NCBI GenBank assembly: GCA_963753435.1 | Contig: CAVWCF010000001.1 | Coordinates: 160,001 to 224,000, forward strand | DNA length: 64,000 nt | Reading direction: 5' to 3' | Source of the DNA: an uncultured Actinomycetota bacterium | GTDB lineage: Bacteria; Actinomycetota; Actinomycetes; CAVWCF01 | Shown: positions 1 to 64,000 of the stretch, one piece after another | Layout: each line of letters starts with the position of its first letter | How positions within the stretch are numbered: the stretch's first letter is position 1 | Notes under the pieces: model-generated | Databases searched by the model: none | Told to the model about the DNA's origin: nothing | Seen by the model: only the letters and a program-made list of their open reading frames with translations | Made by a program: the position numbers and the translations under genes

Positions 1-1162
1 GTCCGGGCACGACGTTCATGTCGTCCCCACAACGGCTGCCCTTCGCTTCGTCGGAGAGCCCACCTGGGCTGCCCTTTCGGGAAATCCGGTCGGCACCGAC
101 GTATTCGAGGATGTCCACTCCGTTCCCCACGTGCGGCTGGGGCAACGGGCCGATTTGGTTCTGGTCGCGCCGGCGACGGCGGACCTGATTGCCAAGGCTG
201 CAGCCGGCCTGGCCGGTGATTTGCTCGGCAACATCTTGCTGACCGCCCGTTGTCCGGTCGTCTTTGCGCCGGCCATGCACACAGAAATGTGGGAGCACCC
301 GGCCACCCGGGCCAACGTGGCGACCTTGCGTGACCGCGGCGTGATCGTCCTGGAGCCCGCCAGTGGGCGGTTGACCGGCAGCGACACTGGGCCTGGTCGC
401 CTTCCCGAGGCGGTCGAGATCTTCGATGCTGCGCGCGCTTTGCTTGCCAGGCCGAGTGCGGAGGCGGACCTCCACGGCCGCAGCGTCGTGGTTAGCGCCG
501 GCGGGACACGCGAGCCCATCGACCCGGTGCGATTCCTGGGAAACCGGTCATCCGGACGTCAGGGATTCGCTTTGGCGGCGGCTGCGGCCCGGCGGGGAGC
601 TGAAGTGACTTTGGTGGCGGCAAACACCCATTTGCCCGTACCTGCCGGGGTGCGGTTGGTGGCGGTCGAGACCGCTGCACAGATGCGCTCAGCGGTGCTC
701 GCAGCCGCCGATCACGCCGACGCGGTTGTAATGGCTGCCGCCGTGGCGGACTTCCGTCCGGTTGTGGTGGCCGAGCACAAGGTGAAGAAGACGGGTGCAG
801 AGCCCGCACCGCTGCGGTTGGAGCGCACGGATGACGTGTTGGCGGCGCTGGTCGAGCGACGGGGCGCCGGACAAGTGCTGGTCGGGTTCGCCGCGGAGAC
901 CCCACAGCCAGATCTCGGCGTTGAGGAGTTGGGCCGGGCGAAACTGGCGGCCAAAGGGTGCGACCTGCTCGTGGTCAACGAGGTAGGCCCGGACAAGGTC
1001 TTCGACAAGCCCGACACCGAGGCGGTGATCCTCGGTTCCGACGGGACGCGGATCGAATCCGGTCCCGGGCCCAAGGAAGCCCTGGCCGATTTGGTTTGGG
1101 ATGCCGTTGTGGCTCGGTGGTCCGGCCCCACGGACCAGGTGGTGACGTCTCCCGTTGAGTGA
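1..1162 (+). CDS. coaBC: Bifunctional phosphopantothenoylcysteine decarboxylase/ligase (5'-truncated by window edge)
   Basis: Frame open from base 2 (SGHDVHVVPT...); motifs APATAD, PAMHTEMW, SAGGTREPIDPVRFLGNRSSG, VGFAAET. Confidence 0.95.
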   Translation, partial: SGHDVHVVPTTAALRFVGEPTWAALSGNPVGTDVFEDVHSVPHVRLGQRADLVLVAPATADLIAKAAAGLAGDLLGNILLTARCPVVFAPAMHTEMWEHPATRANVATLRDRGVIVLEPASGRLTGSDTGPGRLPEAVEIFDAARALLARPSAEADLHGRSVVVSAGGTREPIDPVRFLGNRSSGRQGFALAAAAARRGAEVTLVAANTHLPVPAGVRLVAVETAAQMRSAVLAAADHADAVVMAAAVADFRPVVVAEHKVKKTGAEPAPLRLERTDDVLAALVERRGAGQVLVGFAAETPQPDLGVEELGRAKLAAKGCDLLVVNEVGPDKVFDKPDTEAVILGSDGTRIESGPGPKEALADLVWDAVVARWSGPTDQVVTSPVE

Positions 1163-1175
1163 CGGCGGTCGCAGT

Positions 1176-1181
1176 TAGACT
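1176..1181 (+). promoter_or_regulatory. Putative sigmaA -10 element (TAGACT) for metK
   Basis: TANNNT hexamer 60 nt upstream of the metK ATG; SD-like GAGAGG at 1227-1232. Confidence 0.5.
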
Positions 1182-1240
1182 CCGCCGAAGTTGATCGGGG
1201 CGCATAACGTCGGGGCGCAGTCCAACGAGAGGTGCATGAC

Positions 1241-2431
1241 ATGGGGCGGCTGTTCACATCGGAGTCGGTTACCGAAGGCCATCCCGACAAGATCGCCGAT
1301 CAGATCAGCGACAGCATCTTGGATGCCCTGCTCAAGGACGACCCAAGTGCCCGGGTCGCGTGCGAGACGCTTATCACCACCGGTCTGGTGCACGTCGCCG
1401 GCGAGGTAACCACCAGCGCCTGGGCCGACATCCCCGAAATCGTTCGCGAAGTCATCCTTGGTATCGGCTACGACTCCTCCAAGAAGGGGTTCGACGGAGC
1501 CTCTTGTGGTGTCAGCGTCAGCATTGACAAGCAGAGCCCGGACATCGCCGCCGGAGTGGACGACGCATACGAGGAGCGTGTCGATCACTCCGCGGACCCG
1601 CTGGACCGGCAGGGGGCCGGCGACCAGGGGTTGATGTTCGGCTACGCCTGCCAGGACACTCCGGAATTGATGCCGCTGCCGATCGCGCTGGCGCATCGAC
1701 TGTCCCGGCGCCTGGCCGTGGTGCGAAAGAGCGGTGAGATCCCGTACCTGCGGCCGGATGGCAAGACGCAGGTGACCATCGAGTACGACGGCGACACCCC
1801 GGTCCGCGTGGACACGGTGGTGCTGTCCACGCAGCACGCTGCCGACATCGACCTGGCCACACTGCTTGCGCCGGACGTGGCCGAACTGGTGATCCAGCCG
1901 GAGCTTGCCGCGTTGGACCTGGACACCGACTCCGTGCGCATGCTGATCAACCCCACGGGCCGGTTCGAGATCGGCGGTCCGCAGGGGGACGCGGGCCTCA
2001 CCGGCCGCAAGATCATCGTTGACACCTACGGCGGGATGGCCCGCCACGGCGGTGGCGCGTTCAGTGGAAAGGACCCGTCCAAGGTCGACCGGTCCGGTGC
2101 CTATGCGATGCGGTGGGTCGCGAAGAACGTGGTCGCGGCTGGTCTGGCCAAGCGCTGCGAGGTGCAGGTCGCGTACGCGATCGGCGCCGCTCACCCGGTG
2201 GGGCTGTTCGTCGAGACCTTCGGAACCGGGGTCGTGCCCGACGAGCAGATCCAGCAGGCAGTGTTGGCGGTTTTTGACCTCCGTCCGGCAGCGATCATCA
2301 GGGACCTTGACCTACTGCGTCCGATCTACTCCCAAACGTCCGCCTACGGCCACTTCGGTCGGGATCTGCCCGACTTCACGTGGGAGGCCACCACGCGCGC
2401 TGAGGCGCTGAAGGCGGCAGCAGGCAGCTGA
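1241..2431 (+). CDS. metK: S-adenosylmethionine synthetase
   Basis: [28 protein letters not shown] motifs; start placed at ATG 1241 behind SD. Confidence 0.98.
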
Positions 2432-2474
2432 GCGGCCAACTGGACCTAACTGACGGCCGGACGCGGTACCGGAA

Positions 2475-4493
2475 GTGGTGCCAGAGGTTGTGCCAGACGT
2501 TGTGCCAGACGATGTGACAGACGAGCAGCTCAGCCTGGCCCTGCCGAAGCCGCGTCGGCGATCGAAGCCACGAGCGGCCGAAGCAACCGCGGCGGAGTTG
2601 CCCGTGGCCCGGGTGGCCGTCGACGTCTCGCTGCCGCACCTGGATCGACCATTCGACTACCGGGTGCCGCAGCGCCTCAGCGAAACCGCCATCCCCGGCG
2701 TACGCGTGCGCGTGCGGTTCGCGGGCGCCTTGCACGACGGCTACGTGCTCGAGCGAACTGCGGAGTCGGAGGTTGCCCGGCTGCAGCCGCTGGAACGGGT
2801 CATCTCGCCGATCCCGGTGGCAACGCCTGAAGTGCTGCAGTTGGCCCGGTCGGTGGCCGACCACTGCGCCGGAACTCTTGCCGACGTCCTGCGCCTTGCG
2901 GTCCCGCCCCGGCACGCCACATCCGAACGGCAACCGCCGGTCGGGCCGGCCGCGCTGTTGGACCCCCCGCCGGCTGGTGTCTGGACGGACTACGACGGCG
3001 GAGCCGGGTACCTGTCGGCCTTGGTTGCGGACGGGCCGGCGCCGCGCGCGTCCTGGCAGGCGCTTTCCGGTCATGGGATGGCGGGGCTGGCAACGGCCGC
3101 GGCCACTGTCGCCGCTGCTGGTCGTGGCGTGTTGATCGTGCTGCCGGATCAGCGCGACGTAGATCTGTGCGGGTCGGCGCTTGCAGAGGTCATGGCGCCG
3201 GGGGCCTGGACGTCCCTGACGCATTCGTTGGGCCCCGCCGAGCGATACCGCCGATTTCTGGCCGTGCTGCGCGGAGATCACCGCTGCGTGATCGGTACTC
3301 GGGCCGCGGGCTTCGCACCAGTTTCCGATCTCGGCCTGATCGCGGTCTGGGACGACGGGGACGACGCGTTGAGCGAACCCCGGTCGCCCTACCCCCATGC
3401 CCGCGACGTTGCCGCCATCCGCGCCCATCAGGGCGGTTGCGCCCTACTTCTGGCTGGTCACGCGGTCAGCACTGACACGGCGCGACTGCTGGAGACGGGT
3501 TGGCTGCGTCCGATCCGGGCCGCAAGGTCCACCGTTCGTGCGCAAACCGCCCGTGTCCGTGTCGTTGGTGACGAGACCGCATCGGACCCGCACGCGCGAG
3601 CGGCCCGCGTCCCAGAGGCGGCGTGGCGGGGGATTCGTAAGGGGCTGGCGTCCGGGCCGGTCCTGGTGCAAACCCCGCGAGCCGGTTATTGGCCCGGGCT
3701 GGCGTGCCGGGGTTGCCGTAGTGCTGCGCGGTGCACGACCTGCTCCGGCCCGCTGGTGGCGGGGTCAGGGCATTCGATCCCGAGTTGTCGGTGGTGCGCC
3801 CGCCCAGCCGGAGCGTGGGCCTGCCCATCCTGCGGGGACACCCGCTGGCGCGCGACCGTCGCCGGAGCCACTCGCACTGCCGAAGAACTCGGGCGGGCGT
3901 TCGCCGGTGTGCGCGTGCGCACTTCGACCGCGGAGCGAGCGCTCGCGCATGTTCCAGATGACCCGGTGTTGGTGGTTTCGACCCCTGGAGTCGAGCCAGT
4001 AGCTGCTGGTGGGTACGCCGCTGCGGTGTTTCTCGATGCCGACCTGGTGCTGTCGCGCGCCGCACTGCGAGTTGACGAGGAGGCGCTGCGTCGGTGGTTG
4101 AACGCGGCCGCGCTGGTTCGCCCTTCGGGAGAAGTGCTGGTCGTGGGCGACTCGGCCTGGGCGCCGGTGCAAGCGCTGGTCCGTTGGGATCCGGAGGGGT
4201 TCGCGAATCGCGAACTCGCAAGCCGGGCGGAGTTGGGGCTGCCACCGGCGCGGCGGGCAGCGGTCCTGACCGGCGCCCCGGACGTCTTGGCGCGCGCCTG
4301 CGCCGACCTGCCCGGTTCCGCACGAGTCCTCGGGCCGGTCGCCGACGGGGAGGGTCGGGATCGGTCGATCGTGACGGTGCAGTGGTCCGAGAGCGCGCAA
4401 CTGGCGCGGCACTTGCATGATGCGCAGGCCGTGGCGACGGCGCGAAAGGAAGGTCCACTTAGCGTGCGCCTGGACCCGGACGACTTGGCCTGA
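2475..4493 (+). CDS. priA: Primosomal protein N' (actinobacterial type, degenerate helicase motifs); true start may be GTG 2514
   Basis: LDRPFDY 3'-DNA-binding domain, VIGTR, four CxxC pairs; position between metK and def/fmt. Confidence 0.92.
   Translation: MVPEVVPDVVPDDVTDEQLSLALPKPRRRSKPRAAEATAAELPVARVAVDVSLPHLDRPFDYRVPQRLSETAIPGVRVRVRFAGALHDGYVLERTAESEVARLQPLERVISPIPVATPEVLQLARSVADHCAGTLADVLRLAVPPRHATSERQPPVGPAALLDPPPAGVWTDYDGGAGYLSALVADGPAPRASWQALSGHGMAGLATAAATVAAAGRGVLIVLPDQRDVDLCGSALAEVMAPGAWTSLTHSLGPAERYRRFLAVLRGDHRCVIGTRAAGFAPVSDLGLIAVWDDGDDALSEPRSPYPHARDVAAIRAHQGGCALLLAGHAVSTDTARLLETGWLRPIRAARSTVRAQTARVRVVGDETASDPHARAARVPEAAWRGIRKGLASGPVLVQTPRAGYWPGLACRGCRSAARCTTCSGPLVAGSGHSIPSCRWCARPAGAWACPSCGDTRWRATVAGATRTAEELGRAFAGVRVRTSTAERALAHVPDDPVLVVSTPGVEPVAAGGYAAAVFLDADLVLSRAALRVDEEALRRWLNAAALVRPSGEVLVVGDSAWAPVQALVRWDPEGFANRELASRAELGLPPARRAAVLTGAPDVLARACADLPGSARVLGPVADGEGRDRSIVTVQWSESAQLARHLHDAQAVATARKEGPLSVRLDPDDLA
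2478..2525 (+). repeat. Four imperfect 12-bp tandem repeats GTG(C/A)CAGA(C/G)GWK at the priA 5' end
   Basis: gtgccagaggtt gtgccagacgtt gtgccagacgat gtgacagacgag. Confidence 0.85.
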
Positions 4494-4551
4494 GTCGCCG
4501 CAGCGCCTGCCACTTAGACTCTGGCACCGTCGCCGACTTCTGGAGCAGTGC

Positions 4552-5094
4552 GTGAGCGTTCAACCCATCAGGTTCTTCGGCGACCCGGTGCTGCGCACTC
4601 CCGCGACCGAGGTAGTCGACTTCGACGCGGAACTGCGCCGGCTGGTTCGCGACCTCACCGACACCATGCTGGAGTCGGCCGGTGTCGGGCTGGCGGCCCC
4701 GCAGATCGGCGTCGGGCTTCGGGTGTTCACTTACAACGTCGAGGGTGTTGTCAGCCACCTGATCAACCCCAGCCTCGACCTCTCCGACGAGACCGCGATC
4801 GATGATGAAGGCTGCCTGTCCTTCCCGGGCCTGTACTACCCGACGCAACGTTCGACGAACGTGATCGCGACCGGATTCGACATGTACGGCGAGCCGGTCC
4901 GGCTTGAAGGCAGCGACCTGCTGGCCAGATGCATCCAGCACGAGACCGATCACCTGGACGGTGTGTTGTTCATCGACCGCCTGGACCGCGACCAGCGCAA
5001 GTTGGCGATGAAGGCCATCCGGGAGTCGGAGTGGTTCGGCGCACCGCCGACGGTGAAGGTGAGCCCGCACCCGACCGGCGGGCTGGCGCTGTAG
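4552..5094 (+). CDS. def: Peptide deformylase
   Basis: GVGLAAPQIG, EGCLS, QHETDHLDG motifs; GGAG SD before GTG 4552. Confidence 0.97.
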   Translation: MSVQPIRFFGDPVLRTPATEVVDFDAELRRLVRDLTDTMLESAGVGLAAPQIGVGLRVFTYNVEGVVSHLINPSLDLSDETAIDDEGCLSFPGLYYPTQRSTNVIATGFDMYGEPVRLEGSDLLARCIQHETDHLDGVLFIDRLDRDQRKLAMKAIRESEWFGAPPTVKVSPHPTGGLAL

Positions 5095-6021
5095 ATGAGA
5101 TTGCTATTCGCCGGGACCCCTGCGGTTGCCCTGCCTAGCCTCGAGGCGCTGCTGAACAGCCCCCGCCACGAAGTGATTGCGGTGTTGACGAGACCGGACG
5201 CTCCGGCCGGTCGTGGCCGCAAGCTGACGCCGTCGCCAGTGGCGCAGCGCGCGGAGGAGGCCGGCGTCGAAGTGCTCAAGTTCGCCAAGCCCCGCGACCC
5301 CGAATTCCTCGCCCGCCTGTCGGAGTTGGCTCCGGATGCGGCGCCGATCGTCGCCTACGGCGGTCTCATCCCCGCTGCCGCGCTGACCGTGCCGAGGCAC
5401 GGGTGGGTCAACCTGCACTTCTCGCTGCTGCCGGCGTGGCGAGGTGCGGCCCCGGTTCAGCATGCGGTCCTGGCCGGGGATGAGATGACGGGAGCCGCGA
5501 CCTTCCAGTTGGAGGAGGGTCTCGACACCGGGCCGGTGTACGGCGTGGTCACCGAGCCGGTCAATCCGACCGACACCTCCGGGGACCTGCTGCAGCGACT
5601 CGCGGTCAGCGGCGCACAGTTGCTTCGCGCCACCCTCGACGGGATCGAGGACGGCACCCTGGCGCCACAGCCGCAGCCGGCCGACGGGGTTTCGCTGGCA
5701 CCCAAACTCACGCCGGCCGACGCTCAGGTCACTTGGACCGACCCGGCGCTGGCGATCGACCGTCGCATTCGCGCCTGCACGCCTGCCCCCGGGGCCTGGA
5801 CTCTGTTCCGCGGCGACCGCGTGAAATTGGGACCGGTGACTCTCGCTGCCGATGTCGCCCTGCCGCCGGGTCAGGTGCAGGTGTCCGGCTCGGTTCTCGT
5901 CGGCACCGCGACGAGCGCAGTGCGGCTTGGCGAGGTCCAACCGCAGGGCAAGAAGCCGATGCCCGCCACCGACTGGGCCCGGGGGATTCGGATCGAGGCC
6001 GGAGAGCGGTTGGGGCAGTGA
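5095..6021 (+). CDS. fmt: Methionyl-tRNA formyltransferase
   Basis: [26 protein letters not shown] motifs. Confidence 0.97.
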
Positions 6022-7382
6022 CGGCCCGGGGCGGGCATGTCGACGCAGCCCGACGAGTAGCCCTGGACGTCATGTTGGCGGTCGCGGTACGCGACGCGTA
6101 CGCAAACCTCACCCTGCCCGGGGCCATCGCGGCCGCCGGGCTGGACGCTAGAGATGCCGCATTCACGACGGAACTGACCTACGGCGCCCTGCGCATGCGC
6201 GGTTTTCTGGACTTGGTCCTGGACGAATGTGTGGACCGGCCGCTCGCCGACTTGGATCCCGAGGTCCTGGCGGTGCTGCAGTTGGGGTCGCACCAGTTGC
6301 TCAACATGCGGGTGCCCCCGCACGCAGCAGTGTCCACCTCCGTGGATCTGGTCCGGACCGTTCGGGGGCGGGGGCCGTCGGGCCTGGTGAATGCGGTGCT
6401 ACGGCGCGTCGGTGCCACCGACCGAGACGGGTGGATCAAGCGGTTGGCACCGCGAGAGGAAGTGGATCCGCTGGGTCACCTGGCGGTTGCCGAAGCGCAC
6501 CCGCGCTGGATCGTGGAGGCGTTCCACGACGCGCTCGACCAGGACCTGTCCGAGACTCGCGCGGTGCTGCGAGCGAACAACGAGGCGCCGCAGGTCACGC
6601 TGGTCGCTCGCCCCGGCCGGGCTCAACTGGACGACCTCTTGGCCGTGGGTGCGGTGGCTGGGCAGTGGTCCCCCTTCGCTGCGCGCTACAGCGGTGACCT
6701 CAGCGCCGTCCCTGGTTTGGCGGCCGGTGACGTCGGCGTGCAGGACGAGGGTTCGCAGTTGGTGACCATCGCGGCGGCACAGGTTGACGTCGGGCAGGAC
6801 CAACGCTGGCTGGATCTGTGTTCCGGTCCGGGCGGGAAGGCGGCGTTGTGGTCGGGGATCGCCCGCGACCGTGGGGCCGATGTCGTGTGCGCGGAGAAAC
6901 GCGAGCATCGAGCGGCCTTGGTGCGTTCCGCGCTTGGCGGCATCGGGGCGGTCGTGGTCGCCGACGGTCGGTCCGGCCCCTGGCGGCCGGGAACCTTCGA
7001 CCGGGTGCTCGCGGATGTGCCGTGCACTGGACTCGGCGCACTGCGCCGCCGCCCGGAGGCGCGTTGGCGGCGCCATCCCGGCGACGTCGCCACCTTGGGG
7101 CCGCTGCAACGGGGCCTGCTTGCTGCGGCACTCGCGGCCGCCCGGCCCGGCGGCCTGGTCGCCTACGTGACTTGCTCGCCACACCTGGCCGAGACGGTTG
7201 AGGTGGTTAAGGCAGTGCTTGCAGCCCACCCGGGCACCGAGGTGTTGGACGCACGGCCGGCGTTCGGTCCGATTCCACACTTGGGCGATGGTCCCTTCGT
7301 GCAACTGTGGCCGCATCGGCATGGGACCGATGCGATGTTCTGCGCCTTGCTGCAGCGCGGTGGCGCCGAGCCGGACCGGTAG
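6018..7382 (+). CDS. rsmB: RsmB/NOP2 family 16S rRNA m5C methyltransferase
   Basis: NusB-like N-terminus, [29 protein letters not shown]; GTGA overlap with fmt. Confidence 0.93.
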
Positions 7383-7391
7383 CCTCCGCGC

Positions 7392-8066
7392 GTGGGCGTG
7401 CAGATCTCTCCGAGCATCCTTTCCGCTGATTTCGCGCATCTGGCTGACGAGGTCGCCCGGGTGTCCCAGTCGGCGGACTGGGTGCACGTAGACGTAATGG
7501 ACAACCAGTTCGTCCCCAACCTGACTATCGGCCTGCCGGTGGTGGAGAGCCTGCAGAAATCCTCGAGCCTGCCGTTGGATTGCCATCTGATGATCGCCGA
7601 TCCGGATCGTTGGGCGCCCGGCTATGCCGAGGCCGGAGCTGGTTCGGTGACGTTCCATGTCGAAGCTGCCGCGGCGCCGGTGCGCCTGGCCCGAAACTTG
7701 CGGGGTCTCGGTGCCAGGGCGGGCCTGGCGTTGAAGCCGGCCACGCCGGTGGAGCCCTACGCGGACCTGCTGCCGGAACTGGACATGTTGCTCGTGATGA
7801 CCGTGGAGCCCGGATTTGGTGGCCAGTCCTTCCTCGACGTGTGTCTGCCCAAGGTGCGGCGGGCGCGGGAGCTGATCCGCCGCCACGGCGGTGACGTCTG
7901 GCTGCAGGTGGACGGCGGCGTGTCCGAAACGACCATCGAGCGCTGTGCCGAAGCCGGGGCAGACGTCTTCGTGGCGGGTTCTGCGGTGTACTCAGCTGAC
8001 GATGCCGACGCGATGGTTCGGCACCTGCGTTCGCTTGCGGAACGGGCCACGGCGCAACCGGTCTGA
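7392..8066 (+). CDS. rpe: Ribulose-phosphate 3-epimerase
   Basis: [29 protein letters not shown]; TAGCCT 6 nt before GTG. Confidence 0.97.
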
Positions 8067-8125
8067 GCTAGCGCCGGGCAGCGCTGTTTCGGTCCCTTTC
8101 GCAGCTCGTGGGACAATCGAGAATC

Positions 8126-9139
8126 GTGTTGACACCCACTGAGACCGCAGCGCTGGATCGCGCCGCAGCGCTAGCGGCGCGCGGGCGCGCAACGGTGTTC
8201 CCCAACCCGCCGGTCGGGTGCGTGGTGCTGGACGCCGACGGGGGACTGGCGGGCTCTGGGTGGCACCGGGAGGCCGGGACGGCTCATGCGGAGGTCCTGG
8301 CCTTGGCCGAGGCCGGCGAGCGAGCCCGGGGCGGCACCGCGGTCGTGACCCTGGAGCCGTGCCAGCACCACGGACGGACGCCGCCGTGCCACTCCGCGCT
8401 CCTGGCTGCGGGTGTCGCGCGAGTGATCTTTGCCGTTGCTGATCCGACGACGGCGGCCGGTGGCGGGGCCAAGGCCCTGGCGGAATCCGGGGTCGAGGTC
8501 GTCGGTCCGATCGGGCACGAACCCAGCCGACGACTCCTCGAGCCCTGGTTGACCGTGCAGCGAACTGGTCGCCCGTACGTGCACTTGAAGGTCGCTGCTT
8601 CGGTTGACGGCCGCGTTGCTGCCGCCGACGGCACCTCCCGCTGGATCAGTTGCGAGGCCAGCCGCCAGGAGGCGCACGCGCTGCGCGCCGACTGCGATGC
8701 GGTCCTGGTCGGTACCGGCACAGTGCTTGCCGACGACCCGGCGCTGACGGTTAGGCATGTTCCGGCGCAGCGACAGCCGCTTCGAGTAATCCTCGGCAAC
8801 CGGGATGTTCCGGCGGCGGCCAAGATCCTCGACACCGCCGCACCGACGGTTCAACTGCGCACGCACAACGTGAAGTCGGCGCTAGCCGACCTGATCGACC
8901 GCGGCGTGGGTTCCGTGCTGCTGGAAGGTGGACCGACTGTGTCCGGCGCGTTCCTGGCCGCCGGTGCCGTGGACCGGGTAACCGTCTTCTCCGCACCGCT
9001 ACTGCTGGGTGCGGGGACTCCGGCGGTGGCCGAAGCGGGCGTGTCGACTCTGCTGGACGGAATCCGATTCGACGTCGATGACGTGCATCGTTGCGGCGAA
9101 GACGTAGTAATCAGCGGGACGATCCGGCGGGCCAACTGA
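8126..9139 (+). CDS. ribD: Riboflavin biosynthesis deaminase/reductase
   Basis: PNPPVGC, HAE, TLEPC..PPC, EGGP; start placed at GTG 8126 after GACAAT. Confidence 0.95.
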   Translation: MLTPTETAALDRAAALAARGRATVFPNPPVGCVVLDADGGLAGSGWHREAGTAHAEVLALAEAGERARGGTAVVTLEPCQHHGRTPPCHSALLAAGVARVIFAVADPTTAAGGGAKALAESGVEVVGPIGHEPSRRLLEPWLTVQRTGRPYVHLKVAASVDGRVAAADGTSRWISCEASRQEAHALRADCDAVLVGTGTVLADDPALTVRHVPAQRQPLRVILGNRDVPAAAKILDTAAPTVQLRTHNVKSALADLIDRGVGSVLLEGGPTVSGAFLAAGAVDRVTVFSAPLLLGAGTPAVAEAGVSTLLDGIRFDVDDVHRCGEDVVISGTIRRAN

Positions 9140-9729
9140 TGTTCACCGGAATCGTCGAAGAGACCGGAACCGTGGTCTCGGTGCAGCCGAATGGCGATTC
9201 CGTACGTATGACCATTCGCGGCTCCTGCACCGCCGCGGCACCGCCAGGGTCTTCAATAGCTGTCAACGGCGTTTGCCTCACCGTGGCGGACAAACCCGAC
9301 GGTGACGTGGTCATGGACGTGATGGCGCAAACGCTGCGTGCCAGTGGCCTCGGCGACTTGACCGCCGGGTCGCAGGTGAACCTGGAGCGCGCGCTCGCGG
9401 CGGGCGGTCGGTTCGACGGTCACATCGTCCAGGGTCACGTTGACGGCGTCGGCAGGCTGTCGCAGCGGGAAAGCACTGAGCACTGGGACCGGTTGCGTAT
9501 TGACCTGCCGGACGAACTGTCTCGATACGTCGTCGCCAAGGGCTCGATCGCGGTTGACGGGGTGAGCCTGACCGTCTCCGATGTCGGCGTCGGTTGGTTC
9601 GAGGTGAACCTGATTCCGACCACTTTGGCCAACACAACGCTAGGGAGCCTGACCGTCGGCGCATCGGTGAATCTGGAAGTGGACGTGTTGGCCAAGTACG
9701 TCGAGCGGATGCTCGGGGAGCGACCGTGA
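9139..9729 (+). CDS. ribE: Riboflavin synthase
   Basis: MFTGIVE N-terminus, [19 protein letters not shown]; TGATG coupling. Confidence 0.97.
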
Positions 9730-11057
9730 AGGCCTGGAACGCACCGGCGTCGGCACCGCGGGTAATCGGAGACCCGGCCGCGCCCTCGGGTGCCCCCGCA
9801 GCCGCTACGGACGTGCCAGCTGAGTTTGAGTTCGACACGATTGAGCGCGCTGTCGTCGAATTGGCGGCGGGCCGCCCCGTGGTCGTCGTCGACGATGAGG
9901 ACCGGGAAAACGAGGGCGACCTCGTATTCGCGGCGTCCAAGGCAACGCCGGAGTTGCTCACCTTCATGATCCGGCACACGTCCGGGGTCGTATGCGTCCC
10001 GATGGAGGGCGAGGACCTGGATCGGTTGGCCTTGCCGCCGATGACCTCGGTCAACGAAGACCGCAAGCAGACCGCTTACTCGGTGAGCGTCGATGCCCGT
10101 GACGGAATCAGCACCGGGATCTCAGCTGCGGACCGGGCGCGCACGATTCGCGTGCTGGTGGACTCGGCAACCGAGCCGTACGAGTTGACTCGCCCCGGAC
10201 ACGTCTTCCCGCTACGGGCGGTTGAGGGTGGCGTGCTGCGCCGGCCCGGGCACACCGAGGCCGCTGTCGACTTGGCCCGCTCAGCCGGCCTGACGCCGGC
10301 GGGGGTCATCTGCGAAATCGTCAACGACGATGGCAGCATGGCCAGGCTGCCGCAGTTGGTTGCGTTCGCCCAGCGTCATGACCTGGCGTTCATCAGCATC
10401 GCCGACCTGATTGCGCACCGGCGACGCACGGAGCGCACGGTGGTGCGCGAGGCGGAGACCCTGATCCCGACTCGGCACGGGCAGTTCCTCGCAGTCGGCT
10501 ACCGCTCCACGCTCGACGGCGTCGAGCACGTGGCGCTCGTGGCTGGGGATATCGGGGACGGTTCGGATGTCCTGGTGCGAGTGCACTCCGAATGCCTCAC
10601 AGGTGACGTGTTCGGCTCGCAGCGCTGCGACTGCGGACCACAGTTGGACGCGGCCATCGCAGCCGTGGCTGCCGAGGGTCGCGGGGTGGTCCTGTACATC
10701 CGGGGCCACGAAGGCCGCGGCATTGGGCTATTGCACAAACTGCGGGCATACCAGCTGCAGGATTCCGGGGCGGACACCGTTGATGCGAACCTGCAACTTG
10801 GCCTGCCCGCTGACGCTCGCGACTACGGCACCGGGGCGCAGATCCTTGCCGACCTAGGGGTGCACTCGATGCGGCTGCTGACCAACAACCCCGCCAAGCG
10901 CGCTGGTCTGGAGGGGTACGGGCTAACCATCTCCCAGCGCGTGCCCCTGACCGCTGGGGCGACCGAACACAACGTTCGCTACCTGGCCACCAAACGGGAC
11001 CGTATGGGTCATCACCTGCCCGGCGACGAGGTGCAGCCAGAGAGCAGCCCGACGTGA
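9726..11057 (+). CDS. ribBA: DHBP synthase / GTP cyclohydrolase II (start 9726 or 9813)
   Basis: [36 protein letters not shown]. Confidence 0.96.
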
Positions 11058-11527
11058 GCGGCGCCGGAGCGCCGGTGGCCGGCGGGTTGAACGGTGGGCA
11101 GTTGCGGGTGGCCGTCGTTGCGGCCCAATGGCACACAGAGGTCATGGATGGACTTATCGCCGGGGCCCAACGCGCACTGGCCGCCGCCGGCGTGGCCGAA
11201 GTCAGCCTTGTTCGCGTTCCGGGCTCCTTCGAGTTGCCGCTGGTGGCGGCGACCCTGGCCGACTCGGTGGATGCGGTGGTCGCCCTGGGCGTGGTGATCC
11301 GTGGCGGTACCCCGCACTTCGAGTACGTGTGCGCAGCGGCCGCCGATGGCCTGGCGCGGGTGGCGCTGGACACCCGTACGCCCGTTGGGTTCGGGCTGCT
11401 CACTTGCGACAACGAGGCCCAAGCCCTCGACCGCGCCGGTCTGCCCGGGTCGGCGGAAGACAAGGGCGCCGAGGCCGCCAACGCGGCAGTGGCGACGGCG
11501 CTGGTGCTGCAACAACTGACCGAGTGA
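11054..11527 (+). CDS. ribH: Lumazine synthase
   Basis: [30 protein letters not shown]. Confidence 0.97.
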
Positions 11528-11602
11528 GCCGTCGCGGCCCTCGCCACCGGACCAGAGTTGCCCCGCCCGTAGGCTGCGGTCGCCCGCCAGCCTTGGAGAG
11601 TC

Positions 11603-11866
11603 ATGAAGACGTTCGATGAACTGTTCCGAGAGGTGTCGCAACGCGCCGTCGCTCGGCCGGACGGTTCGGTGACCGTGCGGCTGCTCGACGCCGGCGTCCA
11701 CGAGATCGGCAAGAAGCTCGTCGAGGAGGCCGCGGAATCCTGGATGGCCGCCGAGCACGAGGGATCTGAGCGGACCGCGGAGGAACTGGCCCAACTGCTG
11801 TACCACGCACAGGTTCTTATGGTGGCCACCGGTTTGTCCCTCGATGACGTCTACGCGAGGCTCTGA
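11603..11866 (+). CDS. hisE: Phosphoribosyl-ATP diphosphatase
   Basis: [24 protein letters not shown]; TAGGCT at 11570 and GGAG SD. Confidence 0.95.
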
Positions 11867-12715
11867 ATGCTGACAGTTGCCGTACCCAACAAGGGTTCGC
11901 TGGCCGCTGAGGCCAGCGAAATGCTGCGTGAAGCCGGGTACCGCCAGCGCACCGATTCCCGCGAGTTGGTGCTGCGCGACCCGGACAACGACACGGAGTT
12001 CTTCTTCCTCCGGCCGCGGGACATCGCCACGTACGTGGGGTCCGGTCGGTTGGAGGTCGGGATCACCGGGCGAGACCTGTTGCTGGACTCGCGCGCGGAG
12101 GCACGGGAGATCCTGACCCTGGGATTCGGGGCTTCCACATTTCGTTTCGCTTCCGCCGGTGGGCAGATCACGTCCGTGGCGGAGTTGACGGGTCAGCGGA
12201 TCGCTACTTCATACCCTGGTCTGGTCGAATCCCACCTGTCCTCGTTGGGTGTCACCGGGACGGACGTCATCCGGCTCGACGGTGCCGTGGAGACCGCGGT
12301 GCGCCTGGGGGTGGCCGACGTGATCGCCGACGTTGTCGCTACCGGTACCACGCTGCGGCAGGCGGGCCTGGAGCCCTTTGGGGATCCGATCCTGCAGTCC
12401 GAAGCGGTGCTGATCCGACGCTGGGACGCCGATACCGATCCCCAGGTCGATCAGTTGATGCGCCGCATGCAGGGCGTGAAGGTTGCCCGCACGTACGTGA
12501 TGATGGATTACGACGTACCCGCCGATTTGGTCGATGCTGCAGTGGCGCTGACCCCAGGCATCGAGTCGCCCACGGTTTCACCACTGCACCGGGAGGGCTG
12601 GGTAGCTGTCCGGGCGATGGTCCCGCGGGCGCAGACGAATCGGGTGATGGACGCGCTATGGGACGTGGGTGCCCGCGGCATCCTCGTCACCGACATTCAC
12701 GCCTGCCGGCTGTGA
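11867..12715 (+). CDS. hisG: ATP phosphoribosyltransferase (long form)
   Basis: AVPNKGSL, LRPRDIA, DVVATGTTL, ESPTVSPL. Confidence 0.97.
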   Translation: MLTVAVPNKGSLAAEASEMLREAGYRQRTDSRELVLRDPDNDTEFFFLRPRDIATYVGSGRLEVGITGRDLLLDSRAEAREILTLGFGASTFRFASAGGQITSVAELTGQRIATSYPGLVESHLSSLGVTGTDVIRLDGAVETAVRLGVADVIADVVATGTTLRQAGLEPFGDPILQSEAVLIRRWDADTDPQVDQLMRRMQGVKVARTYVMMDYDVPADLVDAAVALTPGIESPTVSPLHREGWVAVRAMVPRAQTNRVMDALWDVGARGILVTDIHACRL

Positions 12716-13473
12716 CCTCCGGCCCCGCGGACGCCAGGCCCGAGAACTCCAGCTCACCGCCGAGGTTCGCCGGGGCGCATCTGACCGGGTCCGCGTTCCC
12801 CGACGATGACGGGACCGCCGACCCGGCTGTTGCGCTCGCGCTTGCTGAGCACGCCGCGGGCGGGCCGGCTCGCTCCGTTCAACAGGCCCTGCTTGGCACC
12901 CGGTTGCTCGTGCCCGTGGTCGCGATGCTGGAGGAGTCGGAGGTCTCGGCGACGGGAGTGACGGTCGACAAGCAGTCCTCGATGGCGACCGTTACCGTCC
13001 TCGGCACCAGCGGCAAGTCCGCGGTACCGGTGTTCACCTCGATGGCGACGATGGTCGCCTGGCGGCCCGATGCCCGTCCCAGTGCGGTGTCGGCGGAGTA
13101 CGCCGCAGCGGCCGCGCTCCAGGACGCCGACGCGCTGCTCATCGACCCGGCGGGGCCGCATCGCCTGGTCTTGGCCGGGGCCGGTTTGCGCGCCCTCGCC
13201 GCTGGCCGGGCCTGGCTACCCCTACCTGAGGACGCCGACTTGGCCCGCGAGTTGAACGAGGTAGTCGCCGACCTCGGCGTCGAGGTATTGGTCGTGGCAA
13301 CCACCAGCGCCAACGACGACGCGGACTTGGTGGTGGTCCAAGGCGCTGCGTCCGAAGCTAAAGCCGAAGCCGAAGCGACTGTCATCACGCAACGAATCGT
13401 GCAGTTGCCGGCGCTGCGGGAACGTGTGGAGCGCGGAGTGCGAATTCGGTTCGAACGACACGCGGGGCAGTGA
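12712..13473 (+). CDS. SseB-family protein
   Basis: FPDDDGTADP, RLLVPVVA, PVFTS..AWRPDARP pattern of actinobacterial SseB-like proteins; GTGA overlap. Confidence 0.75.
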   Translation: MTSGPADARPENSSSPPRFAGAHLTGSAFPDDDGTADPAVALALAEHAAGGPARSVQQALLGTRLLVPVVAMLEESEVSATGVTVDKQSSMATVTVLGTSGKSAVPVFTSMATMVAWRPDARPSAVSAEYAAAAALQDADALLIDPAGPHRLVLAGAGLRALAAGRAWLPLPEDADLARELNEVVADLGVEVLVVATTSANDDADLVVVQGAASEAKAEAEATVITQRIVQLPALRERVERGVRIRFERHAGQ

Positions 13474-13524
13474 TGTTCGACTACAGCTACGAGGACCGCC
13501 ACGCTGCTCGCTGAGGAGGCTGTC

Positions 13525-14238
13525 ATGGGTCGCAAGGTTGCAGCGGAGTTCATCGGCACGTTCATCCTGGTGTTCGTCGCGGTCGGGACCGCGGTGTTCG
13601 CCATCGACGCGTCCACCGGGGTCGGCAAGGTCGGGGTGGCCCTGGCGTTCGGGTTCGTCCTGGTGGCCCTCGTGTACGCGATCGGCTCCGCCTCCGGCTG
13701 TCACATCAACCCGGCAGTCACGATCGGGGCGTTCCTGTCGCGGCGCATGGAATCCGGTGAGGTGCTGCCGTACCTGCTGGCGCAGTTCGCCGGGGGCATC
13801 CTGGGCGCCTTGCTCATCCAGGTCATCGTGAACGCCGGAGTTGTCGACCAGACGGGCGCGCTCGGCACCAATGCGTTCGACACCCCGGGAAATCCGATCT
13901 CGCTGGCTGGGGCGCTGCTGGCCGAGATCCTGCTGACCGCGATCTTCGTCCTGGTGGTGCTCCTGGTCACCCAAGACGGTGGATCGCATCCGGCCGCCAC
14001 CGGTCTGGCAATCGGCGCAGCCCTCTTCATCGTGCACCTGGTCGGGATAAACCTCACCGGGACCTCGGTGAACCCGGCTCGTAGTTTCGGGCCGGCCCTG
14101 GTCGAGGGCGGCGAGGCGCTGAAGCAGGTTTGGCTGTTCATCGTGGCGCCGCTGATCGGGGGAGTGCTGGCGGGGATCGTTGCCCCGTTCCTGAAGGATG
14201 ACGACTTCAGCGCGGTCGGTGGCGCCCGCAGCAACTGA
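13525..14238 (+). CDS. MIP-family aquaporin (AqpZ-like)
   Basis: SGCHINPAVT and TSVNPARS NPA boxes, six hydrophobic helices, GAGGAGG SD. Confidence 0.95.
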   Translation: MGRKVAAEFIGTFILVFVAVGTAVFAIDASTGVGKVGVALAFGFVLVALVYAIGSASGCHINPAVTIGAFLSRRMESGEVLPYLLAQFAGGILGALLIQVIVNAGVVDQTGALGTNAFDTPGNPISLAGALLAEILLTAIFVLVVLLVTQDGGSHPAATGLAIGAALFIVHLVGINLTGTSVNPARSFGPALVEGGEALKQVWLFIVAPLIGGVLAGIVAPFLKDDDFSAVGGARSN

Positions 14239-14284
14239 ATCCCTGGATTTCGCTGGGGTCCCGCCCGGCTGGTATCTTTCGGCC

Positions 14285-14460
14285 GCGCCCCTCTCCAGAG
14301 AGGCGCTCACGAAGCGGAGTTCGACTCCCACCTGGCGGCGCTCAGCCGTTCGGGTCAGCGCACCGAAAGGTGCTGAGTCGGCCTTCGCTCGTGCCCGAGC
14401 GCGGGCCGTTTCCATTTGGCCCAACGGTTGGGAACTGAAGCCGGCCAACTAGGAGGACCC
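14285..14460 (+). promoter_or_regulatory. Structured 5' leader of the infC-rpmI-rplT operon
   Basis: TATCTT at 14273-14278; hairpins 14285-14306, GGAGT-TCG-ACTCC 14316-14328, GCACC-GAAA-GGTGC within 14356-14375. Confidence 0.55.
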
Positions 14461-15069
14461 ATCAGCATCGAGCCCCGCATTAACGACCGGATCCGCGTTC
14501 CCGAGGTTCGCCTCGTCGGACCGAACGGCGAACAGGTTGGCATCGTGCGTGTCGAGGACGCGCTACGGCTGGCCCAGGAGGCTGACCTCGATCTCGTCGA
14601 GGTGTCCCCAGATTCTCGCCCCCCGGTGTGCAAGCTCATGGACTACGGCAAGTTCAAGTACGAGTCGGCCATGAAGGCGCGCGAATCGCGGAAGAACCAG
14701 GCGCAGACAGTGATCAAGGAGATCAAGCTGCGTCCGAAGATCGACCCGCACGACTACGAGACCAAGAAGGGTCACGTGGTTCGGTTCTTGAAGCAGGGCG
14801 ACAAGGTGAAGGTCACCATCATGTTCCGCGGCCGGGAGCAGTCGCGGCCGGAGTTGGGTTTCCGGCTGCTGCAGCGGCTGGCCGAGGACGTGGCCGAACT
14901 GGGCAGCGTCGAGTCGGCGCCGAAGCAGGACGGCCGGAACATGATCATGGTGTTGGGGCCACACAAGAAGAAGTCCGAAGCGATGGCCGAGGCCAAGGCT
15001 GAGCGCGAAGAGCGTCGTCGGCTTCGGGACGAAGAGCGCAGCGGAGTCGCCGACTCCGCGTCCGCCTGA
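14461..15069 (+). CDS. infC: Translation initiation factor IF-3 (non-canonical ATC start)
   Basis: [34 protein letters not shown]; AGGAGG SD at 14451-14456 followed by in-frame ATC. Confidence 0.96.
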
Positions 15070-15086
15070 TCCGAGAGAGGTACGAA

Positions 15087-15281
15087 ATGCCGAAGATGAA
15101 GACCCACAGCGGAGCCAAGAAGCGCTTCCGCGTCACGGGATCCGGGCGGATCATGCGGGAACGTGCCAACCGCCGCCACCTGCTCGAAGGCAAGTCGAGC
15201 AAGCGCACCCGGCGCCTGGCCGTGGATGTGGAAATGGCTCCGGCCGACGTCAAGACCGTCAAGAAGCTGCTGGGCCGCTGA
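15087..15281 (+). CDS. rpmI: 50S ribosomal protein L35
   Basis: [20 protein letters not shown]. Confidence 0.98.
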
Positions 15282-15311
15282 CGCCCGCTTGAGAACTACT
15301 GAGGAGATCAA

Positions 15312-15692
15312 ATGGCACGCGTCAAGCGGGCAGTCAATGCCAAGAAGAAGCGCCGCGAGGTCCTGGACGAGGCCAAGGGGTACCGGGGGCAGCGCTCCCG
15401 GCTCTACCGCAAGGCCAAGGAGCAGGTAACCCACTCCGGCGTCTACAGCTACGCCCACCGTCGCGCCCGCAAGGGTGATTTCCGGCGGCTCTGGATCCAG
15501 CGCATCAACGCTGCCGCCCGGGCCAACGGCATGACGTACAACCGGTTCATCCAGGGCTTGGGCCTGGCCGGTATCGACGTCGATCGCCGCATGTTGGCCG
15601 AGTTGGCGGTGAACGACCCGGCGGCTTTCGCCAGCCTGGTCGAGGTCGCCGGCAGCGCACTTCCGGCTGACCGGAACGCGCCGGTCGCCTGA
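15312..15692 (+). CDS. rplT: 50S ribosomal protein L20
   Basis: [22 protein letters not shown]. Confidence 0.98.
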
Positions 15693-15694
15693 TC

Positions 15695-16495
15695 GTGGCC
15701 CCGGACGGGCCGTCGTCGCCGCGTGATACGCGGTTGGCGGCGGCCCGTCGCCTTTTGCATCGGCACCAGCGGGAGAAGACCGGGCGGTTCCTGGCCGAGG
15801 GGCCGCAGGCGGTCCGGGAGGCCCTGCGCCACGCAGACGTTCACGATCTGTTCGTCACCGAAGCCGCGCGGGAGCGCCACGAGGACCTGGTCCAGGCAGC
15901 GGAGTCGGCCAGCGTTGCAGTGCACGTGCGCAGCGACGCCCAACTGCAATCCTTGTCCGAGACGGTCACGCCGCAGGGGCTGGTTGCCGTCTGCGATCAG
16001 GTGGCTCGGCCCTTCGCCGCAACGGACCTCTCGGGAACCCGGTTGGTGGCGGTGCTGGTCGAGGCGCGCGACCCAGGAAACGTCGGCACCATCATCCGCG
16101 TCGCCGATGCGGCCGGTGCCGATGCGGTTGTGCTTACCGCCGGCAGTGTCGACCCGCACAACGGCAAGTGCGTTCGGTCCAGCGCCGGCAGCCTGTTCCA
16201 CCTTCCGGTGCTGACCGGACTGGCAGTTGCGGACACGGTTGCGCTGCTGACGTCGGCCGGTCTGCAGGTCTTGGCGGCGGATGCGACCGGCGTAAGCGTC
16301 GACGAAGCGGATGACCTCTTGGGTTCGCCGAGTGCCTGGCTGTTTGGAAACGAGGCCCATGGTCTGCCCTCGGCGCTTGTCGCTGCCGCCGATCGTGTCT
16401 TGGCCGTCCCGATCCACGGCAAGGCGGAGAGCCTCAACCTTTCGACCGCGGCGGCCGTTTGCCTGTACTCGTCCGCACGTCGGTTGCGGACCTGA
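15695..16495 (+). CDS. TrmH/SpoU family RNA methyltransferase
   Basis: RDPGNVGTIIR, FGNEAHGL, ESLNLS SPOUT motifs. Confidence 0.93.
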   Translation: MAPDGPSSPRDTRLAAARRLLHRHQREKTGRFLAEGPQAVREALRHADVHDLFVTEAARERHEDLVQAAESASVAVHVRSDAQLQSLSETVTPQGLVAVCDQVARPFAATDLSGTRLVAVLVEARDPGNVGTIIRVADAAGADAVVLTAGSVDPHNGKCVRSSAGSLFHLPVLTGLAVADTVALLTSAGLQVLAADATGVSVDEADDLLGSPSAWLFGNEAHGLPSALVAAADRVLAVPIHGKAESLNLSTAAAVCLYSSARRLRT

Positions 16496-16612
16496 GCTGC
16501 GACTTGTTGCCGGGTCGCGGCGTCTGACCAGGTCAGCTGCCAACCGCGCTGGCTCATAGACTCACGCCCCTAGTCACGCGATCTTGAGGAATTGGGAGGG
16601 CGCAGGTCGGTC

Positions 16613-17725
16613 ATGTCCGCACCCAATTCCGAGTACGACCCGGTCCAGGTGACCCCGCTGGACGCGCCAGCGGTCGAGGCAGCGGTGGAGTCGGCGCTGG
16701 CTGCCATCAGCGCCAGCTCGGACCTGGACGAGCTCAAATCGGCGAGGTTGGCCCACGCCGGGGATCGCTCGCCGCTGGCGCTGGCCAATAGGGAGATCGG
16801 TGCCTTGCCGCCGGCGGCCCGCGCCGACGCCGGCAAGCGGGTGGGCGCGGCTCGCGGTCGCATCAGCCAGGCCCTGGGCCAGCGGCAAGGCGAGCTGGAA
16901 GCCCAACGGGACGCCGCGGTGCTGGTGTCCGAAGCCGTGGACGTCACCCTGCCCTGGGATCGGCGACTGCGCGGCGCTCGGCATCCGCTCACGTCCATCG
17001 TCGACCGGATCGCCGACATCTTCATCGCCATGGGCTACGAGGTGGCCGATGGCCCGGAGGTGGAGGCGGAGTGGTTCAACTTCGACGCCTTGAACATCCC
17101 CCCGGACCACCCGGCGCGGGAGATGACTGACACCTTTTTCGTCGAGGACGCCGATTCCGGTCTGGTCCTGCGCACCCATACCTCGCCGGTGCAGGCGCGG
17201 GTGATGCTTTCGGGGCGCAAGCCGCCGATCGCTGTCATTTGCCCGGGACGGGTCTTCCGCACCGACGAGTTGGACGCCACCCATACCCCGGTGTTCAACC
17301 AGGTCGAGGGACTGGTGGTCGACGAGGGCATCACCATGGCGCACCTGAAGGGGACTCTCGACCACTTCGCCGAGCAGATGTTCGGAAGCGGGATCGTCAC
17401 CCGGCTACGGCCCAGCTACTTCCCATTCACCGAGCCGAGCGCGGAGGTGGACCTGGAGTGCTTCGTCTGTCGTGGCGCCTCCGTGGGCGACCCGGACCGA
17501 CCGTGCCGAACCTGCTCCTCGGAGGGGTGGATCGAGTGGGGTGGGTGCGGCATGGTGAATCCGCGTGTCCTCGTGGCGTGCGGAATAGACCCGGAGCGCT
17601 ACACCGGATTCGCCTTCGGGATGGGCCTTGAACGCACGCTGATGTTCCGTCACGACGTCACCGACATGCGCGACATGGTCGAAGGCGACGTGCGCTTCTC
17701 CCTCCCGTTCGGCATGGAGGTGTGA
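16613..17725 (+). CDS. pheS: Phenylalanyl-tRNA synthetase alpha subunit
   Basis: [38 protein letters not shown]. Confidence 0.98.
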
Positions 17726-20202
17726 TGCGCGTTCCCTTGTCGTGGTTGGCCGATTACGTGCAACTGCCACCTGCAGTGACTGCACGGGAACTGGCCGAGG
17801 CGCTGATTCGGGTCGGCCTGGAGGTCGAGACCGTCGAGGAGATCGGCGCTGATCTGACCGGTCCGTTGGTGATCGGGCGGGTGCTGGAATTCGCCGAGGA
17901 GGAGCACTCCAACGGCAAGACGATCCGCTGGTGCAACGTCGACGTGGGCGGTTCCCAACCGCAAGGCATCGTGTGTGGTGCCCGCAACTTCGCAGTCGGC
18001 GACTACGTGGTCGTGGCGCTTCCGGGAGCGGTGCTTCCGGGTGGATTCCAGATCGCTGCGCGCAAGACCTACGGGCACGTGTCGGAGGGGATGATCTGCT
18101 CGGTCCGCGAACTTGGCATCGGGGACGACCACGACGGCATCCTGATTCTGAGTGACCGGGACCGGGGCGGCGCGGAGATCGGCTCCGATGCGCGCGTCGC
18201 GCTCGGACTGCCCGACGCGGTCCTGGACATCGCGGTGACGCCCGACCGTGGCTACTGCCTGAGCCTGCGCGGTGTTGCGCGCGAAGCGGCGTGCGCTTTT
18301 GATCTGCCGTTCACCGATCCGGCGGCCAGGCCGCTGCCCGAGTTGGGCGCTGGCTGGCCGGTCGAAGTAGTCGACTCGGCCGGTTGCGACCGGTTCGTCG
18401 CCCGGTCGGTTACCGGTCTTGATCCCAACGCGGTATCGCCGTTGTGGCTGCGAACCCGCCTGCACCTGGCCGGAATGCGTCCGATCGGTCTGGCCGTCGA
18501 CATCACCAACTACGTGATGCTGGAACTGGGCCAACCGATCCATGGCTATGCCGCCGACCGCCTGCGTGGCGCGCTGCAAGTGCGCCGGGCGGCCGCGGGG
18601 GAGCGGTTGCAGACCCTGGACGGCACCGATCGCAGCCTGGACCAGGACGATCTGCTCATCGTGGATGACAGTGGTCCTATCGGTATCGCCGGGGTCATGG
18701 GTGGTGCCACGACCGAGATGGCCGATACGACCACCGACGTTGTGGTGGAAGCCGCGCACTTCGACGCGATCGCCATCAGCCGGTCAGCACGGCGCCACAA
18801 GCTGCCCAGCGAAGCGAGCCGCCGTTTCGCCCGAGGCGTGGACCCGGATCTGCCTGGTGCTGCCGCCGACCGGGTTGTGTCGCTACTGGTTGAACTGGGC
18901 GGTGCGCGTGACACCGGACTGGGCACCGACGTCGACACCCGCCCCGGCGTGCGACCGATCGCCATGGGTTCGCAGTTCCCGAGCCGGCTGGCCGGCATGG
19001 AGATAGCCGACGAAGAGGTCGTCTCCCGGCTGCGGTCGGTCGGCTGCACGGTGGACTCCGGCGACGGCAGGGTGGAGGTGCTGCCCCCGACTTGGCGGCC
19101 GGATCTGCAGCAGCCGGCCGATCTGGTCGAAGAAGTCGTTCGCCTGCACGGCTACGACAAGTTGCCGAGCGTGCTGCCGAAGATCGCCGCGGGTGCTGGC
19201 CCTTCGATTCGCGAACGCCACCAGGTGCGGGTGATGCGAGTCCTGGCGGCGGCTGGACTCGTTGAAGTGCGCAACTACCCATTCGTCGGGCTGGAAGTTC
19301 TGGACGCGATGGGGCTGCAGCCGGACGATGACCGGCGCCGGATGGTGCGCTTGGCCAACCCGCTCTCCGAAGCCGAGCCCTTCCTGCAGACCATGCTCTT
19401 GCCAGGCCTGTTGGCCGCCGCGCGTCGCAATGTCGGTCGGGGGCTGACCGACCTGGCGCTGTTCGAGGTGGGCCGGGTGTTCCGACCCGGCGATGCCGCC
19501 ACGCGAGCGCTGCGGCCTGGGGTGGACGGTCCGCCCAGCGACGCCGAGTTGAAGGCGATCGACGCCGCGCTTCCGGATCAGCCGCGGCACCTTGCGGCGG
19601 TGCTGACCGGTCATGCCGCCCGGCCCGGCTGGTGGGGGACCGGACGACTGGCCACTTGGGGTGACGCCATTCAGGTGGCTCGACAGGCGGCGGAGGCGAT
19701 CGACGCTCCGCTGCGGGTGCGCTCCGGCGCCTTGGCGCCATGGCATCCCGGCCGCTGCGCGGAACTGGTCTTGGGTGAGGAGGTCATTGGCTACGCGGGG
19801 GAGTTGCATCCCAATGCTTGCGAGCAACTGGGCCTGCCGCCGCGGACCTGCGCGATGGAGCTGGACTTCCGCGCTCTCGGCTCGTACGCGGAGCCCCTCG
19901 TCAAGGCGCCGCACATCTCCACCTACCCGCCGGCCACCCTGGACCTGGCCCTCGTGGTGCCGGACGAGGTTTCGGCGGCCGACGTCACCGCCGCTTTGCG
20001 CACCGGTGCCGGCGACCTGCTCGAAGACCTACGCCTATTCGACGTGTACACCGGCGAACAGGTCGGCCCCGGGCACAAGTCGTTGGCCTTTGCGCTGACA
20101 TTCCGCGCCCCGGACCGCACGCTGACCACCGAGGAGGCGACCGCGGCCCGAGATGCCGCCGTCGCGGCGGCAGCAGGCCTGGGGGCCGCGCTGCGAGTCT
20201 GA
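17725..20202 (+). CDS. pheT: Phenylalanyl-tRNA synthetase beta subunit
   Basis: [41 protein letters not shown]; TGATG coupling. Confidence 0.98.
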   Translation: MRVPLSWLADYVQLPPAVTARELAEALIRVGLEVETVEEIGADLTGPLVIGRVLEFAEEEHSNGKTIRWCNVDVGGSQPQGIVCGARNFAVGDYVVVALPGAVLPGGFQIAARKTYGHVSEGMICSVRELGIGDDHDGILILSDRDRGGAEIGSDARVALGLPDAVLDIAVTPDRGYCLSLRGVAREAACAFDLPFTDPAARPLPELGAGWPVEVVDSAGCDRFVARSVTGLDPNAVSPLWLRTRLHLAGMRPIGLAVDITNYVMLELGQPIHGYAADRLRGALQVRRAAAGERLQTLDGTDRSLDQDDLLIVDDSGPIGIAGVMGGATTEMADTTTDVVVEAAHFDAIAISRSARRHKLPSEASRRFARGVDPDLPGAAADRVVSLLVELGGARDTGLGTDVDTRPGVRPIAMGSQFPSRLAGMEIADEEVVSRLRSVGCTVDSGDGRVEVLPPTWRPDLQQPADLVEEVVRLHGYDKLPSVLPKIAAGAGPSIRERHQVRVMRVLAAAGLVEVRNYPFVGLEVLDAMGLQPDDDRRRMVRLANPLSEAEPFLQTMLLPGLLAAARRNVGRGLTDLALFEVGRVFRPGDAATRALRPGVDGPPSDAELKAIDAALPDQPRHLAAVLTGHAARPGWWGTGRLATWGDAIQVARQAAEAIDAPLRVRSGALAPWHPGRCAELVLGEEVIGYAGELHPNACEQLGLPPRTCAMELDFRALGSYAEPLVKAPHISTYPPATLDLALVVPDEVSAADVTAALRTGAGDLLEDLRLFDVYTGEQVGPGHKSLAFALTFRAPDRTLTTEEATAARDAAVAAAAGLGAALRV

Positions 20203-20224
20203 TGCCGTCCGCCGGGCCCGGGTG

Positions 20225-20262
20225 TGTGAATAGACTTGCGGGGTATGGCATACTCACTCGCC
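20225..20262 (+). promoter_or_regulatory. Tandem ARG-box-like ArgR operator overlapping the argC promoter
   Basis: TGAATAgacttGCG and GCATActcactCG half-sites about 20 bp apart, AT-rich patch immediately upstream of the arg operon. Confidence 0.6.
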
Positions 20263-20293
20263 ATTGCAGGAAGCGGCAGTGATTGGGAGTGAG

Positions 20294-21331
20294 ATGCACA
20301 GGACGGTCGCGGTCGCCGGCGCCAGCGGTTATGCCGGCGGCGAGTTGCTGCGGTTGATCCTCGGTCATCCGCAACTTCAGTTGGGTCCGGTGGCTGCCAG
20401 CGGCAACGCCGGTCGCGCGGTGACCGCGGTGCATCCGCAACTGCCGGAACTTGCCGACGCCCATTTCGTCTCGACCGATGCCGATGCCTTGTCCGACTGC
20501 GACCTCTTGTTCTTGGCGCTGCCGCACGGCGAGTCAGCTGCCTTGGTGCGCAGCTTGCCGCCCGATCTGCCGATCGTGGACTTGGGCGCAGATTTCCGCC
20601 TCGACGATGCCGATGCTTGGGCGCAGTACTACCCGGGTGCCCCTGAGCACGCGGGCTCCTGGGTCTACGGCCTGCCGGAGCTGCCGGGGCAGCGGGACCG
20701 GATCCGCAACGCCAATCGGGTCGCTAACCCCGGGTGCTACGCAACAGCGGTGGCGCTGGCCTTGAGTCCGTTGCTCGGTGCCGGGTTGGTGGACCCCGAG
20801 GACCTGGTTGTCGTGGCCGCCTCGGGCACTTCTGGCGCAGGCCGCAAGGCGGTCGCGTCATTGCAGGCCAGCGAGGTTATGGGCTCGATGTCCGCGTACA
20901 AGGTGGGCGGCGTCCATCAGCACACGCCCGAGATCGAGCAGACCTTGGCCGCGGCGGCCGGCGAGCCGGTCCGGTTGTCCTTCACGCCCCTGTTGGCCCC
21001 GATGCCGCGGGGGATCCTGGCCACCTGCACGGCACGCTCGGCCCCGGATCAGGACACGGACACCATGCGGCAAGCAGTTCACGATGCCTATGCGACCGAA
21101 CCGTTCGTGCACCTGCTGCCGGCCGGGGTGTGGCCGACGACCTCGGCGACCGCAGGCTCCAACGCCGCGCAGCTGCAAGTGGCGGCCGACGCCCACTCAG
21201 GGCGCGCACTGGTCGTCATCGCCGAGGACAACCTCGGCAAGGGCGCTGCGGGCCAGGCGGTACAGAACGCCAACTTGTTGCTGGGCCTGGACGAGACTGC
21301 CGGGCTGTCCAGTCGGGGCGTGGCCCCGTGA
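20294..21331 (+). CDS. argC: N-acetyl-gamma-glutamyl-phosphate reductase
   Basis: GASGYAGGE, ANPGCY, SGTSGAGR, DNLGKGAAGQA. Confidence 0.97.
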   Translation: MHRTVAVAGASGYAGGELLRLILGHPQLQLGPVAASGNAGRAVTAVHPQLPELADAHFVSTDADALSDCDLLFLALPHGESAALVRSLPPDLPIVDLGADFRLDDADAWAQYYPGAPEHAGSWVYGLPELPGQRDRIRNANRVANPGCYATAVALALSPLLGAGLVDPEDLVVVAASGTSGAGRKAVASLQASEVMGSMSAYKVGGVHQHTPEIEQTLAAAAGEPVRLSFTPLLAPMPRGILATCTARSAPDQDTDTMRQAVHDAYATEPFVHLLPAGVWPTTSATAGSNAAQLQVAADAHSGRALVVIAEDNLGKGAAGQAVQNANLLLGLDETAGLSSRGVAP

Positions 21332-22479
21332 GCGTCACGGCCGCGACCGGATTCCGGGCCGCCGGAGTGGCCGCCGGGCTGAAGCAGTCGGGCAAACCAG
21401 ATGTGGCGGTCGTGGTCAACGACGGCCCCCTGCAGGTGGCTGCTGCGGTGTTCACGAGCAATCGGGTGCAGGCGGCTCCCGTCACCTGGACCCGCCAGTG
21501 CGTGGCTGACGGCGTGTTGGCAGCGGTTGTCCTCAACAGTGGGGGTGCCAACGCCTGCACCGGACCCGACGGCTTCGCGGACACCCACCGGACAGCCGAG
21601 CACGCCGCGCAAGCACTGGGCATCGGCGCCGGTGACGTCGGCGTCTGCTCGACCGGACTGATCGGCGTCCGGCTACCCATGCCGCAGCTGTTGGCGGGTG
21701 TAACCGCAGCGGTGGCCGAGTGCGCGCCCTCCGGTGGCATGGCGGCCGCCAATGCCATTCTCACCACCGACTCGGTGACCAAGACGGCCACGGCCTCCGG
21801 TTCGGGCTTCACCGTCGGCGGTATGGCCAAGGGCGCCGGAATGCTCGCGCCGGGACTGGCGACGATGCTCTGTGTCCTGACCACCGACGCAGTGCTGGAC
21901 CCGGCAACCGCGGATGCCGCGCTGCGACGGGCAACGAATCGGACGTTCGACCGCGTTGACTCCGATGGGTGCATGTCCACCAACGACACCGTCATCCTCA
22001 TGGCGTCGGGGGCATCCGGGGTCGAGCCGAGCGCTTCGGAGTTCGAAGAGTTGCTTCAGGATGTGTGCGCGGACCTGGCCGGTCAGCTGGTGGTCGATGC
22101 CGAGGGAGCCAGCAAGGTGGTCGCCATCGAGGTCGTCAACGCGGCCACTGAGACCGACGCGGTAACCGCCGGGCGGGCGGTCGCGCGCAGCAACTTGCTC
22201 AAATGCGCACTGCACGGTGAGGACCCCAACTGGGGTCGGGTGCTGGCGGCCGTCGGCACCACCAACGCCGCGTTCGAGCCCGATCGGATATCCGTTGCCA
22301 TCAATGGGGTTTGGGTGTGCCGGGATGGCTCGGTCGGGGCCGACCGCAGCGGTGTCGACATGACCGGCCGGGACGTCCGGATCGTGGTCGACCTCAACGC
22401 CGGGGTGTCCAAGGCGACGATCTGGACGAATGACCTGACGGCTGCGTACGTGCACGAGAACTCGGCCTACTCGACATGA
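21328..22479 (+). CDS. argJ: Ornithine acetyltransferase / N-acetylglutamate synthase
   Basis: [36 protein letters not shown]. Confidence 0.97.
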
Positions 22480-39320: not shown

Positions 39321-39616
39321 ACGAGTCCGATCGGCCAGTCGAACTGGCCACGCAGCAACACCTGCCCGGGTCCCCGGTGGCGTCTACCGGCGACGCGCAG
39401 GTGGATGCAGCGTTGACTGCCCTGCAGGGCCTGGAGGAGTTGCCGGCGGCCGAGCAGGCGGATGTCATTGAGGCGGTCCACGATCGCCTGCGCAGCACAC
39501 TGACCGGCCTGGACAACACAGATCAGCCGAGCACCGCGCCCGAATCCGGTGACGCCGGCGACTCTGCCAACCCGGCCGACTCTGCCAACCCGGCCAGCTC
39601 TCAAGCCGCCAACTGA
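39317..39616 (+). CDS. Conserved hypothetical protein preceding tlyA
   Basis: TGDAQVDAAL..EAVHDRLRSTL pattern; GTGA overlap. Confidence 0.7.
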   Translation: MNESDRPVELATQQHLPGSPVASTGDAQVDAALTALQGLEELPAAEQADVIEAVHDRLRSTLTGLDNTDQPSTAPESGDAGDSANPADSANPASSQAAN

Positions 39617-39620
39617 GGTC

Positions 39621-40454
39621 GTGGCCCGCCGTCGGTTGGACGCCGAACTGGTGCGGCGCGGATTGGCTCGGTCCCGCGAGCGTGCCAGTGCCATGATTGC
39701 CGCCGGCCAAGTCCGCGTTGACGGTGTGACCGCGACCAAGGCGGCGACTCAGGTCGACGCAGCGGCCGCAGTCGAAATCCGTGACTCCGGCGGTCCGGAG
39801 TACGCCTCCCGTGGTGGTCACAAGCTGGCCGGTGCGCTGGACGTGTTCGGCCAATCGGCCGCAGAGGCATCTGGGTCAGAGGCGCCACGGGCACCCTTGT
39901 CCGTGGCCGGCCGCCGGTGTCTGGATGCCGGCGCTTCCACCGGCGGATTCACCGACGTTCTGCTGCGTCGGGGTGCGTCGGGGGTGATCGCTGTCGACGT
40001 CGGCTACGGCCAATTGGCCTGGCCGTTGCGGACCGATCCACGGGTCGAGGTGCGGGACCGCACCAACGTCCGAAACCTTGGACCGGCCGACGTCCAGCCC
40101 CCGGTCGATGTCATCGTCGCCGATCTGTCCTTCATCTCGCTCACGACCGTGTTGCCGGCTCTGGACTCCGTCGCTGCGCCGGACGCCGATCTGGTGCTCA
40201 TGGTCAAACCGCAATTCGAGGTCGGGCGCAGCAATGTCAGCGGCGGGGTCGTGCGTCACTCCGAACTGCGGGCCCAAGCCGTGCGTAGGATCGCTGACGC
40301 AGCATGGGACCTCGGGTGGGGGACCGTTGGCGTAGTAGCCAGCCCACTGCCCGGACCTTCGGGGAACGTGGAGTATTTCGTGTGGTTGCGCCGTGACGCC
40401 GACCCGCTATCCGCGGCCGACTTGGACCGAGCTATCGCCGAGGGACCCCAATGA
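39621..40454 (+). CDS. tlyA: TlyA rRNA 2'-O-methyltransferase
   Basis: RLDAELVRRGL, SRGGHKL, DAGASTGGFTD, MVKPQFE, GNVEYF. Confidence 0.97.
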   Translation: MARRRLDAELVRRGLARSRERASAMIAAGQVRVDGVTATKAATQVDAAAAVEIRDSGGPEYASRGGHKLAGALDVFGQSAAEASGSEAPRAPLSVAGRRCLDAGASTGGFTDVLLRRGASGVIAVDVGYGQLAWPLRTDPRVEVRDRTNVRNLGPADVQPPVDVIVADLSFISLTTVLPALDSVAAPDADLVLMVKPQFEVGRSNVSGGVVRHSELRAQAVRRIADAAWDLGWGTVGVVASPLPGPSGNVEYFVWLRRDADPLSAADLDRAIAEGPQ

Positions 40455-41344
40455 GTCGCTCCGTGCTGCTGGTGACGCACACCGGCCGCCCAGACGCCCT
40501 AAGAGTTGCAATTGAGTTGGTCGTCGGCTTGGCGGCCGCCGGTATCACGGTGCGGGTACCGGCTGCGGAGGCCGAGGCCTTCCACACTGGTTCGGTCGAG
40601 GCAGCCCGAGGAGCGACCCCGGCAGCCGGCTGCGAATTGGTTGTCGTGGTCGGTGGCGACGGCACCCTGCTGCGCGCCGCCGAGTTGGCGCGCGGCAGTT
40701 CCGTCGCCGTGCTCGGCATCAACCTGGGACACGTCGGCTTCCTCGCCGAGGCCGAGGCCGACGACTTGGGGATCGTCATCAACCGGGTGGTCGACCGTGA
40801 CTACGCAGTCGAGGAGCGGACCGCCGTCGACGTGACGGTTTGGCGCGGCGACACCCGGGTCGTGTCCGACTGGGCGCTCAACGAGGCCTCGGTGGAAAAG
40901 GCCGAGCGGGAACGAATGATCGAGGTTGTGGTCGGCGTCGACGCCAGTCCGCTGTCCCGCTGGGGGTGTGACGGGGTCGTGTGCGCCACCCCGACCGGGT
41001 CGACTGCCTACGCGTGGTCGGCCGGCGGCCCGGTCGTGTGGCCGGACGTGGCTGCACTGCTGTTGGTGCCGCTTTCGGCGCACGCCCTGTTCGCACGGCC
41101 GATGGTGGTTGCCCCCGAATCGGTGATCGGCGTCGACCTGGTCGGTGCCGCGGCGGGGGTCCTGTGGTGCGACGGCCGCCGGACCCACCCCCTTGCTCCC
41201 GGTGACCGCATCGAGGTGCGGGTGAGCCCGCAACCGGTTCGACTTGCGCGACTGCACTCCGCCCCATTCACGGATCGCCTGGTGGCCAAGTTCGACCTGC
41301 CGGTCGAAGGTTGGCGTGCCGGGCGTCGCGACCCCGGTCGGTGA
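40451..41344 (+). CDS. ppnK: NAD kinase
   Basis: GGDGT, NLGHVGFL, LNE, TPTGSTAY. Confidence 0.97.
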   Translation: MSRSVLLVTHTGRPDALRVAIELVVGLAAAGITVRVPAAEAEAFHTGSVEAARGATPAAGCELVVVVGGDGTLLRAAELARGSSVAVLGINLGHVGFLAEAEADDLGIVINRVVDRDYAVEERTAVDVTVWRGDTRVVSDWALNEASVEKAERERMIEVVVGVDASPLSRWGCDGVVCATPTGSTAYAWSAGGPVVWPDVAALLLVPLSAHALFARPMVVAPESVIGVDLVGAAAGVLWCDGRRTHPLAPGDRIEVRVSPQPVRLARLHSAPFTDRLVAKFDLPVEGWRAGRRDPGR

Positions 41345-41350
41345 CCCGGA

Positions 41351-43081
41351 GTGCTTGAGTACCTGCGCATCCGCGATCTAGGGGTGATCGCGGACGCCAG
41401 CATGGATTTGGGCCCGGGGTTGACCGTGGTGACCGGTGAAACCGGTGCCGGCAAGACGATGCTGCTGTCCGCGCTCGGTCTGCTCCTCGGCGAGCGAGCC
41501 GATTCCGCCTTGGTGCGCACTGGCGCCGATCGCGCGATCGTCGAGGGCCGGTTCGCGGACCTGACGCCAGCCGCGCGCGCAGCAGCCGAGGAGGCCGGCG
41601 CGGAACTGGACGAAGACGGTTCGCTGATAATCACCCGCAGCGTCGGCCGCGACGGTCGATCGCGGGCCACCGTCGGTGGAACCGCCGTCCCGGTCGCGGT
41701 GCTCTCCCGGTTGGCCGCGGAGTTGGTGCGAGTTCACGGCCAGAACGACCGTGGCCTCACCGACCCGGCCCGCCAGCGCGATGCGTTGGACCGATTCTCC
41801 ACCGCCGCGGAGTCGCTGCGCGCCGACTACGCCGCCGTATACGGCCAGCTTCGCGCCGCCGAAACGGCCCTGGCTAAATGGACGGAATCCGAACAGACGC
41901 GAGTGGAGGACCTACGCCGTTACCGGGATGGGCTGGCCCAGATCGATGCGCTGGACCCGCAGCCGAACGAGGACGAGCAGTTGGCCATTGAGGTGGCCCG
42001 GCTGGGACATGCTGACCTCCTGCGAACCGCAGCGGCCGCTGCTCGGTCGGCCTTGTCCGGGGACGTCGAGTCCGAACTGACTTCGGCCCTGGATCTGCTG
42101 GCCACCGCCGAACGCGAACTCGCGCCGGGGGCCGAACTTGATCCGGAGCTGGGCAAGTTCGCTGAAAGTCTGCACTCCACGACCGTCGTGCTGGCAGATC
42201 TGGCTGCCGACCTGGCCCGATACGCCGACTCCGTCGAAGCCGATCCGGCCCGCCTGGCGCATGCCCAGGAGCGCCAGGCCGGATTCACCGCTCTGCTGCG
42301 CTCCTTCGGGCCCCAACTCAGCGACGTACTCGCCTGGCGGGACGAGGCGCGACGTCGGATCGACGAACTGGACCACAGCGGCCAGGCCGTGGACCACCTG
42401 CGCACCGAAGCGCAGCAGGCCCGGCAGCGGTTGCAGGCCCTGGCTGTTGAGCTTTCCGGCCTGCGGGCCGAGGCGTCGCACAGGTTCGCGGAGGCCGTGG
42501 CACTGGAATTGCAGGCACTGGCGATGGGGCAGGCCCGGTTACAGGTAGACGTCAAACAAACCGAGACGGCGGACGGCCTGGAGGTTGCAGATCGCATCGT
42601 CCGGTTCGGGCCGACCGGGGTCGACGACGTCACCATCCTGCTTTCGGCGCATCGTGGTGCGCCGTTGCGGCCCGTCGCCAAGTCCGCCAGTGGTGGCGAA
42701 TTGAGTCGCATCATGTTGGCGCTGGAGGTGGTCTTCGCCGGCAGTGACCCCGTGGGCACTTTCGTCTTCGACGAGGTGGACGCCGGTGTCGGCGGGACAG
42801 CGGCCGTGGAGGTCGGTCGACGCTTGGCCCGGCTTGCGGCTTCCGGTCAGGTCCTGGTGGTCACCCACCTGCCTCAGGTTGCCGCGTTCGCCGACGAACA
42901 CCTGACCGTGGCCAAGGATGCGACCGGCGCGGTTGGTCGGACCGACGTCCGCGGGGTCAGCGGCGCCGAGCGGGCCACTGAGTTGAGCCGCATGCTGGCG
43001 GGGCTGCCCGACTCCGAAGCCGGTCGGGCCCACGCTGAGGAGCTGATTCTGCTAGCCGACTCCGAAAGGGCAGTCCGCTAG
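41351..43081 (+). CDS. recN: DNA repair protein RecN
   Basis: TGETGAGKT, ASGGELSR, FDEVDAGVGG, VTHLPQVAA. Confidence 0.97.
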   Translation: MLEYLRIRDLGVIADASMDLGPGLTVVTGETGAGKTMLLSALGLLLGERADSALVRTGADRAIVEGRFADLTPAARAAAEEAGAELDEDGSLIITRSVGRDGRSRATVGGTAVPVAVLSRLAAELVRVHGQNDRGLTDPARQRDALDRFSTAAESLRADYAAVYGQLRAAETALAKWTESEQTRVEDLRRYRDGLAQIDALDPQPNEDEQLAIEVARLGHADLLRTAAAAARSALSGDVESELTSALDLLATAERELAPGAELDPELGKFAESLHSTTVVLADLAADLARYADSVEADPARLAHAQERQAGFTALLRSFGPQLSDVLAWRDEARRRIDELDHSGQAVDHLRTEAQQARQRLQALAVELSGLRAEASHRFAEAVALELQALAMGQARLQVDVKQTETADGLEVADRIVRFGPTGVDDVTILLSAHRGAPLRPVAKSASGGELSRIMLALEVVFAGSDPVGTFVFDEVDAGVGGTAAVEVGRRLARLAASGQVLVVTHLPQVAAFADEHLTVAKDATGAVGRTDVRGVSGAERATELSRMLAGLPDSEAGRAHAEELILLADSERAVR

Positions 43082-43136
43082 CACCCGCGGCGTGCCGTTA
43101 CCCAGGGTTACCGTCGGCAGCGGTCACCATGAAGCG

Positions 43137-44291
43137 GTGAGAAGAAAGAGCGCTTCCCCAGAGTCCAGCACTGCCATCGCGGGCCGCGCCCGCGTCGGGC
43201 GCCGCGCCGAACAGGTCGCCGCGCGCGCCAAGTCCGGCGACATCATCGTGATCGATCATGTGGATCTGGATCGCGCCGGAGCCCAGGCACTGTTGGCAGC
43301 TCGCCCAGCCGCGGTCGTCAACGCCTCCGCAACGGTGTCTGGCCGCTTCCCGGCGGTGGGGGCGGAGACCCTCGCCGCCGCCGACGTGCCGCTGCTTGAT
43401 GCGGTCGGCGGGTCGGTGCTCACCATGTTGGCCGACGGCGACCGCATCCGCATCGACGGCGTGCGGCTTCTTCGCGGTGAGGACGAGCTGGCTCGTGGTC
43501 GCCGACAGGACCCGGAGTCAGTCGCGGAAGACCTGGAGCATGCCCGGGCGGGTCTGGTGCGCCAGGTCAGCGCCTTTGCCGATGCCACCGCTGAGTACCT
43601 GGGTCGCGAGCAGGACCTCTTGGCTGAGCGCACCGGGGTGCCGGAGACGGGCATCGACTTCACCGATCGAGATGTGCTCGTTGTCGGCCGCGGGCCGAAG
43701 GTCGCCGAGCAGTTGAAGGAGCTGAAGTCCTTCATTCGGGACCGCCGTCCGCTGGTCATTGGGCTGCCGGGCGGGGCGGACGTTCTTCAGGGCAAGCGCA
43801 TGCCCGTTCCGGATCTGCTGGTTGGCGATCCGCTGGCCCTGCCGGAACAGGCCATGCGGCGCACCCCGACGATCGTCGTGCCCGGGGGTCCGACGCTGGA
43901 TGCGGAGATCCAGGCCGAACACCTCGGCCTGCGACTGATCGCGTTCCCGGGCGCGGTCGGCACGGAGGACGCGGCGCTGCTGTTGGCGGACACCGGTGGC
44001 GCGCGCAGCATCGTCTTGGTGGGGGAGCCCATCTCGTTGTCGGAGTTCCTGGACCGTGGTCGTTCCGGCATGGCCGGGTCGTTCCTCACCCGGTTGGTCG
44101 CCGGTGCCCGGGTGGTGGAGGGGCCGGTTGCTGCCGAACTGCATCGTCGGGCGGTGCCAGCCGGGATGCTGGTGTTCCTGGCCGCCGCTGGTCTGCTGGC
44201 CGTGGCTGCGGCCGTCGGCATCACCCCCGTTGGGCAGGAGTGGCTGGACGCCGTGGGGTTGGAGTGGCTGACGCCAGGCAGCGGTTCCTGA
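43137..44291 (+). CDS. steA: SteA-like (Rv1697-type) membrane-anchored protein
   Basis: GDIIVIDHVDLDR, EFLDRGRSGMAGSFLTRL, C-terminal TM; recN-steA-steB-pyrG synteny; CACCAT 6 nt before GTG. Confidence 0.85.
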   Translation: MRRKSASPESSTAIAGRARVGRRAEQVAARAKSGDIIVIDHVDLDRAGAQALLAARPAAVVNASATVSGRFPAVGAETLAAADVPLLDAVGGSVLTMLADGDRIRIDGVRLLRGEDELARGRRQDPESVAEDLEHARAGLVRQVSAFADATAEYLGREQDLLAERTGVPETGIDFTDRDVLVVGRGPKVAEQLKELKSFIRDRRPLVIGLPGGADVLQGKRMPVPDLLVGDPLALPEQAMRRTPTIVVPGGPTLDAEIQAEHLGLRLIAFPGAVGTEDAALLLADTGGARSIVLVGEPISLSEFLDRGRSGMAGSFLTRLVAGARVVEGPVAAELHRRAVPAGMLVFLAAAGLLAVAAAVGITPVGQEWLDAVGLEWLTPGSGS

Positions 44292-45196
44292 TGATCGGCA
44301 TGCGCTATCACGTCGTCTCCTTGGCGGCAGCGCTGTTCGCGCTGGCCGTCGGCGTTGCCCTCGGTTCCGGACCGTTGGACAACACCGTCAATGCCGCGTT
44401 CGGCGTGGAGCAGCTGCGGGAGGAGAAAGATCAACTGGCCGCGGACGTGTCCCAACAACAAGCAGTGGCGACGTTCGCCGACGCGTACGCGGACACGACC
44501 GAACCACTGGTGCTACCCGGTCAGTTGACCGAGGCGGCCGTCGTGATCGTCACCGCGGCCGACGCGCCACCGGCGATGGTGGATGCGGCTCGGGAGGCCT
44601 TGGGCCTGGCTGATGCAACCGTGACCGGGGTGCTGACGTTGACCCCGGCCTACACCGACCCCGAGCAGGCCTCCGTGCTGGGCGGTCTCGTTGATCGGCT
44701 GGCAACTGGCGAGCTTCCCGACGGAACCACGTCGGAGCGGGCGGCGGCGGCGCTGGCAACAGCGCTGCTGAGTGACGAGAGCGGTGGAGCGGCGCTGGCG
44801 GAGACCGACGAGGCCTTACTGGCCGGACTGGCCGAGGTCGGCATGGTGAGCCCACTGGCGCCGGTGACCGCACGGGCCGGGGCGGCACTGGTCCTGGTCG
44901 GTCCAACTGGGGACGATGCGACTCGCGACGCCGTCCTGCCGTTGCTGCGCGCATTCGCCGACTCCGGTGCAGGAACCGAACTGGCCGGGCCGGTCGGCTC
45001 GGCCGGCGGCGGCGGCGTGGTCGCAGCCATGCGCACCGACGAGGACCTGCGCCGGGTTGTTGCCAGCACCGACGCTGCCGACACCGCCGCAGGTCGAATC
45101 GTGACCGTGGTGGCCTTGGCGCAGGCGCTTGAAGGCAGCATCGGTCATTACGGAACGGGGCCTGGGACCACCACGGCGGCGCCACCGCTGGAGTGA
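44291..45196 (+). CDS. steB: SteB/MctB-like (Rv1698-type) protein
   Basis: MRYHVVSLAAALFALAVGVALGSGPL, coiled coil, GHYG near C-terminus. Confidence 0.87.
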   Translation: MIGMRYHVVSLAAALFALAVGVALGSGPLDNTVNAAFGVEQLREEKDQLAADVSQQQAVATFADAYADTTEPLVLPGQLTEAAVVIVTAADAPPAMVDAAREALGLADATVTGVLTLTPAYTDPEQASVLGGLVDRLATGELPDGTTSERAAAALATALLSDESGGAALAETDEALLAGLAEVGMVSPLAPVTARAGAALVLVGPTGDDATRDAVLPLLRAFADSGAGTELAGPVGSAGGGGVVAAMRTDEDLRRVVASTDAADTAAGRIVTVVALAQALEGSIGHYGTGPGTTTAAPPLE

Positions 45197-45255
45197 TCCC
45201 CGGCCGGGATCTTCAGCCTGAAATCGCGTGGCGAATCGGACCGGCGCCGGATCGC

Positions 45256-46955
<1,700 letters not shown>

Positions 46956-46956
46956 G

Positions 46957-47571
46957 TTGCGCGACGAACCAGCGTCGCGGCCGGTCTCCGACCGGCGCCA
47001 TCTGCATCGCGGAGCAACGTTCGTGCTGGAAGCAGATGACGTCGAGTTCGCAGACGGCGTCGTCACGCGGGACGTGGTGCGTCACCCGGGTGCTGTCGGT
47101 GTGATCGCAGTGGACGACGACGATCGCGTTCTCCTGGTCCAGCAGTACCGACACCCGGTGCAGGCGATGCTTTGGGAACCGCCCGCGGGATTGCTCGACG
47201 TGCCGGGGGAGCCGCCGTTGGCTGCGGCCCGGCGGGAGTTGGCTGAGGAAGCGCATCACGAGGCGGACGAGTGGGCCGTGTTGGTCGATGCGTTCACTAC
47301 GCCCGGGATGAGTGACGAATCGATCCGGATCTACCTGGCGACGTCGGTGCGACCCCTGCCCGGCGTCCGGCCGCCGCAGGCGGCTGAAGAACGGAACATG
47401 CCCGTCCGCTGGGTTCCGTTCCAGGAGGCGCTGGCGGCAGTGCTTGGCGGTGGATTGCACAACCCGATGGCGGTGATGGGGATTCTGGCCTGGGCCGCGT
47501 TACGTGCCGAACCAGGTCGCCTGCGCGCGGCTGACGCTGATTGGGACTTCGCGCCGAAGCAGGCCCGTTGA
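46957..47571 (+). CDS. NUDIX hydrolase, ADP-ribose pyrophosphatase-like (start TTG 46957 or CTG 46948)
   Basis: HPGAV, QYRHP, EPPAGLLD..AARRELAEE Nudix box. Confidence 0.93.
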   Translation: MRDEPASRPVSDRRHLHRGATFVLEADDVEFADGVVTRDVVRHPGAVGVIAVDDDDRVLLVQQYRHPVQAMLWEPPAGLLDVPGEPPLAAARRELAEEAHHEADEWAVLVDAFTTPGMSDESIRIYLATSVRPLPGVRPPQAAEERNMPVRWVPFQEALAAVLGGGLHNPMAVMGILAWAALRAEPGRLRAADADWDFAPKQAR

Positions 47572-47695
47572 CACCTGGCCGGATTGGCTGAGTGGATCAG
47601 CCGCCAGCGCGGCTCGCGCGGATTATGCTCGCCGAATCGGCCAGCCATCGGTGAGACGCCGTCTCCGCGGTCGATCGAAAGGTGCGTGAGGTGCG

Positions 47696-48841
47696 GTGAA
47701 GGTCGGTGTCCCCCGCGAACTGAAGAATCACGAGTACCGAGTCGCCATAACTCCGGCAGGGGTACTGGAGTTGACCCGCAACGGCCACGACGTCTACGTC
47801 GAACAGGACGCCGGCGCCGGGTCCTCCATCAGTGACCAAGAATTCGTATCAGCAGGAGCCAAGATCCTGCCGACCGCCGATGACGTATGGGGCACTGGGG
47901 ATTTGATCCTCAAAGTCAAAGAGCCCATCGCCGACGAGTACCACCGCATGCGTCGGGACCAAGTGCTGTTCACCTATCTGCACCTGGCCGCCAGCCGCGA
48001 ATGCACCGAGGCCCTGGTCAAGGCGGGGACCACGGCGATCGCCTACGAGACGGTCGAGATGCCCGATCGAAGCCTGCCGCTGCTTGCCCCCATGTCGGAA
48101 GTGGCCGGGCGGTTGGCGCCCCAGGTCGGCAGTCATGTGCTCATGCGCTCCCAGGGCGGGCGCGGTGTGCTCATGGGCGGGGTGTCTGGCGTTTACGCGG
48201 CCAAAGTTGTCGTCATCGGGGCCGGTGTCGCGGGAGCAAACTCAGCGGCGATCGCGCTGGGGATGCAGGCCGAGGTGCTCCTGCTGGACCGCAACATCGA
48301 TCGACTTCGGTACATGGACGCCATCTACCAGGGCCACGTGCAGACGGTTGCGTCCAACACCTACGAGGTGGAGCGCGCCGTCGTGGACGCTGACATGGTC
48401 ATCGGGGCCGTGCTCGTACCCGGGGCCAAGGCGCCCAAACTGATCACTAACGAACTGGTCTCGCGGATGAAGCCCGGCTCGGTCCTCGTCGACATCTCCA
48501 TCGACCAGGGGGGCTGCTTCGAGGACTCCCGCCCCACGACCCACGACGACCCGACGTACCCGATTCACAACTCGGTCTTCTACTGCGTGGCAAACATGCC
48601 TGGGGCCGTGCCGAACACCAGCACCTACGCACTCACCAACGTGACCCTGCCGTACGCGGTGGAATTGGCGAACAAGGGCTGGCACCGGGCACTGAAGGAG
48701 GACCCTTCCCTGGCGCTTGGGCTAAATGTTCACGCCGGGCGGATCACCTACACCGGAGTTGCCGAGGCGTTCCCCGACTTGCCGCATGTGACTTTGGACC
48801 AGGTGCTCAAGGTGCGTCCGGAGGAATGGCGGTTGAGCTGA
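47696..48841 (+). CDS. ald: Alanine dehydrogenase
   Basis: [35 protein letters not shown]. Confidence 0.97.
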
Positions 48842-49782
48842 CGCAATCGCGCGCGGCACTTCCGACCGAACTTCGCGCGTACCTGGCGCACCTGACTGTC
48901 GAACGCGGGCTGTCCAAGTTGACCGTCTCCGCATACCGCCGGGACCTCACGCGCTACTGCGACTACTTGGCCAACCGCGGGATCGGGAGTCTCGCTGACG
49001 TTTCCGAAGTCACCATCGCTGAGTACCTGGCTTGGTTGCGAAGCCCCGGCGACGACCATCCCGCCCTATCGAGTTCGTCGGCTGCGCGGGCATTGGCTGC
49101 CGTGCGCGGCTGGCACAAGTTCGCCGTCACCGAAGGAATCAGTTCGGCTGATCCGGCGCGCAACGTCCGGCGACCAGCACAGACCCAACGCCTTCCCAAG
49201 GCAGTGCCCTTGCAGACCATTGAGGCCCTGATTGCCACGGCCTCCGGAGCCGACCCTGCGGATCTACGGGATCGAGCGCTGTTGGAGTTCCTGTACGGCA
49301 CTGGGGCCCGCGTCTCCGAGGCGGTTGGTCTGGACATTGACGATCTGGACCTGGAAGCCGGCCTCGTCCGACTCCACGGCAAGGGTGACAAGCAGCGCGT
49401 CGTTCCGCTGGGGTCGTTCGCGGTGGCTTCCGTGAGTACGTACCTGGCCGGCGGGCGTCCGAAACTGGCCGAGGCCGGCCCCGGACCGGGCGCTGCCGTG
49501 TTTCTGAATGCGCGCGGTCGTCGACTCAGCCGTCAAGGTGCGTGGGGGCGGTTGCAGCGGGCCGCTAGTGCCGCGGGCCTGCCGCCGGGGTCCATCTCGC
49601 CACACACATTGCGGCACTCATTCGCCACTCATCTGCTCGACGGCGGCGCCGACGTCCGGGTGGTGCAGGAACTGCTCGGACATGCCTCGGTATCGACGAC
49701 GCAGATCTACACACTGGTCACGGTGGACCGGTTGCGGGAGGTGTACGCGGCCGCGCATCCACGGGCCCGGGCCACGAACTAG
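48826..49782 (+). CDS. xerD: Site-specific tyrosine recombinase XerD
   Basis: [44 protein letters not shown]; conserved core locus. Confidence 0.95.
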
Positions 49783-49897
49783 GGGTCTTGGCAGCGGCAG
49801 GCGATGGGGTCGCGGCGGCCGTAGAGCCCAACGGCCTTGCCCGTGCGTTGACCGACCCCCTACAGTCCGGCACACCGCCGAAGGGGGTTGTCTGCTC

Positions 49898-50908
49898 GTG
49901 TCCATGTCGACATCTCAACTGTCCGAACCGCCCCAAGAGCCTAAGTCTCAAGTAGAGACTGAGGGCCCGGAGGCGGATCTGCGACCGGAGTTGGGCCAAG
50001 AAGCTCAGAGCGACGCGGATGCCGCGACCGATCTTGAGCCGGACCTCGAGTTGGGCCCCACGGGTCGGCCGTTGCCGGACTTCGTGGACCCGCAGCCAGT
50101 GCGGACGCACGGCCCCGCGCATGTCATCGCGCTGTGCAACCAGAAGGGCGGGGTCGGCAAGACCACGACGACGATCAACCTGGGTGCCGCGCTTGCCGGC
50201 TATGGCCGCCGGGTGCTGCTGGTGGACTTCGACCCGCAGGGGGCGCTGTCCGCTGGTCTCGGGCTAGGCCGCGAGCATGAGGCCCGATCGGTGTACGACC
50301 TGCTCGTCGAGAACGGGACGCGAGCCGAATCGGTGCTCCTCAAGACCGACGTCCCCGGGCTGGACGTCCTGCCCAGCGACATCGAGCTTTCCGCCGCTGA
50401 GGTGCAACTGGTCAACGAGGTGGCGCGGGAGCAGGCGTTGGAGCGGGCGCTGGCCCCGGTGCGCGACTACTACGACTACATCCTGATCGACTGCCAGCCG
50501 AGCCTCGGCCTGTTGACGGTGAACGCCTTGACCGCCGCCGACGGCGTGATGATCCCGCTGGAATGCGAGTACTTCGCCCTGCGCGGGGTGGCCTTGCTGA
50601 TGGACACCGTCACCAAGGTGCAGCGTCGGCTCAACCCGAGGTTGGAGCTCACCGGGATCCTGGCAACGATGTTCGACCCGCGCACGGTGCACTCCCGCGA
50701 GGTCGTGGACCGCATCCTTGAGGGATTCGGGGATCGCGTGTTCCACACGGTGATCTCGCGGACGGTGAAGTTCCCGGAATCCACGGCCCACGGCGAGCCC
50801 ATCACCGAATACGCGGCCAAGTCATCCGGAGCCGACGCGTACCGGCAGTTGGCGCGCGAACTGATCGCGCGCACTGGGACCGTCGGAGCGGCGACGGCGC
50901 AGCAGTGA
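49898..50908 (+). CDS. Orphan ParA/Soj-family ATPase (Rv1708-type); start 49898 or 49904
   Basis: NQKGGVGKTT, DFDPQG, IDCQPSLG. Confidence 0.93.
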   Translation: MSMSTSQLSEPPQEPKSQVETEGPEADLRPELGQEAQSDADAATDLEPDLELGPTGRPLPDFVDPQPVRTHGPAHVIALCNQKGGVGKTTTTINLGAALAGYGRRVLLVDFDPQGALSAGLGLGREHEARSVYDLLVENGTRAESVLLKTDVPGLDVLPSDIELSAAEVQLVNEVAREQALERALAPVRDYYDYILIDCQPSLGLLTVNALTAADGVMIPLECEYFALRGVALLMDTVTKVQRRLNPRLELTGILATMFDPRTVHSREVVDRILEGFGDRVFHTVISRTVKFPESTAHGEPITEYAAKSSGADAYRQLARELIARTGTVGAATAQQ

Positions 50909-51192
50909 CCGCCAACCGGGCGCGTCCCAGCGACGAGTTCTTCCGGGCCACGGCACCGGCGCCAGTTGCGCCGCGGGACAGTGGCCGGAGTCGTCACGAC
51001 ACCAAGATCACGGTCTACCTGTCCAACGAAGAGTTGGTGGCCTTGGAGCGGGCCCGCCTGGATCTGCGGGCCGAACACGGCCTGGCGGTCGACCGGGGCC
51101 GAATCGTCCGGGAAGCGGTTTCGCTGCTACTGGCGGATTTCGCGCAGCGGGGAAGCGACAGCGACCTGGTGCGGCGGCTGAACTCAGCCTGA
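50905..51192 (+). CDS. Small ParA-associated protein, possibly ribbon-helix-helix
   Basis: HDTKITVYLS beta-strand then two helices (VDRGRIVREA); GTGA overlap with the ParA gene. Confidence 0.75.
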   Translation: MTANRARPSDEFFRATAPAPVAPRDSGRSRHDTKITVYLSNEELVALERARLDLRAEHGLAVDRGRIVREAVSLLLADFAQRGSDSDLVRRLNSA

Positions 51193-51211
51193 GTCGGCTA
51201 GGTTTCGGGAC

Positions 51212-52090
51212 GTGACCGCCACTCCCGCAGCGACCGCCCCAACGGTTGAACCAGCGGTGGCAGCAGTGGAGCCAGAGGTTGCTCCCCGCGCCGGTTTCGT
51301 GGTGGACCTGGACGTCTTCTCCGGGCCCTTCGATGTTCTCCTCGGGCTGATCGCCAAGCATCAACTGGACATCACCGAGGTGGCGCTGGCGAGGGTCACC
51401 GACGAGTTCATCTCGTTCATCAGCAACCACGAGGACACGTGGGATCTGGAGCAGTCCTCACAGTTCCTGGTCGTTGCCGCGACGCTTCTGGACCTGAAAG
51501 CGGCGCGGTTGCTGCCGCAAGCCGAGGTTGAGGACGAGGAGGACCTCGCGCTGCTCGAGGCGCGGGACCTGCTCTTCGCTCGCCTGCTGCAGTACCGGGC
51601 GTTCAAGGACGTTTCGGCGATCTTCGCCGAGCGCATGCAGGCGGAGTCGCATCGTTTTCCGCGCGCGGTCGGGCTGGAGCCGCGGTTCGCGTCGTTGGTA
51701 CCGGAAGTCCTCCTCGGCCTTGGGCCCGTCGAATTCGCGACCCTGGCCGGTGCCGCGCTCGCACCCAGGTCGGCTCCGGTGGTCTCGATCGAGCACCTGC
51801 ACGCGGCGCGGGTCAGTGTCCGTGAGCAGGCAGCCCTGATGGTTGAACGACTACGCATGGCGCACGCCGTGACGTTCCGCAGCCTGGTCGCCGACGCCGA
51901 GGACACCGCGACCGTGGTGGCTCGCTTCCTCGCCTTGCTGGAGTTGTTCCGCGAAGGCGCCGTGGCGTTCGAGCAGGTGCAGGCGTTGGCGGACCTGCAC
52001 GTGCGCTGGACCGGAGCCGAGTCGGGTGCGGTGGACGTGCACGACGAGTTCGATGAACTGTCCGACGCCGGCAATGAGGAAGAGGCATGA
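51212..52090 (+). CDS. scpA: Segregation and condensation protein A
   Basis: FSGPFDVLL, FLVVAATLLDLK, RFLALLEL. Confidence 0.95.
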   Translation: MTATPAATAPTVEPAVAAVEPEVAPRAGFVVDLDVFSGPFDVLLGLIAKHQLDITEVALARVTDEFISFISNHEDTWDLEQSSQFLVVAATLLDLKAARLLPQAEVEDEEDLALLEARDLLFARLLQYRAFKDVSAIFAERMQAESHRFPRAVGLEPRFASLVPEVLLGLGPVEFATLAGAALAPRSAPVVSIEHLHAARVSVREQAALMVERLRMAHAVTFRSLVADAEDTATVVARFLALLELFREGAVAFEQVQALADLHVRWTGAESGAVDVHDEFDELSDAGNEEEA

Positions 52091-52662
52091 CCGAGACGAT
52101 TGATCTGACCCGTGCGGAGCGGTCACAGCCGCTGACCGCGGCTATCGAGGCGATCCTGCTGGTCGTTGACGAGCCGGTCACGGCGACGGTGTTGGCGCAG
52201 GTGCTCAGCGAGCCGGTCCCGGCGGTCACCGAGGCGCTGCAGGCGCTGTCGGGGGAGTACACCGAGGCGAAACGCGGTTTCGACCTGCGTGAGGTGGCCG
52301 GCGGTTGGCGGCTGTACACGCGCGAGGAGTACGCCGACCTGGTGGAGCAGTTCCTTACCGACGGCCAGCAAACTCGGCTGACGCAGGCGTCGCTGGAAAC
52401 GTTGGCCGTGGTCGCCTACCGGCAACCTGTGAGCAGGGCTCGCGTTTCGGCCATCCGGGGTGTCAACGTCGATGGGGTCATGCGCACCCTGGTCAACCGC
52501 GGGCTCGTGGAGGAATGCGGTACGGAGTCCGACAGCCAGGCGATCCTGTACCAGACCACATCCTTCTTCCTGGAGCGGCTCGGCCTGCGTTCGCTGGACG
52601 AGTTGCCGCCGATCGCTGAGCACGTGCCAAGCGCCGCGGCGATCGAGCAGGAGCAGTCCTGA
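52087..52662 (+). CDS. scpB: Segregation and condensation protein B
   Basis: LETLAVVAYRQPVSR..IRGV, LDELPP. Confidence 0.96.
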   Translation: MTETIDLTRAERSQPLTAAIEAILLVVDEPVTATVLAQVLSEPVPAVTEALQALSGEYTEAKRGFDLREVAGGWRLYTREEYADLVEQFLTDGQQTRLTQASLETLAVVAYRQPVSRARVSAIRGVNVDGVMRTLVNRGLVEECGTESDSQAILYQTTSFFLERLGLRSLDELPPIAEHVPSAAAIEQEQS

Positions 52663-53381
52663 GCGCCATCCGGATCCAGAAGGTGCTTGCCGAAGCTGGG
52701 ATCGGCAGCCGGCGACAGTGCGATCAACTCGTCGCTGAGGGCCGGGTCGAAGTGGACGGTCAGCCGGCCATCCCCGGCCAGCGAGTAGATCCGGCGACGG
52801 CGGTGATTCGCGTCGACGGTGACCGCCTCGTAACCGCCCCGGACAAGAGCTACCTGGCGTTGAACAAGCCCGCCGGGGTGGTGACGACGATGTCGGACCC
52901 GCAGGGCCGCGAATGCGTCGGCGACTACCTACCGGAGCGGGGTGCGCGCCTCTTCCACATCGGTCGCCTGGACACCGACACCGAGGGGCTGCTGCTCCTG
53001 ACCAACGACGGAGACCTGGCCCACCGGCTCATGCACCCGTCCTACGGCGTGCCGAAGACCTACCTGGCCGAGGTGATCGGTCCCGTGCCCCGAGACCTCG
53101 GCCGGCAACTGCGCTCAGGGGTGGTCCTGGACGATGGACCCGCTTCGGTGGACTCCTTCCGTGTCGTCCAGAGCTCGGGCAATCGGATCCTGGTCGAACT
53201 GGTTCTGCATGAAGGGCGCAACCGGTTGGTGCGGCGCCTGCTGGAAGCAGTCGGGCTGCCCGTGCAGCGGCTGGTTCGGGTGAAGGTTGGTGACGTTGCC
53301 CTCGGCGAGTTGCGACCTGGGCGCGTGCGCCCGCTGAACCGGCGTGAGGTGGCCAAGCTGTTCAAGGCGGTTGACCTGTAG
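52659..53381 (+). CDS. rluB: RluB/RsuA-family pseudouridine synthase (probable CTG start)
   Basis: RIQKVLAEAGIGSRR S4 domain, LNKPAG, GRLDTDTEGL, EGRNR. Confidence 0.9.
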   Translation: MSAIRIQKVLAEAGIGSRRQCDQLVAEGRVEVDGQPAIPGQRVDPATAVIRVDGDRLVTAPDKSYLALNKPAGVVTTMSDPQGRECVGDYLPERGARLFHIGRLDTDTEGLLLLTNDGDLAHRLMHPSYGVPKTYLAEVIGPVPRDLGRQLRSGVVLDDGPASVDSFRVVQSSGNRILVELVLHEGRNRLVRRLLEAVGLPVQRLVRVKVGDVALGELRPGRVRPLNRREVAKLFKAVDL

Positions 53382-53412
53382 GGCGTACTCGCTCACACGC
53401 GGTGCAGGTTGT

Positions 53413-54057
53413 TCAGGAGGCTGGCTCGGCCGCCGCAGGCTTGCCCGACACCAGGCGCAGCACGAGCCCGATCAGGACGCCTAGGGCGGCGCCGGCCACA
53501 ACGTCGAGCGGGTTGTGGGCCCCCAGGTAGACCCGGGACACGCACACACCCACGGCGGCGACAACCGCGAACACCCGACCGGCTCGACCCAGCCAGGGCC
53601 ACAGCAGACTGGCGAGCGCGAACGCGATGACCGCGTGGCCAGATGGGAACGAGGGTCCGTAGAGGGGGACGTCGCGAAACTGCGCGCAGTCAGGGTCCTC
53701 CGCACACACCGTCACGAACGGTCGGTCCCGCTCGACCAGTTGCTTGAGGACTAGGTACTCAACCGCGAGTTTGACCGGCACGATGAGCGCCAGAGCGACC
53801 GCCAGGCGCCAGCGACCTACCGCAGCCGCCACCGCGGCCAATCCCAGTGGCACAACCAGGACGCCCAGCAGTTGCAGGGCATACATGACCGGTCGCCAGG
53901 ACTCCGGCAGACCATTGATCCAGCCGAAGATCTCGGCCTCCAGGTCGGATACCTGGCCGGAGCGGGCGATCCAACTGCTGCCCAGCAGCAGCAGTGCTGC
54001 TGCCCCGAACGTGACGGCTAGGACCGGCTTGGTCAATTGACCCCCCAGAAGGCGCAT
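53413..54057 (-). CDS. PAP2-family membrane phosphatase (start may be TTG 54036)
   Basis: KxxxxRxRP, SFPSGH, SRVYLGAHxxxD. Confidence 0.92.
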   Translation of the reverse strand: MRLLGGQLTKPVLAVTFGAAALLLLGSSWIARSGQVSDLEAEIFGWINGLPESWRPVMYALQLLGVLVVPLGLAAVAAAVGRWRLAVALALIVPVKLAVEYLVLKQLVERDRPFVTVCAEDPDCAQFRDVPLYGPSFPSGHAVIAFALASLLWPWLGRAGRVFAVVAAVGVCVSRVYLGAHNPLDVVAGAALGVLIGLVLRLVSGKPAAAEPAS

Positions 54058-54132
54058 CGCAGGCTACCGCCGGCGCGCGAGGTTCCGGCGCAGACGCGGC
54101 TAGGGTTCTGACGAATTCGGAGGAGGTGCGCC

Positions 54133-54495
54133 GTGGCTGTGCGTGCGATTCGCGGCGCAACTGCGCTGTCGGCAGATGATCGCGACGAGATGGTCGAAGC
54201 CGTGGTCGAGTTGCTGAGGGAGTTGTTGCAGCGCAACGCGATTACCACGGAGGACCTGGTCAGCATCATCTTCACGGCGACCCCGGACCTGCACTGCGAG
54301 TTCCCCGCGGCGGCGGCCCGCACTTTGAGTTTGGGTGATGTGCCGTTGTTGTGCGCCCAGGAATTGGCCATTGCCGGCGCGATGCCGCGAGTGGTGCGGG
54401 TGATGGCGCACGTCAACACCGAGCGGCCCCGGGATCAGGTCCAGCACGTGTACCTGCGTGGGACTGAGACGTTGCGCTCGGACTTGGCGCAGTGA
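54133..54495 (+). CDS. aroH: Chorismate mutase, AroH class
   Basis: VRAIRGAT, FTATPDL..FPA, HVYL..LRSDL. Confidence 0.95.
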   Translation: MAVRAIRGATALSADDRDEMVEAVVELLRELLQRNAITTEDLVSIIFTATPDLHCEFPAAAARTLSLGDVPLLCAQELAIAGAMPRVVRVMAHVNTERPRDQVQHVYLRGTETLRSDLAQ

Positions 54496-55550
54496 GCGAC
54501 GTCCTGGTCGTCGGCACCGGGTTGATCGGCGGTTCCCTCGGGTTGGCGCTGACGGCTGCGGGACGTTCGGTTTGGTTGACCGACAAGGACGAGGCTGCAG
54601 TCCAGTTGGCCGCCGACCTCGGGGCAGGTCGGCCTTGGTCGGGTCAGGACTGCGACCTGGTCGTGCTGGCCGTGCCACCGTCGGCGGTCCCGGAGGAGTG
54701 CCGCAACTGGCAGGGGCGGTTCCCACAAGCCACCGTCACCGATGTCGCCAGCGTCAAGTCGCAGGTGGTGCTGGAGGTCCGGCGGTCGGCCGACCCGAAA
54801 CGATTCGTGGGCGGTCACCCGGTCGCGGGCCGTGAGGTCGCCGGTGTGCGCGGGGCCCGAGCGGACCTGTTCATCGCCCGGCCGTGGGTGCTCACCTCGG
54901 AGGGCGCTGACCCCGACCGGGTCGACGCGGTCCAGGAACTGACCGTGGCTGTTGGCGCGGTGCCCGTCCGGATGAGCGCTGCGCAGCACGATGAGGCGAT
55001 GGCCCTGGTTTCGCACGCCCCACAGGTGGCTGCTTCGGTGATGGCCGGGCTGCTCGCCGATGCCGACCCCCGACTCGTCGACCTGGCCGGACAGGGTTTG
55101 CGGGACACGACGCGCATCGCCGCCGGCGATCCCGGGCTGTGGGCCGACATTCTGCTCGGCAACCGGGAGGCCGTGTTGCCGGTCCTGCAACGGCTGAGTC
55201 AGAACCTCGACCGCATTCGGGCGGCGCTGCAGGACGCGGACGCCGATTCCGTGCGTACCGGTCTAGGTGCCGGGGTTGCCGGCCGCAGCCGTATCCCCGG
55301 CAAGCACGGGGGTTCGGCCACCTCCTACACGGCCGTCACCGTCGTGATCGATGACGCGCCCGGCGCTCTGGCTCGACTGCTGGTCGCCGCCGGTGAGGCA
55401 GGCGTGAACGTCGAGGATCTGCGGCTGGAGCACTCGCCCGGACAGCCGGTTGGTTTGGTGGAACTGGCCGTCCGACCCGAAGCCGCCGCCGAACTGGCCG
55501 CGGCCCTCACCCAGGCTGGTTGGCGAGTTCATGCCGAACAGCGCCAGTAG
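54492..55550 (+). CDS. tyrA: Prephenate dehydrogenase with C-terminal ACT domain
   Basis: GTGLIGGS, TDVASVK, GGHPVAG, SHAPQ, RDTTRIA. Confidence 0.93.
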   Translation: MSDVLVVGTGLIGGSLGLALTAAGRSVWLTDKDEAAVQLAADLGAGRPWSGQDCDLVVLAVPPSAVPEECRNWQGRFPQATVTDVASVKSQVVLEVRRSADPKRFVGGHPVAGREVAGVRGARADLFIARPWVLTSEGADPDRVDAVQELTVAVGAVPVRMSAAQHDEAMALVSHAPQVAASVMAGLLADADPRLVDLAGQGLRDTTRIAAGDPGLWADILLGNREAVLPVLQRLSQNLDRIRAALQDADADSVRTGLGAGVAGRSRIPGKHGGSATSYTAVTVVIDDAPGALARLLVAAGEAGVNVEDLRLEHSPGQPVGLVELAVRPEAAAELAAALTQAGWRVHAEQRQ

Positions 55551-55560
55551 CCTCACCCGC

Positions 55561-56235
55561 GTGCAGGCCGCAAGTGCAGTGATCGCGGTGGACGGCCCGA
55601 GCGGATCGGGCAAGTCCTCAGTGTCCCGGGGCGTGGCCGCTGCCTTCGGGCTGCGGTACCTGGACACCGGGTCGCTTTACCGCGCTGCCACCTGGTGGGT
55701 GCTGCACAACGGTGCCGATACTTCTGACGCAGCAGCGGTCGCGGCTTTGGTGGACGCTGCTGACATCGCCGCTGGCACGGATCCCGCGTCACCGACCATC
55801 TCCGTCAATGGGCGCAACCTCGCCACGGAGATCAGGTCGGCGGAGGTCACCGGTGCGGTTAGCCAGGTGAGCGCCATCCCGCAGGTGCGGGCGCGGCTGC
55901 TGACCTTGCAGCGGGATTTGATCGGCTCCGGCGGTGTGGTGGTCGAGGGGCGCGACATCGGCACCGTGGTCGCCCCCGATGCCGTGGTCAAGATCTTCCT
56001 GACCGCCGACCCGGAGGTCCGGGGTCAGCGGCGACATCTGGAGACTGCGCATCACGAAGATGCGACGGTCACGGCGCAGGCACTGAAAGCTCGTGACGAG
56101 ATCGATTCCAATCGCCAGGCCAGCCCGTTGCGCGCGGCAGCAGATGCCATCGAGGTGGACGCGACCGACCTCAACTTGGAGCAGGTGATCGCGAAAGTGA
56201 GCGGGATTGTGGCGGAGCGGCTGACCCATGACTGA
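55561..56235 (+). CDS. cmk: Cytidylate kinase
   Basis: [26 protein letters not shown]; TAGCCT 7 nt before GTG 55561. Confidence 0.96.
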
Positions 56236-57565
56236 AGAGGCGGTGACGCAAGCAGCGCTGCCCGTGGTCGCCGTGGTCGGGCGTCCCAACGTGGGCAAGT
56301 CGACCTTGGTTAACCGACTCCTCGGACGTCGCGAAGCGGTAGTTCAGGACATTCCGGGCGTGACGCGCGACCGGGTCGCCTACGACGCGGAATGGTCCGG
56401 GCGCCGGTTCACGGTCGTGGACACCGGCGGCTGGGAACCCGACGCGCAGGGGATGGCCGCCCGCGTTGCGGCGCAGGCGGAGTTGGCCATGCTGTCGGCT
56501 GATGTGATCGTGCTGGTTGTCGACGCCACCGTTGGGGCCACCGACACCGAAGAAGCGGTCACTCGAGTGTTGCGGCGCTCTGGCGCGCCAGTACTGCTGG
56601 CCGCCAACAAGGTGGACGACTCTCGCACCGAATCAGATGCGGCGTCGCTTTGGTCATTGGGGCTGGGTCAACCGCACCCGGTGTCGGCACTGCACGGGCG
56701 TGGCAGCGGCGACCTGCTGGACGCGATCCTGGCGGCCTTCCCGGAGGTGGCCGCAATGCCGGAGCCGCTGGGTGGTCCGCGCCGGGTGGCGTTGTTGGGG
56801 CGGCCCAACGTGGGCAAGTCCTCGCTGCTGAACCGGCTGGCCGGTGAAGAGCGCGTAGTTGTGGACTCGGTTGCCGGCACGACAGTCGACCCGGTCGATG
56901 AGGTCGTGGAACTTGGCGGGGAGTCGTGGACCTTCGTCGACACCGCCGGGATCCGGCGTCGGGTGAAGGAGGCTTCCGGTCAGGAGTACTACGCGTCCTT
57001 GCGGACCAGGGCTGCGCTGGACAAGGCGGAGGTGGCGATCGTCCTGCTGGACGGGTCGCAGCCGCTGACGGAGCAGGACGTGCGGATCGTGCAGATGGTT
57101 GTGGACGCTGGCCGGGCGCTGGTGCTCGCAATCAACAAGTGGGACCTGTTGGACGAGGATCGGCGTGACCTGTTGGAGCGGGAGATGGAGCGGGAGCTGG
57201 CGCATGTGGCGTGGGCTCCGCGGGTCAACGTCTCTGCAAAGTCCGGACGTCACGTAGAGAAGCTGGTTCCCGCACTCCATGAGGCGCTGCAGGGCTGGGA
57301 CACTCGGGTTTCGACCGGCCGCCTGAACGCACTGATCGGGCAGGTAGTCGCCGCGCACCCGCACCCGGTCCGTGGCGGCAAACAGCCCAAGCTCTTGTTC
57401 GCTACCCAGGCGTCGACGCAGCCGCCGAACTTCGTGCTGTTCACCACCGGCTTCCTGGAAGCCGGCTACCGGCGGTTCCTGGAACGACGATTGCGCGAGG
57501 AGTTCGGCTTCCGCGGCACGCCGATGTTGCTCAGCATGAAAGTGCGGGCCAAGCGCAAGAACTAG
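56228..57565 (+). CDS. der: Ribosome biogenesis GTPase Der
   Basis: Two GRPNVGKS/DTxG/NKxD G-domains plus KH-like C-terminus. Confidence 0.98.
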
Positions 57566-57638
57566 GCGGGTTTCCGTCGGGAATCGCTTCGGCGTCGTTC
57601 GGGTAGCATCGGCGCGCTCTGCCGGTTGCGCGGGGCAC

Positions 57639-57712
<74 letters not shown>

Positions 57713-57916
57713 CGGTGTTCGTGCAGGCCATGGGCAGCCATGCCTAGTTCCGTCAATTCGTTGGCTCGAAAGTCGGGCCGCTCCTGCGCTTAGGACTTCT
57801 CTGGCTGCTCGGTCGGCGAGGAGTCCCGACAAGGCGACTTGCCCATGGATGCTTCCGTCAGGGCGTGTTGAGACAACATTGCGACGATGTTTTGACCCAA
57901 AGCAGTTGACATACGG

Positions 57917-57932
57917 TGTGACGCCGGTCACA
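57917..57932. promoter_or_regulatory. CRP-family operator, perfect consensus
   Basis: TGTGA-CGCCGG-TCACA. Confidence 0.8.
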
Positions 57933-57966
57933 AAAAGGGGAAAAGTTCTTCTGGTATTCTTTCCGC

Positions 57967-58092
57967 ATGAGCACCGTCACCGCGCACCGTTGGTCCATCG
58001 AAACATCAGAAACCGCCTCCGGGATCCGCACGATAGGCAGCGTCCTAGGCCGCGCCTTCAATCTGTTCCTGCGCGCGCCCGCCAACTACTGA
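57967..58092 (+). CDS. 41-aa leaderless small protein MSTVTAHRWSIETSETASGIRTIGSVLGRAFNLFLRAPANY
   Basis: TGg-TATTCT 6 nt before ATG; 32 of 40 post-start codons end in G/C; below the ORF-track cutoff. Confidence 0.65.
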   Translation: MSTVTAHRWSIETSETASGIRTIGSVLGRAFNLFLRAPANY

Positions 58093-58230
58093 GGCGCCCG
58101 TGGCGAGTCCATCTGGTGGACTGGGCAACCTGGTCCCCTTGGACAGCCACTCGTCACTGAATCTCGCATGGCCGATTTCATCCTCGCGGGACCGTATGCG
58201 CCCGCCGCCACGGCAGCCAGAGCATTTCCC

Positions 58231-59868
58231 TCATTCGTTCTGACGTGCTCGGGAACCCTCCGGAACCACGCTGGGCAGTTCCTTGGTGAACGCCAGCGAC
58301 AGGAGTGCCAGCAGGGCCGCGGCCAGCAATCCCGCCTTCAGCGCCTGCAACTGGGATTGCTCGTAGTCCTCCACTAGGGCGTCGGCGGTCGGCTGATCGA
58401 GACCGGCCGACTCCACTGCGGCACGGACTTGATCGGAGTCGACGAAGTCCAGCCCCGACTGCACACTGACGCCGACCTCAGCGGAGATTTCCGCGCTGAT
58501 CCGCGGGTCCTCCTCTATCTGGGACACGAAAGTGCTGGTCAGTCCCGTCAAGACGATCGCACCAATCAGGGCGATGCCAAGGGAGGAGCCGAGCTGCTGG
58601 CCGGTGTACTGCAGTCCGCCCGCCTCGCTGCGGCCGGACGCGTCCACCGAGGACTGCACCACGTTGCCCAGTTGGGAAACTATGAGTCCCATCCCAACGC
58701 CCAGAATCGCCATGGACAACGCGAACCAGCCGCCCTTGAGAACCGGGTCGATCGTGGCCATGAGGATGAGCACGGCAGCGGCGGCAGTCACCAGGCCCGA
58801 GCGGACGATGCCTCGAACGCTGAACCGTGCCGAGAGCCGGGACCCGATGGCCGACGTGGCGAACATCGTTATTGAGATCGGCAGCATGCGGATGCCGGTG
58901 TCGAGGGCATTGAGACCAAGAACCAGTTGCAGATACAGGGGCACGACGAAGAAGACGCCCATGAGGATCAAGTTCTGGATGAACAGCCCCGACAGCCCCG
59001 ACCGCAGCATCGGGATTCGCATCAGGTCCAGGTGCACCAGGGGGTCGGTGCCAATCCGTTCCCGGTGGCGTTGCCAGACAGCGAACGCCCACAGCAGCAG
59101 CCCGCCACTGGCGATCACGAACAGAGTCGGGGAGAAGCCGAATAGCGTGAAGGGCACATCTTTCGGCGCCACCCAGCCCCAGGTGCTGGACTGCAGTACC
59201 CCGAGAACCACGACGCCCAGGCCCGAAGCCGACAGCGCCGAACCCACGTAGTCCAGGCGTGGCGCCGCACCGGCTCGCGGTGCGTCTGCGACAACCCTGG
59301 TCATGATGAGGATGAACGCGACCAAAAGGACTTCGCCCACGAAGACCACGCGCCAAGACAACTCCGTCGTGGCCCACCCGCCGACAATCGGTCCGATTGC
59401 GATTCCGGCCCCGGCGACCCCGCCGAGCACGGCGTAGGCGGCGAGCCGCTGCCGCCCCTCAAAGTTGCCGGCCACGAGAGCGGCCAGGGCCGGCAGCACC
59501 AGGGCGGCACCGATCCCTTCCAAGATCGACCAGCCGAGGGTCAGCACCTGCACTGTCGGAGCCACCGCGGTCAGCGCCGAGCCGGCGCCATAGATGAACA
59601 GCCCGACCACAAAAGCCCGGCGTCGGCCGATGATGTCGCCCACCTTGGCCCCAGTGAGGATGAACATCGCCATGGTCAGGCAGTACAGGGTGATGACCGC
59701 TTGGATCGTGGTGACAGTTGTGTCGAAGTCTTCCACCAGAGTGCTGATTGAGACGTTCATGACCGACTGGTCGAGGACCATGACGAACTGAGCCGTGGCG
59801 AGGGCGATCAACGGCGCCCAACCGACCCGCGAATCTGACTTCGTGCTGGGTATTTGGGCATCGGCCAT
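58231..59868 (-). CDS. MFS transporter, 14-TMS DHA2-like
   Basis: QFVMVLDQSVMNV, GDIIGRRR motif A, GPIVGG, WRVVF; TAGGGT 7 nt before ATG 59868. Confidence 0.93.
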   Translation of the reverse strand: MADAQIPSTKSDSRVGWAPLIALATAQFVMVLDQSVMNVSISTLVEDFDTTVTTIQAVITLYCLTMAMFILTGAKVGDIIGRRRAFVVGLFIYGAGSALTAVAPTVQVLTLGWSILEGIGAALVLPALAALVAGNFEGRQRLAAYAVLGGVAGAGIAIGPIVGGWATTELSWRVVFVGEVLLVAFILIMTRVVADAPRAGAAPRLDYVGSALSASGLGVVVLGVLQSSTWGWVAPKDVPFTLFGFSPTLFVIASGGLLLWAFAVWQRHRERIGTDPLVHLDLMRIPMLRSGLSGLFIQNLILMGVFFVVPLYLQLVLGLNALDTGIRMLPISITMFATSAIGSRLSARFSVRGIVRSGLVTAAAAVLILMATIDPVLKGGWFALSMAILGVGMGLIVSQLGNVVQSSVDASGRSEAGGLQYTGQQLGSSLGIALIGAIVLTGLTSTFVSQIEEDPRISAEISAEVGVSVQSGLDFVDSDQVRAAVESAGLDQPTADALVEDYEQSQLQALKAGLLAAALLALLSLAFTKELPSVVPEGSRARQNE

Positions 59869-59990
59869 GCGATGGACCCTAGCGAGCGCAGGTGGTCTAG
59901 CCGGGGACCTGAGCCGACCGCCTCCTGGTGTTGTTGAGCGGCCACCGCCTATGCGCCCTACAGGTGCTGAAGCCACCCGGAGCTGCCTTG

Positions 59991-60006
59991 CGTGACATGC
60001 GCCACA
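59991..60006. promoter_or_regulatory. CRP-like site in the MFS/pck divergent intergenic region
   Basis: CGTGA-CATGCG-CCACA, 8/10 match to TGTGA-N6-TCACA. Confidence 0.5.
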
Positions 60007-60116
60007 CCCGCCCGCCCAGTCCCGCACGCGAAGGAAGCAACGCTGGTCGGGGGATAAGTCCACGAATGTCAGCGCGTGTAGCCTCCGGCTCACGCCCCGC
60101 TCACAAAGGACGATTC

Positions 60117-61964
60117 ATGGTTGACCCGGCTGTTGTGGACCAAGCGCTGGACGCAGGGGGACTGACAAACCCACGGGTACGCGAGTACGTCCACCACTGG
60201 GCCGCCCACACCGGAGCCGACCGTATTGAGGTCGTCAGCGCCGCCGACGACGAGCGCCTCATCGCGGAGAGCCTGGAAGCCGGCGAGATTCAGCCCGCTG
60301 GCGAGGGTCTGTACTACTCACGCAGCTACTCCAAGGACACCGCGCGCTCGGAGGAGCGCACGATCGTGGCGACGAGCAACCCGTCGGACAAGGGTGTCTA
60401 CAACAACTGGCGACCGGCGGCGGAGATGCGGCCGCTGCTGGAAGACAAGATGCGCGGCGCTTCGGCCGGCAAGACGATGTATGTCATTCCCTACTTGATG
60501 GCGCCGCCAGGGTCGCCTCTGGAGCAGTTCGCGGCAGGTGTGGAACTGACGGATCACCGCACGGTCGTGCTGCACATGATCCGAATGGCTCGCGTTGGCG
60601 CGCAGTTCGTCAACAACCTTGCGGACCCGGACAGTTTCGTGCGCGCCGTGCACGTCACCGGGGACCTGCCGAACCTGGGTCAGGGCACCCCGGACGACCA
60701 GCGCTACTTCGTGACCCTCGGCGACGAGCGCACGATCCTGCACTTCGGATCTTCCTACGGTGGCAACGCGCTGCTCGGCAAGATCGCGCACGGTCTGCGC
60801 CAGGCCGCCTACGACGGCTGGTCGTCGGGGAAGTTCCTCGGCGAACAGTTCATGCTGCTGGGCATCACCGACAAGCAGACTGGTCGCAAGTACCACATCT
60901 GCGGTGGTTTCCCGAGTGCCTCGGGCAAGACGAACCTGGCGATGACGCTTGCACCGGACGCCCTCGGCGACCGCTACCACGTGGACTTCTACGGCGACGA
61001 CATCGCCTGGCTCTGGGTGGGTGATGACGGTCGCCTGTACGGCATGAACCCGGAGTTCGGCGTATTCGGCGTCGCCAAGGACACCAACGAGAAGACCAAC
61101 CCGACCGCCCTTGGCTCGATCGCACCCGGCACGCAGGCGCTGTTCACCAACGTCGCGTACAACGAGGTGACGCAGGAGGTTTGGTGGGAGGGCCGCACAC
61201 CGCAGCCTCCCGCCGACGTCACCGGTTGGCGGGACTGGAAGGGCGAGCTCATCTCCGAGCGCGAGCCCGGCGACGACAGCCCCTGGGCGCACCCAAACAG
61301 CCGTTTCACGACGACTCTGGCGAATGTGCCCAACATCGCCGACGACTTCTCCAACCCGGCTGGCGTGCCGATCGACGCGATCATCTTCGGCGGCCGGACC
61401 CGCGATCGGGAGCCGCTGGTCCGCGCCATCACCGACATCGCCGAAGGCGTCTACGACGGACTTACGTTGGGCGCAGAAGCCACGTTTGCCGCTGAGGGCG
61501 TCGAGGGGCAACTTCGCTACGACCCGATGTCAATGCGCCCCTTCATGTCCTACGCCGAGGGCGACTACGCGGCGCACTGGCTCAAGGTCATCGGCGCCGC
61601 CAGCGTGAAGCCGATATTCGCGCACGTGAACTGGTTCCAGCGAGACCCCGAAGACGGCCACTTCCTGTGGCCCGGTTACCGGGAGAACCTGCGTCCCTTG
61701 CTGTGGCTGATGCAGCTGCGCAACGGCGAGGTCTCCGGGCAGGAAACCCCGGTGGGGATCGTGCCGACCAAGGAAGAACTGAACCTGGACGGGCTGGAGA
61801 TCGATGCCGCCGACCTGGACCACATCCTCTCGATCGACCTGGACCGTTGGCACCAGGAGGCCGACTTCCGCCAGAAGCACCTGGAGCAGTTCGACCGACT
61901 GCCGGAGGAGATCTGGGCCGCTCACCGTCGAGTGGCCGCAGCCATCGACTCCGCACGCGGCTGA
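60117..61964 (+). CDS. pckG: Phosphoenolpyruvate carboxykinase (GTP type), divergent
   Basis: DTARSEERT, YGGNALLGK, FPSASGKTN, GDDIAW, AHPNSRF, DPMSMRPF, HVNWF; AAAGGA SD. Confidence 0.93.
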   Translation: MVDPAVVDQALDAGGLTNPRVREYVHHWAAHTGADRIEVVSAADDERLIAESLEAGEIQPAGEGLYYSRSYSKDTARSEERTIVATSNPSDKGVYNNWRPAAEMRPLLEDKMRGASAGKTMYVIPYLMAPPGSPLEQFAAGVELTDHRTVVLHMIRMARVGAQFVNNLADPDSFVRAVHVTGDLPNLGQGTPDDQRYFVTLGDERTILHFGSSYGGNALLGKIAHGLRQAAYDGWSSGKFLGEQFMLLGITDKQTGRKYHICGGFPSASGKTNLAMTLAPDALGDRYHVDFYGDDIAWLWVGDDGRLYGMNPEFGVFGVAKDTNEKTNPTALGSIAPGTQALFTNVAYNEVTQEVWWEGRTPQPPADVTGWRDWKGELISEREPGDDSPWAHPNSRFTTTLANVPNIADDFSNPAGVPIDAIIFGGRTRDREPLVRAITDIAEGVYDGLTLGAEATFAAEGVEGQLRYDPMSMRPFMSYAEGDYAAHWLKVIGAASVKPIFAHVNWFQRDPEDGHFLWPGYRENLRPLLWLMQLRNGEVSGQETPVGIVPTKEELNLDGLEIDAADLDHILSIDLDRWHQEADFRQKHLEQFDRLPEEIWAAHRRVAAAIDSARG

Positions 61965-61995
61965 TCCGAGCGGGCTGACGCCCTAGGGTCAGCCC

Positions 61996-62844
61996 ATGGC
62001 CGACGCGGCTCGCCTTGAGTCTTTTGACCGCGACGGCCTGCGGTTCGACGTTGTCGACCAAGGTCCACTAACCGGGCCGGCGATCGTGCTGCTGCACGGA
62101 TTCCCGCAGGACTCCAGTTGCTGGCGTGATGTCACACCGTTGCTGACCGCGGCTGGATGTCGAACCCTCGCCCCCGATCAACGCGGGTACTCGCCGCAGG
62201 CCCGCCCACATGGGCGCAACGCCTACCGGCAGCGGGAATTGGTCGACGACGTGATCGGGCTCCTGGACGCCGCCGACATCGAACGTGTCCATCTGATCGG
62301 ACATGACTGGGGCGGATTTGTCGCCTGGGGGGTGGCGGCCACGCACCCGGATCGCGTGGCAGCGATGACGGTGCTGTCCACGCCCCATCCGGCCGCGTTC
62401 GTCAACTCGATGTTGCACGGACAGGCATTGCGGTCCTGGTACATGGCGGCGGTGCAGTTGCCGGTTCTGCCCGAGATGCTGCTGCGGCCCGGTAGTCGGG
62501 TTTGGCAATCCCTGCAGCAAGGGCTGGGATCAGAAGCGGCCGATGCGTACAAGCAGCGCCTGTCCGAACCGGGGGCAGCGACCGCAGCGCTCAACTGGTA
62601 CCGAGCGTTGCCTGCCGACCTGAGGCAGCCGTCTGTTCGCGTTGGCTCGATCGCGGTGCCGACGCAGTACGTGTGGGGGGAGAAGGACCCCTTCCTCGGT
62701 CGGCAGGCCGCGGAACGCACAGCGGCATACGTACGTGGGCCGTATCGATTCCGACCGCTGCCGCGAGCAGGTCACTGGCTGCCAGAGCGCAATGCTCGGC
62801 AGGTGGCCGATCTGGTGCTCGAATGGTCCGAAGAGGTTGGCTGA
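61996..62844 (+). CDS. Alpha/beta hydrolase, epoxide-hydrolase-like
   Basis: LLHGFP, DQRGYS, GHDWGG, NWYRA, GHW. Confidence 0.92.
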   Translation: MADAARLESFDRDGLRFDVVDQGPLTGPAIVLLHGFPQDSSCWRDVTPLLTAAGCRTLAPDQRGYSPQARPHGRNAYRQRELVDDVIGLLDAADIERVHLIGHDWGGFVAWGVAATHPDRVAAMTVLSTPHPAAFVNSMLHGQALRSWYMAAVQLPVLPEMLLRPGSRVWQSLQQGLGSEAADAYKQRLSEPGAATAALNWYRALPADLRQPSVRVGSIAVPTQYVWGEKDPFLGRQAAERTAAYVRGPYRFRPLPRAGHWLPERNARQVADLVLEWSEEVG

Positions 62845-62865
62845 GCTGTGAACGGAAGGCCCGGA

Positions 62866-63693
62866 ATGGACGATTACCGTGCGGTAAACCGCGCGAACTG
62901 GGACGAACGAGCGCCGGCTCACGCCGCTTCGCCGGACTACGCGGTAGATCGCTTCATCGCTGATCCCACCTTCATCAGTGGAGTGGTGGCGTTCGATCGA
63001 CCGCGTCTGGGTGACATCGCCGGGCTGCGCGGCGTGCACCTGCAGTGCCACATCGGCACCGACACCGTCTCGTTGGCCCGGCTGGGCGCGGAGATGACGG
63101 GGCTGGACTTCTCCGCGGCGTCGCTGGTCGAGGCCCGCGACCTGGCTGACCGAGCCGGGGCTCAAGTGAGTTTCGTCGAGGGCGACGTGTACGACGCCGT
63201 GGACCTGCTCGGGGCAGCGCAATTCGACTTCGTCTACACCGGCATCGGCGCGATCGGTTGGCTGCCGAGCATCGATCGGTGGGCTGAAGTTGTGTCCGGC
63301 CTGCTACGGCCCGGTGGCCGGCTGTTCATGCGCGAGGGTCATCCCGTCCTGTACTCCCTGGCGGATGGTCGAACTGATCAGCTGCTTGTCATCGAGTACC
63401 CGTACTTCGAGCAGGTCGAACCCTTGGTGTGGGACGAGCCCGGCACCTACGTACGAACCGAGGCAGAGTTCGAAAGCACCATCACCCACGAGTGGAACCG
63501 TGGGCTGGGGGAGATAGCCACGGCCCTGCTCGATCACGGGATGACGCTCACCATGCTGGTTGAGCACGACAGCGTCCCGTGGGAGGCCCTGCCAGGTCAG
63601 ATGCGAACACTGCCGGGGGGCGAGTGGCAGTTGGCCGATCGGCCACAGCGGTTGCCGCACTCCTACACCGTGCAGGCGGTGCTCGGGGAGTAG
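62866..63693 (+). CDS. Class I SAM-dependent methyltransferase
   Basis: NRANWD, HLQCHIGTD, GLDFS, LRPGG. Confidence 0.9.
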   Translation: MDDYRAVNRANWDERAPAHAASPDYAVDRFIADPTFISGVVAFDRPRLGDIAGLRGVHLQCHIGTDTVSLARLGAEMTGLDFSAASLVEARDLADRAGAQVSFVEGDVYDAVDLLGAAQFDFVYTGIGAIGWLPSIDRWAEVVSGLLRPGGRLFMREGHPVLYSLADGRTDQLLVIEYPYFEQVEPLVWDEPGTYVRTEAEFESTITHEWNRGLGEIATALLDHGMTLTMLVEHDSVPWEALPGQMRTLPGGEWQLADRPQRLPHSYTVQAVLGE

Positions 63694-63738
63694 GCGCGGT
63701 TGCGCTATTGGGGGCGAAGCGCTAGCTAGGGTCGGAGC

Positions 63739-64000
63739 ATGGCTGTCGCGTCCACGATGCTCGAACTGGGCTCCCCAATGCCGGACTTCGCGCTTGCGGA
63801 CGTGGCAGACGGAACGCTACGGCGGTCAACGGACTTCGGCGGCAGGGCGCTCGTGGTGGCGTTCATCTGCAACCACTGCCCGTACGTCAAGCGCATCGCA
63901 TCCGGTCTAGCCGAATTCAGCCGGGACTATGCCGACGCGGATGTGTCGATGGTCGGTATCGCCTCCAATGACGCGGTTGCCTACCCCGAAGACGCACCCG
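63739..64000 (+). CDS. Thioredoxin/peroxiredoxin-like protein (3'-truncated by window edge)
   Basis: My translation: MAVASTMLELGSPMPDFAL...FICNHCPYVK...SNDAVAYPEDAP; TAGGGT 6 nt before ATG. Confidence 0.9.
   Translation, partial: MAVASTMLELGSPMPDFALADVADGTLRRSTDFGGRALVVAFICNHCPYVKRIASGLAEFSRDYADADVSMVGIASNDAVAYPEDAP

Follow-up and report, generated by a model that had tools for sequence, protein, structure and literature searches.

Organization of the locus

The window analysed here, meaning the whole 64,000-nt stretch of DNA, belongs to a 2.17-Mb genome (G000; 68% GC, 98% complete) of an uncultured host; its gene content, in particular BldD and a CRP that closely resembles mycobacterial and corynebacterial structures, identifies the host as an actinomycete. 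In this window der is followed by a gene for tRNA-Pro(GGG), a 517-nt gap and then a convergent gene for an MFS transporter; a CRP-type palindrome and a 41-codon ORF lie inside the gap. The AT-rich patch in which the original prediction placed them is present, albeit mild (56% GC over 200 nt vs ~66% around it). Two comparisons recur below: L019, a locus from a related strain that is 88% identical to the window over 2.1 kb, and G001, a genome of another genus in the same family as G000. The features of the locus, numbered from the first base of the window, are:

57639..57713, + strand: tRNA-Pro(GGG), upstream neighbour, given for context only
57917..57932, no strand assigned: perfect CRP/GlxR-type palindrome TGTGA-CGCCGG-TCACA (TGTGA-N6-TCACA), overlapping the would-be place of a -35 element; rare, and conserved in L019 and G001
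57952..57960, + strand: predicted extended -10 element TGg-TATTCT with no upstream -35 consensus; G001 has the same 13-14 nt around it
57967..58092, + strand: ORF of 41 aa, its TGA ending at 58092; silent-only changes in L019, and relatives of 41 aa
58024..58077, + strand: codons 20-37, predicted amphipathic, cationic, non-transmembrane helix (hydrophobic moment; AlphaFold)
58075..58092, + strand: APAx[Y/F]-stop motif at the C terminus; it is conserved better than any other part and also present in the 58-aa relative of G001
58101..58127, + strand: short hairpin 9 nt past the stop, a weak candidate for the transcript end, without a U tract and, in the window, folding no better than shuffles
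58231..59868, - strand: DHA2-like MFS transporter, convergent downstream neighbour, given for context only and not beside the G001 relative

Several observations concern the surroundings. A gene for GTP-dependent phosphoenolpyruvate carboxykinase (59928-61964, above the NCBIfam cut-off) is divergent from the MFS gene, and cmk and der stand adjacent at 55450-57565. The open frame holding der has 446 codons here and 725-740 codons in G001 (C7), G002 (C3) and many class genomes, the longer frames perhaps resulting from fusion of cmk and der or from open sequence that extends far upstream. No island-marking duplicate of the tRNA 3' end was found, nor any paralogue of the 41-aa gene in G000. Upstream of the box, a conserved stretch (57854-57912) contains imperfect inverted repeats at 57867-57877 and 57876-57892; its portion from 57854 to 57886 is unchanged in L019 and not kept in G001, and a second regulator may bind the stretch. 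Two candidates from this region were rejected: TTGACA at 57906 has no -10 partner that would make it part of a promoter, and a 40-aa minus-strand ORF (57790-57912) shows six replacement changes among its eight changed codons.

Selection on the reading frame

As had been claimed, a 41-codon ORF with a GC3 of 32/40 opens at the ATG at 57967. Its codon bias supports coding weakly, since 12% of 7002 ATG ORFs with 31-56 codons reach its score; 20% of windows drawn from real genes score below it in codon usage. Between L019 and the window ORF, 4 of 126 nucleotides are changed and all four changes are silent, the exchange of TGA for TAA included (chance 0.005), while the five other frames across the ORF incur replacements or stops. 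The promoter has one change in 67 nt and the box none, compared with 9/117 and 10/135 in the flanks. A further contig, from another run, carries the replacement change I23V, and members of the 90% cluster differ at no more than four residues. This search of related loci for a kept or a broken frame came out on the side of coding, the protein relatives described below keeping start and length as well. Judged by these substitutions, the reading frame is under selection, and the ORF is almost certainly a real gene. The expectation that standard gene callers would miss it did not hold, as JGI/IMG already lists this very protein, along with three near-identical ones, among its predicted proteins (a cluster of four).

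An undescribed microprotein family

A HMMER scan of 1.84 billion proteins returned four hits, one of which has 41 aa and is 54% identical to the window protein end to end (E 5e-5); hits P0005, P0006 and P0008, long repetitive or very long proteins, were dropped. A profile that included the 54% relative retrieved two more, at 66% and 63%, and an additional cluster member stands at 68% identity. All seven metagenomic relatives (54-98% identical) are 41 aa long, and with the window protein they form a gap-free alignment of eight sequences with 17 invariant columns, T13, T16, G19, G28 and A30 among them. None of these proteins matches a described family in Pfam, NCBIfam, PHROGs or PDB. In the ESM Atlas, relative P0009 as the query found two clusters without a name, of 41 and 42 aa (scores 0.95 and 0.94; 71 and 99 members), which may represent a wider family, and the window protein as the query found shorter unnamed clusters (0.91); all of these are to be taken as leads only.

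Protein-level searches of genomes were less productive. Single-protein and profile searches of class genomes gave weak matches in 13 of 40 relatives (E <=1, best 0.022), and profiles A1 and A3 gave weak hits in 5 and 11 of 400 class genomes, with no convincing homologue; the weak matches that were inspected proved to be partial ones, lying in a different frame of other genes or on the strand opposite them. No relatives were found in the orders of G040 (0/20), G024, G038 and G009 (0/1 each) and G010 (0/8), nor in genome-contig scans, viral scans, and plasmid and phage searches. G002 gave no match, and at 58% completeness this precludes calling the gene absent. The metagenome scan produced three loci, of which L020 and L021 were rejected as partial and without a start or a matching end. 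Four peptide fragments and topic searches matched no paper on the family among the main texts of openly available papers; small-ORF catalogues in supplements could hold members. We regard this as a real, undescribed and lineage-restricted family of microproteins.

The CRP-type box

Re-reading of the sequence bore out the perfect TGTGA-N6-TCACA at 57917-57932, centred at 57924.5. G000 contains three perfect boxes where 0.13 would be expected from 5-mer counts, and ten alternative spacer lengths yield 0-2 perfect half-site pairs each. An order-4 Markov simulation gives 0.09 perfect boxes per genome and, over 210 Mb, no compound pattern of box, promoter and ATG. Sites with at most one mismatch number 19 in G000, 14 of them intergenic by a crude gene call.

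The other two perfect boxes of G000 (C5:40756 and C1:1491739) precede genes that we take, from recognition by eye, to be rpfB-like and dnaK, the latter box lying ~135 nt upstream of its gene. One-mismatch boxes at C1:424721, C1:1657596 and C1:732524 precede what are presumably ssgB-like, rbpA-like and atpB genes, again named by eye, with ~300 nt between box and called start in the case of atpB; a perfect box before atpB, likewise named by eye, occurs in G001 (L072:758) and in G002 (L074:725). Since GlxR targets, according to passages of the published work, include rpf2 and ATP-synthesis genes (PMC3917453, PMC10187061), the genes that follow these other boxes argue for a CRP reading of the box in the window. 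By its sequence, matched beyond chance, the box is a CRP/GlxR-type site, and the predicted site is very probably bound by CRP.

Promoter and leaderless start

The extended -10 element also reads as originally described, with TG at 57952-53, TATTCT at 57955-60 and, after six further nucleotides, the ATG at 57967. No -35 element was found upstream of it (best match 2/6); the 25 nt ahead of the ATG contain nothing that resembles a Shine-Dalgarno sequence, and the ORF has no upstream in-frame start codon. Across G000, TANNNT stands 6 nt before an ATG 115 times and 7 nt before it 67 times, as against 3-25 times for each of 14 other spacings; 88 of the 115 sites with a 6-nt spacing open ORFs of at least 100 codons with high GC3. 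A Markov model, the harsher control, predicts 55 sites of 6-nt spacing per genome, so that the excess is at least twofold. A -10 element six nucleotides before ATG is the commonest leaderless start layout of G000. Leaderless starts are common in this genome as a whole, in which 142 of 182 TANNNT-N6/7-ATG sites open long ORFs; 27 sites with spacings of 5-7 nt open ORFs of 15-99 codons with GC3 > 0.7, and these are candidate small genes in their own right.

We infer that the A of the ATG (57967) is the transcription start of a leaderless mRNA. Counted from there, the centre of the box lies at -42.5, one base beyond the canonical -41.5 of the class II distance originally proposed; by another measure, 23 nt separate the core site from the second base of the -10 element, compared with a canonical 22 in passages of PMC10187061. 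The RNA contigs over the region (X12, X17) are read-sized and unstranded and cover the flanks too, and neither strand nor start is readable from them.

The same promoter before a distant relative in a second genus

A pattern scan of 401 actinomycete genomes (box, 17-27 nt, TANNNT, 5-7 nt, ATG) found seven matches in six genomes, and its reversed control two. The match in G001 consists of a perfect box, an identical 22-nt gap between box and -10, no -35 element, and then a 58-aa ORF (GC3 47/57) that ends in an amphipathic helix and APAFY-stop. This promoter is identical to that of the window at 20 of 33 unconstrained positions (binomial 2e-5 to 3e-4), the first part of the 22-nt gap having diverged, whereas the five other hits agree with it at only 3-8 of the 20 bases that surround the -10. 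With three mismatches allowed, the common promoter occurs in G000 and G001 only among the 401 genomes (control 0). As a separate observation, perfect boxes at L058:1501 (G391) and L060:1501 (G329) precede a -10 and ORFs of 37 and 52 codons, respectively, the sequences of which are unrelated.

A stop-anchored DNA alignment of the last 16 codons and 25 nt downstream scores 35, against a maximum of 19 among 13,793 null stretches; when the ends are compared as protein, 10 of 12,000 null ends reach the same score, and none of them finishes in APAx[Y/F]. Profile-profile comparison with the G001 peptide was not significant (hhalign probability 0.9%), the G001 peptide as the query did not retrieve the window ORF, and the family profile also missed the G001 peptide. 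The shared promoter and C-terminal end nevertheless point to the 58-aa ORF as a distant relative of the window microprotein, and the site is conserved in related genomes, namely in L019 and in G001, which amounts to two independent genera only. G001 has only three perfect boxes, so that in each of the two genomes one of only three precedes the microprotein gene. In G001 the gene is flanked by SnoaL-like and PAP2_3 genes, and the DNA after tRNA-Pro differs in both G001 and G002 from that in the window. Since the gene neighbourhoods differ between genera, the promoter-gene unit seems to travel without its neighbours.

The likeness to G001 at the DNA level extends past the stop, which could suggest that CRP controls a small RNA here, or one of dual function, to which the reading frame is secondary. 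CRP-controlled dual-function RNAs do exist (passages of PMC8915982), and in L019 the silent sites of the ORF have changed far less (3/40) than third positions of the MFS gene (180/545). On the other hand, silent-site divergence in the ORF matches that of its flanks (~7.5%), there is no folding signal (z -0.6) and no conserved structure was seen, the locus has no Rfam match except the tRNA, and start, length and amphipathy are kept in relatives at 54% identity. We consider an RNA of this kind quite improbable and retain the peptide as the product.

The regulator and the direction of control

One Crp-type HTH protein was found in G000; the CRP gene lies at C1 ~1292990-1293660. It matches solved mycobacterial and corynebacterial structures of the CRP/FNR family at E 9e-83, and the stretch of its recognition helix, of mycobacterial type, is identical to that of the top solved structure. 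The genome also encodes two class III nucleotide-cyclase-like domains and, in addition to that of the CRP, two cNMP-binding domains. By homology, then, a cognate CRP with a conserved recognition helix and a cNMP domain is encoded. The two further cNMP-binding domains, together with BldD and a 5-of-6 BldD-like match at 57907, are what would favour another regulator at the palindrome, be it BldD or a second CRP-family protein; the exact BldD box, TNAC-N5-GTNA in passages of PMC4151990, is absent from 57841-57970, and only the one Crp-type HTH was found. Chance as the source of the arrangement is excluded by the 401-genome promoter scan, by the null for the stop-anchored alignment and by the Markov simulation, and we regard another regulator or a chance arrangement, taken together, as very improbable. 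As a side observation, the bldD orthologue itself (C1 ~148250-148750, minus strand; L048) has a TNAC-N5-GTNA box just upstream, and with an SsgA-like gene it places developmental regulators in a 2.17-Mb genome of an uncultured lineage.

TGTGA-N6-TCACA is also the sequence of actinobacterial CRP/GlxR promoters such as those of M. tuberculosis whiB1 and PE22 and C. glutamicum rpf2 (passages of PMC2844151, PMC4117774, PMC13720381, PMC3917453). The likeness extends to an orthologous CRP in G000 and to placement, as the CRP sites of M. tuberculosis are concentrated between -60 and -40, and in that species upstream sites tend to activate (passages of PMC4117774). The present arrangement differs from these in having a single perfect site at -42.5 before a leaderless microprotein, a kind of target that the passages do not describe.

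We propose that CRP would bind over the vacant -35 region and activate the promoter, and that a transcript beginning at the start codon would undergo leaderless translation into the peptide. Activation is probably the correct reading, given the fixed spacing in two genera, the lack of a -35 element in either, the clustering of sites in M. tuberculosis and the precedent of E. coli ompW, which is CRP-activated from -42.5 (passages of PMC4886647).

A TG-extended -10 needs no -35, and the promoter could therefore be self-sufficient, with CRP over the -35 region blocking polymerase; gene and site would then both be real and CRP a repressor. The site is, moreover, one base off canonical class II spacing, a site in class II position at -37.5 represses M. 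tuberculosis whiB1 (passages of PMC2844151, PMC13720381), and AzuC is CRP-repressed (passages of PMC8915982). Against these points, the distance from box to -10 is fixed at 22 nt in two genera although the initial portion of the gap has diverged, which fits contact with polymerase better than steric blocking, and most of the sites that repress in M. tuberculosis lie across the transcription start (passages of PMC4117774); the activated ompW tells in the same direction. Repression seems unlikely, if less so than another regulator.

As to the predicted cAMP control, mycobacterial CRP binds DNA, in the passages cited, without cAMP, which alters binding only slightly (PMC2844151, PMC13720381), while GlxR depends strongly on it (PMC2844151, PMC13720381, PMC10187061), and mutation of crp affects only a minority of the genes to which CRP binds (PMC2844151, PMC4117774).

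A predicted amphipathic helix

Over residues 20-37 the hydrophobic moment is 0.50-0.61, with its peak at 100 degrees, and the net charge is +3. Seven members were scored: whole-sequence shuffles attain the moment of the helix in 0-1.75% of cases, and in all seven this segment presents a broad hydrophobic face bordered by three Arg, with no acidic residue; at its hydrophobic positions I, V, L, F and W replace one another freely. The helix of the G001 peptide is similar (moment 0.48, 2.6% of shuffles). AlphaFold predicts the window peptide as one helix over residues 4-36 (mean pLDDT 72, with 88 over residues 21-30). The moment scoring upholds the C-terminal amphipathic periodicity noted at the outset. 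The best Kyte-Doolittle 19-mer means are 0.79-1.24, under the 1.6 that is the usual hydropathy threshold for a membrane-spanning segment of 19 residues.

Two familiar roles were rejected. A type I toxin is a single membrane-spanning peptide, and the 19-mer hydropathy here is too low to span; an attenuator leader peptide, which would precede a conserved regulated gene of the same direction, does not accord with a next gene that is convergent in the window and, in G001, a PAP2_3 gene.

The predicted helix would lie on the inner face of the membrane, and the conserved APAx[Y/F] end would recruit or modulate a protein partner. Modelling makes a membrane-surface helix reasonably likely, in particular the flanking arginines, the lack of acidic residues and the free exchange among hydrophobic side chains just described. 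The helix could equally bind a protein or itself, and a soluble helix that binds proteins or assembles with itself, perhaps to inhibit a cytoplasmic enzyme or regulator or to serve as its adaptor, would be in keeping with the invariant small or polar residues T13, T16, G19, G28 and A30 and the APA end, which resemble a specific interface, and with the single long helix of the AlphaFold model. Because the breadth of the hydrophobic face and its tolerance of substitution speak against it, we think a soluble helix unlikely and prefer the membrane surface.

Known systems and implications

The whole is perhaps best viewed as a stand-alone small gene, likely CRP-activated in a class-II-like manner and leaderless, with a predicted inner-face membrane helix that recruits or modulates a partner; for this combined reading, drawn from sequence, the balance is about even. 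We infer in it CRP binding, activation rather than repression, a cAMP response, the transcription start, translation, the membrane location and the partner.

E. coli AzuC (AzuCR), also a peptide of fewer than 50 aa with an amphipathic, non-spanning helix, a narrow range and CRP control, is the model for a membrane-surface peptide that modulates a partner enzyme, although it is an enteric peptide of 28 aa, is CRP-repressed, and has a ribosome-binding site within a base-pairing RNA (passages of PMC8915982). With no family match between the two, the comparison is a working analogy only; most likely the window microprotein would work like AzuC, to which it is unrelated. SpoVM of Bacillus subtilis, likewise Gram-positive, is a short membrane-surface amphipathic helix that recruits a larger protein, but has 26 aa and is sigma-E controlled and endospore-specific (passages of PMC10730256); no Pfam match links it to the family described here.

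More speculatively, the family could be among the strongest CRP targets of its lineage, a complete promoter-plus-gene unit of ~200 bp that moves between chromosomal sites, conveying the cAMP signal to a membrane enzyme or transporter through a helix that ends in APAx[Y/F]; this extension we consider doubtful. Its range is narrow, comprising one family among the genomes searched and metagenome fragments, and the G001 relative illustrates that searches by promoter architecture find microprotein relatives that protein profiles miss. If true, this speculative extension would also show class II activation at -42.5, by an actinobacterial CRP and on a leaderless mRNA, in a clean form. Most small proteins known to link carbon or energy signalling with membrane enzymes come from enterics and Bacillus, and here an undescribed actinobacterial family appears with an unusually clean, conserved promoter that is amenable to testing in a laboratory host.
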